A DNA stretch of 64,000 nucleotides, taken from IMG/VR virus record IMGVR_UViG_3300022591_000004, positions 1 through 64,000 of that record; one strand, 5' to 3'. Below the pieces are notes generated by a model. That model saw only the letters and a list, made by a program, of their open reading frames with translations, ran no database searches and was not told the origin of the DNA. Of the stretch, positions 1 to 64,000 are shown piece by piece; positions within the stretch are counted from its first letter, which is position 1, and every line of letters starts with the position of its first letter. The translations under genes were made by a program, and so were the position numbers. This stretch comes from a virus.

Positions 1-70
1 ACCCCAGCCGTGTGGTCTGCTTGCGCTTCAGGGACGGTTCTGGGGTGTTCAGGATAAGTATATATCTTTG

Positions 71-144
71 TGCACCAAGTAGGAGTCGAACCTACAACAT
101 CTAGTTCCTAAGACTAGCGCCTCTACCAGTTGGGCTATTAGTGC
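71..144 (-). tRNA. tRNA-Leu(UAG), short variable arm
   Basis: Reverse complement folds as GCACTAA/TTGGTGC acceptor, GCC-CAACTGGTAGA-GGC D-arm, CTAGT-CTTAGGA-ACTAG anticodon arm, 5-nt variable loop ATGTT, GTAGG-TTCGACT-CCTAC T-arm; discriminator A; no encoded CCA. Confidence 0.9.
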
Positions 145-145
145 G

Positions 146-222
146 TGGTTGCGGGAGTGGGATTTGAACCCACGACCTAGAGCTTATGAGGCTCCCGAGC
201 TTCCGAGCTGCTCTATCCCGCG
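146..222 (-). tRNA. tRNA-Met(CAU), initiator-like
   Basis: Reverse complement CGCGGGA...TCCCGCA-A-CCA with C1xA72 mismatch, CTCATAA anticodon loop, TTCAAAT T-loop, encoded CCA. Confidence 0.92.
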
Positions 223-285
223 ATAAGAAACCCCCCTGGTGCGCTTTGAGTAGAGGCGTGGGAGGTGTTGTGTCTTAATTATAGC

Positions 286-317
286 AGAAAGCCCCCGATT
301 GCTCAGGGGCTTTCTTG
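286..317. terminator. Rho-independent terminator, possibly bidirectional
   Basis: AGAAAGCCCC-CGATTGCTCA-GGGGCTTTCTT hairpin downstream of the minus-strand ORF ending at 363. Confidence 0.7.
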
Positions 318-362
318 CGTTGTTAACGCACCAGTTGAGGGTATATCCGCCTCAAACTCGGA

Positions 363-569
363 TTAGTTTGATTTTGTTCCGTCAGACCAGGTAACTGGAT
401 ATGAAGGTAGTCCTGGGAAAGCGGCTCTAAGAGCAGCGAGTGCAGCGTCTTTATCAGCCTGTGTAACAGCAGCGTCAACTCCACGCAGAGCATCTATTTT
501 TGCTACAGATACGTCTGGTAGACCAGCGGTTATCTGTGCCATTACTTCTGTTTCTTTTGCAGTTAGCAT
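363..569 (-). CDS. hypothetical protein
   Basis: ORF; ATG at 569 preceded by AAGGAG RBS. Confidence 0.65.
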   Translation of the reverse strand: MLTAKETEVMAQITAGLPDVSVAKIDALRGVDAAVTQADKDAALAALRAAFPGLPSYPVTWSDGTKSN

Positions 570-580
570 TTGTTTTCTCC

Positions 581-1030
581 TTAGTTCCAATTAATGGTGA
601 GGCCTTGGGCGTATACCCAAGGGGGAACGCTTCCCAAGGACAAACCACTAGCTGCAGATACAAAGCTTCCACTAGGGTTTAGCTCAAATACTCCGTATAC
701 TAAGTACGGGCTTGACGCAAACTTAAATGTAGTTCCGTTAAGTGCGGTGTAGTCGTACGCACCCCACGCTACTACACCAGTAATGTGATATACGGTGTTT
801 ATGTCATTGTTAAGTGCGTTTCGTAAAGGCGAGTAGTCCACGCCTCCAAATAAAAATTCTGGAGCTCCAAAATAGCTACGCGACGCGTCTGCGTAATGAG
901 AGTTAAAGCTGGCACCGCTGCCAAAAGAAATTGTGAAACTATTGGCGTAGCTTGGCGCACCAGATACCAGCGAGATTGTTGCTGGGCCAGCGATAGTGGC
1001 TGGGCCAGAAAAGTTATTAGTTACGGACAT
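581..1030 (-). CDS. hypothetical Ser/Gly/Tyr-rich beta-strand protein
   Basis: 149-aa ORF with AGAGG RBS. Confidence 0.65.
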   Translation of the reverse strand: MSVTNNFSGPATIAGPATISLVSGAPSYANSFTISFGSGASFNSHYADASRSYFGAPEFLFGGVDYSPLRNALNNDINTVYHITGVVAWGAYDYTALNGTTFKFASSPYLVYGVFELNPSGSFVSAASGLSLGSVPPWVYAQGLTINWN

Positions 1031-1147
1031 GTAAAGCCTCTCTTTGATAAGACTAACAGTAAGTCTAGCAGCTAAAGCACATCGTCCCCTCCTAAAAGGG
1101 GCCGATGTGTGACAGGTAGCGAATCCGTCAGTACTAATACTATCAGT

Positions 1148-1447
1148 TTAAGCGTCTTTAAGGATTCTATTGACTTTAGTTCCACAGGTAGCGCACTTGC
1201 TTTGCGCCACCAGTCTGCCTGATTGGGTGTTGTTCACCTTGTAAAAAGTATAATTTTCCGCCTTCTTACACTTAATACAGAACATGACCATCTCACTTTG
1301 GGTAGAAGAAGGCTTAAACTTCACCAAAGCTAAAGAAATCGCCGTTGTAACGATTATGAGCGCATACCCAAATATACTCCTCATGTCAGACACCAGATAA
1401 TCAGACACATGATAGCTATGCCCGTCACCAGCGCCAGAGGCAACCAC
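1148..1447 (-). CDS. DUF5679-like zinc-ribbon protein with N-terminal hydrophobic segment
   Basis: FCIKCKK...GRLVAQSKCATCGTKVNRI pattern; true start may be downstream. Confidence 0.6.
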   Translation of the reverse strand: MVASGAGDGHSYHVSDYLVSDMRSIFGYALIIVTTAISLALVKFKPSSTQSEMVMFCIKCKKAENYTFYKVNNTQSGRLVAQSKCATCGTKVNRILKDA

Positions 1448-1610
1448 TCATCATTCTTCATCAGTATCCTCCTCTAACCGCAATACATAGCCGTTCTTAG
1501 CGCAATAATGTACCACATCACTGAGTGAGGCTTGGAGAAGGAAGTCCAAGGCAACTTCTACCAAGGCAACCTCTTCGCGCAGCTTCTTCTTTTTTCCCAT
1601 TATCTACTCC

Positions 1611-1883
1611 TTAACAATCAGCGCTATTAGGTTGAGTGGTTATAGCGTTATCGGTTTTATATATCATAGTGGTTCCATCGCAAAACTTAGAGACACCATC
1701 AGGCAAAGTTACTACAGAACTCTTAGGGTCTGGCGTTACAGTTACTGGCGGATTGTGCGGTTCGGGCGTTCTTATTGAGCGGTCGTGAATAGGAATAATT
1801 ACGAAAGTAATAACAGCCGCAAGAACGGCTCCACCAAGAGCAATAAGTATAGAGGGTCCGCCGTTTCCGTTTGGGTCACCCAT
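1611..1883 (-). CDS. small membrane-anchored protein
   Basis: N-terminal TM helix (ILIALGGAVLAAVITFVII); GAAGGAG RBS. Confidence 0.65.
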   Translation of the reverse strand: MGDPNGNGGPSILIALGGAVLAAVITFVIIPIHDRSIRTPEPHNPPVTVTPDPKSSVVTLPDGVSKFCDGTTMIYKTDNAITTQPNSADC

Positions 1884-2007
1884 TATGCGTTCTCCTTCTC
1901 TGTGACTCGGTTAGTTGACCACTCCATATAACGATTGTGGAAACAGTTAAAGCAGTATTTACCCCACTTGTTGAAGGCGTTTAGCTCTGTACGGCAATCA
2001 AGGCAGT

Positions 2008-2280
2008 TCACCCTAACTCCTTCTCAATGGCTCGAATAGTGGGGCAGGGATACGGAAATTCAATTCCACATTCTTCGCAAGTGTTGCTAGTAGGGCGAAG
2101 TTCTCCGCTTACGCTCCAAGATTCTCCGTGATGTTTATGCAATTCCACTACTGCACGAAGGGCAAGTAAAGAACGAGCAGGAAACCATTCACCACAGGCA
2201 CTAGCAAAACCGCCTTGGTCAATGTCTTTATTTATATGTTCTAGCAATTCATCGTGTGTCATTACCAGCCTCCTAAGCAA
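2008..2280 (-). CDS. hypothetical phage protein (CxxC...YPCPT family)
   Basis: ALRAVVELH...CEEC...YPCPTIRAI motif typical of small actinophage proteins. Confidence 0.65.
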   Translation of the reverse strand: MLRRLVMTHDELLEHINKDIDQGGFASACGEWFPARSLLALRAVVELHKHHGESWSVSGELRPTSNTCEECGIEFPYPCPTIRAIEKELG

Positions 2281-2582
2281 TCGTTGGAATGTGTATGTAT
2301 AGAGTACTGAAGTAAGTACGCGCCCTTGGTAGGGGCAAAGAGCTCGGTGTTACAGGCACCACACTTGCCAGACCACTCTTCGGCAAAGAAATCATAGGTC
2401 ATAGGAGACCGTCTTTCCATATTTCAAATGTTTGATGGGCGCTAATACGCTCTGGTTGAGAGCGTCGACAGTCTTCCTTATGGGTATTAGACGCGTCTTT
2501 ACCACTTAGCTCAGAAACATTTGTAGAGCAGTTGCATCCTGCAATAAGCAGTACCGTGTTGTCTAAAGTGAATTCGAGTAGC

Positions 2583-2984
2583 TTAGTCACCGCAACCACC
2601 CACCTTATCTGATACATAGCCGTGCATCCGCCACCAGAAGCGGTTCTTCCAGTAGCGTAGATTCTTTTTGCGCTTCTGTACAGTTCCTGTGCCACTACCA
2701 ATAGACCACCACTCAAGGGGACGATAGTTCATGGCTGTGGAGTACTCCACTAGAGTAATGGTGTGATACGGCTCTATCTTTTCCGACGGAGGCGTATTTG
2801 GTGTATGTACCGCGCTCCCAGCAGTACCGAGCGCTATGCGAGAGGCGTAGCGGGTAGCGTTGTTATAGCCATTGCAATAGTCTTTGTTATCGGAGCAGGC
2901 GCAGGTGCCATCGGCTATCTCGTTGGCTATCTGCTGGCGAAGCTCTGAGAGCTCTATAGCGAGTGTTTTATTCATTTGACCCAC
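2583..2984 (-). CDS. hypothetical protein
   Basis: 133-aa ORF in tightly packed minus-strand run. Confidence 0.55.
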   Translation of the reverse strand: MGQMNKTLAIELSELRQQIANEIADGTCACSDNKDYCNGYNNATRYASRIALGTAGSAVHTPNTPPSEKIEPYHTITLVEYSTAMNYRPLEWWSIGSGTGTVQKRKKNLRYWKNRFWWRMHGYVSDKVGGCGD

Positions 2985-3065
2985 TTGCGCTTGGCGGAGA
3001 TATACCCGTAGATACCAAGACCAATGCCCAATATGTCGGCAAAGGCGATGACTGCTAATAAGACT

Positions 3066-3617
3066 TTAACGTACATTGTTGACCCCTATCGGCGCCTCTG
3101 GCAACTCGTGCATGGGTCGCAGTTCTGTACGAGGAACATACCACGTGCTCTCGTTGTACTTCCACTCTGCTCTCTTGGCATCTTTTCCATACATCCATCC
3201 AAGGGCGGTATAGGGAGCACCCTTCCATTCAGGGCCGATTCTCTTCGTTTTACGTCCTAGACCACCTGCCATCAGTACATAGATGAGCTCATCGCTATCT
3301 CTGCTGGTGATGCGAAGGCCCCGTACTGCATCGGAAAATACTGGGAACTGTGGTGGAAAGGCATATCTCACCTCTCCAAAGCCTGGAATATCTAACTCTG
3401 TCTTGAAAGTATTCTCAGAGGGCACGAAATCTTTTAGGCCCAGCATTCTAGCGAAGGCAATCTCACTACCCGCGCAAATCATATGTTGGAAGGCTTCCCA
3501 TACATCGCCTTCGGAATAATTGACATTAGCCTCTGGACGCGATAAAAAGCGTAGCTGTCTCTCCCAGCCTACCCGTGCGGCTACTGCTTCCTCTTCTACA
3601 CTCAAAAAATAATCCAC
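3066..3617 (-). CDS. hypothetical phage protein
   Basis: 183-aa ORF, GTG start with GGGG RBS. Confidence 0.7.
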   Translation of the reverse strand: MDYFLSVEEEAVAARVGWERQLRFLSRPEANVNYSEGDVWEAFQHMICAGSEIAFARMLGLKDFVPSENTFKTELDIPGFGEVRYAFPPQFPVFSDAVRGLRITSRDSDELIYVLMAGGLGRKTKRIGPEWKGAPYTALGWMYGKDAKRAEWKYNESTWYVPRTELRPMHELPEAPIGVNNVR

Positions 3618-3745
3618 GTTTCCCCTTCTTCCTGTGCGATAGTTGCATAATCCTTTAACTCTTGCAGCTTCTCACTCTTCTTCTCCGTCACCTGTTCAGC
3701 AACAGAAATCATTGCTCGTAGGGCGGTAATTGATAAAGACTCCAT
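3602..3745 (-). CDS. small hypothetical protein (47 aa), probably leaderless
   Basis: Manually translated MESLSITALRAMISVAEQ...; TACTGT -10 lies 6 nt before the ATG. Confidence 0.55.
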   Translation of the reverse strand: MESLSITALRAMISVAEQVTEKKSEKLQELKDYATIAQEEGETWIIF

Positions 3746-3838
3746 ACCTGCACAGTATCACAGGGCGCCGAATTTCATAAACTCGGCTACTACTTCTGCA
3801 CAATGAGCGATACCTGTTACTGACACCTGGCCTCAATC

Positions 3839-3963
3839 CTGAGAATTGCCTGAATTAACCCTGGGGGGTGTCTGTGTGTGTAGATAGCCTGTGGATAACT
3901 CGTTGTGGACAACACGGTGTGGATATGTCGGTGCTTGACACTTATTCAGCCTAGTATTACTGT
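3839..3963 (+). promoter_or_regulatory. Composite module 0: CTGAG tandem, three DnaA-box-like sites, sigma70 promoter
   Basis: CTGAGA 3839 and CTGAAT 3850; TGTGGATAA 3890, TGTGGACAA 3904, TGTGGATAT 3918; TTGACA 3935-3940, 17 nt, TACTGT 3958-3963. Confidence 0.8.
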
Positions 3964-4007
3964 GCTCTTAGTGGACAACACGGTTCACTAATTAGACGGG
4001 GGACACA

Positions 4008-4265
4008 ATGGCAAAGGTAGACATGCCAGGCGTTCGTAGCTTGCAGAAGCTATGGACAACTATGGTCGAGCAAGGACACGACCCTATCACAGCGGGTCAG
4101 TGGATTAACGGCGCATTTGGCGCAGATTACGAAATCTGCGACTTCTGCAACAAGTACGGCGCGGATGTTTACGAGTACGACATGGGCTCGACCGCAATTT
4201 GCTCGACCTGCGAGGACAACCAACCAACAATCAACGACCTAGTGAAAATGGAGGTGGAGGCGTGA
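4008..4265 (+). CDS. hypothetical early protein with CxxC...CxxC zinc ribbon
   Basis: 85-aa ORF directly after promoter; GGGGG RBS. Confidence 0.7.
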   Translation: MAKVDMPGVRSLQKLWTTMVEQGHDPITAGQWINGAFGADYEICDFCNKYGADVYEYDMGSTAICSTCEDNQPTINDLVKMEVEA

Positions 4266-4438
4266 GCGCCTTCACCTTCCCACGCACCGACAAGACCTAC
4301 AAGGTTACTGTCGAATTCAGCTTCTACGCCGAGGACGAAACCGAGGCGCAGGAAATAATCAAGTACCAGATTCGACGCCCAATCAACACCGACCTAGTTT
4401 CGGTGGACGATGTGACGATGGTCGAGGTTCCCGAGTGA
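4262..4438 (+). CDS. hypothetical early protein
   Basis: GTGA overlap with previous stop; GGAGG RBS. Confidence 0.65.
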   Translation: MSAFTFPRTDKTYKVTVEFSFYAEDETEAQEIIKYQIRRPINTDLVSVDDVTMVEVPE

Positions 4439-4580
4439 AGCTAGCTCTAGTGTTGGGGGCGGTTCTCACCGCCCTCATCACACACCTGTTCTTCACCCCT
4501 CACTATGGAAACTGTCAGCCAACTGACATCGGCAAGACCTGTACACTCACTCATTACACTCTCAAGGAAGGCAAATAATC

Positions 4581-4742
4581 ATGGACCCACGATTTACAAT
4601 TGCAGATACTTATAAGAAATTGCAAAAGGCGGGAATTTCTTATAAGGAGTTCGAGGCAGAACTAAACAACTGCGGCGGACCCGAGAACGCTTTTAGAATC
4701 TGCTGGAAGTACCAAGACATGGCAGAGGATTCCTGCGCATGA
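4581..4742 (+). CDS. hypothetical early protein (53 aa)
   Basis: Manually translated MDPRFTIADTYKKLQ...; AAGGAAGG RBS. Confidence 0.6.
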   Translation: MDPRFTIADTYKKLQKAGISYKEFEAELNNCGGPENAFRICWKYQDMAEDSCA

Positions 4743-4974
4743 TGACCGATTTAGAGTGGATTCTCTTTCAGCTCAATGGAGTTCTGACGGGAAGCCTGAC
4801 CACCGAGCAGAAGCTCGCCAAGCTCACCGAGCTAGTGGCTAATTGCTCAGAGGAGATAGGGCTAAGCGTATGATTATCCTAGTAGCGATAGCAGTAGGAG
4901 TCTTCGGGGGGTGGCTAGGCTCACTAGCCCCCTCAGTAGAGGATGAAGCACAGATTTAGCCCCCGCTAAAACGA

Positions 4975-5010
4975 CAAGCCCGAGAGCCGTTCCTCTCGGG
5001 TTTTGTTGTT
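4975..5010 (+). terminator. Rho-independent terminator
   Basis: CCCGAGAG-CCGTTC-CTCTCGGG followed by TTTTGTTGTTT. Confidence 0.85.
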
Positions 5011-5012
5011 TC

Positions 5013-5227
5013 TTGAGACTTTCCTGAGAATTACCTGAGCGCAAAAGTTTGTGTTGGTGGTTGATATGTGTGGTGTATGTGCCTATGCCAGCCAGCGGCT
5101 TGTCTCGCTACGCTCGCCAACACAAACATTCGGGCAATTCGGACATTTCAGGCTGTGGATAAGTCGCTGTGTATAACTAGCTGTGGAGAGAGAAGGTACT
5201 TGCATTCTCTACTAATGAGAGTAATGT
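5013..5227 (+). promoter_or_regulatory. Composite module A: 11-bp tandem, IR element, 9-bp tandem, DnaA boxes, promoter
   Basis: TTGAG/CTGAG/CTGAG at 5013/5024/5035; IR 5047-5127; CATTCGGGC-AATTCGGAC-ATTTCAGGC 5127-5153; boxes 5154, 5168, 5182; TTGCAT 5200, 16 nt, TAATGT 5222. Confidence 0.85.
5047..5127. repeat. Inverted-repeat-bounded element A (81 bp)
   Basis: GTTTGTGTTGG 5047-5057 ... CCAACACAAAC 5117-5127, a perfect 11-bp IR. Confidence 0.9.
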
Positions 5228-5274
5228 TCCTCTTGTCGCTAAACGGCGAATTTTAATACAGAAAGGCAAGGCTC

Positions 5275-6267
5275 ATGGCTCACGATTTAGAACAGGGTAA
5301 CGGTCAGACCGCATTTGCACTACGCGGAGAACCTGCATGGCACAATCTAGGAACCGTATTCGACAAGGATGCGGACATCACAACGAAGCAAATGTTAGAC
5401 CTCGCACATCTCTCCAATTGGAATGTTCGTCTAGAGCCCGTTTCCTATCCTGAGGGCTACACCACTGTCAAGGACGCTTATTCGGTTGTCCGTAATCACC
5501 CATTCAACGGCAATCCCGATGTTCTGTCGGTCGTAGGCGAGCGCTACAAGGTTGTCCAAAATGAGGAACTCTTCTCATTCGGTGACGGCATGCTAGACGG
5601 TGGCGGGGCATGGGAATCGGCGGGTTCTATCAAGGACGGTCGTGTCGTGTTCGGCTCAATCGTTATTCCGCGCGAATTTATCCTCGACCCTAGCGGAATT
5701 GCCGATAAGACAGTTTCCTATCTGCTTGTCCATACATCACATGACGGCTCGACCGCTCTACAGGCGAATGTAACGCCAATTCGCGTGGTCTGCCAGAATA
5801 CCCTCAATATCGCGCTAGGCTCTAGCAAGCAATCTTTCAAGGTTCGCCACACTCAGACAATCGGCGGACGCATGGAAGAGGCACGTCGTGTACTAGGCTT
5901 AACATTCTCCTACATGGACGATTTCCAGAAGCTGGCGCAAAATCTATTCGAGAGCGAGATTACTAATGCCCAATTCGACAAGCTTGTTGCAGGGCTCTAT
6001 CCAAAGCCTGATGAAGCTAGCAAAATGGCAACCACTAAGTACACCGACAAGCTCGACACCATCCACAATCTCTATAAAGTTGCAGCAACGCAAGACGGAA
6101 TTCGTGGCACGAAATGGGGAGCGCTCAACGCGCTCACAGAACGAGTTGATTATTTCCGTACAAGCCGAACAGGAGACAATAAGTCTCTCATGGCTTCTGC
6201 CAGCGGATTCGACGTCCAGACCAACGCTGAAAAGAACAAGATTCTAAAAGCGGTCATGGCACTGTAA
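5275..6267 (+). CDS. DUF932 / phage-plasmid TIGR03299-like protein
   Basis: EPAWHNLG, YKVVQNEELF, ESAGSIKDGRVVF, SHDGS...TPIRVVCQNTL, HT and GTKWGALNALTE motifs. Confidence 0.9.
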   Translation: MAHDLEQGNGQTAFALRGEPAWHNLGTVFDKDADITTKQMLDLAHLSNWNVRLEPVSYPEGYTTVKDAYSVVRNHPFNGNPDVLSVVGERYKVVQNEELFSFGDGMLDGGGAWESAGSIKDGRVVFGSIVIPREFILDPSGIADKTVSYLLVHTSHDGSTALQANVTPIRVVCQNTLNIALGSSKQSFKVRHTQTIGGRMEEARRVLGLTFSYMDDFQKLAQNLFESEITNAQFDKLVAGLYPKPDEASKMATTKYTDKLDTIHNLYKVAATQDGIRGTKWGALNALTERVDYFRTSRTGDNKSLMASASGFDVQTNAEKNKILKAVMAL

Positions 6268-6276
6268 CAAGATAAG

Positions 6277-6303
6277 TAGAGGGGCGGGGAAACCCGCCTC
6301 TCA
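6277..6303 (+). terminator. GC hairpin, terminator-like
   Basis: AGAGGGGCGGG-AAA-CCCGCCTCTC right after the DUF932 stop; no U-tract. Confidence 0.6.
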
Positions 6304-6518
6304 CCTAATTCTCAGACACGCCCGAGCGCGTTGCAGAAAAGTTTGTGTTGGGTGGCTGGGTGGGGTGGTGGTTGTTTCCTTTAATACTTTCGTAGCTCGC
6401 TTACTCGCTTCGACACAAACATTCGCAAAACGGACATTTCGGGCTGTGGATAACCTGGTGTGGATAAAGATATACACAGGGCGAGAGTTATTGACTTCTA
6501 CGATAACAAGAGTATTGT
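6299..6518 (+). promoter_or_regulatory. Composite module B
   Basis: TCTCAC 6299 and TCTCAG 6310; IR 6341-6420; AAAACGGAC-ATTTCGGGC 6427-6444; TGTGGATAA 6445 and 6459, ATATACACA 6470; TTGACT 6491, 16 nt, TATTGT 6513. Confidence 0.85.
6341..6420. repeat. Inverted-repeat-bounded element B (80 bp)
   Basis: GTTTGTGTTGG ... TCGACACAAAC. Confidence 0.85.
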
Positions 6519-6556
6519 CCTCTCTGTAAGGCAAATAACTACTACAGAAGGAGAGA

Positions 6557-6724
6557 ATGATGATTCAGTCACCATTCACGTCACAGGAAGTCCGTAAGCT
6601 GTTCGTCCTCGTCTGCGCTTCACCAGATATTGAGATGAAGGAAGCCATCGAGCTTCTCAACAAGTTGGATTCTTTGCATATCGCCACCAAGGGCGTCGAA
6701 TATTATGAAAGTCAGGGGGTGTGA
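6557..6724 (+). CDS. hypothetical early protein (55 aa)
   Basis: Manually translated MMIQSPFTSQEVRKLF...; AAGGAG RBS directly after promoter B. Confidence 0.65.
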   Translation: MMIQSPFTSQEVRKLFVLVCASPDIEMKEAIELLNKLDSLHIATKGVEYYESQGV

Positions 6725-7007
6725 GGTGAAAACACTGGCGGATTTTAAGCGCGCACTTACTGTAGGCACTGAAGTAGAACTACTTAGCTTAGCAAAGAAC
6801 GTCAAGGGTGGGCGCTTGCAGGTTGGTATGGTGCGCCGAGTCACCAAGGCAGATACCACTGGCGTGTACTTGCAAACCGAAGGACTCGAAGGTCGAGGTT
6901 CATTCTTAGGTTGGGATAAGGCTAAAGATTGGGTGTTTGACGGCGATAGGGCTATTAATATCGTCTGGGGCTATTCATACCGAGTATTGAATAAAGAGGG
7001 CAGCTAA
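6705..7007 (+). CDS. hypothetical early protein (probable start GTG 6726)
   Basis: ORF followed by a hairpin. Confidence 0.7.
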   Translation: MKVRGCEVKTLADFKRALTVGTEVELLSLAKNVKGGRLQVGMVRRVTKADTTGVYLQTEGLEGRGSFLGWDKAKDWVFDGDRAINIVWGYSYRVLNKEGS

Positions 7008-7019
7008 TACTTAGCTAAG

Positions 7020-7042
7020 TTGAGGGGCGAAAGCCCCTCAGC
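7020..7042 (+). terminator. GAAA-tetraloop hairpin, terminator-like
   Basis: TGAGGGGC-GAAA-GCCCCTCA. Confidence 0.65.
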
Positions 7043-7239
7043 CAATTCTCAGGAAAATGTTTGTGTTGACCGAGCGAGCAGCGAGGGCAATCAGTGGCTG
7101 GCATGGGCATATACCTGCATATATCAACCGACACAAACAATTCGGACATTTCAGACAAATTGGGCTGTGGATAACTCGTTGGGGATAAAGTTATACACAA
7201 GGGGAGAGTATTTGACATATCTATAGAAAGCGATAGTCT
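7036..7239 (+). promoter_or_regulatory. Composite module C
   Basis: CCTCAG 7036 and TCTCAG 7047; IR 7059-7138; AATTCGGAC-ATTTCAGAC-AAATTGGGC 7139-7165; TGTGGATAA 7166, TGGGGATAA 7180, TTATACACA 7191; TTGACA 7212, 16 nt, TAGTCT 7234. Confidence 0.85.
7059..7138. repeat. Inverted-repeat-bounded element C (80 bp); interior is an inverted homolog of element A
   Basis: GTTTGTGTTGA ... CCGACACAAAC; interior CGAGCGAGCAGCGAG...TGGCTGGCATGGGCATATAC...ATATCAACC aligns to the reverse complement of the A interior. Confidence 0.88.
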
Positions 7240-7286
7240 TCTCTTTGTAAGGCAAACAACCACTCTAGAAAGAGAGTAAAGGCAAA

Positions 7287-7535
7287 ATGGCAAAACTTCT
7301 ACCACGCTTTGAGGTAAAGGTTACCGCAGAGTATCACTACGAGTCCGAGGACTTTGATACCGAAGGCAACCTTACCCGCGAAACTGTCGAGAATGACGCA
7401 AGTATCGCTTTCTACGACAATGTTAATAATGCCGAAATCTACTCAACCGAGATTACCAAGTCTTGGTTCGAGTGCGAGGATTGCGGCGAAGATGATGTCG
7501 AAGAAGACCACGAGTGCGAAAACGAGGCTGAGTAA
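7287..7535 (+). CDS. highly acidic hypothetical early protein
   Basis: 82 aa, D/E-rich, C-terminal CEDC...HEC. Confidence 0.7.
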   Translation: MAKLLPRFEVKVTAEYHYESEDFDTEGNLTRETVENDASIAFYDNVNNAEIYSTEITKSWFECEDCGEDDVEEDHECENEAE

Positions 7536-7768
7536 TGACACGCAAGGACTACCAGCTTATTGCTAAGACTATTTCAGACTTCCGCTACGAGGGTACGGAG
7601 TTCCGTGACCCTGTAATGATTGCCCTGATTGACCGTCTTGGGGCGCGTATTTGTGAGGCGTTGGAAAACGAAAATCCGCGCTTTAACGCCGATAAATTTC
7701 TAGAGGCTATGGAATACGGAAAACGCCCTACCACCGATGAAATCGTCATGCGAGCGTGGGGGTCGTAA
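7535..7768 (+). CDS. conserved phage hypothetical protein (MTRKDY...NPRFxxxKF)
   Basis: MTRKDYQLIA and ENPRFNADKFLEA motif. Confidence 0.75.
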   Translation: MTRKDYQLIAKTISDFRYEGTEFRDPVMIALIDRLGARICEALENENPRFNADKFLEAMEYGKRPTTDEIVMRAWGS

Positions 7769-7817
7769 TGAAAACCACCGAAGACTACTACAAGGCTTAT
7801 TACAAGGGAGAAATAGC

Positions 7818-8018
7818 GTGAAAAAAGGCATTAAAGAAGTCCTTCAGATTGCTCTAGAAGAAGCTGACGACTATAGCTACGTCCTAACACAGGAACAAGC
7901 CGCAGAACATCGGGGCGCAAAATACGCTCTATACGAGGTTTATCAGTATCTCTTTGATGAGTCATACCAGACCGAGCGTGACAAGCGCCTAGAGGCTAAA
8001 CAGAGTTCTCCCGCGTAA
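7818..8018 (+). CDS. hypothetical early protein
   Basis: GTG start with GGGAG RBS; followed by terminator. Confidence 0.6.
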   Translation: MKKGIKEVLQIALEEADDYSYVLTQEQAAEHRGAKYALYEVYQYLFDESYQTERDKRLEAKQSSPA

Positions 8019-8050
8019 GTTATTTGCCTTTCTGACGCGGTTGAGATGGG

Positions 8051-8090
8051 ACATAGAGCGGAGACTACCCTTCGCTCTTTGTTCATTTTA
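8051..8090 (+). terminator. Rho-independent terminator
   Basis: AGAGCGGAG-ACTACC-CTTCGCTCT followed by TTGTTCATTTT. Confidence 0.65.
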
Positions 8091-8118
8091 GTAGAAAATT
8101 CGCGCCTAAGCGCCAAAA

Positions 8119-8218
8119 GTTTGTGTTGGTCACTCCTTGATATGGTCATATATGTGCATAATGTGCTGTGCTGGCTATCACACGTGACAAAACCCACCCA
8201 CCCGCTACCAACACAAAC
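8119..8218. repeat. Inverted-repeat-bounded element D (100 bp)
   Basis: GTTTGTGTTGG 8119-8129 ... CCAACACAAAC 8208-8218, perfect IR. Confidence 0.9.
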
Positions 8219-8237
8219 ATTGCCAGCCTTGTCAAAT

Positions 8238-8280
8238 CTGAGAGTTAGCTGAGAGAGTTATCCACAGAGAGTTATCCACA
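8238..8280. promoter_or_regulatory. CTGAGA tandem and two perfect DnaA boxes in reverse orientation
   Basis: CTGAGA 8238/8249; TTATCCACA 8258 and 8272. Confidence 0.85.
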
Positions 8281-8335
8281 GGCTGCGAGCGCCCAAGTGG
8301 GCAAATATCGACAAATTGACATGTAAATAAAGAGA

Positions 8336-8351
8336 TGTTTCACGTGAAACG
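8336..8351. promoter_or_regulatory. parS-like centromere site
   Basis: TGTTTCACGTGAAACG; 15/16 match to the bacterial parS consensus TGTTTCACGTGAAACA, with a perfect 14-bp palindrome. Confidence 0.8.
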
Positions 8352-8441
8352 CTGATTCGGCTACTATTTAGCTGAGTAGAGAGAGTAAGCGGTGGTAAGA
8401 CCAGATTGCTGGGGGTATCCCGAGTGTTCCTATCGCATAGC

Positions 8442-8642
8442 CTGAGAAGAAGCTGAGTGAGAGCTGAGAGAGACTATCCCTATCCCCTTCCCTATCCCTA
8501 TACCTATATAAAGAAAGGCTCAGAATCGCTTAGGCGCGAAATTTTTATAGGGGGTTGTGGATAACTGCTTGTGGATAAACACCTGTGGATAACTATTTAT
8601 TTATCGTGGTGTGTTGCATTATCCCTTTTTATCCCCTAGTGT
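8442..8642 (+). promoter_or_regulatory. Composite module E: CTGAG x3, three perfect DnaA boxes, promoter
   Basis: CTGAG 8442/8453/8464; TGTGGATAA 8556/8570/8584; TTGCAT 8614, 17 nt, TAGTGT 8637. Confidence 0.85.
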
Positions 8643-8729
8643 CCTGTCTATCAGGTTATGAGTGATAACAAGTAAGCGATTAGGTAGCCCTAGTCCACCT
8701 GATACACCTACCACAACGAAAGGCAACAC

Positions 8730-9023
8730 ATGAACCTCACACAAAAGCAAAATGTCGCTAAAAGCCTGAAAAACGCTAAGGGTATCGCGTGGGATACCTG
8801 CCATAAGATTTATATTCTTATGGACGATAATCAAATGGAACTCATGCGCGGTTATGGCTATGACCCATTGGTTAGCTCAGTAGATACTACCCCTGACGAG
8901 ATGTTGGCTCTTATCGAGGATTGGTTCGACAATTCGTGCGACCTACGTTTCATTGACTCTGTAACTACTGACACCGAGAATCCTAACGCGGGATTTCTTA
9001 CTGTTGTAGGGCAGGATTTCTAA
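8730..9023 (+). CDS. hypothetical early protein
   Basis: 97 aa; GAAAGG RBS; WDTCHKIY and SCDLRFI motifs. Confidence 0.75.
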   Translation: MNLTQKQNVAKSLKNAKGIAWDTCHKIYILMDDNQMELMRGYGYDPLVSSVDTTPDEMLALIEDWFDNSCDLRFIDSVTTDTENPNAGFLTVVGQDF

Positions 9024-9355
9024 TGAGCTATATAAAGAGCCTATTAGAGGATATTAACGCCGAGTGCGAGAACGAAAATATCCCTGTCAAGGCGTTTATT
9101 GCTTATCTAGATAATGACCATATCCCGCTAGGGGAGTGGCAAGACCATATTCCTAACTTCCATGAGGCTTACGTAGGTAAGTACGATTCGGTCGCGGATT
9201 TTGCTTCTGATATGGCTGAGCGCTTGGGCGTATTTACTGAGGCTAGTAGTTATGACTCTTTCTTGGTTCGATACTTTGATTTCGAGGCTTGGGGGCGCGA
9301 TTTATTACAGGGTGATTACTGGGAGATTGACGGTTACTACTTTGGGAGTTACTAA
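9023..9355 (+). CDS. ardA: ArdA-like antirestriction protein (C-terminal domains only)
   Basis: Acidic; FHEAYVGKYDS..DFA...LVRYFDFEAWGRDL...YF matches the ArdA C-terminal signature. Confidence 0.75.
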   Translation: MSYIKSLLEDINAECENENIPVKAFIAYLDNDHIPLGEWQDHIPNFHEAYVGKYDSVADFASDMAERLGVFTEASSYDSFLVRYFDFEAWGRDLLQGDYWEIDGYYFGSY

Positions 9356-9356
9356 G

Positions 9357-9542
9357 ATGAATACACGTCACCACCACGATACCGTCAAGATTCTGTATGA
9401 CGAGTCGGTGCTATGCCTACCGTGTTGGAACGGTCAAGAGGGCGCGATTATCAGCACCGAAGAACGTTGCCCCGAGTGTAGTGGGGCGGATATTCAGGAC
9501 AAGATTACCGAGTGCGATAGTTGCGGAGAGGTTATTAACTAA
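9357..9542 (+). CDS. small Cys-rich zinc-finger protein
   Basis: CLPC, CPEC, CDSC. Confidence 0.6.
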   Translation: MNTRHHHDTVKILYDESVLCLPCWNGQEGAIISTEERCPECSGADIQDKITECDSCGEVIN

Positions 9543-9543
9543 G

Positions 9544-9813
9544 ATGAATAAATGTTACGAATGCGGTTGGTCGGATTCTGATATGGGATTCTTCACCGAA
9601 GAAGCGGGCAAACTGTATTGCTCACTTCACCGCTCGCTATCCATGCAAGAGCTTTCCGAGCTGACCCATGAGACTCAGGTCGAGCGCTTTGGGTTCTGCA
9701 CCTGTGAGGAACAAGAGAACTTTCCTTACTCAGATTGTCCTAGACCCGAGCCCGAAGAAAAAAACGACTGGTCACTCTACGGAGTGCAGAAAGGATACGA
9801 AGACCATGCTTAA
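9544..9813 (+). CDS. hypothetical Cys-containing acidic protein
   Basis: MNKCYECG...FCTCEEQENFPYSDC. Confidence 0.6.
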   Translation: MNKCYECGWSDSDMGFFTEEAGKLYCSLHRSLSMQELSELTHETQVERFGFCTCEEQENFPYSDCPRPEPEEKNDWSLYGVQKGYEDHA

Positions 9814-10060
9814 AGTAAGCTCAGTAAAGCACGAAGACACCGCTTGGGACAAGTTTATTAACCTTACTTATGAAGGTAATGAGTACCGCGCTATTCTCCA
9901 TTGGGATAAGTGGGAAGGGTACGAACTGGTGAGCTTTACAAACCCTAAGGGTGAATGGATTGACACGCCTGAGTGGGCTGTTGATTGGGAAGAACACAAC
10001 GAGAAGAGCCTTAACTATCTATTAGATGAGTTGAGCGACGAAAAACTAAAGGAGAACTAA
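9806..10060 (+). CDS. hypothetical early protein
   Basis: MLKVSSVKHEDTAW...; Trp-rich and acidic. Confidence 0.65.
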   Translation: MLKVSSVKHEDTAWDKFINLTYEGNEYRAILHWDKWEGYELVSFTNPKGEWIDTPEWAVDWEEHNEKSLNYLLDELSDEKLKEN

Positions 10061-10062
10061 AC

Positions 10063-10494
10063 ATGGGATACACACACTACTTTCAGATTCATAAAGAGAT
10101 TGCACCTACGCGCTGGAGCTACTTTATCAAGGGCGCAAATACTATCCTAAGCCACGCATGGGACTTTGCCCTAGAGGGTGAGCTTAATAGTGAGGTCGTA
10201 GTTATCAACGGCATAGGTGAAGAGGGGCATGAGACCCTGTTTATTAGTAGGACTAATACACGCTGGGAATTCGTCAAGACCGCCAAGAAACCTTATGATG
10301 ATGTGGTTACGGCTATCTTAATCCTAGCTCGTTATGTCTTTGATGAAGACTCCTTCTCCCTATCTTCTGACGGTTCATGGTCAGATTGGTCGCTAGGGCG
10401 CGAATTATTTACTGAGGCTATGTTCTTAGAACCTGCCGAGCAAACCGTATTCGGCAACACCAAGCACGTCTTTCCTGAGAGGACTCTCGCATAA
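10063..10494 (+). CDS. conserved phage hypothetical protein (MGYTHY...KT.KKPYD family)
   Basis: MGYTHYF, HETL, FVKTAKKPYD, SSDG motifs; AAGGAG RBS. Confidence 0.8.
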   Translation: MGYTHYFQIHKEIAPTRWSYFIKGANTILSHAWDFALEGELNSEVVVINGIGEEGHETLFISRTNTRWEFVKTAKKPYDDVVTAILILARYVFDEDSFSLSSDGSWSDWSLGRELFTEAMFLEPAEQTVFGNTKHVFPERTLA

Positions 10495-10973
10495 TGCACA
10501 CACTACATTGGATTGCGGTAGAGGCAGATAATGAACCTGAGGCTTTCTCAAAGGCACAAACAGAGATGATTAGCGCGGAAGGCATGTGGTGGGACTGGTA
10601 TGACAATTCTATTGGCGGTCGCTGGGCTAATAATGATTGGTGCAAAATCTATCAAGGCAAAGATATCTTGATTGGTTTAGACCATGTTAAGACTAATCGT
10701 AAAGAAGAAGTTGAGAGAGCGTTAGAGAAGATAGACCTATCTGAGTTTGAGTCTCAACTTAATAATTATGACGGAGAAGATGTAGTCACTACCGATTACT
10801 CCCTGAACCTATGGCGTATTAAAAAGCTCGCGCAGTTATTAGACGGAGAGTGGAATTGCGACTCTTACTTCTATGACATGGTTTATGGAAGCGCGAATAT
10901 GGCAGACCTATTAAAGCGCATAGAGTCTGACCCTGATAAGCAGTTCCTCGTCCCTATTGACTTTCACTTTTAA
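10494..10973 (+). CDS. hypothetical protein (WDWY..GGRW...DFH family)
   Basis: WWDWY..IGGRW and C-terminal VPIDFHF. Confidence 0.75.
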   Translation: MHTLHWIAVEADNEPEAFSKAQTEMISAEGMWWDWYDNSIGGRWANNDWCKIYQGKDILIGLDHVKTNRKEEVERALEKIDLSEFESQLNNYDGEDVVTTDYSLNLWRIKKLAQLLDGEWNCDSYFYDMVYGSANMADLLKRIESDPDKQFLVPIDFHF

Positions 10974-11058
10974 GGAGAACAACAATGAATAACGACGAAA
11001 ATGGTCTAAACATATCTCAGTTTAATATCATAGATATAAAAGTGGAAGCAGGAGAATA

Positions 11059-11223
11059 ATGGAGAAGTTTTATACACCCGCGCAGGTAGCCGAGGCTATG
11101 TCTGTCACAAGAGAGACTATCTATAAGCTGATTAAAGAGGGCAAACTGAACTCATATAAGTTTGGCGGAATGGTACGCATATCAGAGTCACAACTAAGAG
11201 AAGCATTGGAGAGTACCAAGTGA
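11059..11223 (+). CDS. excisionase/BldC-like winged-HTH DNA-binding protein (HTH_17 type)
   Basis: Manually translated MEKFYTPAQVAEAMSVTRETIYKLIKEGKLNSYKFGGMVRISESQLREALESTK; AGGAG RBS. Confidence 0.85.
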   Translation: MEKFYTPAQVAEAMSVTRETIYKLIKEGKLNSYKFGGMVRISESQLREALESTK

Positions 11224-11480
11224 ACTCAACACAAACCACGCCGATTGGCGCGACAGTAATGATTCGCTGGAAGGATATGCCTGAGGAGTTACAGTTTCAG
11301 GAATATATCTCTTTTGGGGAGTACGACGAAGATAGCGAGCAAGATGGTTTTGGCGTTGATGATTTCTTTATCTTCAGCTATGTAGATAGCCTAGAGGAGT
11401 TGCAACGCATGGAAGGAAAGCTAGATAATCTTAATTTTGATTGGTTACTAACAGAAATCGGAGAAGTGCATTATGCGTAA
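11220..11480 (+). CDS. acidic hypothetical protein
   Basis: 86 aa; GTGA overlap. Confidence 0.65.
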   Translation: MNSTQTTPIGATVMIRWKDMPEELQFQEYISFGEYDEDSEQDGFGVDDFFIFSYVDSLEELQRMEGKLDNLNFDWLLTEIGEVHYA

Positions 11481-12375
11481 GTTATTACTAGCCTTAATAG
11501 TGGGTGCGACCCTTGTCTCACCTGCCTATGCTGGTACACCAACGACACCTACGGTTGTCCTTGTGGATAGCGGAGTTAATGACTCGTTGTTTAGCGCGAA
11601 TATCGTTTATGAAGCGTGTTTTATTGAGAATACCACCTGCGCTAACGGCAAAAATTCTATGGAAGGCGTGGGGTCTGCTCAGCAAGTTACCACATCTACT
11701 AATGCTGAGGTTAATCACGGAGAAAATATGCTCTCTATCATGGTTAAAGTTAATCCTAGTATTAAAGTAATTCCTATAAAAATTGTGGGAGTTACGGCGT
11801 TAGGGAATCCCTATCTGTATTCTTTAGCCTCTGTTAAATCCTCGTTGGATTGGGTCGTGGCTAATCAAGCTAAGTTTAATATTGGAGTAGTTAATATCTC
11901 TCAAGGCGCGATATTCGCTGGGTGTGCCGTCCCTGCTGGATTACAGCAAGATATTAACATCTTACAATCAGAGAACGTTCAGGTCGTCGCCGCAACAGGT
12001 AACACCAGTAACAGAGCTCAAATGTTTGCACCTGCCTGCTTGCCTAACGTCATCTCAGTAGGAGCAACGGATAATCCGTGGGGTGGTATGCAACCTTACG
12101 CATGGGACTCAAAAGCTAATCCTAGTATTGGTCTATACAGCAACGGAAACAGTTCTACAACCCTTTACTCGAATGCTCGATACTTTGTTACTCAGCTTAA
12201 TGGAGTGGTGAAGTTTATGGCTGGCACGTCCAACGCCACAGCCGCAGTATCAGCATGGCTTAGCCTCAATAGAGGGGCAAATTGGACAACAACATACAAT
12301 AATCTGATAACATCAGCCTCGGGAACAGCAACCAACCAATGGCTTACGGGTCACTACCTATTCATTAACTCATAA
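11473..12375 (+). CDS. secreted S8 (subtilisin-like) serine peptidase
   Basis: Signal peptide MRKLLLALIVGATLVSPAYA; catalytic D (VDSG), H (NHG), oxyanion AATGN, S (GTSNA). Confidence 0.88.
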   Translation: MRKLLLALIVGATLVSPAYAGTPTTPTVVLVDSGVNDSLFSANIVYEACFIENTTCANGKNSMEGVGSAQQVTTSTNAEVNHGENMLSIMVKVNPSIKVIPIKIVGVTALGNPYLYSLASVKSSLDWVVANQAKFNIGVVNISQGAIFAGCAVPAGLQQDINILQSENVQVVAATGNTSNRAQMFAPACLPNVISVGATDNPWGGMQPYAWDSKANPSIGLYSNGNSSTTLYSNARYFVTQLNGVVKFMAGTSNATAAVSAWLSLNRGANWTTTYNNLITSASGTATNQWLTGHYLFINS

Positions 12376-12385
12376 GGAGAGAGAC

Positions 12386-12655
12386 ATGGCTAAGAAAATA
12401 GAAAAGTCGCTAGACGCGTCACTTACTAAGAACACCTCAGTAGAGCGGGGCGGTGCATGGCTTCTCACCGTAGAAGATGACAATGGCATTAACCACTCAG
12501 CTTGGTCTAATCTTTCAGCCGCTAAACGGTATCTAAAAGCGTACGTTATGGAAAACACGACACGTAAGTCTATTAAGATGGAAATTAAAGCAACAGATGA
12601 AAAAGAAAAGCCAACTCACTTAACAGGTTCTATTGCATGGAAGGTAAATGCTTAA
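12386..12655 (+). CDS. hypothetical basic protein
   Basis: 89 aa; AAGGAG RBS. Confidence 0.7.
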   Translation: MAKKIEKSLDASLTKNTSVERGGAWLLTVEDDNGINHSAWSNLSAAKRYLKAYVMENTTRKSIKMEIKATDEKEKPTHLTGSIAWKVNA

Positions 12656-12840
12656 TGAAAAAAGTAATCCTAGTGGCAACCGCTTTGACCGCGTTTTCTA
12701 TCTCATCAGCGCAGGCAAGCACCCCTAATCTTGCTGGCTATATCTGTGTGGACAAGCAAGGCGTACACCATATGTGGCAGGACGCTTTTAACGGCTCTAC
12801 ATACTGCAAGTTAATTAAGAATCCTAATAAGAAGAGCTAA
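12637..12840 (+). CDS. small secreted protein (probable start MKKV at 12655)
   Basis: Signal peptide MKKVILVATALTAFSISSAQA. Confidence 0.6.
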   Translation: MEGKCLMKKVILVATALTAFSISSAQASTPNLAGYICVDKQGVHHMWQDAFNGSTYCKLIKNPNKKS

Positions 12841-12841
12841 C

Positions 12842-12949
12842 ATGGGATTCGAAAAAGACCCGATTATCCCCGATGAAGATTGGGGCGCTACCGAACCGTT
12901 TACAGGATTCGGAGATGATGAAGATGATTACGGTGAAGACGAAGAATAA
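12842..12949 (+). CDS. tiny highly acidic protein (35 aa)
   Basis: MGFEKDPIIPDEDWGATEPFTGFGDDEDDYGEDEE. Confidence 0.5.
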   Translation: MGFEKDPIIPDEDWGATEPFTGFGDDEDDYGEDEE

Positions 12950-12953
12950 ATAA

Positions 12954-12983
12954 TAAAGCCCCTGATTTATCAGGGGCTTTTTG
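12954..12983. terminator. bidirectional terminator at convergence of early island and RNR
   Basis: AAAGCCCCTGAT-TT-ATCAGGGGCTTTTT. Confidence 0.85.
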
Positions 12984-15017
12984 CTATTGGTTATCTTTAA
13001 TTAATCTTACTTCACACGCGTCTGTTGTGCAGTAAGCCTCGCCCACCGCGTCAGCCGCCATACCAGCATAGACACCAGCAAAATCAATAGGGAAGAGAGT
13101 CATAGTCGCCTCTTCATAATCTTCTTCACTAATCTGAGTGTATGGCATCTGTGGATAAGTAGTGTTTCCTGAAGGCAAGAATGAGACGGTCTTGAGTTGT
13201 CCTTCGTGCATATGAAGAACCCTCTTAATCTCATTACTCTCTGTCTCAGGGTCAAAAGAGACCGTTACTGATACAGAATTATCTGACCACTCGTACTGTG
13301 CGGCGGCGGCTAGATGAATCTTCTCGTAAATAGAGACTTCCTTCTCAGAACGGAGAGCGTCCGACTTGACAGGGAAGAACACTACTGAGGTTGTCTTAGG
13401 AGACTCACTTGCTGGTTCGACACGATAGTTAGCCATCTTAAAGAGAGGCAACATAGGGTCAGAGTTAGCAAAGCGAATTGCACGAAGGAAGAACTTACCG
13501 CCAACAGACCAGTGCACACCTGGGCTCTCACCTGCGAGGATAGAGACTGTTCCTGATGGCTTGACAGTTGTCATCTTGATTGACTCACGAATACCGAGCC
13601 ACTCTGAGTAACCCTTATCGTATTCCTTGACAACAACGTAGCCCTCATCGAGCCACTTGCGAAGAACAGGGAGACCCTTATTATCAGAGAAGTTAGCAAC
13701 ACCTGAGACAGAGGTTCCGATACGACGGTTACGTTGCATGATGGCGTTGGTTTCTTCCCAGTGGGTAGGCAAGAGAGTCACGGTCTTGGCATAGAGATAA
13801 GCAAACTTGAGAGTGCGCTTAAAATCATCTAAGTTATCGTGACGATTAAGATAGGTCTCAACTAGAGTGCAACACTCATACGATTCAAGAGATTGTTCAG
13901 CGCATGGGTTGTATCCCATAGCACGCCAGTCCTTGTTGTTGATACCATCCTTGAGACGACCATACTTTCGTGTGACATCCATCCAGATAACACCTGGCTC
14001 TCCATTGTGGGCGATACCATCCACAATAGCGGAGAGGTCTTGACCTACCGATACCTCAACAGAGTTGTTAGACATCCACGCCCAGCCTGGGTTCTTAGGG
14101 TCATAAGAGTTGCGCTCAGGGAACTTCTCGGCGTTCTTAAGATTGAGGAAGTCTTGGTCGTCAATGCGACCCATCAACAACTCAGCTGAACGACGAACGT
14201 TTCCTGATACAACACAAACGCCAATCATATTTCCGATGTCAGCAATATCCACGCGAGTCAGCTTCTGACCTGCTCGGCCATCGAACATCTTAGTAATGTG
14301 GTTGTGAAGTTTCTCTAGTGGCTCGTGTCCCGCGGCTGTTCCTCCAAAGGTTTTAATCGGAGTACCTGCTGGGCGGATTTCTGAGTAGTCAAAGATAGGC
14401 TTCTTCGTATCTGGCTTAAGGTAGGAATTGAGGAGGGCGGTAAGTGATTCCACCCAGCCTTCTCTGGTGTCAGGAATGACATATGTATCTCCTTGGGTAG
14501 GGGCAAAAATTGCGAAGTCTTTGTCCGCACCTTTGTCGTCGAATCCAACACCTACGCCGAGCATCGACGCCTCCATGAGGAAAGCAAAAGGCTTGGCTGG
14601 GTTGAGCTTGGTCATAGAATCTGTGGAAACAAAGGCACAGTTTTGGAGCGCGGCTGAGTTGCGTTGCTCATTAACAAGCGGAGTACCCATGACCCATAGT
14701 CCGCGTCCTGGTGGTGTCCACTTGAGGTTCCATAGTCGGTCGAAAGCCTCTTTAGCGGAGGCAGCTGCCTTGGAGTCTGACCATGGAAGTCGGTTCAACT
14801 TGGCGTGGTCTTTCTGAAGCGAATACATACCGTTGATGACTCGCTCGCAGACATCTGTCCACGTCTCTTTAGTGCCATCTTCTTTGAGTCGGGAATAGGT
14901 ACGAAGGAAAGTAATCTCTCCTACCGAGTTGCCTGCCGCGTCTTGGTATCCCCACGGAACCTTCTTGTCCCGATATCCTGTCAGGAAATCTTCTGTCAGA
15001 CGGAAAGACAAACCCAT
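12984..15017 (-). CDS. nrdJ: class II (B12-dependent) ribonucleoside-triphosphate reductase
   Basis: PPGRGLW, ALQNC, GNVRRSA, NPCAE, TVKPSGT and C-terminal YCTTDAC motifs. Confidence 0.95.
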   Translation of the reverse strand: MGLSFRLTEDFLTGYRDKKVPWGYQDAAGNSVGEITFLRTYSRLKEDGTKETWTDVCERVINGMYSLQKDHAKLNRLPWSDSKAAASAKEAFDRLWNLKWTPPGRGLWVMGTPLVNEQRNSAALQNCAFVSTDSMTKLNPAKPFAFLMEASMLGVGVGFDDKGADKDFAIFAPTQGDTYVIPDTREGWVESLTALLNSYLKPDTKKPIFDYSEIRPAGTPIKTFGGTAAGHEPLEKLHNHITKMFDGRAGQKLTRVDIADIGNMIGVCVVSGNVRRSAELLMGRIDDQDFLNLKNAEKFPERNSYDPKNPGWAWMSNNSVEVSVGQDLSAIVDGIAHNGEPGVIWMDVTRKYGRLKDGINNKDWRAMGYNPCAEQSLESYECCTLVETYLNRHDNLDDFKRTLKFAYLYAKTVTLLPTHWEETNAIMQRNRRIGTSVSGVANFSDNKGLPVLRKWLDEGYVVVKEYDKGYSEWLGIRESIKMTTVKPSGTVSILAGESPGVHWSVGGKFFLRAIRFANSDPMLPLFKMANYRVEPASESPKTTSVVFFPVKSDALRSEKEVSIYEKIHLAAAAQYEWSDNSVSVTVSFDPETESNEIKRVLHMHEGQLKTVSFLPSGNTTYPQMPYTQISEEDYEEATMTLFPIDFAGVYAGMAADAVGEAYCTTDACEVRLIKDNQ

Positions 15018-15160
15018 TTCGACCTTCTCTCTTTGTAGTTAGCACCCCATCATGCGGGGAGTGTATAAGTTTAGCGATGCGTTACAGTAATGCACAGGCA
15101 GACTAAGTGCCAATTGGGGCACACGCGATTCCATAGGAGCTTTATCACTCCTATCGCATA

Positions 15161-16633
15161 TCAGCCTTCGCTGATATCTTTAATAATTTTGGTGGTCTGC
15201 TCTTCATTTAAGCCGCCGTTTGGCAGCTCTCGAAGGGCTTGCGCCTTGTCTCCAAAGATGTTAGAAAGCACACCAGCAGACCCATTTTTTGCCTCTACAG
15301 TCATGCGAATAAACGAGGCTGAGTCGTCCAAATCCTTGGTAGTTTTGATGAGCTTAAACAATCTGTCAATCTCTTGGGAAACGTTTGGGTCTGCGTATCC
15401 ACCGTTCATTTCTTCAGTAAAACGCATAAAAGCGACTCTTTGACCCTGCATTTCAATCATTGCGTTAATCAAACTCTTAAGTTGGTCTTTAGTCTTTACC
15501 TCAATAGGAAGGTTGAAAGCGCACATTGTTTGCGGCTTAAAAGCAGGGCAGTTGGCGGCTACAAAACAGGTATCGCACTGGCGAATTGTGCTACTTTGCG
15601 AGCGCACAACAGGAACGTCTTTGATGATGTCTTGACCATCTTCATCGGTCTCTACAACGGTCTTAAAGTCGTATCCGAAGACGGGTAAATTGCCCATTTC
15701 TTCTGGATTTCGGCTCTCAACTTTCCGCATGCCAATACCCTTGTTATCGCTTACGCTGGGGGTAGTTTCCCCACTATCCTCCACATCGCTCCACTCGCTG
15801 TTATGCGATAGGAAGCCGTCTTCTGCGCCACTCATGTTCATCCTCGCTTCGTATTGTTCGTATGACCATACAGCCAGACGACAGACTTCTTGTGGGTCAT
15901 CTTCCATAATCAGGTCGTAGCTCAAGCCCGCCTTTTCATACACCTTGGCGTATCGTACCCGAGCTTGCTCCTTCATACTCTTGTTGTATCTAACAAGCTT
16001 AGTACCGTCCCAGACAATCGTTTCACCGTGGAGCATGGGAGCCAGCCATGACAGGGTACTGGCGGTCTCTACCTTGACCTGACGCAGGTTGTAGGGCTTA
16101 GCGGTGTTTATGGCGTGGAAGCGGGTTCCTCGGGCTGTATAGCCCCGTGTAAGGGCGGCTAGCTGGGTCTCGTGCTCAATGTCGTCACCCATGATTCCTA
16201 TGTCTAGGTAGTGCTCGACCATCTTCTTAAAACCGTCTATGCCTGTCTGGGGCTGCCAAACTGGTTGGAACTTGGAGGGCGGAACTTCATTCCAGCAGGT
16301 CTTCCTCTGCTCTGCAATAAACTCAGGAGTGAGCATGGGGTGGACAACCTCATTAAAGCTCACAATCCTGTCTATGTTATTGGCGATGAACTCCTCGTAC
16401 AGGGCGCAAAATTCTTCTAGCTCATCCTGTGTGAGCTTTTCGACCTTGGGGATACCTGCATGGGCGTAGATATGGGTATCGGGCGTAAAGTAATTCTCTA
16501 AAAGGTATGCCTTAGTTTTGGGTAACCCACGACGATATAGGCGCCAGAAACTAACCCCAACATGGTTGGCGGTGGTGGACTCTAGAAGGGTACGGTTGGA
16601 TGGAACTTCCGCACCTAAGTAAATGATTCGCAT
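15161..16633 (-). CDS. hypothetical protein; possible TGT-like TIM-barrel N-terminus and Cys4 C-terminal domain
   Basis: FHAIN...VETASTLSWL resembles the H(G/A)xG...(D)SxSW motif of phage TGT-like proteins; CDTC...CPAF...CAF. ORF certain, function tentative. Confidence 0.5.
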   Translation of the reverse strand: MRIIYLGAEVPSNRTLLESTTANHVGVSFWRLYRRGLPKTKAYLLENYFTPDTHIYAHAGIPKVEKLTQDELEEFCALYEEFIANNIDRIVSFNEVVHPMLTPEFIAEQRKTCWNEVPPSKFQPVWQPQTGIDGFKKMVEHYLDIGIMGDDIEHETQLAALTRGYTARGTRFHAINTAKPYNLRQVKVETASTLSWLAPMLHGETIVWDGTKLVRYNKSMKEQARVRYAKVYEKAGLSYDLIMEDDPQEVCRLAVWSYEQYEARMNMSGAEDGFLSHNSEWSDVEDSGETTPSVSDNKGIGMRKVESRNPEEMGNLPVFGYDFKTVVETDEDGQDIIKDVPVVRSQSSTIRQCDTCFVAANCPAFKPQTMCAFNLPIEVKTKDQLKSLINAMIEMQGQRVAFMRFTEEMNGGYADPNVSQEIDRLFKLIKTTKDLDDSASFIRMTVEAKNGSAGVLSNIFGDKAQALRELPNGGLNEEQTTKIIKDISEG

Positions 16634-17088
16634 TAGACTCTAGGGTCTTCCTTAATCATTTCAATTTGTTTGTCTAGCTCATCCTCAATAGCTGCCCAGC
16701 TCTTCATTCCTTGACGTCCATCTGGACGGAACTCTGGGCGTAGATAAGTAGGGTGCAAAAACAGTAGGGTGTCTAGCCCAATCTCTAACAGCTTCTTGGC
16801 TAGGTCAGTGTTACCTGTGACTACCAACTCCACCTTGCCTTGGGAACGAACGTACTTGACTTGTTCAATATCTGGGTCATCTAGAACACCTGGGACATTC
16901 AGGTCTACAAGGTCATCGAACTTATTTATCTTATGCTCTAACAACCAACGATTAGTTCTTGCCTTGTCATCGCAGAGCAAAATAACGCGGACGTCTTCAT
17001 TAAACATCTTATACAAGGCAAGACCCTGATAGATAGGACTCCCTGTATCAGAACGCAATACGTCATCTACGAACATTACTATTGCCAA
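16633..17088 (-). CDS. HAD-like fold protein, degenerate
   Basis: N-terminal VMFVDDVL resembles HAD motif I. Confidence 0.5.
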   Translation of the reverse strand: MAIVMFVDDVLRSDTGSPIYQGLALYKMFNEDVRVILLCDDKARTNRWLLEHKINKFDDLVDLNVPGVLDDPDIEQVKYVRSQGKVELVVTGNTDLAKKLLEIGLDTLLFLHPTYLRPEFRPDGRQGMKSWAAIEDELDKQIEMIKEDPRV

Positions 17089-17111
17089 AATGTGCTCCGA
17101 TTGAACTTAGG

Positions 17112-18044
17112 TTAGTGCTTGTATGTTGCTGCTCTACGAACTAGAACACTAGCATCTGGTAGTGTCATTCCGTAGGTCTGTGACTCAAAATCTTCTCGTG
17201 TCTTGGTAGAAATATCTTTTAACTGCTTGAGGGCTTGCACAACTCCACCACGTTTTCCTGCCTGCCAACGGTAGTTAGCATAGTCGGCATACCCCTTACC
17301 ACTGGGGCTAAACGCAGACCCGCGTCCGTGATGGATGTCCTCAAATAACGCTGCGCCCTGGTCTACAGCCAGTTTAAGCGCAGCCTCAGCATTAAGACGA
17401 GCGGAGGCAGTAGTAGCAGAACCAATGTTGGCGAGCGCCTGTGAGTAACGTTCTAGAATCTCAACAGCCATGTTTTCATCGCGGGCAACCATCTGTTCCC
17501 ACTGTGGCTTGCTTTTGATGTTAGGCTCGCTAGGCTCTACTGTCCAGTCATCATCTGTCAGTGAGTAGGCGGCGTACGGCTTGATGTTTCTGATATCAGT
17601 ATTGACATTGACATAGAAGGTCAGCTCAAAAGAATCTAAATAGTTTTCTGTAAGCGGGTATAGCTCAGCGCGAAAATCATCATTGAACATATTGGCAATC
17701 TCTTGGTCGCTAAGACCCGCAAATTTTGTGTTGGAACGACGGAACGCTATGTAATCAACACCTACTAGACAATCAAGGTCTGCTGGTGTGCGATTAGCTG
17801 CCCACTGATAAGAAACGCCAGAGCCAGCAAGCCAAGCGTAAATGTAAGCTTCAGGGTTGTAATAGTGGCGACGCAAGTGGTCAAATAAAATACTGAGGAT
17901 GCCGTTGCGTACGCTACCGATAAGGCGATTGTTGCGAAACAGGCGTGGGTCTAAGCCAGGATTGGGTGAACTAAAGTACGAGGTTTCTGATGGCTCTAGC
18001 TCTACGGGCACAGCGTTCTTAGCTAATGCTTCGTAGATGTTCAT
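17112..18044 (-). CDS. Pol-beta-superfamily nucleotidyltransferase
   Basis: LAGSGVSYQW...ADLDCLV (hGS...DxD) plus downstream ELTFYV acidic strand. Confidence 0.75.
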   Translation of the reverse strand: MNIYEALAKNAVPVELEPSETSYFSSPNPGLDPRLFRNNRLIGSVRNGILSILFDHLRRHYYNPEAYIYAWLAGSGVSYQWAANRTPADLDCLVGVDYIAFRRSNTKFAGLSDQEIANMFNDDFRAELYPLTENYLDSFELTFYVNVNTDIRNIKPYAAYSLTDDDWTVEPSEPNIKSKPQWEQMVARDENMAVEILERYSQALANIGSATTASARLNAEAALKLAVDQGAALFEDIHHGRGSAFSPSGKGYADYANYRWQAGKRGGVVQALKQLKDISTKTREDFESQTYGMTLPDASVLVRRAATYKH

Positions 18045-18058
18045 TAGCTTAGTATAGT

Positions 18059-18295
18059 CTAGTCTTCGTCTTCTTCTTCTTCTAAAACTTCTAAATCAGG
18101 AACCATTGTGTAGAACCAGTCAGGATGTGCGCCTCTATCCGTAATAAGCGCCATTGAAATGTCTACAGGAAATCCTGCGCGACGAAATGATTTGTACAAC
18201 TCATGCAGTTGGATGGCGTGAATATCTAATGGCGTTAGCTCTTCATTTTTGACAACAGAAACTCTTTTAGTTGGTTTCTTACGAGGAGTTGCCAT
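18059..18295 (-). CDS. hypothetical protein
   Basis: HELYKSFRRAGF motif; acidic tail. Confidence 0.7.
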   Translation of the reverse strand: MATPRKKPTKRVSVVKNEELTPLDIHAIQLHELYKSFRRAGFPVDISMALITDRGAHPDWFYTMVPDLEVLEEEEDED

Positions 18296-18318
18296 AATCG
18301 CCCCTTAGGTCTGTGTAG

Positions 18319-18597
18319 TTACAGTATACCTTTGTCTGACAGCGCCTGGCGGATTGAACTAGCTGTGCGTTCTGACTCAGATTGACTGTTTGCCGCCAAT
18401 TTAGCCACAATTAAGTTAGCTAGGTCGTTATTAGACATCACTTCTAGAACGTCAGTACAGCCCCGTCGAACGTCTAGGACTGTGGCATCCCTCTGGGGAG
18501 AAAAATTGGTGTTGACGTCTGTGGTGGCAAAAAATGTACCGTCTTTGCGGAGGGCGATAGCAAACACCGCCTCTACATCTACGACAATATCACTCAT
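18319..18597 (-). CDS. hypothetical protein
   Basis: 92-aa ORF. Confidence 0.65.
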   Translation of the reverse strand: MSDIVVDVEAVFAIALRKDGTFFATTDVNTNFSPQRDATVLDVRRGCTDVLEVMSNNDLANLIVAKLAANSQSESERTASSIRQALSDKGIL

Positions 18598-19138
18598 ACA
18601 AACCGCGCTCCTTGAACGCCTTTTGTTGGTTATACATCTTTACAGGGCAAAAGTCACATAGATAAACTTTGATGTTTGACTTACCTAAGCCTTCGGCTCG
18701 GCGTTCAGCATCTGTTCCTGCGTTCAACTTCTTACGCTCATGCTTGTAATCGGAGCACTGACCCTTAGGGCTATTATGAATCTTCCAACAGCTCATTGCG
18801 TCTTGGCTGTAGGTGTCTTTAAGTCCGTAAAATCCTGTACCAAAAACATCAAGACCTGACGACGCGCCCTTACCGAAAAAGGTTTCACGCAATTCTGCAA
18901 CAATACTTTCTTTGACCTTTGGGGTCATCCAGTAGCCTTGGAGCACGTCCATAAGGGGATATCCAACATGGTCTGGTCCATGCTTACTTGCAGCCAGCTC
19001 AACAAAAGGGTTGTCGTCTTGCTTATACTTACCTTCGCCTAGATACTCACCAGTTTTAGTATAGGGAAGTTCTTCGATTGTTTGGCATGTTTTACAAACA
19101 AGAAGGTTAAAACGTTCGGTCTCAAAGGTATCGGCCAT
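18590..19138 (-). CDS. hypothetical zinc-binding protein
   Basis: CKTC, C..H...C, CDFC. Confidence 0.75.
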   Translation of the reverse strand: MADTFETERFNLLVCKTCQTIEELPYTKTGEYLGEGKYKQDDNPFVELAASKHGPDHVGYPLMDVLQGYWMTPKVKESIVAELRETFFGKGASSGLDVFGTGFYGLKDTYSQDAMSCWKIHNSPKGQCSDYKHERKKLNAGTDAERRAEGLGKSNIKVYLCDFCPVKMYNQQKAFKERGLYE

Positions 19139-19164
19139 AGCCGAAGCTTATCATAGACTCACTA

Positions 19165-19701
19165 CTAATCGTTGTAGTAATTAGCCCTAATCGGGTTGTG
19201 TCCTTCTTTAAGCTGGCGCTTTCTTTCGGCTTTTCTTTTAGCCTCTGCTGCAGTTTTTTCAGCCGCTTTTTCCGCTGCCGCTTTAGCCGCAAGGGTGGCA
19301 TCGGTCTTAATCTTTACGCCTGACGCAACGGGACCTGCGGGAGCAGCTGTCTTCTTAGGAGCAGGTTTAGCAGCAGGCTTAGGTGTTGGAGCTGCGGCTT
19401 TTTTAGGTGCTGGTGCAGACTTCTTAACCGCAGCCTTTTTAGCTGCAGGCTTCTCTTCCTTATACACATAAGGCTCAGTACGAGTATTAGTGGAGGGGTA
19501 GCGCGTCGATTGCTTAGGCTCTGATTCCATTCCAGGTGCAACAGGCATAATGATGCGCTTTTTGTTGTCCTTGCCCTTAGCCACGTCAATGTTATGGTTT
19601 ACATCTCGACTAGCCATAATTCCTTGATGAATAGGGTTCTTAGCGTCAAAATTTACGACACGAAGGCTGCTAGGTCCGCGGTCTTCTACTCCTTCAGCCA
19701 T
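19165..19701 (-). CDS. Lys/Ala/Pro-rich histone-H1-like protein
   Basis: KPAAKKAAVKKSAPAPKKAAAP repeats; start MAEG at 19701. Confidence 0.65.
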   Translation of the reverse strand: MAEGVEDRGPSSLRVVNFDAKNPIHQGIMASRDVNHNIDVAKGKDNKKRIIMPVAPGMESEPKQSTRYPSTNTRTEPYVYKEEKPAAKKAAVKKSAPAPKKAAAPTPKPAAKPAPKKTAAPAGPVASGVKIKTDATLAAKAAAEKAAEKTAAEAKRKAERKRQLKEGHNPIRANYYND

Positions 19702-19846
19702 TGTTAATCTTCTTCTGTGAGTGCTCTCGAGGCTGCGTGCTGGTGAAATGGTTTTCCATCTCATCCATGGTTTCTGGGGTTAGGTAGTCCCAGCCTTCTG
19801 GACGGTCGTCAGTCTGCTCAGGAAATTGTGACTCTGTTGGCTTCAC
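19694..19846 (-). CDS. small protein with N-terminal PxESQF motif
   Basis: Manually translated MKPTESQFPEQTDDRPEGWDY... Confidence 0.6.
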   Translation of the reverse strand: MKPTESQFPEQTDDRPEGWDYLTPETMDEMENHFTSTQPREHSQKKINNG

Positions 19847-20232
19847 TTTTTGCTCGAATCAATGTCAATAACTTTACGCTCTTTGCCAGGAAAATGGGCT
19901 TTACCTACCGTACGTGATTTTTCTGCGTCTTTATTTTGCGCTTCACGAACAGCTGAATTGTACTTAGCAATGGTTCCTTCTTTTGTAGCATTAGTAAGCT
20001 CAGTACTAATTTTATTAAAGTGCTCTTTAGAAAGGGGCGGAACTCCGTGCTTATTTTCCTTGTGAACTACAGTCACATTAGGCGAAAATTTTTCACGGGT
20101 TGTTCCAAGAGATGCATGACCCATGACGTTATCTGAAACTTCCATAGGAAGTCCGCCAGAACCTGTGGTGCCTCGTGTGTATCCACGCAAAGTCTCTGGA
20201 AGCTTTGGAAATTGGCTTTCTTTTGGCTCCAT
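19843..20232 (-). CDS. basic protein with N-terminal PKESQF motif
   Basis: MEPKESQFPKLP... Confidence 0.7.
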   Translation of the reverse strand: MEPKESQFPKLPETLRGYTRGTTGSGGLPMEVSDNVMGHASLGTTREKFSPNVTVVHKENKHGVPPLSKEHFNKISTELTNATKEGTIAKYNSAVREAQNKDAEKSRTVGKAHFPGKERKVIDIDSSKK

Positions 20233-20234
20233 GA

Positions 20235-20432
20235 TTATTCCTTTTCCCATGCTGCACGCTGAGCTTGCCATTCACGGTTATGCTCACGAGCTGCTTCGTA
20301 GTCATCAATACTAATATGACGATAGTCGTCGTCGCCACCTGCAGCAATAGCGCCCTTAGGCCACATATGTGGCTGTGGGAAGTTAGGTATGCTCTTGCCT
20401 TTATCGGCAAACTGCGACTCTTTAGGGTTCAT
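20235..20432 (-). CDS. small protein with N-terminal PKESQF motif
   Basis: MNPKESQFADK... Confidence 0.7.
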   Translation of the reverse strand: MNPKESQFADKGKSIPNFPQPHMWPKGAIAAGGDDDYRHISIDDYEAAREHNREWQAQRAAWEKE

Positions 20433-20674
20433 TACTTACCTGGATTCCATTCAACTTTAGCAGGCTTTGGCATGCCACCTTTAATTGCTCGTGCAATGTG
20501 CATACCAACATCTTTAGAAGTTGCTTCTGGATGTACGTCAAATTCATAGCTGGCTGTGGCGTAGTGCTGTACATCTTCTTCAGCAGGTGTTACCAAAACA
20601 TGTTGTCTTGGTCCAAGCATTTCTGCTGCAGAACCAGTAACTCGCTTAGAATCGTGTGCGCGGTCTTTTGTCAT
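20432..20674 (-). CDS. hypothetical protein (ends NPGK)
   Basis: 80 aa; TAATG coupling. Confidence 0.65.
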   Translation of the reverse strand: MTKDRAHDSKRVTGSAAEMLGPRQHVLVTPAEEDVQHYATASYEFDVHPEATSKDVGMHIARAIKGGMPKPAKVEWNPGK

Positions 20675-20675
20675 A

Positions 20676-20882
20676 TTACTTACCTGGATTAACCTTGTTG
20701 GCTTCTTCAGAGTTGATGAAGCCGTAGTTCATATATGGGTGCAGACCTGCACGCTCTTGCTTAACAATCTGGTCACCAAGACCAGGAATAACAGTGGTAT
20801 TTGGACGTGCCTTACGGTACTTGCCGTCGGTTGCGCCCTCATCAAGTGAAACGTTCATGGAACGCGAATTATTTACGGTCAT
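20676..20882 (-). CDS. hypothetical protein (ends NPGK)
   Basis: 68 aa; TAATG coupling. Confidence 0.7.
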   Translation of the reverse strand: MTVNNSRSMNVSLDEGATDGKYRKARPNTTVIPGLGDQIVKQERAGLHPYMNYGFINSEEANKVNPGK

Positions 20883-21181
20883 TAGGCCATCCGTCCTTTG
20901 AGGTGTTTAGCTTGCTTACGGCGTGTGCAATTTGGGCACGTATCCGTATGTAACGATTGTACGGGATTTAAGGTCATGCCACATTCAATACAAGGCTTAG
21001 AGCCGTTGTAATAGGTCTTTCTGAGGTCACGCTGGGTGTCTAGGCGCACATCTTCAGCCCCTGCCATGCCATCGCCTGTGGAATCTGTTAACAGACCTGG
21101 GTCGTTATTCATCTGACAACCCTGCGCGTTCATGAGCTTCTTTAATTCTTTTATCGGGGGAGGGCATAAAAGCAGGAACAT
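20882..21181 (-). CDS. small zinc-ribbon protein (true start likely MNND)
   Basis: CIECG...CPNC. Confidence 0.6.
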   Translation of the reverse strand: MFLLLCPPPIKELKKLMNAQGCQMNNDPGLLTDSTGDGMAGAEDVRLDTQRDLRKTYYNGSKPCIECGMTLNPVQSLHTDTCPNCTRRKQAKHLKGRMA

Positions 21182-21362
21182 TCTTGCCCCTGTGAGCTAA
21201 ACGAGTAGAAAGACCTGCGCTTGCTCCCATCCTATCATTTACTTTTGAGTTTAAATCAGCTGCTTCTTCCCAAACAATTGTTTTATCACGATTATATGCT
21301 TGAGCAATATCTTGTGGGGACGGTTCTACACCAACTTTAAAATCTTGGTTATTACGTGGCAT
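21105..21362 (-). CDS. hypothetical protein
   Basis: MPRNNQDF... Confidence 0.65.
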   Translation of the reverse strand: MPRNNQDFKVGVEPSPQDIAQAYNRDKTIVWEEAADLNSKVNDRMGASAGLSTRLAHRGKNVPAFMPSPDKRIKEAHERAGLSDE

Positions 21363-21718
21363 TAGACGGCTCCTCCGAGGTCGTTGCGGCTTGATGATTC
21401 TGTGGTATTTGGGGTTTGGCTAAAGTCTGATTCTACACGTTGCTGAGCACGTCCAGGGAGTTGAACAATGTCTTCAAGGGTCAATTCTGTATCTGTGTAT
21501 CCATAGCGCTCAGGAAATAGTACAACTTGGGGTAGTGGAGGGCGCACATATTCTTGTAATTCGGCGCCTGTCATTAAGTTAGCTGCTAATGATTGGCTCA
21601 GTAGACGCTCTTGATTAGAGGCAAAGGGGCCGATATAAGCTTGGGGTGGGTAGGCAGCCTCTGGTGGTGCTTGCCACGGTTTACGGGAGTAAACACCGTC
21701 TGACATTCTTCCTGTCAT
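21362..21718 (-). CDS. hypothetical protein
   Basis: 118 aa; TAATG coupling. Confidence 0.7.
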   Translation of the reverse strand: MTGRMSDGVYSRKPWQAPPEAAYPPQAYIGPFASNQERLLSQSLAANLMTGAELQEYVRPPLPQVVLFPERYGYTDTELTLEDIVQLPGRAQQRVESDFSQTPNTTESSSRNDLGGAV

Positions 21719-22116
21719 TAAAATCCCCCTGAACTTGGAATTTTTCGCTGGTGAGTTTCAAATATTTCTACGGGGACATCAGCTTCTGGGTCGTGAGCCA
21801 GCTGAGACGCCAACCTATGGTTACCGTTAACTAAATTAAGACCCTTGTTATTTGGTCCCGTAAAAATGCGTAATGGTTCTTTAATTCCGTTTTTTTCAAT
21901 ATCATCATGGAAGCTATTTAGTCTTCCAGATGTAGCGTCAGATTGATTTTGAGTTAACTTTCTAGAAAGCATCTCACGTTCAGAAGATTTTTGTTTTTCA
22001 GACTTTGGTTTACCAGGAACACTGGGCTCACTGTGCACGGCCTCATCTAAATTTATATGCTCAGCAATATCTTTAGCCTTCATATACTGCTTAAAAGGAG
22101 ATTCACTTGGAATCAT
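21718..22116 (-). CDS. ParB/Sulfiredoxin N-terminal-domain protein
   Basis: DIEKNGIKEPLRI...LVNGNHRLA...VPV motif. Confidence 0.7.
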   Translation of the reverse strand: MIPSESPFKQYMKAKDIAEHINLDEAVHSEPSVPGKPKSEKQKSSEREMLSRKLTQNQSDATSGRLNSFHDDIEKNGIKEPLRIFTGPNNKGLNLVNGNHRLASQLAHDPEADVPVEIFETHQRKIPSSGGF

Positions 22117-22117
22117 A

Positions 22118-22657
22118 TTACTTCCAGTTCGGTGATAGTGAGCTCAAACGCTTTGCGCGGTTGAGATTAACGCCCATAGGTGAATCGCTCTTCGCTGCTG
22201 GACCCGCCTTACCGTCGTTAGGCAAGTGTGGTGCTGGAGCTAGGTATTGGTTATCTGTATTGCGCTTAGTTCTAATAACGTTACCGTCACGAACGCCAGC
22301 CATTTGACGGCGAATTCCACGCTCTGGACCTAAGTCAGCTGGGTAGTAATAACCAGCAGCGTCGATGCGCTCGCCTTTGTGCACACCACGTTGATAACCG
22401 CGTTGTGTGATGCGAACCTTGAGTGAGTCTAAGACGTTTTCTGATGTGGAACCTGGACGACCGCGGTCATCACGACGTGTACGAATGGTCCCAAGATAGC
22501 CTTCAGGATACTCCGCAGAAGGCTGACGACCTACGCCTAAACGTAAGAAGTCAAGTTCACTCCTGGCGACTGGGACGCCGCCTCCGCCGTAGCTTGTATT
22601 TGTACCATACATACCTGCGGCACCTAGATTTTGAACGTTTTGATGCGGACCTGGCAT
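22118..22657 (-). CDS. hypothetical Gly/Arg-rich protein
   Basis: 179-aa ORF. Confidence 0.7.
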   Translation of the reverse strand: MPGPHQNVQNLGAAGMYGTNTSYGGGGVPVARSELDFLRLGVGRQPSAEYPEGYLGTIRTRRDDRGRPGSTSENVLDSLKVRITQRGYQRGVHKGERIDAAGYYYPADLGPERGIRRQMAGVRDGNVIRTKRNTDNQYLAPAPHLPNDGKAGPAAKSDSPMGVNLNRAKRLSSLSPNWK

Positions 22658-23055
22658 TAGATGTCCACCCGCTTTCTACGCTCAGCTGTTCTTATAGCGT
22701 GACAGTTAGCGCAAACAACTTCGCACTTTGCTATCTCTAACCATATAGATTCTACGCTCCTATTACCGATTTCTTCACCTATATTAAAAAGCTTTTTTGT
22801 TCCTGGTAAATGGTCGAACTCAAGAGCAGCTGGGTGTTTGTTAAACCCGCAATCGGCGCATCCTTTTTCTAACTGATACGCATGTACTTTTGCCAGTTTT
22901 CTTTCTATGTTTGGTCGCGTGTACTTAACGTACAAGCACCGATTGCACATAGCTTGTCTAGTACCACTTTGCCGACCTTTAGCCCATCGCATCTTAAACT
23001 TAGTTTCAGGAAACGACTGCTTGCAGGATGTACAGGTTTTTAGAGTATCCATCAT
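22657..23055 (-). CDS. HNH endonuclease
   Basis: CADCG...LEFDH...CEVVCANCH. Confidence 0.85.
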   Translation of the reverse strand: MMDTLKTCTSCKQSFPETKFKMRWAKGRQSGTRQAMCNRCLYVKYTRPNIERKLAKVHAYQLEKGCADCGFNKHPAALEFDHLPGTKKLFNIGEEIGNRSVESIWLEIAKCEVVCANCHAIRTAERRKRVDI

Positions 23056-23106
23056 TACTCCAGGATACTCTATTAATAGCCATTATTGACGCCAAAGGCG
23101 TTCGTT

Positions 23107-24285
23107 CTAGCGAAACCCGCCTAGTACTACTAACTCACGACGGGCATCAAAACCCTGACCTACAACTAAAGACACGATTCCTGGGTGCGATTCCAAACCC
23201 GACTTATCACGCCACCAACCTGAACCGTTGTCCATAGCTGGGTTTTGGATGAATAGTCTAGTTCCTACGCTTTGAACATCGTAGTGGTGAAGGTGACCGA
23301 CATTGAGGATATCTGCCTGTGCAACTGCACAGTTACCCATAACTTGACCCGACCACCACTTGACCATATCTGCTTTTTGGTGACCATGAGCCATGCCGTA
23401 CATAGTGCCATTTAAATTAACGCACAAGGTGCTGTCGTCTTTAGCTGGGTAGCGAAATTCCACCTTGTTACGAAGGTACTCGTTCTCTTGGCAAGCGTCC
23501 TCTACGGCGCGAACAATTTCAATCTGCCAGGAATCTTCTGGGCGCGAAACTAAGAAGCGCTGAACTTCATCGTGGTTTCCTGGCACTACAGGAACGATAA
23601 TCTTGCTGGCAAAGGGTGCCATGGCCTTAATCTGTGCCATGAGCACACGACGACCAACCTGTACCTGTTGTGCTACTCCAATATCGTGGCGACCCATGAC
23701 TTTACCTTTTTGGCTGGTCATTCCCTCGATGCAGTCGCCAAGCTGGGGAAGGGCAATCTGTGTGATGCGATTGGGATACTTCTTCATCAACAATTTATGG
23801 TGCTCTACGCACTCATCAAATGCACGTAATACTCGGTCAACAATAGCTGGCGTATCATCTTTTCCATATTGAGTATCACCAAGGCTGTAAACGGCTGTTA
23901 AATCTCCACCAGTTTGCTCATGTGATTTTCCTGGCTTCCACTTATTAAGCTCGTCAATAAGGGCTTGAGCATCGTAATCAATTCCTACGCCACTAGCAGG
24001 AACAATGTTAAGTCGCAAGGACTCTAGCCATTCTCCATCGTAACGTTGCCAACGTCCACGTCGTACAGAAGTAACTGTCCATTCATCGGGATTTAGATTG
24101 GCTTCAATAAGTGCGTCTCGTGCGCCTGGAACTGTTTCACCAGCTGCTGGCGAGGAAACTACATAACCGCCTGTTTCGCTAATCTCAGAACGTGGTCGCC
24201 ACGCTTCTGGCACATCTTTTGTAACGTTATCTGAACCTTCTTTTCCTGCCTTTATAAAATTATTAAAGTCATCTTTTATAGACAT
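23107..24285 (-). CDS. calcineurin-like metallophosphoesterase
   Basis: GDTQ, LGDC, PGNHD, AHGH, GHLH motifs. Confidence 0.85.
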   Translation of the reverse strand: MSIKDDFNNFIKAGKEGSDNVTKDVPEAWRPRSEISETGGYVVSSPAAGETVPGARDALIEANLNPDEWTVTSVRRGRWQRYDGEWLESLRLNIVPASGVGIDYDAQALIDELNKWKPGKSHEQTGGDLTAVYSLGDTQYGKDDTPAIVDRVLRAFDECVEHHKLLMKKYPNRITQIALPQLGDCIEGMTSQKGKVMGRHDIGVAQQVQVGRRVLMAQIKAMAPFASKIIVPVVPGNHDEVQRFLVSRPEDSWQIEIVRAVEDACQENEYLRNKVEFRYPAKDDSTLCVNLNGTMYGMAHGHQKADMVKWWSGQVMGNCAVAQADILNVGHLHHYDVQSVGTRLFIQNPAMDNGSGWWRDKSGLESHPGIVSLVVGQGFDARRELVVLGGFR

Positions 24286-24530
24286 GAGCACCAATGGTTT
24301 CTGTGTGAACGAAATGTGGTTGTTCGGAAAGGTAAATCAGGAAACTTTAAAACTAAAAACCTATGTAGCTCTAGTGTGGATGTCTTTGTCTCTAACAACT
24401 CTTTAAATTCAGCTACTAATTGGTCATCTTGCTCTTTTAGCCATTCACCAACTGAACATCTACCTTTAGAAGCAGGTCCCGCACTAGCGGTAGCTTTTGT
24501 TAAGTTAGCTAGTTCATCTTTTAATGACAT
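24276..24530 (-). CDS. hypothetical protein
   Basis: CSVG...HRNHWCSC; couples with the phosphoesterase. Confidence 0.7.
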   Translation of the reverse strand: MSLKDELANLTKATASAGPASKGRCSVGEWLKEQDDQLVAEFKELLETKTSTLELHRFLVLKFPDLPFRTTTFRSHRNHWCSCL

Positions 24531-24570
24531 GGGTGTTATTCAACCACACCTTGAGGGTTATATCAAACAA

Positions 24571-24600
24571 AAAGCCCCCCATTTCTGGAGGGCGTTTTGC
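24571..24600 (-). terminator. terminator-like hairpin
   Basis: AAAGCCCCCCA-TTTC-TGGAGGGCGTTTT. Confidence 0.55.
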
Positions 24601-24607
24601 AAGTTTT

Positions 24608-24934
24608 TTATTCAGCCATACCTGCTGAAAAGTTAGGCTTGCTACGGTTAATCGCTGGGGGAATCAAACGACCGTTACCCTGGGTTGCGCCAGCTTCTGG
24701 TGATGTCTGCTTCTCAAATCCAACCTTGATACCGTAACGAGCGCCTGAGCGCGCCTTAACGTGTGAGCGGTGTCCTGCATCCTTGATAGATGGGTCGCCA
24801 GCTTGTGCGCCCTTCTTCTTCATCAGCTTGCCCTTTTCAGGTGCAACTGTCTTGAAATCAACCTTGCTTACTTTAGCCGAGGCTGGAGCAATGTGTGGAT
24901 TGCTTTTTGCTTTTTCCATGGGTTTCCTTTGCAA
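24608..24934 (-). CDS. basic hypothetical protein
   Basis: K-rich; probable start MEKAK. Confidence 0.65.
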   Translation of the reverse strand: MQRKPMEKAKSNPHIAPASAKVSKVDFKTVAPEKGKLMKKKGAQAGDPSIKDAGHRSHVKARSGARYGIKVGFEKQTSPEAGATQGNGRLIPPAINRSKPNFSAGMAE

Positions 24935-24978
24935 AGGGGGTTAAATAAGAATAGAACCTTTAGGCGCGGAATTAGTGC

Positions 24979-25263
24979 TTAACGGGCTTCGACTACGAAC
25001 ACGATGGCAGAAATCTGCCCATCGTGGCTCTCAATGCTGGCAAAGCCAGGAATGCAACTGAGGTCTAAGCCGCGTGGAGCTGTGTATCCACGGGCGATTG
25101 CAATGGCTTTAACGGCTTGATTTACTGCGCCTGCGCCAACGGCACGAATCTTGCATCCGCGAGTCTCATAGATGCTGTGGGCAATTGCTGATGCTACGGC
25201 TTGTGGGTTGCTTCCTGCGCCTACGCGGAGGATGCCCTCTTCTTCTTTTACTACTTCAGACAT
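24979..25263 (-). CDS. spoVS: SpoVS-family (Alba-fold) nucleic-acid-binding protein
   Basis: LRVGAGSNPQAVASAIA...AVGAGAVNQAVKAIAIARG...IPGF...ISAI is the SpoVS signature. Confidence 0.93.
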   Translation of the reverse strand: MSEVVKEEEGILRVGAGSNPQAVASAIAHSIYETRGCKIRAVGAGAVNQAVKAIAIARGYTAPRGLDLSCIPGFASIESHDGQISAIVFVVEAR

Positions 25264-25503
25264 GTTTACCTTCTTATGCTCGGATTAGTATTACCCATAA
25301 AGTATGGGTTTCCAAGCGCCGAATTTCAGGCTAAACGTCTATGGGAGTTGGTGCTGTGGCCTTTGAACCGCAAAGGGCGCACTCCATGTCCAGCATATAT
25401 AAGGATATTTCGCCGTCCTCAAACATGGCTTGGACGTTCCAAAGCATAGACCCACAGATACAGACGTGTAGGGGATTGTCTTTATCTCGTAGGTCAAGGG
25501 CCA

Positions 25504-25752
25504 TTAGAGCAGCTCAATCTTCTTTTCTAGTTGAGCGCGCATAATACGGGGGGATGCAAAGGTCAATACCTCGCGCCAATAACAATCCATACATCCGCAA
25601 TAAGGCTGACCTGAAAGGGTTTCCACATCTTCGTCTGAGTCTACACTGTCCTGTACAACCATCATGTACTCATCAAGGTCTTTTTGGAACTGTGATGCCC
25701 ATGCTGGGTCATTAATTACAAATGACTCTTCAATCATCATTGTCCGCCCCAC
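25504..25752 (-). CDS. hypothetical protein
   Basis: YCGCMDCYWRE motif. Confidence 0.65.
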   Translation of the reverse strand: MGRTMMIEESFVINDPAWASQFQKDLDEYMMVVQDSVDSDEDVETLSGQPYCGCMDCYWREVLTFASPRIMRAQLEKKIELL

Positions 25753-26052
25753 CCTCCGCCTTTAAACTGCAGTCCTGGTACCGAATATACCTTGGTCATA
25801 TCGTAACCACATTTGGGGCAAGGAACGGTAGGCGACTCTTGCATACCGTGATTGACCTCAATGGTTGTATCACATTCAATACATGTGTAATCGTAACGTG
25901 GCATTATCCAGCTCGCTTAGCTGCACGGACCTTTAGCTTGGCTGGTGAATAGCCGCCTACGGTCTTACCCTTTTTAACGTTAGTCTTAGGGTTCTTCTTA
26001 GATGCCTTGCCGTTTGGACGGGCATCGTTTCTATTTCCTTTAGCTTTAGCCA

Positions 26053-26604
26053 TTATCTCTCCCTGAACTTGGGGTCTTGTAGTTTAGTATACACATCCTT
26101 TTCGTACTCCAACTCCGCTGAACCTGAAACAAGCTTAGCTAAGGCGTAGGAGTCTGCAGCATTGTCATCGCTAATGTCTGCTCCCCACTTCTTAAATACG
26201 TATAGGAGCATTTGGCTTTTAGATATACCGTTGCCTTTGCCTGTCACGTATTTCTTCAAGTTAGTGGGAGGGACAATAAGGGGATAAACGCCAAATTCAT
26301 ACATGGTCATCTTGACCACTGCGCCAAGCTCTCCCAGCATATTTGCCATCTGAGAACCAAAAGCATAACCCTCCATGGCGGCATCTACAATTTCATACTG
26401 GTATAGAACATCCATCATAAAGCCCTGAATATTTTTTAGGCGCTGAACGCCTGCACCTTCAGCTTTATATACAATGCTGTAGTAATCAGTCTTGTTCTCT
26501 GCGTCTAGGGCTGTTATGGCAAATCCACTATAGGACTGGTCAATACCTATGTAGACAGGCTTGCCTTCTACCAACCCGCCATTAAAAAGCTTAGGCTTTG
26601 CCAT
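26053..26604 (-). CDS. ruvC: RuvC-like Holliday junction resolvase
   Basis: IGIDQS, MEGY, LGELG, LKKYVTGKGN..K, DNAADS. Confidence 0.88.
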   Translation of the reverse strand: MAKPKLFNGGLVEGKPVYIGIDQSYSGFAITALDAENKTDYYSIVYKAEGAGVQRLKNIQGFMMDVLYQYEIVDAAMEGYAFGSQMANMLGELGAVVKMTMYEFGVYPLIVPPTNLKKYVTGKGNGISKSQMLLYVFKKWGADISDDNAADSYALAKLVSGSAELEYEKDVYTKLQDPKFRER

Positions 26605-27101
26605 TAAGCAGTAAATCTATTGTTGCGCATACGGTCTCTATCACTAGAGGTACGGCGTGTAAGCTCACGACTAACAAGATTGTAGTAGCGCTCCATATTA
26701 TCCTGTGTGGTCTCCATAAGCTTGCGGTAAGCGTATACATAACTCTTTACCTGTAGCTTTTCTTGGATTTCAGGGCGCAATAAAACAGCGGCTTTGAGTA
26801 AACCAGCCTTCTCTGTGGCCTTTCCTGTAGAGGTCTGCATAAGGGCATACGCCTCAGCGCGGTCGTATTCGTTCTCTGCCTCTAGCTCTGCAACCTGAGC
26901 GCACGCGGTCTGCGTGCGCATCATGTTGTAGTTCTCCATGTACTTAGAAGCCATCACCATAAGCTCTTGGTCGTCTACCAACGTAATGTCCTCGGGAAAC
27001 TCTGGCATATCTAGGTCGAGCACTTGGCGGATATTTAATCCCTGCTCTCCCAAGAGCTTAATGATGTCTTTACTAACTCCTGTGGCTTCAAGCTTGAACA
27101 T
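26604..27101 (-). CDS. hypothetical helical protein, possible recombination mediator
   Basis: Start MFKLEAT; SRELTRR C-terminus; coiled-coil character. Confidence 0.65.
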   Translation of the reverse strand: MFKLEATGVSKDIIKLLGEQGLNIRQVLDLDMPEFPEDITLVDDQELMVMASKYMENYNMMRTQTACAQVAELEAENEYDRAEAYALMQTSTGKATEKAGLLKAAVLLRPEIQEKLQVKSYVYAYRKLMETTQDNMERYYNLVSRELTRRTSSDRDRMRNNRFTA

Positions 27102-27966
27102 CGTTATACACCTTACACTGGTAGCAACCTTCGTTATGGTCAATATTACACGCAGGTGCTTCTTTCTTGTCAACTGCATCCACAATCATCTGGGCAGCTT
27201 CTAGTATATGGCTAATACCAAAGTCGCTCTTAGGAACAACGAATTCCTTTTGCGTTTGATTAGCTTTGTTCTCGTAAAGGAATAGCGCTTCCTGAGGTTG
27301 AATCTCTAGGTTCATTAGCTCGGCTAGCTTCATATACATCTGTGCCTGCTTAATATGTGACATGAAAGGGGCGTCTAGTGCCTTCCACATGGCGTCTAAA
27401 TTACCGTCGTGTTCTGCCATAAGGTTAGGGGCTTCAAATCTAAAGGTACCTGCTCCAATGGACTTAATCTCAAGGAGTAGCGGGTCGCCAAAATTTAATA
27501 GAATTCCATCCGCATGACCTGCGATGCGCAACGGCTCATATACTAGAGGCACTTCTCTGTACTCTAAATAGCTGGCGTCAGCTTTGTGGTCAGACGGAGT
27601 ACCAATAAACGTTGAACGGCAGTCTTTGCAGTAGTACTTGCCCCACAGGTTTCCCATATCTTTAAATATGTTTTGCCAACCATTATGGATATCGTGACCT
27701 GTTTGGAACACGCGCTTTTGACTTAAAGTTACACGATATTTGCTAGGAGGTGGTGGGAATCCTAGTAGCTGAAAGTATGACCCTCTGTAGCACCAATCGT
27801 CTTTAACCATGGCTGAAGGGTGCAATACGTCCGAACGACGTGAGGTATCGGCTGGTAGTGTGATAAGGAATCGTTCTACGGTAGTAAGGACCCGTGACTC
27901 TTTCTTACCTGCTTCAAGAAAACGTTTGAGCGTTCCCTCTGGCTTAAACTTTTCTTCCTTTGCCAT
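27088..27966 (-). CDS. Cas4-like PD-(D/E)xK exonuclease
   Basis: HPS...C.R, GHADG, LEIKS, QAQMYM, C-terminal C...CYQC. Confidence 0.85.
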   Translation of the reverse strand: MAKEEKFKPEGTLKRFLEAGKKESRVLTTVERFLITLPADTSRRSDVLHPSAMVKDDWCYRGSYFQLLGFPPPPSKYRVTLSQKRVFQTGHDIHNGWQNIFKDMGNLWGKYYCKDCRSTFIGTPSDHKADASYLEYREVPLVYEPLRIAGHADGILLNFGDPLLLEIKSIGAGTFRFEAPNLMAEHDGNLDAMWKALDAPFMSHIKQAQMYMKLAELMNLEIQPQEALFLYENKANQTQKEFVVPKSDFGISHILEAAQMIVDAVDKKEAPACNIDHNEGCYQCKVYNDVQA

Positions 27967-28282
27967 GTTTTTCCAACCAACCTTCTAGTGAGAGACCAAC
28001 CTTAGCAGCTTTTCGTTTCAATGCGTTACGCTCTCGGTGGCTGAGTCCTCCCCATATACCGTGCTGTTCATCCATCTCTTCTGCATAAAGCAGACATTTA
28101 AGACGAACTGGACATTCAGGGGCGCCATCTTTACCAAAGCAAACGGCTTTAGACTTATCGGCTATGTTTTTGTATTTAGATTTATCGCGTGGCGGGTACC
28201 ATAACTCTGTATCCATGCCACGGCATTTAGCGCTATGACGCCAGTCTTCTACGTAGCCTGAGCTTTCGTACGACAAGTGCAC
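27944..28282 (-). CDS. whiB: WhiB-family Fe-S transcription factor
   Basis: AKC...VC...CPVRLKCL...HGIWGGLS.RER. Confidence 0.92.
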   Translation of the reverse strand: MHLSYESSGYVEDWRHSAKCRGMDTELWYPPRDKSKYKNIADKSKAVCFGKDGAPECPVRLKCLLYAEEMDEQHGIWGGLSHRERNALKRKAAKVGLSLEGWLEKHGKGRKV

Positions 28283-28593
28283 TCCTGAATATTCTGGCGA
28301 AGTTCCAGGAAGTCGTCTTCTAAAAGCATTACATAATTCTCGTTGTTTAGACTAATACCTAATACGGGCATTCGGCTATCAAGAATTGCTTCGTTGACAA
28401 TCTTCTCCAAAACTGTCGCTTTGACAGTGAAGGATGCTTTGCCCGTCCACTTATGTTCTATAAGTAAATCGCTACTTCGGACATCGCCTTTACGATTCCA
28501 AAAAGCTCCGCTAGCAGCTGTACGCTTGCCATCGATAGCTTTTGCTAATCGTGCCTCATGCTTCTTAGACTGCTTTTGTCCTTCACTCCTCAT
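28249..28593 (-). CDS. Hjc-like PD-(D/E)xK nuclease
   Basis: ASGA...KGDV...IEHK. Confidence 0.75.
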   Translation of the reverse strand: MRSEGQKQSKKHEARLAKAIDGKRTAASGAFWNRKGDVRSSDLLIEHKWTGKASFTVKATVLEKIVNEAILDSRMPVLGISLNNENYVMLLEDDFLELRQNIQECTCRTKAQAT

Positions 28594-29641
28594 CGGAGTA
28601 TTCGCCTACAAACTTTGACCCCGCTTTAATGGAGTCTAGTACGTCGCGCTCTAGGGCTTCTTTCAGGTCTATCTCTTCCCGTATAGAGCCAAGCATACCA
28701 TCTGCCCCTTGCCACTGGCGACCTGCGTACCGATAATAGGCTCCTGCGCGTGTTATGACCTTGTTGATGATTCCCATAGCAACTATCTCTTTGGCGAAGT
28801 CATAATTACCGCGGTCAACCACTCCCCCAGGGGCAAAATAGAAGTCAATGAAGGCGGTCTGCTGTGGGGGAGCGGACTTATTCTTCAGGGTGCGAATCTT
28901 GATGGTCTGTCCCACACGGTGCTTATCCTGACCTGTGCCTTCTTCAATCCAGTCATCGCGCTTAATTTCAATTCGAGTAAAGAAGGCGTAATCCTTGCCC
29001 AGTCCACCTGGGGTGGTGCGTGGGTCTCCATACATAACGCCAATCTTGGAGCGCCACTGGTTAATCATAATGCCGATAAAAGGGCGTTCAGACTCTGTGA
29101 GGGAGCGCTTAGACGCTTTTCCTACCTTACGGAAGAACTTGTTAGTCAGCAGGGCTGTACGACCTACTGTTGACTCTTCCATTTCTTTCTCGTTCTCTGA
29201 GCTAGGAACAAGGGCAGGAAGACTATCAATGACAACGCAATCAACAGCCTTACTCTCGACGATTTCAATGACCGCTTCATAAGCGTCCTCCATGATGTTA
29301 GTTGAGATAACGTAGATGCGCGATAAATCAACCCCACACATCTCAGCGTATGCAGGAACCCATTCTTCTGCGGCTACCCATACAGTAGTGAACTCTGGGT
29401 CTTTAGCTTGGTTTGCTGCAATAGTCTTGAGGGCGATAGCGGTCTTACCGTTGGATGCTTCACCAATAATTTCATGCCATTGGTTGACTGGCCATCCGCC
29501 GCCAAGTGCAACGTCAAAGGACAAAGAACCTGTGGTCATACGTCCGCTAATATCAATAATGTCTTCACCAAGCACAACTGTATCGGCGCCCAGCTTTTTG
29601 TTAATCTTGTTAATTACTTTAAGAAGCTCTGCATTTGCCAT
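28583..29641 (-). CDS. recA: RecA recombinase
   Basis: TGSLSFDVALGGG, Walker A GEASNGKT, VIDSL, INQWR.KIGVMYG.P.TTPGG. Confidence 0.95.
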   Translation of the reverse strand: MANAELLKVINKINKKLGADTVVLGEDIIDISGRMTTGSLSFDVALGGGWPVNQWHEIIGEASNGKTAIALKTIAANQAKDPEFTTVWVAAEEWVPAYAEMCGVDLSRIYVISTNIMEDAYEAVIEIVESKAVDCVVIDSLPALVPSSENEKEMEESTVGRTALLTNKFFRKVGKASKRSLTESERPFIGIMINQWRSKIGVMYGDPRTTPGGLGKDYAFFTRIEIKRDDWIEEGTGQDKHRVGQTIKIRTLKNKSAPPQQTAFIDFYFAPGGVVDRGNYDFAKEIVAMGIINKVITRAGAYYRYAGRQWQGADGMLGSIREEIDLKEALERDVLDSIKAGSKFVGEYSDEE

Positions 29642-30033
29642 TAAATGTGTCCAATGATTGTCTGTGGATTAAACCCGCCTGATGCTACTTGTTTTGCTGG
29701 AATTGCAGCGCCTCCGCTGCTTCCTCCTTGACCAACAATTCCTTTACCTAAACCTGAACCCGACTGTTGAACTGGGTAACCGCAATCATAACAGCGAGCC
29801 ATGGCTTGCATGCCACGCGCTGCATCTGTAAGACTTCCGTAGTTACCGCTACCGCATCCAGGACAACGTGGCGCTTGTGGCACCATCTGTTGCTGCGGTG
29901 GGTACTGCGGTTGTTGTGGTGCAGCGTACTGCGCTGGCTGTGGGGCAGCATATTGAGGAGTAGGGGCTTGTGGTGCCTGCGGTTGTGCGGGTGCTCCTGT
30001 TAACTTTGTAGCCCACCAGTTACTACTCATCAT
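29641..30033 (-). CDS. Pro/Gln-rich zinc-ribbon protein
   Basis: CPGCGSGNY...RCYDCGYP. Confidence 0.75.
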   Translation of the reverse strand: MMSSNWWATKLTGAPAQPQAPQAPTPQYAAPQPAQYAAPQQPQYPPQQQMVPQAPRCPGCGSGNYGSLTDAARGMQAMARCYDCGYPVQQSGSGLGKGIVGQGGSSGGAAIPAKQVASGGFNPQTIIGHI

Positions 30034-30487
30034 CTTCCTCTCTATAGCCTGTCCCAGTACCTATTGTATGGGTATGAAGAATATCAAGTTGTATGCCAGA
30101 TGAAAAGGCGGTTACTAATGCCGAAAAACCTATGGCTTTATAGAAACTACCCATCGCCTCTATCTCCTCTTCGCTGGGAGGAGTTAAGTCCCAGCTAGGC
30201 AAATCACGTACCTGCGTAGCGACTACAACCTTTGCGTTTAATTCACTAATAACATCTATGTAAGGAATTAACTCGTCTATGTAGGACAGCCTAATCTCGC
30301 TGTCTTCGACTTCTTTGTTATCCCCTTCTTCGCTGACGGGATTAAGTCCAAGACTAACTGCTACCTCGTTAGGGTTCTCAATACTGAGGTCGTACAACGC
30401 CCAGCGCAATATGGTGCTAAAAGGAACCTCAGTGCGTTCAACGCTGGATTCCTCATTGTTTCTAAAAAACTTATCGAACCAACTCAC
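30023..30487 (-). CDS. hypothetical acidic protein
   Basis: GTG start overlapping the polA stop. Confidence 0.65.
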   Translation of the reverse strand: MSWFDKFFRNNEESSVERTEVPFSTILRWALYDLSIENPNEVAVSLGLNPVSEEGDNKEVEDSEIRLSYIDELIPYIDVISELNAKVVVATQVRDLPSWDLTPPSEEEIEAMGSFYKAIGFSALVTAFSSGIQLDILHTHTIGTGTGYREEDDE

Positions 30488-32484
30488 TTTGCCTCTCCCC
30501 AACGCTGGACTACTTTGACGTCTGCTAATAAAGGTACATCTAGAAGGTTGATGCCTTCCATGGCCTCTCTAATAGCTTCTGCCGTCTCCGCAGCTTTACT
30601 ATCGGGAGTTAGGGTGACAAGTTCATCATGTACGGTAAGGAGTATCTTAGCCTCTTTAGGAACCATATCCTGTGCGCGAATCATGGCGAGTTTAATAATA
30701 TCTGCCGCTGAACCTTGGATACGCGTGTTAAACGCCTGACGTTCAGCGCTGGACTTTTCGCTAAAGCTCTTGGAGTTAATCTCTGGAAGGTATCTACGGC
30801 GCCCAAGAAGCGTGGTGACGTACCCTCGTTTACGAGTAGTTGATATGACAATATTACGATAAGTATTGACGGAACCAAATTTCTCCGCAAAATCATTCAA
30901 AAGCTGTTTAGCCTCGTTGAGCTTACAACCAATCTGATGAGCAATCTTGTCTGGACCTACGCCGTATGCCATGGCTAGGACAAGGACCTTTCCAGCTTTG
31001 CGGTTGACTCCCATGGTGTTACCTACTGTTGTATAGATATCTTCGCCCTCTAGGTAGTTCTGCATCATAATAGGGTCTTTTGACATAGACGCAATAACTC
31101 TAGGCTCAATCTGCGAGTAATCGGCTACCACTAATTTGTACCCTGGTGGGGCGTAGAACAGATTACGAAGCATACGACCATACTGTTTATCCTCTGGAAC
31201 CTTCTCAGGGTCTTCAGGAGCGGGAATATTCTGCAAATTAGGATTCTTACTAGAAAAACGACCTGTCTCAGCCCCGTGCTGAACAAAGTCGCAGTGAATC
31301 TTGCCGTTAATCAAAATGCTCTCTTTAGTCTCTGTCTTTGACTTTCCAGCTGTGGTTCGAGTTACCTCTCCACCCAGGTAAGGGATGACATAAGTAGACA
31401 ATAACTTGTTAAGGTCAGCGTATTCGAGCATAGCGTTGACTAACTTGTTGCTGTTTCGGTAAGGCTCCAAAGCGTCAGCTGCTACTGAGTAATCAGACAG
31501 CTCTAAAGGAATGTTCTCTGCCTCTTTTGCCTGTCCTTTTGGAGTCAAAATCTTTGGCTTTAGACCCTGACCTCCATTCTCTACGCTCCCATAAAGAATC
31601 TGTTGCTTCTCTGGGTTAGAGTTAATGTTAAAGACTTTGCCAGCAATACGATAAATATCTGAGCGCGCCTTTTCAATGTTAATTTCTAGCTGGTCGTGGA
31701 GCTTAACAAGCTGCTCGGTATCTATAGGGGCACCAGCAAGCTTCATTTCACAAAGAACCTTAAGGACACCCATCTCTAGGTGCATTACCTTGGTTAACTG
31801 TCCTTCTTCTAATTTCTTAACAAGGACATTCTTGTAAAGCAAAAATGTGTACTTAGCGTCAAGGTAAGCGTACTTAGCTACCGTACTGAACGAGTACTTC
31901 TCGACCTCTTTACCGACGCCTTTAACCATGTGATAGCCGAACTCTCGAGCTAAGCAGTCATCAAGACTGACCTTGTTCTTGTTCTTGTTATCGTATAAAA
32001 ACGAAGCTATTAACGTGTCAAAGTAAGGACCTGTGGGGACCTGTCCGTCATAGTATTTAGCCACAGACGTTAAATCAAAAATTAAGTTGTGACCAACAAG
32101 GGTTCTGCCAGTGCCGAACATCAAAGGCTTAAGCGCCTCAAAAACTTCTGCAGGGAATAGCTGCTTAGGTGAAGGGCCAAAGGTAACTGTGGCTTTTTTC
32201 TTGTCTTTTGAATAATCGATTTCACGCAAGGTAAGACCTGCTGCAGCTCTTTTTTCGCCAACACCTGTTAGGGGAAACTCTTCTGAGAGAAACTCGCCGT
32301 TAGGGTGACCTAATGGGATTACATCTCCTCGCCCGTGTGTTGCGAGAGAAATCCATAAAACTTCGTTTACTACAGTAATAACTCTTTGTGGACCTACGGT
32401 TTCTACGTCATAGGCAAACGCGTCTTGCTGGAGATAATAATTAACTAACTCATCTAACTGTTCTTTGGTCGTAATAATGTTCAT
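30484..32484 (-). CDS. polA: family A DNA polymerase (3'-5' exonuclease and polymerase)
   Basis: DVET, HNLIFD, TGRFSS.NPNLQNIP, DYSQIEPR, K...LAMAYG, QGSAAD, VHDE. Confidence 0.95.
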   Translation of the reverse strand: MNIITTKEQLDELVNYYLQQDAFAYDVETVGPQRVITVVNEVLWISLATHGRGDVIPLGHPNGEFLSEEFPLTGVGEKRAAAGLTLREIDYSKDKKKATVTFGPSPKQLFPAEVFEALKPLMFGTGRTLVGHNLIFDLTSVAKYYDGQVPTGPYFDTLIASFLYDNKNKNKVSLDDCLAREFGYHMVKGVGKEVEKYSFSTVAKYAYLDAKYTFLLYKNVLVKKLEEGQLTKVMHLEMGVLKVLCEMKLAGAPIDTEQLVKLHDQLEINIEKARSDIYRIAGKVFNINSNPEKQQILYGSVENGGQGLKPKILTPKGQAKEAENIPLELSDYSVAADALEPYRNSNKLVNAMLEYADLNKLLSTYVIPYLGGEVTRTTAGKSKTETKESILINGKIHCDFVQHGAETGRFSSKNPNLQNIPAPEDPEKVPEDKQYGRMLRNLFYAPPGYKLVVADYSQIEPRVIASMSKDPIMMQNYLEGEDIYTTVGNTMGVNRKAGKVLVLAMAYGVGPDKIAHQIGCKLNEAKQLLNDFAEKFGSVNTYRNIVISTTRKRGYVTTLLGRRRYLPEINSKSFSEKSSAERQAFNTRIQGSAADIIKLAMIRAQDMVPKEAKILLTVHDELVTLTPDSKAAETAEAIREAMEGINLLDVPLLADVKVVQRWGEAK

Positions 32485-32548
32485 ATAGTTCCCCTTATGG
32501 GCGGAAAAGGCAGACCAAGGGGATAGGTCTGCCTTTCCCACATCTATG

Positions 32549-33202
32549 TTAGACGAGTGCGTCTACGACTTCGTTAAGCTCTTCAACAGACTTACGAATT
32601 ACTGACTCAGCAGTAAATGGAACCATCTCTGCAATTGCAGCTTCGGCGGTAGCCTCGTCGATGCTCCAGTCTTCTTGGAGGTCACGACCCTTAACAGGGT
32701 TGAGGATGTAAGTAGTTTGCTGCATCTGACCGCGACGAGCAACTGCCCAATAGTTCTTGGACAATGGGCCCGCTGGTGAATGATGCGCTGCATGAAGCGA
32801 CTTAAAGAACAATGGAGAAACGACCATCTTTGTTAGGGTGGTTCCCTCAGGTGTGAGAACCGCTACAGAGAACGCATACTTCTTCTCTGGCTTGTGGTTA
32901 AGACGAACGCAAATTGGGCATCCGCTACCAAGGCACGTGTATGAACGTTGTCCTTCTGTTTTTTCAGTAAGGAAGTGAAACCCGTAAATAGCGTATGGGC
33001 CATCTGGGTCAAGGAACTTGATTACCTGAAGAGTCTCGGTAATCTTGAAGTCTTTTGCAAACTCCTTGGGCTTAATCAGAGCTTCTGCTGCTTCCCAACC
33101 AGACTTAATTGCGTCTGTGGGATTTCCTGTTGGACGGTCATCTACGTTTTCGATAGAAAACTCGTCAACCTCTGGAACGAATGAATCTGTTTGAACTGAC
33201 AT
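32549..33202 (-). CDS. probable single-stranded DNA-binding protein
   Basis: KFLD...H...C....CPIC zinc site; acidic ends; next to the polymerase. Confidence 0.65.
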   Translation of the reverse strand: MSVQTDSFVPEVDEFSIENVDDRPTGNPTDAIKSGWEAAEALIKPKEFAKDFKITETLQVIKFLDPDGPYAIYGFHFLTEKTEGQRSYTCLGSGCPICVRLNHKPEKKYAFSVAVLTPEGTTLTKMVVSPLFFKSLHAAHHSPAGPLSKNYWAVARRGQMQQTTYILNPVKGRDLQEDWSIDEATAEAAIAEMVPFTAESVIRKSVEELNEVVDALV

Positions 33203-33246
33203 GGGTACTGCTCCTTTGTATGTTTGAACTGCTTGGCTTTGAACTG

Positions 33247-33714
33247 CTAGATTTTTGTTTCGGTAGCCAGGATTTTACTCCAAGCCTCAGCTATCTCCAC
33301 AGGGAGCTGCTGGTGTTCAGACCATTCTATACGCTTGACTTCTAAAAGTCCAGCCTTATCAAATAAGTCCACCGCAGCTTCAATCATGGCTCGGCTATAG
33401 AGGCGACGCCCCTTATGTTCCTCACCATGCTTGTTCTTTTTCGTAGGTAGGCGGTACGGAGCGGTAGGAAGGTAACCTAACTTGTTCCACAATCTGATGG
33501 AAGCAAATGGCCTTCCTAAAGCTTGAGCTAGTGAACCCGCAGCAAACAACTCAATGTCTTTACCATTGGATAATGTTTTTACAAAGGGTTTGGCGTCCCA
33601 AGCAGGCACGTCTGCTCTGACTTCCTTTACCTTGGGCTCACGTCGCTTTCGTTTACTGCCTGGGTAAAAGACGTCCAGGTCGGCAAACGTTGAGTCAATG
33701 AAGTCGTCGGACAT
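33247..33714 (-). CDS. MerR-like HTH DNA-binding protein
   Basis: GSLAQALGR...IRLW...GYLP...GRRLYS. Confidence 0.7.
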   Translation of the reverse strand: MSDDFIDSTFADLDVFYPGSKRKRREPKVKEVRADVPAWDAKPFVKTLSNGKDIELFAAGSLAQALGRPFASIRLWNKLGYLPTAPYRLPTKKNKHGEEHKGRRLYSRAMIEAAVDLFDKAGLLEVKRIEWSEHQQLPVEIAEAWSKILATETKI

Positions 33715-33716
33715 TG

Positions 33717-34106
33717 TTATCCGTTGACTAGAAATGCGTAGGAGACTTTGACAGGGAACATCTTTTCAATCTCTTCTTCTGTAAGCAGGTCTTTTGCATA
33801 TGCAATCATAATCGCATCTTGGTCTAAGGTAGTTACTACCTTAGTGCAGGACTCTTCCAAGCCATGCTCTTGAAGGATTTGTTTTGCTATATCCATATCG
33901 AGGTTTTGAGACTCTTTACGCTGTTTAGTTAACTTGATTCCGTCAACTTCGAGAACGGTATGTCCTCTAGCGTCTAGCTCACCAATAGCCTCTACTGATT
34001 CCAGAAGGCGCTTTTTAAGCTCTGATTCGCGTTCAGATAAGAACTTCATCTGTTGCTTCAGAGCAACGTATTGCTTTGCGTATTGATTGACTTCTGTTGT
34101 GTCCAT
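33717..34106 (-). CDS. hypothetical coiled-coil protein
   Basis: 129-aa ORF. Confidence 0.7.
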   Translation of the reverse strand: MDTTEVNQYAKQYVALKQQMKFLSERESELKKRLLESVEAIGELDARGHTVLEVDGIKLTKQRKESQNLDMDIAKQILQEHGLEESCTKVVTTLDQDAIMIAYAKDLLTEEEIEKMFPVKVSYAFLVNG

Positions 34107-34145
34107 TAAATCCCCTTCGATTCATGGACGAGATTAGTAGGCTAC

Positions 34146-34295
34146 TTATGCCTTGTCAACTAGATAGGACTCAAGCGCGTCAATAATTACGCTGGTCACA
34201 GTTACGCCTTCGCTGGCAGCCTTCTTCTGTACGGCTTTCCAGATGTCGTCAGAAACGCGAATAGTACGCGTAGGGGTCTTAGGCATATTAGGCAT
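34146..34295 (-). CDS. ribbon-helix-helix DNA-binding protein (49 aa)
   Basis: Manually translated MPNMPKTPTRTIRVSDDIWKAVQKKAASEGVTVTSVIIDALESYLVDKA. Confidence 0.8.
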   Translation of the reverse strand: MPNMPKTPTRTIRVSDDIWKAVQKKAASEGVTVTSVIIDALESYLVDKA

Positions 34296-34343
34296 CCCTA
34301 TAGTCTAAAGAATACGCGTTAAAAAAAGTCCTTAAAAGGCTTT

Positions 34344-35936
34344 TTATACTGAGGCTAGTTGTAAAAACTGGCGCAAACTACCCACTGTAAGGGGTACTCC
34401 GCCCTTATCGTCGATACCTTCTCCGTCAATAATAGCGCTAGCCACTGACGTCTTTTGCTGGAGTGATTCGTACTGGCGCTCTTCAATAGAGCCCGCAATT
34501 AATATATCTTGAATGACTATTGAGGGCCAAGTAGAGGACGCACGTTTGATTCGTCCGTTACGTTGAGTAGCAGCGCCTGAAGACCAAGGTAAATCATAGT
34601 TAACCAGTAGATTTGCGGCGGGCAAATCAACGCCATAACCACCTGCATCAGAGCTAATGAGCACCCGTACTTCCAGTAACGTGTTGAAAGCAATTTTATT
34701 CTCCTCTTTAGTCTTAGCGTCTAACTTACCTGAGTATAGACGGCAACGGTCAGCCCCTAAGCGTTCCGCTATCTTGTCTAGCATGTCTACATAGGTGGCA
34801 AAAATAACTACCTTATTGGCTGGGTTAGCGTCTAGAAAATCAGATACGTACTCTACAAGAGTCTCTAGCTTGCTAGAGCTGGTAAGACCTTCTAAAAGCC
34901 CTTCTTGGACAAGCTCATTAGCATAGCTAGAACCCTCTCCACTGAGCTGTAAAAACTTCTGTGCGCTGGTACGCAATAAGTCTGGGTGAGAGCACAGCAT
35001 CTTTAGGGCGCCAATTTTAGACATAATCTTGCCACGCCATTCATCTTCTGGGCCGTTGCGTTTACTCTCATAGCCGTAGTGAGCCATGATGTTAAACGAG
35101 CCACCAAAGAGTGCTTGAGCCTCATCTAAATCAGCAAGCAAGTCTTTTCTAATTCGTTCGTAGAGACGAGAAGACTTTCTATCAAAGACGACCTTGATAG
35201 GGTCTTTGTGGATGGAGTCAGGCAAGAAAGGAGCAACGTCTGGGTCTTTTTGAGATTTGCGAACAGACGCAGTTTGCATAATTCCAAAGAGAACGTCTAG
35301 ATTTTTATAGCGCTCTACTCCACCCCACGAATTGCGAATGATGTATAGCTGGTCAAAGTAATCAAACCTTTTGAGAACGTCGGGGTCTACAAACTGCATG
35401 ATAGAGAACAGCTCTTCGGGCTTACCGTTTTCAATAGGAGTTCCCGTAAGAGCAAACTTAAATTCTGCTGTGCCTAAACGCTTTGTGTATTTAGACCTCT
35501 TAGACTTAAAAGACTTGATAGCAGTTGCTTCGTCAAGTACTACAAATCCTCTGGGGAGTTTTTTGACGAAATCCCAGTCGTTAACAATTTGCTCATAATT
35601 GAGGATAATGTAGTCGACTTTGGTGGTTCGCCAATTGTATGCAGCGTCGTACTGCTCTGCTCTTTTAGCTTTGGTTCCATCAATGACCAAAGCACGTGAA
35701 GTACCATCGGTAAATTTCTCAATCTGATTAGCCCACTGATATTTCAGTGATGATAAACAGATTACCAAACCAGGCTCTTTAATTTGTCGTGAATCCATAA
35801 GCCGTTCTATAGCGGCAATAGTTAACACAGTCTTACCTAAACCTAAATCATAAGCAACGAGCATCTTCTTGCGCTCGCACATACGTTCTACTGCTTCGGG
35901 TTGGTAAGGAAGCAGTGTTCCTTTAAACGACATCAA
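34344..35936 (-). CDS. SNF2-family helicase
   Basis: DLGLGKT, DEAT, LTGTPIEN, GYGVDL, QRNGRI.R. Confidence 0.92.
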   Translation of the reverse strand: MMSFKGTLLPYQPEAVERMCERKKMLVAYDLGLGKTVLTIAAIERLMDSRQIKEPGLVICLSSLKYQWANQIEKFTDGTSRALVIDGTKAKRAEQYDAAYNWRTTKVDYIILNYEQIVNDWDFVKKLPRGFVVLDEATAIKSFKSKRSKYTKRLGTAEFKFALTGTPIENGKPEELFSIMQFVDPDVLKRFDYFDQLYIIRNSWGGVERYKNLDVLFGIMQTASVRKSQKDPDVAPFLPDSIHKDPIKVVFDRKSSRLYERIRKDLLADLDEAQALFGGSFNIMAHYGYESKRNGPEDEWRGKIMSKIGALKMLCSHPDLLRTSAQKFLQLSGEGSSYANELVQEGLLEGLTSSSKLETLVEYVSDFLDANPANKVVIFATYVDMLDKIAERLGADRCRLYSGKLDAKTKEENKIAFNTLLEVRVLISSDAGGYGVDLPAANLLVNYDLPWSSGAATQRNGRIKRASSTWPSIVIQDILIAGSIEERQYESLQQKTSVASAIIDGEGIDDKGGVPLTVGSLRQFLQLASV

Positions 35937-36459
35937 ACTCCCCTAGATTGGCTGCAATCTGACCTTTGAGACCATCCAACCCTGTGTTATTCATAATTAC
36001 TCGGTCAAACTTCCAATAGTCTAACGCTGACTCTGAAGGATGGTCGTTTACTGGTGAGTAACCTGGTCGCATAACGCGCCATACTTCACCATTCAAATCT
36101 TTGATAGCGCTGGCTTCATTAGGAAACCGAACATCGGTAAAGACGACCTTCTGTGACGAAGATACTCCCTTCATCGCTTGGTCAATCCAAAAGTTCTCGC
36201 CAAACATATCTCGACCTACTTCAGTGCCAAATACTTGTAGAAGACGTCGAGCGTCGGTATAACGCTTGGCATACTCCCATCCGTGCATGTCAATTATTTC
36301 TTGAAGTCGTGTCCCTCCTGCAACAAAAGGGTTTAGCGCGTAAAGAGCGGTACGCATGGGCTCAGCAAAAGCGCGGTTGTCGTAACCATGCAGTCCAATA
36401 AGCATTCCTGCCACGGTGTCCTTGCCAGATTGTGCGTATCCTGATAGACCAATAATCAT
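35923..36459 (-). CDS. deoxynucleoside monophosphate kinase
   Basis: GYAQSGKDT, RRLLQ.FGTE.GR, TDVRFPNE, HPSE. Confidence 0.9.
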   Translation of the reverse strand: MIIGLSGYAQSGKDTVAGMLIGLHGYDNRAFAEPMRTALYALNPFVAGGTRLQEIIDMHGWEYAKRYTDARRLLQVFGTEVGRDMFGENFWIDQAMKGVSSSQKVVFTDVRFPNEASAIKDLNGEVWRVMRPGYSPVNDHPSESALDYWKFDRVIMNNTGLDGLKGQIAANLGEFDVV

Positions 36460-37385
36460 AAGAAAGCCCTCTTTCCGTGGATGGAGTGACGTGCGTTGTT
36501 TAACCCGAACATTATCTCAGCCTTGCTCATTCCTCCAATGTCCTTCATGTCTGTTTGCTCATAGTTGAAGAACCAACACTCAAATCCCATGGTGCGCGAA
36601 TACTCTAATAAAGTCGCTGATGAGCTTATTCCAGCTTCATCATTATCCATAGCAAAGACAACCCTATCGGCTGAACGAATAAGGTTAATCTGTTCTTTAG
36701 ATACTCCAGAGCCACAGGTAGAGACGCCGCCTAAGATGCCTACAGAAGCTAAACGAGCTACATCCAACGGAGACTCTACAACAATCATTTCAGAGCCGAT
36801 GTAGCGTTCATAGCCAAATAAACACGAAGACTTACTTACCTTAGGAGGAAAGTTATTAAATCGTCGTTCTTTAAACCACTTCTCTTGCCAACCAATTAAC
36901 TTATTAGTAAAAGGGTCGCGTAAGGGCAAAATCCAACTGCTGTTCTTCTCATTCCACAAGATGCCGTAATAGTCCGCAGCGACACCTGTCAATCCGCGAG
37001 ATTTAAGCGCATAGTCTGGAGGGGTAACAAAAGCGCTTAACATAGACTCAGTAACAGGCTCTGTGCGCTCAGGTAGTGGGGCTGGAGTAATCAGCTTTTG
37101 AAACGCTTTGCTAAGGTTGCGTTCCCCGCTGTTTACCCATTGAGTTGCCATCTCTGAATCAAATCCCTGAACATAAGAAACAAGACTTTGTACACCACCT
37201 TTGAAGTGGCAGGAGAAGCAGTTATGAGCACCTGTATCGGCGTTGATAGACCACGAAGGGTTGCTGTCTAGCTTTCCCTTGCGCTCTAAGTGAGCTGGGC
37301 AGTGCCCTTTAATTTCATCGCCGTTGATAGAAACAATCTCAATACCCAGTCTGTCGAGCAGGTCTTCCATCTCTTCTACGGTCAT
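36456..37385 (-). CDS. DNA primase (CHC2 zinc finger and TOPRIM)
   Basis: CPAH...CFSC; VESPLD; MDNDEAG. Confidence 0.9.
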   Translation of the reverse strand: MTVEEMEDLLDRLGIEIVSINGDEIKGHCPAHLERKGKLDSNPSWSINADTGAHNCFSCHFKGGVQSLVSYVQGFDSEMATQWVNSGERNLSKAFQKLITPAPLPERTEPVTESMLSAFVTPPDYALKSRGLTGVAADYYGILWNEKNSSWILPLRDPFTNKLIGWQEKWFKERRFNNFPPKVSKSSCLFGYERYIGSEMIVVESPLDVARLASVGILGGVSTCGSGVSKEQINLIRSADRVVFAMDNDEAGISSSATLLEYSRTMGFECWFFNYEQTDMKDIGGMSKAEIMFGLNNARHSIHGKRAFL

Positions 37386-38608
37386 AGGTCGGTCTCGTCA
37401 ATCTCTCGGAAAGCGCCAGTATTCCAATCCCACAACATGGATACTTCCATGTTTCCTGAGTTACGTGAAGCAATAACTTTAAGAAGACGAGTGCTGTCTA
37501 CATTTTCGTCTTCGCGTTGAAGACCAAAAATAACATCCGCGTCTTGGTGGAATGAGGAAGAGTAGCCAATAGCGTCAGTTGTTACTTGGCCGTTGCGCAT
37601 TTTATTTTCCAAAATCTGAGTGGAAATAATGACAGGCTTATTTACACGCTGAGCCAAACGCTTGAGAGAACGAGTGATATTAGTAAGCGCTTGTGGGCTG
37701 CCTGGCTTCTCACCGTTTTCATCAATCATCAAGTACATACCGTCAATGAACACCACATCAGGCTGAAGTATCTGAATCTTGCTAGCTACCGCTGAAACGG
37801 TTGAACCCTCTGTTGCCCCTACCAACCAAAACTTTTCACGCATTTGAGAAACCGCTTTCAGCTTTGCTTTAACGCGGGACTCTTCTTCGTCTGTTAAAGC
37901 TCCGCTTTGATAACGCGTGTGTGAGACACGTGAGCGCATAGCGACATAGCGAGAGAGCTGCTCTTGGTTCGTCATCTCAAACGACTGAAACATTGGAGTA
38001 CTACCTTTAAGGTGGATGTTCTGAGCAATCTGCATAGCAAGAGTGGACTTACCCGTCTTTGGCGGTGCAACAATAATAATCAGTTGACCATTTTGTAATC
38101 CATTTGTTGCCTTATCAATCGTAGGAAACCCTGTGGGAACTCCTAGCAATCCTGGATTGCTTTTGCGGTACAGGTAGTCGTCCCACAACTGCATGGGGTT
38201 TTCGGTAATGTCAATGTCAGAAGACTTTGTTAGTCCTTCTTCTTCTAACTTAACTATTCCACGTTGTAGAGAAATAAGTGCGGCTTCGTGGTCGCGTTCT
38301 TTTTCTAATTGGTCAATCGCTTCTCCCACCATACTGATGGTGGCAATCTTGCGACGACGAGCGACAATCTCATCTAATAGGTAATCAATACTGTCCTGGA
38401 CAGGTGCAACTTTGTATGTAGGAAAATTTTCTGTGACTACATCAAGGCTCGGGCACTCGCCATACTTAGTAAAATGAGATTTAAGAAGAGCCCACACTTT
38501 GCGGTCTTCGTTATCCATGAACCATGAGTCATTGACATTGCGCTCAAATAACTTAGTCAGGTCACGTGTCTCAATGACCTTGCTAAGAAGCAGCTGCTCT
38601 TTGTTCAT
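37382..38608 (-). CDS. dnaB: DnaB-like replicative helicase
   Basis: PTGF..ID..T.GL, APPKTGKST, SFEM, IDGMYL, QDADV. Confidence 0.92.
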   Translation of the reverse strand: MNKEQLLLSKVIETRDLTKLFERNVNDSWFMDNEDRKVWALLKSHFTKYGECPSLDVVTENFPTYKVAPVQDSIDYLLDEIVARRRKIATISMVGEAIDQLEKERDHEAALISLQRGIVKLEEEGLTKSSDIDITENPMQLWDDYLYRKSNPGLLGVPTGFPTIDKATNGLQNGQLIIIVAPPKTGKSTLAMQIAQNIHLKGSTPMFQSFEMTNQEQLSRYVAMRSRVSHTRYQSGALTDEEESRVKAKLKAVSQMREKFWLVGATEGSTVSAVASKIQILQPDVVFIDGMYLMIDENGEKPGSPQALTNITRSLKRLAQRVNKPVIISTQILENKMRNGQVTTDAIGYSSSFHQDADVIFGLQREDENVDSTRLLKVIASRNSGNMEVSMLWDWNTGAFREIDETDL

Positions 38609-39012
38609 AGTTGTGTGAAGTCCAATCCCCAATGTCCGTACCGTAGCAGCCTAGTCGGTAAATCCAAAACCCCAACAACTTCTGGTCGGTATGGCAGTTC
38701 AGAGACTAGGTGCTCTACTGATTCATACTTAGTAAAATAACGAAAGGGATTAGTCCCCATCTCATCCAAGTGGTTAATCATCTCTTGAAGGGCGTCCTCG
38801 TTTAAGGTAAAGGATGCAAGCTCCATGGTATACCCCTTATTTTGGGAGTATACGTAAAGACGGCTAAGTAACGTCCTATTGAGCTTAGCTTCTTTAGACG
38901 CTACTGGTATTACTTTAAGAACCTTTTTTACGGTAATGTCGTAATCAAAAAAAGTATCAGTAGTAACGATAATGCGCTTAGGCAAATCGTTACTGATGTC
39001 CCCTTTGTACAT
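38605..39012 (-). CDS. hypothetical protein
   Basis: 135-aa ORF in the replication cluster. Confidence 0.7.
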   Translation of the reverse strand: MYKGDISNDLPKRIIVTTDTFFDYDITVKKVLKVIPVASKEAKLNRTLLSRLYVYSQNKGYTMELASFTLNEDALQEMINHLDEMGTNPFRYFTKYESVEHLVSELPYRPEVVGVLDLPTRLLRYGHWGLDFTQL

Positions 39013-39327
39013 TTACAAAACCTCTGGTATTCCAAACTTTAGTAAGAACTCTCTATTATGTTTAGTAGAAAGCTTGGCCTTAGCCACATCTGTTTCTGTA
39101 ACGTTTTTAGATAAAGAAGGCTCATAAATACCGTCATTCATATCCATGCGAAGCTGGACAAGATTAACGTGTTTGCACCTTCCTCGCCCTTTGTAATTTG
39201 GGCAGGTGCAGACAAGCTTGTCATCAAGGGTAAGACCAACTTCAAAAACGCTGGGTGAAGGGATTTGAGTGTCGTTCAGAAAAATCTGAAACAACATGAT
39301 GTCCTCTTGCACTGCACGCTCCTTCAT
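39013..39327 (-). CDS. SWIM-type zinc-finger protein
   Basis: CTCP...CKH. Confidence 0.75.
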   Translation of the reverse strand: MKERAVQEDIMLFQIFLNDTQIPSPSVFEVGLTLDDKLVCTCPNYKGRGRCKHVNLVQLRMDMNDGIYEPSLSKNVTETDVAKAKLSTKHNREFLLKFGIPEVL

Positions 39328-40022
39328 CGTTGAGACCTTCTTAAGTCTAACTCTCCGTCTACGGGAACATAAAGAAACGCTTCTCGTATAAAGCTTCCTG
39401 TGGCGTCTCCGTACGTTTCTGCCCAGTTGTCTCGCTTGATATTGCTAGTAACAATCGTAGGCAATCCATTGTTGAATCTGGTGCGCAACACATGATGAAG
39501 CATATTTTTTTGCCATCCAGACAGACTAGAGTGCTCTTTTCCTATGTCATCAATAATCAAAATTCTAATGTTGTAAGCATCATCTCGGCATTCACCAAGC
39601 ATTCCGTCATACAGGACTTTATCGCTCTCATACGGCTCGTCGTCCATAAGGCGCCCTTTTAGGTCTAAGACATCGTTAAAGGTGGCAAAGTAACATGGGC
39701 GAACAATGACCTTGCCCTCTTGAGGTACAAAAGCCTCTAGTGGAAACGTAGCCATAACCTCTTGGATAACCGCCAAAGCAAGGGTAGTTTTTCCTCTACC
39801 TGGCTCTCCGTAAAAAAGGATTCCTCGGCCGCATTTAGCCCCTCCAGCCTTCAGGATGTATTCACCTGACAAAGCAAGCTTAACCCAGCCTCTAACGGCC
39901 TCTAAAGCCTTTTCTGGGGCATCTGTACAGTCACCTAAAGTCCACCCTAAACGAGCTGTGGGTATAGAGGCGGACTGCACCCATGAACGACGGCGAATTT
40001 TTAGGTCTTCTAGCTTAAACAC
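39324..40022 (-). CDS. DnaC/IstB-like AAA+ helicase loader
   Basis: GEPGRGKT, IIDDIGKE, R.NNGLPTIVTSN. Confidence 0.88.
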   Translation of the reverse strand: MFKLEDLKIRRRSWVQSASIPTARLGWTLGDCTDAPEKALEAVRGWVKLALSGEYILKAGGAKCGRGILFYGEPGRGKTTLALAVIQEVMATFPLEAFVPQEGKVIVRPCYFATFNDVLDLKGRLMDDEPYESDKVLYDGMLGECRDDAYNIRILIIDDIGKEHSSLSGWQKNMLHHVLRTRFNNGLPTIVTSNIKRDNWAETYGDATGSFIREAFLYVPVDGELDLRRSQR

Positions 40023-40881
40023 CAAAATCCTCCCCAAACTCTCGTTTCCACTCTTCTTCTGCCTCAACCATAGCGGTTGCCAAATCATCTGACGAATTGA
40101 GACGGGCTTTGGCTTGAAGAGCTAGCTCAGGAAACCGTTTGATAAAGGTTTTCCACAACATGTCACCGTTAGTCTCTTTATTGACTTTAAGGGCGCCAAA
40201 AAACAACCGCATCATTTCTTGTTCTACTTCTCCGTCAGTGTCGTATGTCTGACGAGCTTTGGACAGGGCTATAAAAAATCGGCTTCCAGCAAGTTTCCAC
40301 GGAGGAATCCCCCAAATGGCACTCATCTGAGAAACAAACTCATTAGCGGACTGGTTAACGTTCCAGCCTTTAGGAGAAGCGGTTTCTCTGTCAACGACGT
40401 CTTTAGCGTGTTTTTCTGACTTCTGCTCTTGATAGGTAGCTTTGCGCTCAGCCATCGCTTTAAGGCGTTCGGCTTGGCGCTCATCAGCATCGGAGCTTGA
40501 GGTGCTCTTGAAAAACTCGTACCCCACCTTTTCCTCCAATCGCCCGATTGATGTTTTATTAATATCTATAACTGAATTAGCTAATACTTGTATTAAGCTA
40601 TTCTGCTCACTGTGTAGTATCTGAGGACGGCTTTTCAGGCCCCAGGAAGCCGCCTCCATAAATCCCTTTTCAGTTACATAACTTACAGTCTTGACCTCAT
40701 TGTTGACCCGTTCTTTGCGGGTAACAATCAGTCCAGCCTCTCGCAGCTCTTTCAGTGCGGTTCGTATTGCGTCTCGTCCTTCAGCTACCTCTTCGGCAAG
40801 GCGTGCAGCACTGATAGACATATCAGCGTTGATGAAGTACGCCAAAGCACCACGTGCCCGAAGAGATAGTTTTTTATCCAC
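40015..40881 (-). CDS. phage replication initiator-like protein (N-terminal wHTH)
   Basis: LSLRARGALAY...GRDAIRTALKELREAGLI; directly upstream of the DnaC-like loader. Confidence 0.7.
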   Translation of the reverse strand: MDKKLSLRARGALAYFINADMSISAARLAEEVAEGRDAIRTALKELREAGLIVTRKERVNNEVKTVSYVTEKGFMEAASWGLKSRPQILHSEQNSLIQVLANSVIDINKTSIGRLEEKVGYEFFKSTSSSDADERQAERLKAMAERKATYQEQKSEKHAKDVVDRETASPKGWNVNQSANEFVSQMSAIWGIPPWKLAGSRFFIALSKARQTYDTDGEVEQEMMRLFFGALKVNKETNGDMLWKTFIKRFPELALQAKARLNSSDDLATAMVEAEEEWKREFGEDFGV

Positions 40882-41444
40882 TATAGTGTCTTTAATGTTT
40901 CCTTGAGAGTCTTAACGAGCTCTTCAGCGTTTTTAAGCGCCTTTTCTACTTGAGCCCTAGTGTCTTCTAGGATAGGTGAGCTTAATGGCAGCTGGTCAGG
41001 CTCTTCCTTTACAGCCAGCTTCGGCGTTTCCTTAGGTTCTTCTACCTCATTGAGGGGGACAAGCCCGTCACAGAGATTAAAGGCGGGAATTTGGCTAGCG
41101 ATGCAGGACGCCAAAATACTGTTGTCCTCATTCCACAGTAGGTAGGCAACAGAATCCTGACCCGCCATAAACTTGATAGCGTCCTCTACAGGATTAAGAG
41201 ATGGGGATTGCGAGGCGCCAGGAATTCCTATAGTGCTGGCGTCGTCGTTGCAAAAAACCATAAGGTCTTTGCCTACTTCTTTTGAGTATTGGGCGGCAAA
41301 ACTTTGGCTCTTAGTAGGTTGCTTGTCGTAAGCAACGACTAGAGTTCCTTCTTCACCTTTTGCGTAATAGTGGTCTTCCACCAGGGCTTCAATATTTGCC
41401 CGAGTGCTTTCTCCACTACCCGCAACTAAAACGTAATAAGTCAT
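40881..41444 (-). CDS. hypothetical protein
   Basis: AAGGAGG RBS; 187 aa. Confidence 0.7.
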   Translation of the reverse strand: MTYYVLVAGSGESTRANIEALVEDHYYAKGEEGTLVVAYDKQPTKSQSFAAQYSKEVGKDLMVFCNDDASTIGIPGASQSPSLNPVEDAIKFMAGQDSVAYLLWNEDNSILASCIASQIPAFNLCDGLVPLNEVEEPKETPKLAVKEEPDQLPLSSPILEDTRAQVEKALKNAEELVKTLKETLKTL

Positions 41445-41480
41445 GGGTCCTCCTTTGATGGAGGCACAGACTACACAGGT

Positions 41481-41765
41481 TTAGCGCTCTTTGCCAACTG
41501 CGTGGATAACCGCGGCTTGGTAGGTGTTGATGCGTTCTGCCACGATAACTAACAGAGAGCCAAAAAATGCTCCAGAAACAGAGTAAATAATAAAGTTCTT
41601 TACTCCGCCTACGTTACTAAGGCCAGTAGCTCCAGCAGAGGTAAGAAGGCATAAAAACGCCCGAATAAGGCGCATATCCATAAAAGCTTCTAAAACAGAA
41701 ATAAGTTGGTTAATGACCGCAAAAACAAACGCGGTAAATCCAGAGATAAGAAGTAAGGTCAGCAT
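41481..41765 (-). CDS. small membrane protein, holin candidate
   Basis: Up to three hydrophobic segments. Confidence 0.55.
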   Translation of the reverse strand: MLTLLLISGFTAFVFAVINQLISVLEAFMDMRLIRAFLCLLTSAGATGLSNVGGVKNFIIYSVSGAFFGSLLVIVAERINTYQAAVIHAVGKER

Positions 41766-41777
41766 GAACCTATCATA

Positions 41778-43808
41778 CTATGTATTAGGTTGTGCAAAGA
41801 ACAACTCAAAAGTGCTGCCTGACATTATCCAATCAGGGATTTTAGCGATAAGGCGACTTTCAATAGAAAATCGGTTTTTATAATAGTGGCTTCTGGAAGC
41901 GTCTGTAGTGCCTTCCCAGAATACGTCACTCAGTTCTGCTACGCCGTGTGACCCATCAAAGTACGTGTTCATACTAGAGCTTTTTTCAAAGAGGGCAGAG
42001 TCGACCACAACCTGATTTCCTGTTCCAGCACTTCCAGCAGCGGTGGCGGTCCAGGTTATTCCTACAACAGCAGTAGCTGCGGTATCGGGGGCAATATCAG
42101 TAACAAAAGGGCGAACAAAGTGGGTAGTCGCTGTCTGAGGCGTACCAGTAGCAGTACTGATTAACGAGTTACTGCTGTCATACCACTTAATAAACGCAGT
42201 GACTGGCGTCGGAGAATCTCCTGCATCAGTCGCACACGAATAAGCACTAAACGTGTAGTCGTTATTTGCAAGGATGTTCATAGGCGCTGAAGAAAGAGTC
42301 ACCGTTCCAGCAGAGCTAGCATACATTTCCCCTGCTTCAGTACTGTTAACGACAGAACCCGCCAAACCCAAAATATCTCTAGGGTCTGTGGAGAGCGCAA
42401 TAGTTCCGTTATCTACGGACCAAAATGTTTGAGGAAATGCAAAGTTTGGGTTAAGAATTTCGTTAATACGAGTGGCAATTAATGTGATTTCTATTTGACG
42501 AGCGTCTTGGAAAAAAGTAGCTGAAAAACCAGATTCAAACTGAAGCGCATCAAAGTAGTGCTTTTCTCCCAAAGATGGGCTGGCAATCTTAATGTTTGGA
42601 ACGGCAAACGCTGCAGATGAAGGAGCTGTAACAGATGATGTTATACGAGTCCAAGAGCTAGTATTAGTTGTTGTAGTAGAACCGTAAGAAGATGCAGTTA
42701 GCGCGGCGCCTTTAATGTCGTACCAAAGTATTTGCGCATTAACCGCACGACCAGTGGAACCAGCTTTACTGTACGCGGTAAAAGTGTAACTAGAGCCTCC
42801 TGTTACGGGAATTCCGTAATGAAGCGGCGTATCCCCAGACAATCCAATGATTACGTTTGCGCTAGCAACAGCAGATACCTGCAACGTTGCCTTTTGTAGA
42901 TTAGGGAACTGTGCCTGACTAGAAGATTCAATATAAGGTGTTATAGTAGGTGAGTCTGTAGACAAGTGTCTTATCAAAGTAGCGTTTGATACAGATACCC
43001 AATTACCAATAGTTTGTTCAAAGGAAGAATCGTTTTGGTCCAACATTAAATTTTTTCCTCTAACAATAGTGTTGTCGTATCCAGCATACGATTTAATAAA
43101 GTCTTTTAGTCCTAGTAAAGTTCCTTTAATAAGAAACAAGCGTGAGATATTACGCAAAAAGATTTTAGACTGCTTGATTCCTAGTGCAGGTTCGTATTTA
43201 AGTCCAAATTCTTGCATAAAGGTAGGAATAAGAAGCCCATTGAGATTGGTTACATCATAACGATTGGTGATATTTTCAGCAGAGCTTTTGTACACATCTA
43301 GTTGAAAAGCAAAGAGAGTGATAAAACGCTGTAAAAAAGTGTTTGTTGATTCTAATGAAGTGTCATTAGGAATCTGTGAGCTAAGAATTTCAGGCAAGTA
43401 CCTAAACATTGCCGAAGAAGTTCCGTAATCTTTAACAGAAACTCCAATAGCGTCACCAGCACGCTGCCAGGTGTAGTGCACAGTTTCTCGTACAAATAAG
43501 CTGTAATAATATGGCTTAGCTGGGCCAAGCTTAACGTTATTTGGTACTTGACCCGAATCTAGATAGGAAGTTCGTGAGGCGCCGTTTTCATCCTCAAACA
43601 ATACGTCGCCATCTTCAGCGTTTACAGCAAATCCGTATGGGCTGCGAACCAAGCGAATAAAGTCCCATGCTCCTGAAGGAGTAAACCACGAAAGCTGAAC
43701 CTGTTGGTAGTAATAAGGCTTAGCTAGGAAGTTTCCCGCAACGTATTCTGTAAGATTATTGGCACCGTAATACGCGGTGTCATAATAATCAATTCCATAT
43801 TTAGCCAA
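41778..43808 (-). CDS. baseplate wedge/tail protein with carbohydrate-binding-like domains
   Basis: YLP...FL.RF...KGT..GL P2-gpI-like core; SSFE..IGNW and NPNF CBM-like repeats. Confidence 0.75.
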   Translation of the reverse strand: MAKYGIDYYDTAYYGANNLTEYVAGNFLAKPYYYQQVQLSWFTPSGAWDFIRLVRSPYGFAVNAEDGDVLFEDENGASRTSYLDSGQVPNNVKLGPAKPYYYSLFVRETVHYTWQRAGDAIGVSVKDYGTSSAMFRYLPEILSSQIPNDTSLESTNTFLQRFITLFAFQLDVYKSSAENITNRYDVTNLNGLLIPTFMQEFGLKYEPALGIKQSKIFLRNISRLFLIKGTLLGLKDFIKSYAGYDNTIVRGKNLMLDQNDSSFEQTIGNWVSVSNATLIRHLSTDSPTITPYIESSSQAQFPNLQKATLQVSAVASANVIIGLSGDTPLHYGIPVTGGSSYTFTAYSKAGSTGRAVNAQILWYDIKGAALTASSYGSTTTTNTSSWTRITSSVTAPSSAAFAVPNIKIASPSLGEKHYFDALQFESGFSATFFQDARQIEITLIATRINEILNPNFAFPQTFWSVDNGTIALSTDPRDILGLAGSVVNSTEAGEMYASSAGTVTLSSAPMNILANNDYTFSAYSCATDAGDSPTPVTAFIKWYDSSNSLISTATGTPQTATTHFVRPFVTDIAPDTAATAVVGITWTATAAGSAGTGNQVVVDSALFEKSSSMNTYFDGSHGVAELSDVFWEGTTDASRSHYYKNRFSIESRLIAKIPDWIMSGSTFELFFAQPNT

Positions 43809-44294
43809 TTACATTCCGCCTAATAGTAAGTTTTCTGTGTAGTCGGTTGCACCTAGCTGAGGGTTAGTTGCATACAAAATGCCATCTGGACCGATACGCG
43901 TCATCACCGTTCCGCTGGAGTTCTTCCATTGCATAAGGTCAGCGGTTTGGCCCGAGGCAGCAGTAATAGTAATACCTACTGTGCTGGCTGTAGGGGAAAT
44001 AGTGCTTCCACCAGCCACTTTTACATACTGAGAGTGCGTATCAGCAACGATTCCTGCTTCAATATTTGCAAGACGAGCAATAACGGTGGAAAAATCACGT
44101 CCATCGTTGTACCAAGAAGATGATGCCGTTGGAGAAGTAGAGAGTGAAGGGGTAACTCCCAAAGTGGTTTCAATAGAAACTACCTCTACACGAAGTGTAT
44201 TTGGGTCAGCTGCGTCAATAATGTCAACGTTGTTTTGCTTATTAGGCCCAAAGTTAACAACGCTAGCTGGATATGTAGGTGTGTATGAGGTCAT
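43809..44294 (-). CDS. minor tail/structural protein
   Basis: EVVSIETTLG...RLANIE; lies within the baseplate operon. Confidence 0.6.
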   Translation of the reverse strand: MTSYTPTYPASVVNFGPNKQNNVDIIDAADPNTLRVEVVSIETTLGVTPSLSTSPTASSSWYNDGRDFSTVIARLANIEAGIVADTHSQYVKVAGGSTISPTASTVGITITAASGQTADLMQWKNSSGTVMTRIGPDGILYATNPQLGATDYTENLLLGGM

Positions 44295-44302
44295 TTTTAT
44301 CC

Positions 44303-46039
44303 TTAACTTATGATTCCGCCGAGAGGAGTAATATCGAATACTCCGCGCATAGGGAGCTCGTTTAGTGCACAAGAAACAGTATTAACTCCAGTTAACGCTA
44401 ATGAAGATGTCCAGATATTAGCGCTTGCGTTTGTTCCAGTGCCTCCAGCATTAGCAGACATAGTGATGGTTCCTGAGCCCTTGTTAATAGCTGTTATTGT
44501 CGTACCATCAGGAATAGTTACTGCGCTAGAGATACCTGCGACAAGAGACACATCTTGTCCCACAGCCACGTTTAAAAATGAAGATACGCTGCTAATGGTG
44601 GGTGAGCCCGCTGTAATGCTCCCTGTAAACGTTGCATCTGCTCGAGTAAGGAGGGTTACATCTACGTAGTCCACGCCAGGGACAGATGCAGAGATAACGT
44701 TGTGAATGTATTGAAGAGCAACCGTTTCTCCAAATACCACATTGTCAAAGTCAAGAAGAGATAGCAAAGCTGCGTTAATTCCCTTTGTTACATCGCTCTG
44801 TTTGTAGTTAGGAAGAATATGCGCGTTTAACGAAATGTTAATAGGTACATAGGTTGGGGGGTTAATAGTAATTGTCGTAGTAGCGGGAGCCTTATCCGTA
44901 ATAAAAGTGATGACGTCACCAGATGCGTTAGTAAAGGTTGTTGTCTGACTTCCGTCAGCAGCTACGCCAGGAGTTCCTAGACTAGAGTCTCCAAAAGGCG
45001 CGATATACAGAACAATGCTGTTGTAAGCAGCGCCAGAATCCGCGATAGCTTTGGCTACGGATGGAACCTGCACAGCAAGCGCTCCAGCGTCAGCTAGTGA
45101 TACTAGGCGGTTCAGAGCCGTGTACGCTAGGGGAGCATTGATACGAATGCTGTCTGTAGTCTCTGGGTCAGCTCCACCAGTAGCCGCAGATGCGTTGGTA
45201 ACTCGTAGTCCTGCAACAACGTTGTTTAGTTGATAGGTCAGCGTTCCTGGACCAACGTTTCCTGAAGCTCCGCCACCTACGCGGTAAGTAACATAGATAG
45301 AGCTTGTAGGAGGAATTCGTCCGCTGATACCGTCGCCAAATGTAATATATGAAACGTTGTTGGCGTCTGTGGATACAGAGTACACAGGGTCGTTATAGCC
45401 AGCATCAATAAGGTAAGAGAGCTCTGTGTACGAAGAACCTGTTGGTACTCCACCGACTAGTGAACCGACAATGACGCTTGATGTGTTAGCAATTAAAGGG
45501 GACTTAGATAGAGAGAATACCTGGTTAGCATTTCCGTTTGAGTCACCTACATACTCGTAATTAATCGTAGTTCCTTGAGTAGCGGTAACAGAAACAGATG
45601 AGTTAGCTGCCACGCTTACAGGAGTTGTGTTATCTGTTTCAAAAACAATCTGAGTATTGACGCCGTTAACAGTAGTGGTAGTAGCCACTTGAGTCTTTGG
45701 TCCCACGTTTAGTGTAGAGCCCGTAGAGTTTGTAAATGTTAACGTTACCTTTGCAGGAGCTCCTGGGCTAGGAGTGTATCCAAGCATGTTAGCAATAGAC
45801 AATACTGAGCTACGTTGTGTAGCTGTCTGGATAAAGCCTTCGTTGGCTGCTCGGTCGATATAGTAGTTCAGCATGTCACCCATGTAGGCAAACAGCTCAA
45901 TAAGGGTGATACCAAAGTCTGAGGCATCTGTACTTGTCCACTCTGGCAAAAGAGACGGAATAAGGTTAATCATGTCGTCACGAATAGCAGCATAATCACG
46001 TGAGGTGTAGTCCACCTGCGGGATAAAGTTCGATGCCAT
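44303..46039 (-). CDS. baseplate J-like wedge protein
   Basis: DYTSRDY, EWT...SDFG..LIELFAY, FGDG.SG.IPP, GGADPET. Confidence 0.9.
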   Translation of the reverse strand: MASNFIPQVDYTSRDYAAIRDDMINLIPSLLPEWTSTDASDFGITLIELFAYMGDMLNYYIDRAANEGFIQTATQRSSVLSIANMLGYTPSPGAPAKVTLTFTNSTGSTLNVGPKTQVATTTTVNGVNTQIVFETDNTTPVSVAANSSVSVTATQGTTINYEYVGDSNGNANQVFSLSKSPLIANTSSVIVGSLVGGVPTGSSYTELSYLIDAGYNDPVYSVSTDANNVSYITFGDGISGRIPPTSSIYVTYRVGGGASGNVGPGTLTYQLNNVVAGLRVTNASAATGGADPETTDSIRINAPLAYTALNRLVSLADAGALAVQVPSVAKAIADSGAAYNSIVLYIAPFGDSSLGTPGVAADGSQTTTFTNASGDVITFITDKAPATTTITINPPTYVPINISLNAHILPNYKQSDVTKGINAALLSLLDFDNVVFGETVALQYIHNVISASVPGVDYVDVTLLTRADATFTGSITAGSPTISSVSSFLNVAVGQDVSLVAGISSAVTIPDGTTITAINKGSGTITMSANAGGTGTNASANIWTSSLALTGVNTVSCALNELPMRGVFDITPLGGIIS

Positions 46040-46434
46040 TAGTACTCCTGAATAACGTCGCCAGAACGGGTAAGGGTTCCTGTCTTCAAAGAAGTTTGAG
46101 CTTTTTCTTTATTAGGCAGGGTATAGTCAATTGTAATGGTTAATATGCCTGATTGCTGGTCCATACTGACCGACACATTGTTAAGTACGAGGGCGTCTAA
46201 GTGCTTGGTGAATACTTCGCGCACGCTTGCAGCCGCTGTGTTAGCCGCGTCTTGTGGAGCCTGAAATAGAGCGCTTCGTATAGTGCCGCCGTATCCGTTT
46301 CTAAATACTCGTTCCCCAACGCCAGTCATAACGGCAGCAGTTACTCGGCTTTGCCAGATTGCTCGTTGGTCATTGGACGACAGAATTGAGCCCGAAGCAT
46401 CCACAGAAAAAGGAAGAATTATTGCGCGTTCCAT
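46039..46434 (-). CDS. gp25/GPW-like baseplate protein
   Basis: LPF...T.VGERVFR.GYG. Confidence 0.85.
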   Translation of the reverse strand: MERAIILPFSVDASGSILSSNDQRAIWQSRVTAAVMTGVGERVFRNGYGGTIRSALFQAPQDAANTAAASVREVFTKHLDALVLNNVSVSMDQQSGILTITIDYTLPNKEKAQTSLKTGTLTRSGDVIQEY

Positions 46435-46782
46435 TTAGTACACTCCTACCCATAGAGGAAAGTTGGTATCTCCACCTTCAAACATAACCCATACACCTTG
46501 ACCGATAGACGGAACTTTAATGTGGTCAGAATGTGCTGAGTTTAAAGTTACAGAATGCGTGTGGGACCCATAGCTTCCCACGCTAGCCGCCGTAGTCGTG
46601 TAAGAATCCGTATGGGGGTCGTGCGTAGAGTTTCCTGTAATTGGGTTTACTGGATAGGCCCAGGTTGTCCAATTTGTATTTAGCACCTGTGGGACCGTAA
46701 GGCGAATTTTATTTGCGTTATCAGGGTCCTGGTTATCCTGGCATACGCCTCGGTATATTCCGTAGTACATGTTATCGACCAT
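46435..46782 (-). CDS. baseplate spike OB-fold protein (gp5/gpV-like)
   Basis: YRGV...DP..., P.IG.GVWVMFEGGD..FP.WVG. Confidence 0.85.
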   Translation of the reverse strand: MVDNMYYGIYRGVCQDNQDPDNANKIRLTVPQVLNTNWTTWAYPVNPITGNSTHDPHTDSYTTTAASVGSYGSHTHSVTLNSAHSDHIKVPSIGQGVWVMFEGGDTNFPLWVGVY

Positions 46783-48094
46783 GTGTGTTCACCATTTTTT
46801 TCATAACTGCTGCTGGCATCTTTTTCTCTGCAATAGTGGGGGCTTTTAAGTTCCCTCCAGCCCCTACCCATTGGTGCGTAGGAATGCCCTTGGCAGAGAC
46901 CTTAGAAACGTTTTTTACTTTAGACACAGGAGCTTTGTATGACTCCTTTACTGTAACTCCGACCTTTTTTAGCGACGTAGTTGGCAAAGAGTTCTTTTGA
47001 CGTACTCCAGGGGTGACAACTCTTTTTATAGTCTCGTTGGGAGACACGATGTTTTTGTTATCTGTCCACTGAGTAGATAGTCCTAAGGAATCCGCACCTA
47101 CTGTTATAGTAGTTGTGTATTCAGCGTTGCCTTTAATGTTATGAGATACAGAGAGCACTGTCCAGTATCCAGAATACGTAGGGCCTATTCCATCAAGATA
47201 TACAGGGCTATCAGGCAATAACGAGGGGTTTCCTAAAACAACTGCCTCGCCTCGGTAGGCATATCGGTTTCTTTCGTCAGCAGCGGTAGCCTCATACTGC
47301 GCAATTTCATAGGTAGGTGCTACTACTTTAGTGTGATAAGCGTCAAATATAGGAGCAACTTGCTTTGCTCTCGTATGGTTAATAGGGGTTTGGTTAACAT
47401 GGGTATGCTCGGTAACAGACGACCTATCTACGCCACTAACAGCAACTGTAGTTTTAGTTGCATCTGCGTAAGGAATGGCTTCTCCCACCATAGGAGTGAA
47501 AGAGAATATACCTGTAAATTTTACGTCTAACCCTTTCATTATGAAATACGCAGCCTCTTGGCGAGTATCAGTAAACTCTTGGGTTAACGGTTGAAAGATG
47601 ATAGTTGTGTTATCGGCTTTTAAGGAGTACCCGTTTTGTTTTGCTAGTTTTACCATGAACTCCCAGTCAGACAGACCTGCCTGTGAAATTTGGTCGTACA
47701 TACGTGGCGTAGGCACTGCAATATACGAAAAGTTATTAGCATTAGCTATATCGGCTATTACTTGGTCCGCAGTTGTGTTTAACCACACTCTTTGAGATTG
47801 TTGCTTAAGTATCCTAGAGGCACCAATAAGGGTGATATCCACATAGTTTTTATCTGGAGCTAGGTCAGGGACAATATGATGAACATACCCATTAAAAACT
47901 CTGTTATTACCTACTCCGCGGATATTAACAGTGACGGGGGTTCCGTCTGAAATTGAGTCGTAAGGGACAGCCCAGTCGATAAATCTAACGGTTAAAAGCT
48001 CGTGCTCGTACCTAGCCCAAGACGAGTGCAGGCTGTATCCACGACTAGGCGGAATACTTAATGTAGGAAACTCTACGTTAAGGTAATTAAACAC
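46772..48094 (-). CDS. baseplate hub (gpD/gp27/VgrG-like)
   Basis: FNGYVHHI, QAGLSDWEFM.KLA..NG, G.W.V..VSH. Confidence 0.8.
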   Translation of the reverse strand: MFNYLNVEFPTLSIPPSRGYSLHSSWARYEHELLTVRFIDWAVPYDSISDGTPVTVNIRGVGNNRVFNGYVHHIVPDLAPDKNYVDITLIGASRILKQQSQRVWLNTTADQVIADIANANNFSYIAVPTPRMYDQISQAGLSDWEFMVKLAKQNGYSLKADNTTIIFQPLTQEFTDTRQEAAYFIMKGLDVKFTGIFSFTPMVGEAIPYADATKTTVAVSGVDRSSVTEHTHVNQTPINHTRAKQVAPIFDAYHTKVVAPTYEIAQYEATAADERNRYAYRGEAVVLGNPSLLPDSPVYLDGIGPTYSGYWTVLSVSHNIKGNAEYTTTITVGADSLGLSTQWTDNKNIVSPNETIKRVVTPGVRQKNSLPTTSLKKVGVTVKESYKAPVSKVKNVSKVSAKGIPTHQWVGAGGNLKAPTIAEKKMPAAVMKKMVNTHGR

Positions 48095-48365
48095 GAGGAA
48101 CCTTAATGATTGTTCCAGGAGCGATATTAATAAAATCTACAATTGTAGGGTTGTACTCAGGTATGACCCACCACAACTCAGGACGTTTGTAGTACTGGTA
48201 CGCAATTTGTTCCAGCCGCTCACCCTCGACGTATTGGTGCTCCCACCAGCTGATAAGGCCAGGGGCATCTACGTTGTAGTAAACAATAGGGTTGGCGTTG
48301 CCATCCTCAGTAATTGCAACAAAGTCAATCAGTTCGTTGTAGTAACGAGAGTTTTGGTAAATCAA
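48087..48365 (-). CDS. LysM-like tail X / gp53-type protein
   Basis: GERLEQIAYQYY..PELWW.I...NP...I.PGT.IKVP. Confidence 0.85.
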   Translation of the reverse strand: MIYQNSRYYNELIDFVAITEDGNANPIVYYNVDAPGLISWWEHQYVEGERLEQIAYQYYKRPELWWVIPEYNPTIVDFINIAPGTIIKVPRV

Positions 48366-49843
48366 TTGCCCACCAACCCACTATTTGTGACCATCTGCGT
48401 ATTAACACGAAGGTCAATAGTCACACTGACATCTGTTCTAATAGGAATCATATCCCTAGTGAACGCTAAATGCGTTACGTTTACGCCAGAAAGAACGCCT
48501 ACAAATTTTTGCTGACCTAAGTCTACACGCACGTAGGCCATTTTTAAGTACCCAATATTAGCTGTAATTTTTCCACCGATACCGATAGCATCTTTTCCAT
48601 TTGTAGACGCATACAGATACTCTAGGTCAGCCTCAGTACCATAAGTAAGAAGGTCAATAACTTTTTGCTCAATTTCAGTATCAGAACCGCTTGGAGTCCC
48701 AATATTGTAATAATCCAAATAGCTTTTTTTAATTACTGGCAGTGTATCTAATTTCTTTTTAGAAGAGCCAGCATTAGCAAGCTCAATAAGTTTATTGTTA
48801 GCGATACTAGCGCCAATATCCATATCGCCTTTCATAGACGCAAAGTCATTAGTGCGGTCTAACCGAAGAGTAAAGGTCAACGAAGAATTACCTGTTACAA
48901 ATCCTGTAGATGCTGCAGAGGGGTCAGATGCGTTTGGAGTGATGTTAGAGTTCGTAGACGTATCTTGACTAAACGTTTCTGGGTTCCAAATAAACTGAAA
49001 TCCATAATTATTTGTTGTTGGAGGAGGGGCTGCCTTTCCTTTTTTAGAAGATGCAGTTGTTGGAGTTCCCGTAGTTGTAGTTCCTAAATAAGGTTGGTAC
49101 ATCCAAATGCGCCCACGACGAGTTTGGTGAAAGTTATCTAACCTTTTATTAGTAGCGTCAGGCGCAATATCATAAGGGTCTACAGGTAGGCTCCATGCGT
49201 GAGGAGGCAAGTTCCACATAAAATTATCGGGTGGATTTTCTGGAGGTAACTCTTGAGTTTGAGGTTGCGCAGGAGGGACCTTCTTTGCTGATGTTCCCGA
49301 AAACAAAGTATTAGTGTTTTTATTAATTAGGCTATTATTTTTAGCGAGAGCGGACTTTAAGCTGTTTACCTTAGTTTGAATTTTTGACGTTTGGTTAAGC
49401 AGGTAAGTAATGTCGCTGTTCAACAACGCTTTGTCAGGAGAGCTTAATGTGCCACTATACGCAGAGGTTCCTACACGAGCGTGTATCTGTCTGTTATACG
49501 TGTTAGTTATAGTGGAGCTTGGGACAGGAGTAGCTAAGGTGTAGTTGGCGCCCCAGTCACTGTCGGTTACTATATTTTGCTCCCAAATGATTACTTTGTT
49601 GTAGGCAGCAATCTGTTCTTCCATAGTAGTAGCGCTAGCTCTATCACTAGGAAAAAGGTCATTAGAAGGAATTCCGTAGGTGCTTGTAAGCTGAGCATTG
49701 ATAGAGTCGTTCGCTTTAATAAGCGTAGATAGTTTAGTATTAGCTTGTTGAGCTTCCAGCGCTAGTTTGTGTTGGGCGATAGCTTTATCAAGAGTAGTTT
49801 GAACGCTAACGGCGCCCTTTTTTGACGTGTTTATGCTTGACAT
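48362..49843 (-). CDS. tail tube initiator-like protein
   Basis: FQFIWNPE and F....IPIR.DVSV motifs; follows the tape measure. Confidence 0.65.
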   Translation of the reverse strand: MSSINTSKKGAVSVQTTLDKAIAQHKLALEAQQANTKLSTLIKANDSINAQLTSTYGIPSNDLFPSDRASATTMEEQIAAYNKVIIWEQNIVTDSDWGANYTLATPVPSSTITNTYNRQIHARVGTSAYSGTLSSPDKALLNSDITYLLNQTSKIQTKVNSLKSALAKNNSLINKNTNTLFSGTSAKKVPPAQPQTQELPPENPPDNFMWNLPPHAWSLPVDPYDIAPDATNKRLDNFHQTRRGRIWMYQPYLGTTTTGTPTTASSKKGKAAPPPTTNNYGFQFIWNPETFSQDTSTNSNITPNASDPSAASTGFVTGNSSLTFTLRLDRTNDFASMKGDMDIGASIANNKLIELANAGSSKKKLDTLPVIKKSYLDYYNIGTPSGSDTEIEQKVIDLLTYGTEADLEYLYASTNGKDAIGIGGKITANIGYLKMAYVRVDLGQQKFVGVLSGVNVTHLAFTRDMIPIRTDVSVTIDLRVNTQMVTNSGLVGN

Positions 49844-52122
49844 TATGAACTAGCCACCTTTGAGTGTATACCTATAGACATAAGCTCTTTTTTAATAAGA
49901 GATGCAAGCTTTTGCTCGTCAAATTGTGAACCTTGTGGCACCGTAATAGGAATCGTTATATCCCCATATGTGATGGTTGTACCACCATTGTTTGAAGATG
50001 GGTCAAGTGTACCATTCTTAGGATTAATAGATAAGTATGATTTTGCCATTTTTGCAGAAGAGTAGTTGAGGGTTGACGAGCTAGCTCCCTGCCCAATACC
50101 AGAGCCACCTGCCATTCCACCGCTCATAGCGGAAGATGGTGAGTACCCCATAAGCTCATTCATGTTAAGGCCCTGGATGCCACCGCCAGTCATGCCACCC
50201 GACAAGCTAGCCATAAAGCTGTTTAGGTCTCCTACAGCTCCGTTGCTTCCTGAACCGTTGAGCAAGTTGCTGTTAATAGATGTTCCAGTCGCACCATTAA
50301 TGACGCGTCGTGCAGCCACTACAGTACTGAGGTCTACACCGACGACTTCTACAGCACCGCCTGTATGAGGCGCCTGAATAATTTGGTTGTTACCCATGTA
50401 GATAGCTACGTGACCTGGTGCGTTAGCTGGGCCATCAAAGAACAACAGGTCACCAGGCTGTGCATTGCGAGGGTCAACCGCTGTACCACAATTTACCTGT
50501 GCGTAAGTAGTACGTGGAAGCATCACACCGACCTTGGCAAATGCGTACTGAACAAAAGATGAGCAGTCAAAACCTACTGTGTTAGAGCCCTGATTAGTTC
50601 CCCGTGTAGGGCCGCCAATACTTCCGCCTCCCCATGAATAAGGGGTGCCTACCGCAGATAGACCAGCACGTAGAGCGCCAGATACTCCAGACGAGCTTGA
50701 AACACTGGTAGTTTGTGGCTTTACTGTTGCGCCTAAACCAAGACCACCAGAAGCCGCTGCCCCTGCAGCACCAGCTACAGCTGAGGTTCCCGCTAAAATA
50801 GCGGCGTCAACGAGTAGGCCTCCGCCAGCAGGGTCAACAATTTCTCCTGCAATTCCTCCAGCAGCCAGTTCAACGTCTTTTATAATGCTCTTGCCTTTAA
50901 ACAGGCTACCTATTTTAGAGAATAAACTTTGTCCAGTCTTGCTTCCAGCAAGAGCTTTTCCTGCGCCCAAAAATCCACCCAAAGCAGATGCAATTCCACC
51001 AGCAATTGACTGGCCAATATTATTGTTAAGACCTGTTTCTAGCTTAGCTAGCTGCTTAACAAGCCCTTGATTTGCGGTCACAATTTGCGCTAATTGATTC
51101 GTTGCCTTAACAAGAAGGTTGTTTGCTTCTGTAAATCCTTGAGCCATAGGATTCTGAGCAGCGGCAGTTAAACCAAACTGAGATTGATTAAGTGCACTTG
51201 CGGAGTTAAGAGCCGCGGTAGTCTGACCAGTTGCTGTCGTGCTTGCTTTACTTAGGCTACCTCCTTGAGCAAATTGAAGTGCTGCAGTCTGTAGTGCTTG
51301 GAATAGAGTAGGGTCTCCAGCTGAAGCGGCTTGAAGAAGGTTGTACAAACCGTTTCCAGGCTGAAGGGCAATAGCAATATTGCTTGCGTTTAGCTTTCCA
51401 CCTGATTGAGAGACAGCCAAATTCCAAATATCTTTAAAGATAGCGGCTGGACTACGCTCAGCTCCGTTTGAACCTCGAACTTGAATGCCCATCATACGTA
51501 ATGTGTTAACGGATTGAGCAGAGTTTAAAGAGGCTGTAGCTTTCATTGCGCTCTGGAAACTGCCCGTAAGGTTGGATACCTGAGCTACTCCAGGAAGAAT
51601 CTGACTGTTGTAGCCAGGAAGTCCTGGAAGAACTCCATTGGCCGTTCCTTGCGCAATAGCCTGTTGTAAATCAGATGAGCTAGAAGAAGTTCCCATGCCC
51701 ATAATATTTCGTACAGTGGCGTTTACGTTCCCCTGCATCCCTGAAAATTTTGCTTGGGAAGTTAATAGCTGTGAGGAAACTGCTTGTTGAACAGTAGGAA
51801 GGGCGTTAGCAAAAGAGGCTCCCATTCCCAAAGCAGCAGTTCCTAAAGATGAGACAACTCCACCAATAGTAGAGAGTGCACCCCCACCAGAGCCAAATCC
51901 ACCAGTAAAGCTTCCTCCGCCAGCTGCTATCGAGGAACCACCACCGCCAAGAACACTACTAAGAAATCCAGAGGCGCCAGAAGTACCGCCAAGATTCTTA
52001 GCGATACTTTTGGTCTTGTCATCCATAGCCCCCAACATAGTAAGGGCTTTTTGCAACGCGGTATTAAGGTCGGCAACAGCCTTGCTCATAGTGCCAGAGT
52101 CCATATTAAACTCGTTAGCCAT
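49843..52122 (-). CDS. tape measure protein with NlpC/P60 peptidoglycan hydrolase domain
   Basis: Ala/Gly-rich helical region; GTPYSWGG...GFDCSS...LPRTT..Q...PGDLLFF...HVAIY. Confidence 0.9.
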   Translation of the reverse strand: MANEFNMDSGTMSKAVADLNTALQKALTMLGAMDDKTKSIAKNLGGTSGASGFLSSVLGGGGSSIAAGGGSFTGGFGSGGGALSTIGGVVSSLGTAALGMGASFANALPTVQQAVSSQLLTSQAKFSGMQGNVNATVRNIMGMGTSSSSSDLQQAIAQGTANGVLPGLPGYNSQILPGVAQVSNLTGSFQSAMKATASLNSAQSVNTLRMMGIQVRGSNGAERSPAAIFKDIWNLAVSQSGGKLNASNIAIALQPGNGLYNLLQAASAGDPTLFQALQTAALQFAQGGSLSKASTTATGQTTAALNSASALNQSQFGLTAAAQNPMAQGFTEANNLLVKATNQLAQIVTANQGLVKQLAKLETGLNNNIGQSIAGGIASALGGFLGAGKALAGSKTGQSLFSKIGSLFKGKSIIKDVELAAGGIAGEIVDPAGGGLLVDAAILAGTSAVAGAAGAAASGGLGLGATVKPQTTSVSSSSGVSGALRAGLSAVGTPYSWGGGSIGGPTRGTNQGSNTVGFDCSSFVQYAFAKVGVMLPRTTYAQVNCGTAVDPRNAQPGDLLFFDGPANAPGHVAIYMGNNQIIQAPHTGGAVEVVGVDLSTVVAARRVINGATGTSINSNLLNGSGSNGAVGDLNSFMASLSGGMTGGGIQGLNMNELMGYSPSSAMSGGMAGGSGIGQGASSSTLNYSSAKMAKSYLSINPKNGTLDPSSNNGGTTITYGDITIPITVPQGSQFDEQKLASLIKKELMSIGIHSKVASS

Positions 52123-52124
52123 GG

Positions 52125-52280
52125 CTACCTACCTCGTCTCTTTATGGCTCTTTCAAGCCAGTTGTTACGCTCTCTAAAAGAAAGAGAACGTATGTCACTT
52201 AATGTCCAACCTGGAAACGCTCTAGTAAGCGCCTCAAAGGAATCTAATAAGTTTTCGTACTGTTCGCTGCTATAGGCGAA
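52125..52280 (-). CDS. second tail-assembly-chaperone ORF, probably a frameshift extension
   Basis: Open +1 frame without ATG: FAYSSEQYENLLDSFEALTRAFPGWTLSDIRSLSFRERNNWLERAIKRRGR. Confidence 0.65.
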   Translation of the reverse strand, partial: FAYSSEQYENLLDSFEALTRAFPGWTLSDIRSLSFRERNNWLERAIKRRGR

Positions 52281-53061
52281 ACAAAGCTACGAGACTAATA
52301 GGAGTATCAACAGATGCTCCACATGCCTCGCAGTTCTTCTTCACCTCCCCAAGGCGTGGGCCTGGGTTCTTTTCTAAAATTTCATTGATGATAGTTTCGC
52401 GGTCCTGCATGCCCAGCTTAAGAACTGTTGATGCTCCCAGTGAGCCCTTGCCGTTTACCGAAAGGACGCAACCTTCAAGAAGAATGGTATTCAGCTCAGC
52501 TGAAGTTTTATCTGCATTCTCTGTTAGTAGCCGTTGCACGTAGCCATTAGGCAAAGTAAGGACTGCTGTGCCGTTCTTTAACTGAACTTCCCAGTTACGG
52601 TCATCGATTGGGTTCTTTAAATAGATGGTTGGGATATCCTCGTTTAAATCAATAGGGACAACAGAGGTTACTCCGCAGTTACATGTAAACTGATAGTCTG
52701 CTGTATCTCCAAAGGTTACTCGACGAATAGCAAGAAGAATTGCATCGCGGTCTGCAGCAAGGATGTCATCTAGGTCCTCTTTGCGAACCTTTTCTCCACC
52801 AATGCTTACTAACCCTCTTTGAAGAATGGTAGTCAAGACACGTCCTAGACCGCCAGCTTTTGCAATAGCTTCTTCATCAGCACCATTAAGTTCTCGCACT
52901 TCTGCGTACTTAACTAGGGTGCCTTCCTGGGTAATAAAACCCCCAGGAAGGTTAACCTCACTATTTGATGGTGGTACCGTTGTTACCTGTGGTGCTGCTT
53001 CTTTTGTTACTTCCTCAATAGCAGCGCTAACTGCCTTGGGGTCTTGTGTTAATGTGCTCAC
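52270..53061 (-). CDS. tail assembly chaperone / T4 gp26-like baseplate assembly protein
   Basis: VRELNGADEE, DRDAILLAIRRVTFG, CNC, C..CG; located between tube and tape measure. Confidence 0.8.
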   Translation of the reverse strand: MSTLTQDPKAVSAAIEEVTKEAAPQVTTVPPSNSEVNLPGGFITQEGTLVKYAEVRELNGADEEAIAKAGGLGRVLTTILQRGLVSIGGEKVRKEDLDDILAADRDAILLAIRRVTFGDTADYQFTCNCGVTSVVPIDLNEDIPTIYLKNPIDDRNWEVQLKNGTAVLTLPNGYVQRLLTENADKTSAELNTILLEGCVLSVNGKGSLGASTVLKLGMQDRETIINEILEKNPGPRLGEVKKNCEACGASVDTPISLVALFRL

Positions 53062-53085
53062 GTATTATGCTCCTTAGAGTGTTAG

Positions 53086-53727
53086 TTAATTAGCGACTCC
53101 GCCAGAAGTACTGGCGTCATCGGCTCCTGCTGTAGACATAAAGCCAACAGATAGACCTTCGTGTACAAGCGTCATTTGCTCGAACAAGATGTTCTGGTCA
53201 CCAGCGTTTAGGTCTGAGTACTGAAGGGTGGTAATCCAAGCGTTGTGCACCTTGAAGTGCATTTTTGCTGACTTTACTAAGTCGTCTTTATCGCCCACCT
53301 GTGCAGGATGGTCAAGAACGTAGATATCCACATCAACGCGGAAATCTCCACTACCTGCAGCGGTAGCGATTCCTTCTCCAGCAGCAGCTGCAAAAAGCCC
53401 GCGCATCCACTTGATGCCCTGGTAGTTACCTACAAGGGTACCGTGTTGGAAGGTGATAGGTGTGAAAGTCGTCATTCCTGGAATCTGGTGAATGGTGGTG
53501 TTGTATCCGCCTTCACGGTAAGGAATAGACTGAGTGTTAATTCCCAAACCAGTGATGCTGGTAAAACCAGCTACGGTTGTAGGGGTGATATCAGTGCTGA
53601 AGACTCCTGTGCTTCCGTTCTTAGTCGCCGCAGAAAACTCTGCAATGAACTTAAAGTTACGTAAGGGGTCTGTCGCAAGACTTGACCAACGTTGGATACT
53701 TGATGTTGGAGTTGGGGGTGTTGCCAT
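53086..53727 (-). CDS. tail tube protein (T4 gp19-like)
   Basis: DPLRNFKF, GF..ITGL, YREGG, PG.T.F.PIT, NAW, L.HEG. Confidence 0.92.
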   Translation of the reverse strand: MATPPTPTSSIQRWSSLATDPLRNFKFIAEFSAATKNGSTGVFSTDITPTTVAGFTSITGLGINTQSIPYREGGYNTTIHQIPGMTTFTPITFQHGTLVGNYQGIKWMRGLFAAAAGEGIATAAGSGDFRVDVDIYVLDHPAQVGDKDDLVKSAKMHFKVHNAWITTLQYSDLNAGDQNILFEQMTLVHEGLSVGFMSTAGADDASTSGGVAN

Positions 53728-53739
53728 TTATTGGGCTCC

Positions 53740-55236
53740 TTACGCCACAGTGACGGTTGCGCCGCCATCGAACTGACCGATATTGATTACTACGAACTCA
53801 GCTGGACGCTGCAACGCAACGCCTACCTGAATGTTGACCTGACCCGCCTCTACAGTAGACAAGGTGTTGTTTGAAGAGTCGCACAGCACAAAGAAAGCTT
53901 GCTGAGGAGTAGAGCCACGAAGTCCGCCTTGAGACCAGAAATTAGTCAAGAATCCATTAAGGATGCTGCTAATACGACGGTAAAGAACAGTGTCGTTTGG
54001 CTCAAAGATGGCAAAGTTGGTGAGGTCAACAAGCGCCTTCTCTAAGTAGATAAGCGAACGACGTACTGGTACGTACATACTTGCGTAACCAGACTCAAGT
54101 GTGCGAGCGCCCATAACAACGATTCCAGAACCGTTAATATAGCGAATCGCGTTCACTGGAGCTCCAGCGCTATTTAGAGCGTCCAAGTTAGCGTTAGTTA
54201 ACGACGGAACTGAAACAGCTCCTGCAAGGCGCACAGAAAGTCCAGCTGGAGCTTTCCATACACCGCGTGCCTTATCCGTAGCAGCATACTTACCTACAAT
54301 TGCTCCGCCTGGGTTTGCAGCCGTAATTACTGTTCCTGGCGTGCTATTTGTTGGGTCGTTGATAGTAATAGGTGGATAGTAAACTGCTCCGTACGAAGTT
54401 TGAGTGTATGCAGCTGACAACGTTAGTTGGTTAGTTACCGTGTCATTGATTGGGTCAATAACAACAAATACATCACCACGTGCTGAGGCATACGCCAATA
54501 GCTCGTTAACAGATGTTGAGTCGGTTACGCCTGGCGCGTTTAAAATAAGAGACTGTGTAACAGTATCAAACGCATTAACTCCGCCAGCAATATCAGATGC
54601 TCCAGGAGCCGTACCGTCAGCTCCAGATGTTAGGGCTGTCACTGATTGTGGAGAAGGGTTACGAAGAGCTCCAGAACCAGATGAACCTGCGTCTACAGCT
54701 ACAATATACGCAGACTGTGAGTTAATCACAGAAGTAGCGTATCGAGCATCAGATGCTGTCATTGACAAGTTAGTATAGGTTTCTACCTTGTTTGATGCAG
54801 CAGTTCCGCCGTAGTACACGATAAGGTCAAAGGTGTTAGCTGAACCTGGTGAGTTCTGGATAAGGATGTTAATTCCATTCCCCCACGCACCAGGGTTATT
54901 AGCCTTGATAGTCAAAGTATTTGCTGGGGATTCTTGGTTATCTTGGAATGTACGGGTTGCCTGTGCAGTAGAGCCCTTAATTACGCGTGTAACGTACGCT
55001 TGGCTTCCACCGTTAGCAAAGTACAAGAACACGGCAAGAGCGAGGCTATTATTAGCTCCCCAACCGCCGAACTTGTTGAGGTAATCACTCCACGAGCTAA
55101 CGAGAGTAGGTGTCAGAGGACCACGAGCGTTGACGCCAATAAAAGCGGCTACTGAATCGGAGTTTGCTCCAACAACAGGTGCGATTGGGTTCAGGGTTTC
55201 CTGAACGTACACTCCTGGGCGTTGATATGCAGTCAT
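53740..55236 (-). CDS. contractile tail sheath protein
   Basis: RPGVYVQE, YFANGG, RGVWKAPAG, YVPVRR, FEPND, RPAEFV. Confidence 0.95.
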   Translation of the reverse strand: MTAYQRPGVYVQETLNPIAPVVGANSDSVAAFIGVNARGPLTPTLVSSWSDYLNKFGGWGANNSLALAVFLYFANGGSQAYVTRVIKGSTAQATRTFQDNQESPANTLTIKANNPGAWGNGINILIQNSPGSANTFDLIVYYGGTAASNKVETYTNLSMTASDARYATSVINSQSAYIVAVDAGSSGSGALRNPSPQSVTALTSGADGTAPGASDIAGGVNAFDTVTQSLILNAPGVTDSTSVNELLAYASARGDVFVVIDPINDTVTNQLTLSAAYTQTSYGAVYYPPITINDPTNSTPGTVITAANPGGAIVGKYAATDKARGVWKAPAGLSVRLAGAVSVPSLTNANLDALNSAGAPVNAIRYINGSGIVVMGARTLESGYASMYVPVRRSLIYLEKALVDLTNFAIFEPNDTVLYRRISSILNGFLTNFWSQGGLRGSTPQQAFFVLCDSSNNTLSTVEAGQVNIQVGVALQRPAEFVVINIGQFDGGATVTVA

Positions 55237-55251
55237 TATTTATCTCCTTGA

Positions 55252-55869
55252 TTAGGGTTGAACGGGTGTAAAACCAGTTGGTATGTTCGTAGTAATCCGA
55301 TTGATTTCAACAGTTTGTACGGTGGATAGGGCGCTATTAGCAGTCGATGGTGTCATCTCACTAATAACTCTTACGGTGAAGACGCTTCTAAAGAGGCGTC
55401 GTCCATCCTCAATCATGTCTCGCTTAACGAAACCATCGAGGAACATACTGCGGTATGCAGTCTCTGTACCAAGCTCATTAGGGACTTCTAGGCTTCCGTA
55501 TTGGCTTGGAAATTTATTCTGTAGCTGGAAAAGTATGCCGCGGTCATGCCGTGGATGGCGCGAATATGCAGCTACTTGATAGGTAATGTCATAAGGCAAC
55601 GGTGTTTGGTAGCGGTAGACAGAGCCTTCTGCAGGTGCGACTGTTCCACGATTGTCGTTGTCATAAATCATTCCTGACATCTGACGCTCTTTGGCAGCAC
55701 GAATGTCAATAAGCTCAATAATAATATAAGGATAGCTTTGAACAGTAACTTCAACGTCTGGGTATCCAAACCACACTTTGACAGGTCGTACTGACGCCTT
55801 TTCATCAGAGACGTTAATTCCCTGAAGCAAGTTCTTCATGGCAGCGTCTTCAGCAAGGATAAAGCTCAT
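55252..55869 (-). CDS. tail terminator / sheath-stabiliser-like protein
   Basis: Position upstream of sheath; YP.I.I, P.PYDITYQV. Confidence 0.65.
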   Translation of the reverse strand: MSFILAEDAAMKNLLQGINVSDEKASVRPVKVWFGYPDVEVTVQSYPYIIIELIDIRAAKERQMSGMIYDNDNRGTVAPAEGSVYRYQTPLPYDITYQVAAYSRHPRHDRGILFQLQNKFPSQYGSLEVPNELGTETAYRSMFLDGFVKRDMIEDGRRLFRSVFTVRVISEMTPSTANSALSTVQTVEINRITTNIPTGFTPVQP

Positions 55870-56210
55870 TAGAACATCCTCATTTCTGCCATGATAGCTA
55901 CAACGCTATCTTCAAGGATATTTCCTAGGTGTCCACCAACCCGAGCAACAAATGGGCGAATAACAGATGAGGAGGCTGAGTTAGGAGTTCCGTACTCTAA
56001 GTTGTTTACTTCGTCGTCCAGCTCTTCTGGGTAGGAGACATGTAGCTCTCCGTCCTGAGGCTTGATAGAAAGGCTAAGCGCAACATCCGCAGGCCATCCC
56101 GCAGCAAGAGCAAATTTTTGTAACATGGGGGTGAGTTGTTCAGACGCTTTTTCACTAGCGTCTTTGACGGCTGTGCTTACGGCCGCGTTCACTTGCGAAA
56201 CAATCGCCAC
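55869..56210 (-). CDS. neck/tail completion protein candidate
   Basis: LEYGT...IRPF motif. Confidence 0.6.
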   Translation of the reverse strand: MAIVSQVNAAVSTAVKDASEKASEQLTPMLQKFALAAGWPADVALSLSIKPQDGELHVSYPEELDDEVNNLEYGTPNSASSSVIRPFVARVGGHLGNILEDSVVAIMAEMRMF

Positions 56211-56394
56211 AAAGCAGCAGCGAGAATACCCTTAGCTAACACATGGTTGTCTGGAGCAGAGGGTGCAGAAAACGCGCCCTGTACAAACTCTTTCTCAGAC
56301 GGCTTGTCAATTTCAGCCATAGCAAAACTCCATTCGGAGGGTATTACGCAAGGTACTGCCTGAAGCCCCGCACAGGACTTCCCTTAAAGTATAA

Positions 56395-56421
56395 AGGCCC
56401 CCCTATTTCTAGGAGGGCCTA
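56395..56421 (-). terminator. terminator-like hairpin
   Basis: AGGCCCCCCTA-TTTC-TAGGAGGGCCT, with a T-run on the minus strand. Confidence 0.55.
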
Positions 56422-56434
56422 ACTACTAAGTCTT

Positions 56435-56644
56435 TTACTTAGACTTCTTTACCTTAGAGGCTAGTGCCTTGTCCATCTTGGCATCTGCCTTAGCCGATGG
56501 CTTCTTTGCATCCATCTTCTTGTCAGCCTTTTCAAAAGCTGACTTCTGCTTAGGAGACATGCCCTTCATTACCTTGGCATCTTGCTTCTTATCGGCCTTC
56601 TTAGACATAGGGCCCTTTTTACCGCATCCACATGTAGCGCACAT
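56435..56644 (-). CDS. small Lys-rich protein with MCATCGCG N-terminus
   Basis: 69 aa, very basic. Confidence 0.7.
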   Translation of the reverse strand: MCATCGCGKKGPMSKKADKKQDAKVMKGMSPKQKSAFEKADKKMDAKKPSAKADAKMDKALASKVKKSK

Positions 56645-56892
56645 TATTCGGCATCCTCTTCTTCGTCGTCAGAATCATCTTCTGAATCTTCTGAATCATC
56701 CCAGTCTTCGTCTGAATCGTCAGAGTCGTCTTCTGAATCATCAGCCTCAATAGCTGAGTCATCTTCTGAGGTTTCGTCCGCTTCTGGAGCGTCTACTGGG
56801 GCTGTTGTCACATCGTCTGCAGGAGCAGCGGCGTCAGCAACAGGAGCAGCGACGTCAGTTGCGTCTACTGGAGTTGTTGTATCGTCAGACAT
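56644..56892 (-). CDS. extremely acidic small protein
   Basis: MSDDTTT...DDSEDDSDDEEEDAE. Confidence 0.65.
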   Translation of the reverse strand: MSDDTTTPVDATDVAAPVADAAAPADDVTTAPVDAPEADETSEDDSAIEADDSEDDSDDSDEDWDDSEDSEDDSDDEEEDAE

Positions 56893-56978
56893 TTTTGTAC
56901 CTTTTTTCCTGGCTAAGCGCCGTTGGTTTTTAGCAGCCCTCTTATGTCGGGCTAAGCTAATTTTAACATTATTCTTTT

Positions 56979-57158
56979 TCACTTCTTACCTTTAGCAGCC
57001 ATTTTTTCCATCTTAGCCACGCCGTACTTTTTGATGCCAGCGGCAGCTGCTACAGCGGCTGGATTCTTGGCGCCAGACTTCTTAGCCTTCTTTTCAATCG
57101 CTTCAAAGCGCTCTCCTGAACCGAGCTTAGCCTTTTTTGCGGTCTTCTTTTCTGCCAT
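56979..57158 (-). CDS. small Lys/Ala-rich protein (59 aa)
   Basis: Manually translated MAEKKTAKKAKLGSGERF...IKKYG...AAKGKK. Confidence 0.7.
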   Translation of the reverse strand: MAEKKTAKKAKLGSGERFEAIEKKAKKSGAKNPAAVAAAAGIKKYGVAKMEKMAAKGKK

Positions 57159-57279
57159 TTTTCTTACCTACTTTCTTGGGCAACGTCTTGCCCTGAGGGG
57201 TTTCTTTCTGCCATTGTCGTGCCATCTTTGGGTGAGTAGCGTACATCCACCCTTTTTGCGCCTCTGATTTAAAAGGCAT
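57127..57279 (-). CDS. small basic protein, MPFKSEAQ family (50 aa)
   Basis: Manually translated MPFKSEAQKGWMYATHPKMARQWQKETP...LPKKV. Confidence 0.7.
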   Translation of the reverse strand: MPFKSEAQKGWMYATHPKMARQWQKETPQGKTLPKKVGKKNGRKEDRKKG

Positions 57280-57896
57280 TAAGGCGTTCCTCCATCAATA
57301 ACTGTTTCTGAAGGGGGAGGCAGCATAATTGTAGGAGAAGGATAAGGAGGGTAAGTGTTTGCTGGTGCTTCCCAATTGTCAGGTACATTTGAGGCGTAGT
57401 CAAGGAATTGAGTGGAGTTGACCATTTCTTCAGGGGCAAGCTGGATACAGTCAACTACTACAAGGGCAAATCGCTCACCGATAATTCCGCGCTGCTGAAC
57501 ACCATAAGGACGGAAGATTTCGCCCTTCCATAAGATGCGGCCACGGTTTTGGATATCGGGGTTGTTCAAGACATTAGAGTCAATCTTCTCAATGTCTCGA
57601 GAGTTTAAGGTTAGATGAAGAGTATCGGTGTTGTAGAAGCCGCGCTCATCCTGAGGAACTTGACCTTGAGAAATGACCGCCCGAACGATGGGAAGCTTGT
57701 AAGGGCCTTTCCATACGAGACCTTCTGTAGAGCTGCCCGTGTCATAAATAGGGTCTACCGTAGAGTGAACGTTGTCGTATACCCACCACAAGGCATGAGT
57801 TCCTACTGGGTTCTTGAGGTCCCAGTCAATGCCGTCTTGGATGGCATCAAATTCATAGTCGGCGTCAAAACGACCGCCAGGAGTATACCCGCGCAT
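57279..57896 (-). CDS. head-closure/neck protein candidate
   Basis: 205 aa upstream of tail genes; function inferred from synteny. Confidence 0.55.
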   Translation of the reverse strand: MRGYTPGGRFDADYEFDAIQDGIDWDLKNPVGTHALWWVYDNVHSTVDPIYDTGSSTEGLVWKGPYKLPIVRAVISQGQVPQDERGFYNTDTLHLTLNSRDIEKIDSNVLNNPDIQNRGRILWKGEIFRPYGVQQRGIIGERFALVVVDCIQLAPEEMVNSTQFLDYASNVPDNWEAPANTYPPYPSPTIMLPPPSETVIDGGTP

Positions 57897-57937
57897 ATAA
57901 GTATTATCTCCTACTTGCAGGTAGTTGTAAGGTCTTT

Positions 57938-58921
57938 CTAACGATTGTAGGCAGGAGGAATGTACCGCTCCATATATGGCCCATAAATAGGATGGACTTT
58001 GGCGTACTTGTAAAACCTATCAATTTTGTCTTTATTACTAGGGTCTTTAACAAAAGTTAAATAAGACTGCTTAATCTCATCAGCGTATTCCTTTTTAGAA
58101 AGCAGTTTGGGGTTGGCCCCACTAAGTCGGTAGCTATCTGATTCAACAACAAAGTTTACATTATTTAAGTACAGATGTGATATAGGGACTACTTGATTAG
58201 GAGAAACTAAAGAAAACCCTGCGTCTAGCAAATTCATGGTTTGAATGAGTTCTTCTTCCCAAAATATAGTTGTTTCAGGAAGACCTGAGTATTCATAGAA
58301 ATGCTTATTTGAAAACGCGAACTGAGCACTGAACTTTACTGCAGGCAAAAACAGCTCACCTCTTAAAAATGAGGGTTCATGCACCAGGTCTTTATCTTCC
58401 CAACTAGGCAAACCACCAGCAAATTTAAAGTCTTTTATAAAAAAACAGTACTTAGCAACACGTGGTCGGTTGTAGTAATCACGCATCCCTGCGTCATCAT
58501 GCTCGTAAGAAGGAAGATAAGACGTTAAAATCGTCTTCTCATTTTTAGTTTCCTTAACTGCATCTGTAAACATATCAACAAGTTTGGTATCCCAGTCCTT
58601 ATCAAACATTGTGTGAGAGTCTATCTGCAGTATGTAATCCTCGTTATTGTACATAGATAAAGCAGTGTTTCTACCGAACCCAATGCTAGGTGTGTACTCT
58701 CCAACTTTAAAGTGTTTAATCTGTATTTGTGGGTACCTTTTTAACGGTAAAACTTTATTGTTAAAGAACTCACTTTCGGATAAACCATTGTTTGCAGGAA
58801 CCTCCATGAATACAAGACCAATTGAAATGTCCTGCGGGTTACTGGCGTTCTCTATGGCTTCCTGAACGGTAAAGGGCAACTGATTGTCTAAAAAACTAGG
58901 TATAGCAATGTAGATAGACAT
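57938..58921 (-). CDS. glycosyltransferase (GT-A, Skp1 GlcNAc-transferase-like)
   Basis: IYIAIPSF.D, R..A.S.Y..EDYILQIDSH..F..DWD, F.EE, HLY. Confidence 0.85.
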   Translation of the reverse strand: MSIYIAIPSFLDNQLPFTVQEAIENASNPQDISIGLVFMEVPANNGLSESEFFNNKVLPLKRYPQIQIKHFKVGEYTPSIGFGRNTALSMYNNEDYILQIDSHTMFDKDWDTKLVDMFTDAVKETKNEKTILTSYLPSYEHDDAGMRDYYNRPRVAKYCFFIKDFKFAGGLPSWEDKDLVHEPSFLRGELFLPAVKFSAQFAFSNKHFYEYSGLPETTIFWEEELIQTMNLLDAGFSLVSPNQVVPISHLYLNNVNFVVESDSYRLSGANPKLLSKKEYADEIKQSYLTFVKDPSNKDKIDRFYKYAKVHPIYGPYMERYIPPAYNR

Positions 58922-59090
58922 TACTGCTCAACCTCAACAAAGGTGGGGTTGCTTAAAAATAACGCCGCTAAACGAGGAGTATTAACTTGAAACTTTTCAA
59001 TAATGACGCCCTCTACAACAACTCCTAATGTTATGGGAGGAAACTCCACATACTCTGTTGGTGGAGGGGGTAAAAACTTAGCGGATTTTT

Positions 59091-59771
59091 TCACGAGTAG
59101 TCCTTTATCTTTCTCCATACTTTTTTATACATGGCTTTTCCTGACCGTGTTTTTGCCGCCAGTAGCGCTGTTTTTTCAGTGCTTGTCCAGTCTTGGGCAT
59201 ACGTCCAGCTATCACGTTTAATAGGTATTATTTGCGCGTACGGAGTTCCTGCAGGGATTACTCCTTCAAAACCAGATTTAATAAAAAATGGGATATTTCC
59301 CCAAGCGGGGTATACATCAGAGTCCACAATTGCAGACATGGTGGTAAAGGGGAGCTCAAAGCGATTTAGGGGATGAGTAACCAAACTGCTAAATCCTTTT
59401 GGTGTTTTCCATCCCCATTGACTTGGCCAAATTAAATGGTTGTCCTCATGCCCAGCAGGACGAGGAATAGTGGTTCCTGTCTGCCCTTTACGCTCACCCA
59501 CTAAAGGTTCTTTTGATTCCCATTCAAGTTTTAAGTTGCCTTCAGAATCCCGTGAAACAAAAATATCTTCAGGAGTTACTAGCGCATAACCAGAAATAAG
59601 GCCGTCTAAAAATGGAGCACATGTTTTTAGCCCAGGTACTTCTTCCCCGTGAGGGGTCTTGTAATAACGTTCTGCACGGGTATACCATTCAGGAATAAGT
59701 CCCTTTATTGGTACAGGCCGTTTCCAACTTTTATCCACATTATGACTAGGTATGAACTTTACAAGCTTCAT
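59091..59771 (-). CDS. conserved phage hypothetical protein (beta-barrel, dUTPase-like C-terminus)
   Basis: PEWY, CAPFLD, TPKG.S.L.THP.NR, IPAGTP..QIIP. Confidence 0.6.
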   Translation of the reverse strand: MKLVKFIPSHNVDKSWKRPVPIKGLIPEWYTRAERYYKTPHGEEVPGLKTCAPFLDGLISGYALVTPEDIFVSRDSEGNLKLEWESKEPLVGERKGQTGTTIPRPAGHEDNHLIWPSQWGWKTPKGFSSLVTHPLNRFELPFTTMSAIVDSDVYPAWGNIPFFIKSGFEGVIPAGTPYAQIIPIKRDSWTYAQDWTSTEKTALLAAKTRSGKAMYKKVWRKIKDYS

Positions 59772-59787
59772 GTATGCTCCTTATTAT

Positions 59788-61542
59788 TTAACCCGTTACT
59801 TGTGCCGTAAAGCTTCCTATAGTGTTTCCTTGGTTTTGCGGTGATTGGACAAGAATAATACCATGCAGGTTACCCGAAGGGGTAACGGAGGATGTTGTTG
59901 CAGAGCCTACTGATGTGGCAAGCGTGTTGTCGCTATACGCGGTTGCCGTAACCGTATTTCCACTTACTACGACTTTTAAAGCAGTAGAAATAGCTGTAAG
60001 GGCGGACGAAACTACTGTAGTGACCGTTCCTGCTACAGATTGGTACAAGTTAATCGCGTAGGAAGTTACTGCCTTTGAATCAGGCGCTGGATTAGCGTAG
60101 GCAGTATACGCGTAGTAGTAGTAGCTTGTAAACGCGCTATTGTATACATAGTATGTATAAGGGGAATAGTACGAGTACGTGTAGTAATAGTGAGGGGGAG
60201 TGTATCCTACGCCATGTATCCAAGCTGTACCGTTGTACGGTCCAGATGTTCCTGCTGGGTGATACGATGAGCCTGTTCCTGTAGCCGAGTAAGAGTAGGT
60301 ATATGCGTAAGTGTATGTATCGTTTTCTACGCTAACAGCGGCCCACCAGTTGTTGGTGTCCTGAACCATAAAAGCAATACCAGTACCTAAAGAAGCATTT
60401 AGTGAGGTTACTGTAACAAGGGGGCTTTGTAGGTCAACAGCCGCTATGGATGCGCTTGTTGAGCTAACAGTATCGTCTGATTCCGCTAATCCACTTTTAG
60501 CGTACCAAACTCCTTTAATGGCTTGCCATAAAGTTCCCGATGTAGTTGTGCCCAAAGAACCAGAAGTAGTGCGATTAAAATCGTCCGTAACAATAGGAAT
60601 AGGCGCCACCGAGTTAGATGCGGAAGAAGGCAAAGAAGAACCATTTGCATTAACAACAGTAACAGTAAACGTGTAAAAAATACTGGGCAAAAAGTTTCCA
60701 GTAACTGTGAGTGGGCTAGAGGAGCCCGATACAGTAAGGGGAATACTAGGAGAGCTTGTTACCGTGTAAGAGGTTATTGACGAACCTCCAGTAGCCCCTG
60801 GTGTAAAAGGAATAGAAACTGTCGTAGAGTTTGTAACAGATACAGTGCCAATAACTGGGGCATCAGGAACTGTTTTTATTGTTACAGAGGATGATGCGGA
60901 AGAGGCGTTTGATATTCCGTTGTCGTTTGTAGCCGTTACTGTAAAGGTATAAGAAGTATTTGAGTTTAGCCCTGTAACCGTAACAGGGGAGTTTCCCGTT
61001 GCAGTAACGCCGCCAGGACTAGATGTTACCGTGTACTGTGTTATTGCTTTTCCACCAGAAGCAGGAGAGGTAAAAGAAACTGTAGCCCGTCCATTATTAA
61101 ATCCAGAGCCTGAGTTTACTGCGATAGCAGAGGTTATTGTTGGAGAGTCAGGCACAGATGTAGGGGTTACAGATGTAGTTGTAAAAGGCGATGATGAGCC
61201 TGCTCCACTTGTACCCCGAACGGAAAATGTGTAGGAAGTACCTGGAGTAAGTCCAGTAGCGATAAGTGGGTTTTGCGAACTACTTGATGTAACACTGTCT
61301 GGGGTAGAGGTAGCCGTAAGCCCTGTAGCTGTTCCTCCAGTAGAAGCAACAGTAATCGGGATAGATACTGCCGCGCTATTAAAAGGTCTATTTGTACCAA
61401 TATCCGTAGGAGTTCCTACCGATAATAAATCAGGAACATCAGGTATCTTTACTGAAGGACGACTTATCTGGCCCTTTTGATACTGCTTATCTGAAGACGT
61501 TCTAGCAGAGGCAGACTCTTCGCTGACGTGTCTAGGACCCAT
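59788..61542 (-). CDS. fibronectin type III repeat tail fibre/adhesin
   Basis: Three FN3 repeats (GL..GTSYTF.V), DDFNR lectin-like C-terminal domain, Tyr-rich insert. Confidence 0.8.
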   Translation of the reverse strand: MGPRHVSEESASARTSSDKQYQKGQISRPSVKIPDVPDLLSVGTPTDIGTNRPFNSAAVSIPITVASTGGTATGLTATSTPDSVTSSSSQNPLIATGLTPGTSYTFSVRGTSGAGSSSPFTTTSVTPTSVPDSPTITSAIAVNSGSGFNNGRATVSFTSPASGGKAITQYTVTSSPGGVTATGNSPVTVTGLNSNTSYTFTVTATNDNGISNASSASSSVTIKTVPDAPVIGTVSVTNSTTVSIPFTPGATGGSSITSYTVTSSPSIPLTVSGSSSPLTVTGNFLPSIFYTFTVTVVNANGSSLPSSASNSVAPIPIVTDDFNRTTSGSLGTTTSGTLWQAIKGVWYAKSGLAESDDTVSSTSASIAAVDLQSPLVTVTSLNASLGTGIAFMVQDTNNWWAAVSVENDTYTYAYTYSYSATGTGSSYHPAGTSGPYNGTAWIHGVGYTPPHYYYTYSYYSPYTYYVYNSAFTSYYYYAYTAYANPAPDSKAVTSYAINLYQSVAGTVTTVVSSALTAISTALKVVVSGNTVTATAYSDNTLATSVGSATTSSVTPSGNLHGIILVQSPQNQGNTIGSFTAQVTG

Positions 61543-61551
61543 GTGAACCCC

Positions 61552-61893
61552 TTAAGCGCTGATGTCGCCGTATAGTACCCAAGCATCTGTAGAGACTTGA
61601 ATAAGCTCTGCTCGAGAGTATTGGGCGCGAGTTTTTAATCCAGGTGTTCCGTTGATAGTAACTCCAGAAGCACCAGCAAAAGTTACTTGTCCAGCACCGT
61701 ACTGAATAACAGATACTTTGCTACCGACAGGGATTCCTGCCACAGAGTACAAGGGAACGGTAATAGTGTTTGAGCTGCTGCTCGTCGCCAAGATAACCTT
61801 AGAAGCATCTGTTGACGCTAAGGTGTATGAGGAAGATTGCGAGTTAATCGCGCTTGGTTGCCCGATGAGTCCGCTAACGTTGGAGACAGACAT
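61552..61893 (-). CDS. tail-fibre-associated protein
   Basis: SYTL..TD, QYGAGQVTF, WVLYGDI. Confidence 0.7.
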   Translation of the reverse strand: MSVSNVSGLIGQPSAINSQSSSYTLASTDASKVILATSSSSNTITVPLYSVAGIPVGSKVSVIQYGAGQVTFAGASGVTINGTPGLKTRAQYSRAELIQVSTDAWVLYGDISA

Positions 61894-62228
61894 TAAGAGA
61901 GCTCACTTCCAAAGGCGCTAAATGACATGGTTGCACTAGAGCCGTATACCTGAATTTTATCGCCAGAAGCTAGAGTCAAACCAAGAGTCAGAACTGTAGA
62001 GTCAGAACCAGCAACAGTTGCGCCGTAGATAATCCAGTGTTTAGCGGCAGTAGAGCTGTCTGCTGACGGACGGACGGCAATGCGGTAGGTAGCTGGGGTT
62101 GAAGCTTGGTTACAGATGGTGACTGTAGAAACAATCGCCTGAGCACCTGCGGTGTAAAGGGTGCCTTCTGTAGTTGCCCCAAGGGTAGCTGTTGCTACTT
62201 GACCCAAGACCTTATATGTGGTTGCCAT
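61893..62228 (-). CDS. virion structural protein
   Basis: YKVLGQ...ICNQ...SAFGSE family. Confidence 0.7.
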   Translation of the reverse strand: MATTYKVLGQVATATLGATTEGTLYTAGAQAIVSTVTICNQASTPATYRIAVRPSADSSTAAKHWIIYGATVAGSDSTVLTLGLTLASGDKIQVYGSSATMSFSAFGSELS

Positions 62229-62284
62229 TGATACTCCTTAAATGCGGTAGTTAATTATCTCCATATGGCGCCTTTTTTGTGCGC

Positions 62285-62848
62285 TTAACTAATCTTGCTG
62301 AGGTTGTTTTCTACCGCTGTCTTATACATAGGGGCAAGGTCTTTTTCTAAAAGGTCATTAAAGAGCTGGATAGACTCGTCCTTGCGCCCAACCCACCATG
62401 CGGCAACGGCCTTTTGAAAAGTCAAAACGTACGGGTCTATATACCCTAAGGTGAGGGGTAGAAGGCCAAGCTCTTGGGTGGAAAAGTACAGGCCAACCTC
62501 AGCTGCTGTGTAGGACTCTTGCCACTTTTTATTGCGCTCATAGTATTGCGCCAACACAAACCATGCCTCTGGACGATTAGGTAGGTAAGCAATTGCTTTG
62601 TCTATTAAGTTCTTTACTGTATTGGTGCGATTTTTTTGGCGCTCAAAGCAGTTAGAGGATTCTAATAGTGCTGCGTAGACAAGCTCTGGGGTTGAATAGT
62701 ATCCGTACTCAGCAGTGCGTAGGTAAAACGAGACGGCGCTCGCAGTCTGCCCAATCTTTTCGTACTCAACTGCAGTCATAAAGCTAAGAGCAGGATTAAA
62801 TGGGTCGTTGGAAATGTCGACAATTAGTTTGTTAATAGCCTCATACAT
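62285..62848 (-). CDS. TPR-repeat protein
   Basis: P.RPEAWF.LA.YYE, AVAAWWVG. Confidence 0.7.
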   Translation of the reverse strand: MYEAINKLIVDISNDPFNPALSFMTAVEYEKIGQTASAVSFYLRTAEYGYYSTPELVYAALLESSNCFERQKNRTNTVKNLIDKAIAYLPNRPEAWFVLAQYYERNKKWQESYTAAEVGLYFSTQELGLLPLTLGYIDPYVLTFQKAVAAWWVGRKDESIQLFNDLLEKDLAPMYKTAVENNLSKIS

Positions 62849-63839
62849 TGAGTGCCTCCTCGATGAGTTCATCTACCACTGTAGCTGGCACTTCTAGTAC
62901 AAAGGCAGCGTTATCAACAAAACCAAAACTAATAATAAGAGAACTGTCATGTACTGCTGCTCCTGCCGCGAATTCAATTTGACCATCTAAGAATGACCAT
63001 GACTGTGGGGATACTCCAATTAGGTTAAGCTCAGAATCCCACACACATAAACGATGGCGGTAAGTGCCATTTTTTTGCCCCAAGTAATTCTTAAAGAGAA
63101 CTACCTCATGGGTAATAGCAATATAGTTATCGCCCCACTTGACGAGCTGGCTACCGCCACGTTGGTCAGCGTTGACTACTTTACCTGGTGTTACCTGTAC
63201 CTGAGTGCACTTCTCTTCATTAGGGTAAGCCTGAACAACCTCAGTAGGAGAAGTCCACTTGATGTACTGGTATTCTTTATCAAGAATAGGCATCCAGTTT
63301 TTTTCGCAGTAAGACTCTGGATTAACAGGGGCAGGTATGCGAGTGCGCGAAATCTCTTTCGCTGTCCATGCATCCTTATCAATCTCTAGCTCAGAAAGCT
63401 CCATACGCCCCTGACCATTAGTGGTGGTGTCTCGGCGCACACCAGTTCCGTAATACCTGCCGTCCCATTTTACGAGTCGAGCATCTTCTAGACCAACAAA
63501 TGTCCAGATAGGTTGAACGTCTAACAGGGTAGTGTCGATAAGGGTGTAGTTAATGACGTTGTAGTCTTTATCCAAACGGCAGAAATAGTTCGCTGTTACT
63601 AAGCGTTGGTCTTCTTCTGGATGCAGATAAGAAAGCGGGCCCCAGATGCTAGGAAAGCGCTGGTCGTTCTCAGCGTGATAAAGGGTGTAGTTGATATGGC
63701 GCAAGATACAAAGGATGTCCCCATCATCGTCTATAAAGATAGATGGGTTCATCAGCCCTGTACCCTGAGTAACCTCAGCGGGGATAATAAGCGGCTTTAA
63801 TCTACCGCCAGCCTGTACCGATTTTTGCACCAAGTTCAT
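62841..63839 (-). CDS. five-bladed beta-propeller glycoside hydrolase-like protein
   Basis: NPSI, GLEDARL, EKNWMP, RGGS, IEF..G, SFG..D. Confidence 0.75.
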   Translation of the reverse strand: MNLVQKSVQAGGRLKPLIIPAEVTQGTGLMNPSIFIDDDGDILCILRHINYTLYHAENDQRFPSIWGPLSYLHPEEDQRLVTANYFCRLDKDYNVINYTLIDTTLLDVQPIWTFVGLEDARLVKWDGRYYGTGVRRDTTTNGQGRMELSELEIDKDAWTAKEISRTRIPAPVNPESYCEKNWMPILDKEYQYIKWTSPTEVVQAYPNEEKCTQVQVTPGKVVNADQRGGSQLVKWGDNYIAITHEVVLFKNYLGQKNGTYRHRLCVWDSELNLIGVSPQSWSFLDGQIEFAAGAAVHDSSLIISFGFVDNAAFVLEVPATVVDELIEEALNV

Positions 63840-63855
63840 GGATTAAGTGTAGCGT

Positions 63856-64000
63856 TTATTCCTCAGTACGTGTGTTCCACCACATCGTGTAGTAGTCATA
63901 ATCAAAGTTAAAGCGCTTCATATGCTGAGCGATAGCCCCAGTATGGGCGTGGACAGGAACTCCAACAGCTTTTAATTTACGAAAAAAGACAATATCTTCG
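63856..64000 (-). CDS. glycosyltransferase family 2, C-terminal part (truncated by window edge)
   Basis: EDIVFFRKLKAVGVPVHAHTGA...H; ED..F GT-A motif. Confidence 0.65.
   Translation of the reverse strand, partial: EDIVFFRKLKAVGVPVHAHTGAIAQHMKRFNFDYDYYTMWWNTRTEE

Follow-up and report, generated by a model that had tools for sequence, protein, structure and literature searches.

Organization of the parS-bearing intergenic region

The DNA analysed here, referred to as the window, is the first 64 kb of the complete phage record IMGVR_UViG_3300022591_000004 (G000), a genome of 95,668 bp with a 98-bp terminal overlap. Between gene 7737–8018 and gene 8730–9023 lies a non-coding stretch (8019–8729) that contains a parS palindrome. 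An earlier, sequence-only reading of the window had described this as a gene-free stretch of roughly 700 bp, and the description is upheld: there is no credible gene within it, and the two short overlapping ORFs that do occur simply run across a terminator and an inverted-repeat element. The left-hand gene has no relatives in IMG/VR, and the right-hand gene is an early gene on the plus strand with no assigned function, which was used as the anchor for retrieving relatives. Palindromes and inverted repeats are given below without a strand.

An intrinsic-terminator-like hairpin with a T-run (8055–8088, plus strand) is located 3′ of gene 7737–8018. It is followed by a 21-nt inverted repeat, with arms at 8092–8112 and 8527–8547 that are 90% complementary, which brackets a 414-nt segment bearing parS. 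From left to right this segment contains an inverted-repeat boundary element (GTTTGTGTTGG...CCAACACAAAC; 8116–8221) with further copies near 5045, 6340, and 7058, then CTGAGAG repeats, two inverted DnaA boxes, parS, a GGCTACTAT...ACCAGAT element, and more CTGAG repeats together with CTATCCC repeats. Beyond the segment is the usual early-promoter module, consisting of three phased DnaA boxes, a promoter-like TTGCAT-17-TAGTGT sequence (8614–8642, plus strand), and gene 8730. This promoter was recognized by reading, having been missed by a simple promoter scan, and shares its layout with the other early promoters; no sigma-70-like promoter was detected by the scan at parS itself, and an Rfam search over 3600–9000 returned nothing. 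The parS-bearing segment resembles an inserted or inverted cassette, in that it is bracketed by the 21-nt repeat and its two DnaA boxes are oriented opposite to those of the other arrays.

The GGCTACTAT...ACCAGAT element (8359–8406, plus strand; spacing 40–41 nt) is conserved and occurs once per genome, in this non-coding region only. In the form GGCTACT(A/G)T, 31–32 nt, ACCAGAT it is also present at L033 4528–4576 and L063 6124–6171, and among the loci examined it is confined to parS-bearing lineages. A related form, GGCTACTGC...GCCAGAT, is found in the parS-less regions of G086 and L331, and L322 has GGCTACTGC without CCAGAT. Two copies of a palindromic motif, (A)TTGTCGACAAA(GC), also lie around the GGCTACT element in several relatives (G086 22590–22660, L063 6070–6115, L322, and L331 1080–1130). 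It is probably the site of some DNA-binding protein, and the window has one degenerate copy (ATCGACAAAT, 8307–8316).

A single chromosomal-type parS site

The palindrome TGTTTCACGTGAAACG at 8336–8351 corresponds to the parS consensus TGTTTCACGTGAAACA at 15 of 16 positions, as had been reported from the window, with the single mismatch at the outer 16th position and a perfect 14-bp core (GTTTCACGTGAAAC). It is a host-type site that falls within the definition of chromosomal parS (TGTTNCACGTGAAACA with at most 1–2 mismatches), and it is the sole consensus match at three or fewer mismatches both in the window and in the whole 95,668-bp genome. With the genome's own base composition, the chance expectation for sites with one mismatch or fewer is about 0.008 per genome; since this is so low, and since the core is kept in strain-level and distant relatives as described below, we do not regard the site as a chance match.

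A second, degenerate copy centred on CACGTG had been proposed at 8176–8190, and this part of the sequence-only reading does not hold. The sequence is an 11/16 match that is not conserved as parS, the CACGTG core being lost (CAAACGTG) in all three strain-level relatives, and in C. glutamicum no ParB is recruited to sites carrying at least three mismatches (PMC7083940). For these two reasons it was dismissed as a parS site.

Gene content and probable host

The structural genes of the phage include those for a tail sheath and baseplate proteins, and its replication and nucleotide genes code for DNA polymerase I, a DnaB-like helicase, a primase, a DnaC/IstB-like loader, a UvsX-like recombinase, and a class II ribonucleotide reductase (RNR); a DpdA-like transglycosylase is also encoded. 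A six-frame Pfam search of the complete genome found no tyrosine integrase and no serine recombinase, and no repressor or dormancy gene was identified in the gene set, which looks to be of the virulent type, with its own replisome, RNR, and anti-restriction genes. The early genes at 5275–6267 and 9023–9355 encode a DUF932 protein and an ArdA-like anti-restriction protein, a pair typical of the leading regions of conjugative plasmids. DUF932 was considered as a marker of the early region and rejected, as other relatives lack it.

The major capsid protein is 72–74% identical to those of the Streptomyces phages BRock, LuckySocke, Alone3, GiJojo, and pSt2308, the endolysin has CHAP and PG_binding_1 domains, and the DNA datasets holding the phage sequence are viral and freshwater metagenomes. 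These three observations make a lake actinobacterium the likely host, and the capsid identity and endolysin domains lend support to the actinobacterial host guessed at previously. A PASTA domain is present in another phage protein, and no RNA dataset is among the sequencing runs listed for the phage sequence. The group is abundant, more than 599 IMG/VR contigs having the capsid gene at 89% identity or higher, and a blastn search with positions 7000–10000 gave no match among cultured phages. Searches for the host by way of the phage's DNA sites were diffuse: triple DnaA boxes with 14-bp phasing are found in seven genomes from several phyla (three of them Bifidobacterium), none of them related to this phage, and a 22-nt extended parS sequence common to G000 and the related phage genome G087 gave 44 scattered, uninformative matches (Planococcus, Streptomyces, Microbacteriaceae, and others).

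DnaA-box arrays at the early promoters

All five of the perfect DnaA boxes noted earlier near parS are real. Two of them (TTATCCACA, 14 bp apart; 8258–8280, plus strand, with starts at 8258 and 8272) are in the orientation opposite to all other arrays and vary among strains. The other three (8556–8592, minus strand, with starts at 8556, 8570, and 8584) have 14-bp phasing, lie directly upstream of the gene 8730 promoter, and are invariant among strains. Genome-wide there are 14 perfect boxes, compared with approximately 0.7 expected. Arrays of perfect or near-perfect boxes with 14-bp spacing occur between 3890 and 8592, one immediately 5′ of the −35 element of every rightward early promoter (3890/3904/3918, 5154/5168, 6445/6459, 7166/7180, and 8556/8570/8584). 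Metagenome contigs span the region, and a joint of 5148 to 8553, one side of which measures just 27 nt, was set aside as a probable repeat artefact.

The two arrays near parS face each other 275 nt apart, as might be seen in an oriC-like arrangement, yet the same arrays precede every early promoter. The AT-richest spot, at 8300–8335, is merely in the top 1–4% of the genome, and AT-richness was rejected as a pointer to an unwinding element because no spot is singled out by it. DnaA boxes and parS do not co-vary among the relatives: G063 has parS without a perfect box and G086 has boxes without parS. The early region of G063 has the reverse pattern to that of the window. Its genome contains seven perfect CRP/GlxR-like TGTGA-N6-TCACA palindromes, compared with 0.08 expected, and zero perfect DnaA boxes; six of the palindromes are in the early region (869–2567, L309), with three flanking parS at 2389. 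As G063 has CRP-like sites and G000 has DnaA boxes, the early regions appear to be wired with whichever host-protein sites suit, which suggests that lineages swap the host-protein sites that decorate them.

Conservation of parS among relatives

The sequence-only reading had proposed a check of conservation in related phage contigs, and the site is indeed kept in three strain-level relatives and three more distant lineages. The strain-level relatives are metagenome contigs (L356–L358) with approximately 90% nucleotide identity across the region and 98% protein identity in the homologue of gene 8730, and all three keep TGTTTCACGTGAAACG letter for letter. In the alignment of the four strains parS and GGCTACTAT together form a 50-nt invariant block (8334–8383, plus strand), and the 19 nt just upstream of it have seven substitutions. 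As the block runs on into the GGCTACTAT element in G000, some of the conservation among strains could be due to that element.

The distant lineages, represented by G087 (complete, 95,815 bp) and by the partial genomes G063/G062 and G032, have exactly one site each, as TGTTTCACGTGAAACG in G087, a perfect palindrome in G063/G062, and TGTTTCACGTGAAACC in G032. They share approximately 70% nucleotide identity with G000 over 20–33% of the genome, and their early regions, which are highly mosaic in these phages, are unalignable by blastn; between G000 and G087 just 22 nt around parS match within 1.5 kb on either side. No exact word shared by G000 and the three distant lineages is longer than the parS 15-mer. 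Two other 14-mers are common to all four genomes and both are coding, such that parS is the only non-coding word of at least 14 nt that they share. It is always located in one long early non-coding region together with GGCTACT(A/G)T, with the place and the order of motifs differing by lineage. The site is kept while its flanks diverge, a pattern of substitution that shows parS to be under selection.

The site is not universal in the group. The complete genome G086 has the homologous non-coding region without parS even at two mismatches, and the homologous regions of contigs L322 and L331 have no site at one mismatch or fewer, their best consensus matches having 4–6 mismatches. Four cultured BRock-like Streptomyces phages likewise have no site at one mismatch or fewer. 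Because it is absent from G086, L322, L331, and the cultured Streptomyces relatives, the parS site is, on genome content, accessory and dispensable. In the RNR tree G086 is sister to the parS-bearing G087 (100/100 support) with the remaining parS-bearing genomes across that split, so that parS is present on both sides of the deepest supported RNR split. The simplest reading of this distribution would be one loss, or else repeated gains, with phage mosaicism as a caveat.

Among 80 more distant phages with gene 8730 the site is seen only in the lineages named above, together with a variant, TGTTCCACGTGGAACA, in G075/G076. The variant is a perfect palindrome that at L076/L077 (7236–7251) is preceded by a promoter-like site and followed by the ribosome-binding site of a small gene, and it could be either a parS variant or an operator.

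Candidate readers of the site

Six-frame Pfam searches of the complete genome gave no match to ParB_N, HTH_ParB, or ParA (AAA_31), such that the lack of ParA and full-length ParB first noted for the window extends to the whole genome, and there is no parA and parB cassette beside parS as in a self-encoded ParABS system. In addition, none of the ORFs of G000 is shared by the parS-bearing relatives and missing from G086. With these domains absent from the phage and no phage gene tracking the site, the likeliest reader is a host protein, and host ParB is the most economical candidate predicted from the genomes. The identical 14-bp core is present in 190 of 301 sampled Actinomycetota genomes, usually in 1–3 copies, compared with 1 of 301 for a reversed control pattern; the sample includes one unpublished genome (G195), of which the tally is independent.

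The phage does encode one ParB-like protein, a 132-residue product of 21718–22116 (minus strand) that has an NGNHR motif and lacks an HTH. The sequence-only reading had assigned it the N-terminal domain of ParB alone. A ParB-like fold is consistent with a weak PHROG match (E 4.7e-4) and with its Atlas feature and structure neighbours, which are stand-alone ParB/sulfiredoxin-fold proteins, and the product is probably of this type; there is no match to it in Pfam and no sequence match in the PDB, and the protein is not linked to parS. Its gene is 13 kb from the site and has no homologue in G086, G087, G063, or G032. The absence from relatives, the lack of a PDB sequence match, and the lack of an HTH led us to reject it as a partner of parS.

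The proposal made from the window, that the phage DNA borrows host ParB, is thus retained in part: it is strengthened by conservation of the site and by the lack of a phage-encoded reader, and it loses the second site and any link to the ParB-N-like protein, and the site itself proves to be accessory. Also counting against it are that the site is single, that it has an outer-position mismatch, and that the gene set looks virulent and has yielded no repressor or dormancy gene. With these points weighed, the 16-bp palindrome is probably a functional cis-acting loading site for host chromosomal ParB, carried on a phage without partition genes.

Alternative explanations

Three other explanations for the palindrome can be set beside loading of host ParB in cis, the first two being its main rivals. 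In the first, parS would act in trans as a ParB sponge, with replicating phage copies outnumbering the one to three parS sites of the host, depriving the host origin of ParB together with SMC loading and ParA control, and disturbing host chromosome segregation or the cell cycle; any organisation of the phage DNA would be beside the point. Small actinobacterial genomes in the 301-genome sample mostly have 1–2 perfect sites, so most of the parS copies in the cell would belong to a replicating phage; the excess of perfect DnaA boxes fits a theme of engaging host cell-cycle proteins, and parS shifts in position within the non-coding region, as expected if its presence alone matters. However, each genome carries a single site and not an array, always within the same non-coding region. 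Loss of ParB is also non-lethal in the actinobacteria studied (giving approximately 20% anucleate cells in C. glutamicum; PMC7083940), so that the benefit within one lytic cycle is unclear, and phage phi29, the precedent for such sites, acts in cis as far as it is described in PMC2731898. We consider a sponge rather unlikely.

A second explanation is that the palindrome is not a ParB site at all and that its likeness to parS is convergent, the sequence being an operator for a phage protein or for a CACGTG-recognising host factor, or the promoter part of the GGCTACTAT element. In G000 GGCTACTAT begins 8 nt downstream of parS in the same invariant block, and a TACTAT hexamer follows the TTCACG of parS at a distance of 17 bp. 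Related non-coding regions contain other palindromes centred on CACGTG (e.g. TCGAACACGTGTTCGA in G063), and the TGTTCCACGTGGAACA variant at L076/L077 has an operator-like position in a 5′ leader. The spacing between parS and GGCTACTAT is not maintained, however, being 8, approximately 56, and approximately 210 nt across the lineages with a different order in G087, and the GGCTACT element is retained without parS in relatives. The promoter scan detected no sigma-70-like promoter at parS, there is no phage gene that co-occurs with it, and all four lineages keep the exact pan-bacterial parS core of 14–15 nt where drift would be expected of a phage pair evolving together. This explanation we regard as quite improbable.

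Finally, a neutral passenger, either a chance match or a functionless recombined scrap of host origin-proximal DNA awaiting loss, would account for the several relatives without the site and would not be out of place in mosaic early regions, but it is highly improbable given that a site expected 0.008 times per genome is carried by three further independent lineages, is exact amid scrambled flanks, is found on both sides of the deepest supported RNR split, and retains no host-like flank beyond approximately 6 nt.

Proposed role and relation to known systems

Returning to parS as a loading site for host ParB, we infer the binding of ParB, its spreading, and the payoff to the phage. After DNA entry, host ParB-CTP would recognise the site and close as a clamp, which would then slide over tens of kb of phage DNA and reach the early and replication regions. 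The phage genome would in this way gain the identity of a chromosome origin, on which SMC would be loaded and which ParA would position. One parS suffices in C. glutamicum, from which ParB extends across 32 kb and at which SMC is loaded (PMC7083940). By analogy with phi29, the likeliest payoff would be positioning of a non-integrating phage genome and its inheritance by daughter cells while lytic growth is stalled, in a carrier or dormant state, and a cis-acting role in positioning or inheritance of the unintegrated genome is favoured.

The sequence-only reading had treated this idea as new, and there is a published precedent in phi29. According to the account in PMC2731898, the virulent Bacillus phages phi29 and Nf have host-type parS sites bound by Spo0J/ParB; phi29 has five parS sites bound by host Spo0J together with Spo0A boxes at its early promoters (citing Meijer et al. 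2005), and with these sites the lytic cycle can be suppressed and the phage genome segregated into the prespore. Measured against that account, G000 is likewise a lytic-type phage that bears the parS of the host chromosome and has no parA, parB, or integrase of its own. It also has sites for a host master regulator at its early promoters, although these are for a different protein, DnaA boxes taking the place of Spo0A boxes, and as their counterpart the DnaA-box arrays would read the growth state of the host. The differences are also plain from the same source: phi29 has five sites and a 19-kb linear genome with a terminal protein, whereas G000 has one site in 96 kb. The host of phi29 is a spore-forming member of the Bacillota and its payoff is spore entrapment, whereas G000 probably infects a freshwater actinobacterium, possibly a non-sporulating one. 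The principle is therefore not new, and G000 is a well-supported new instance of it in an abundant group of lake actinophages. What distinguishes it from phi29 is the single site, the probably non-sporulating actinobacterial host, and DnaA boxes as the neighbours of parS.

A more ambitious possibility is that parS and the DnaA arrays together make up a maintenance and gating module composed solely of host-protein sites, in which DnaA would set early transcription and replication by growth state and host ParABS would segregate the unintegrated 96-kb genome. This would give a heritable carrier state in non-sporulating hosts without an integrase, a repressor cassette, or partition genes. We offer it tentatively and consider it unlikely.

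Plasmid prophages such as P1, N15, and the integrase-less cluster A mycobacteriophages have their own ParA and ParB and a private parS. G000 resembles them in having a centromere-like site on a non-integrating phage genome, but it lacks ParA and ParB of its own and carries the universal chromosomal sequence as its parS. There is also a likeness to the chromosomal parS/ParB-CTP/SMC system of C. glutamicum, the 16-bp site of which is identical apart from one outer position (PMC7083940). The C. glutamicum sites are intergenic and near DnaA-box-rich origin DNA (PMC7083940), and the G000 site is likewise in DnaA-box-rich intergenic DNA. Unlike that chromosome, which has a cluster of ten sites, G000 is viral, with one site and no cognate parAB on the replicon.

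If host ParB does load at the site, a very abundant group of freshwater actinophages would join the segregation machinery of its host by means of a 16-bp site alone. This would extend the phi29 strategy beyond spore-formers and would provide a simple, testable handle on pseudolysogeny and carrier states in slow-growing lake bacteria.

Orphan parS sites in other viral contigs

The exact 15-mer TGTTTCACGTGAAAC is present in more than 119 IMG/VR viral contigs (L087–L205), approximately 65% of which have the perfect 16-bp palindrome. At 88 single-site loci, TGTTTCACGTGAAAC is outside ORFs of at least 80 residues in 33, compared with a non-ORF share of the DNA of approximately 16%. Fifteen of 20 large IMG/VR contigs with the exact parS 15-mer, among them 6 of the 10 with a completeness of 90% or more, have no ParB domain (ParB_N), and from these surveys orphan parS looks to be widespread among viruses. 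One of the contigs, L158 (IMGVR_UViG_3300044695_006284), is a weakly related 98-kb sequence with 38% GC in which GGTTTCACGTGAAACA (3473–3488) is in intergenic DNA and, as judged by eye, apparently right after a tRNA-like sequence.
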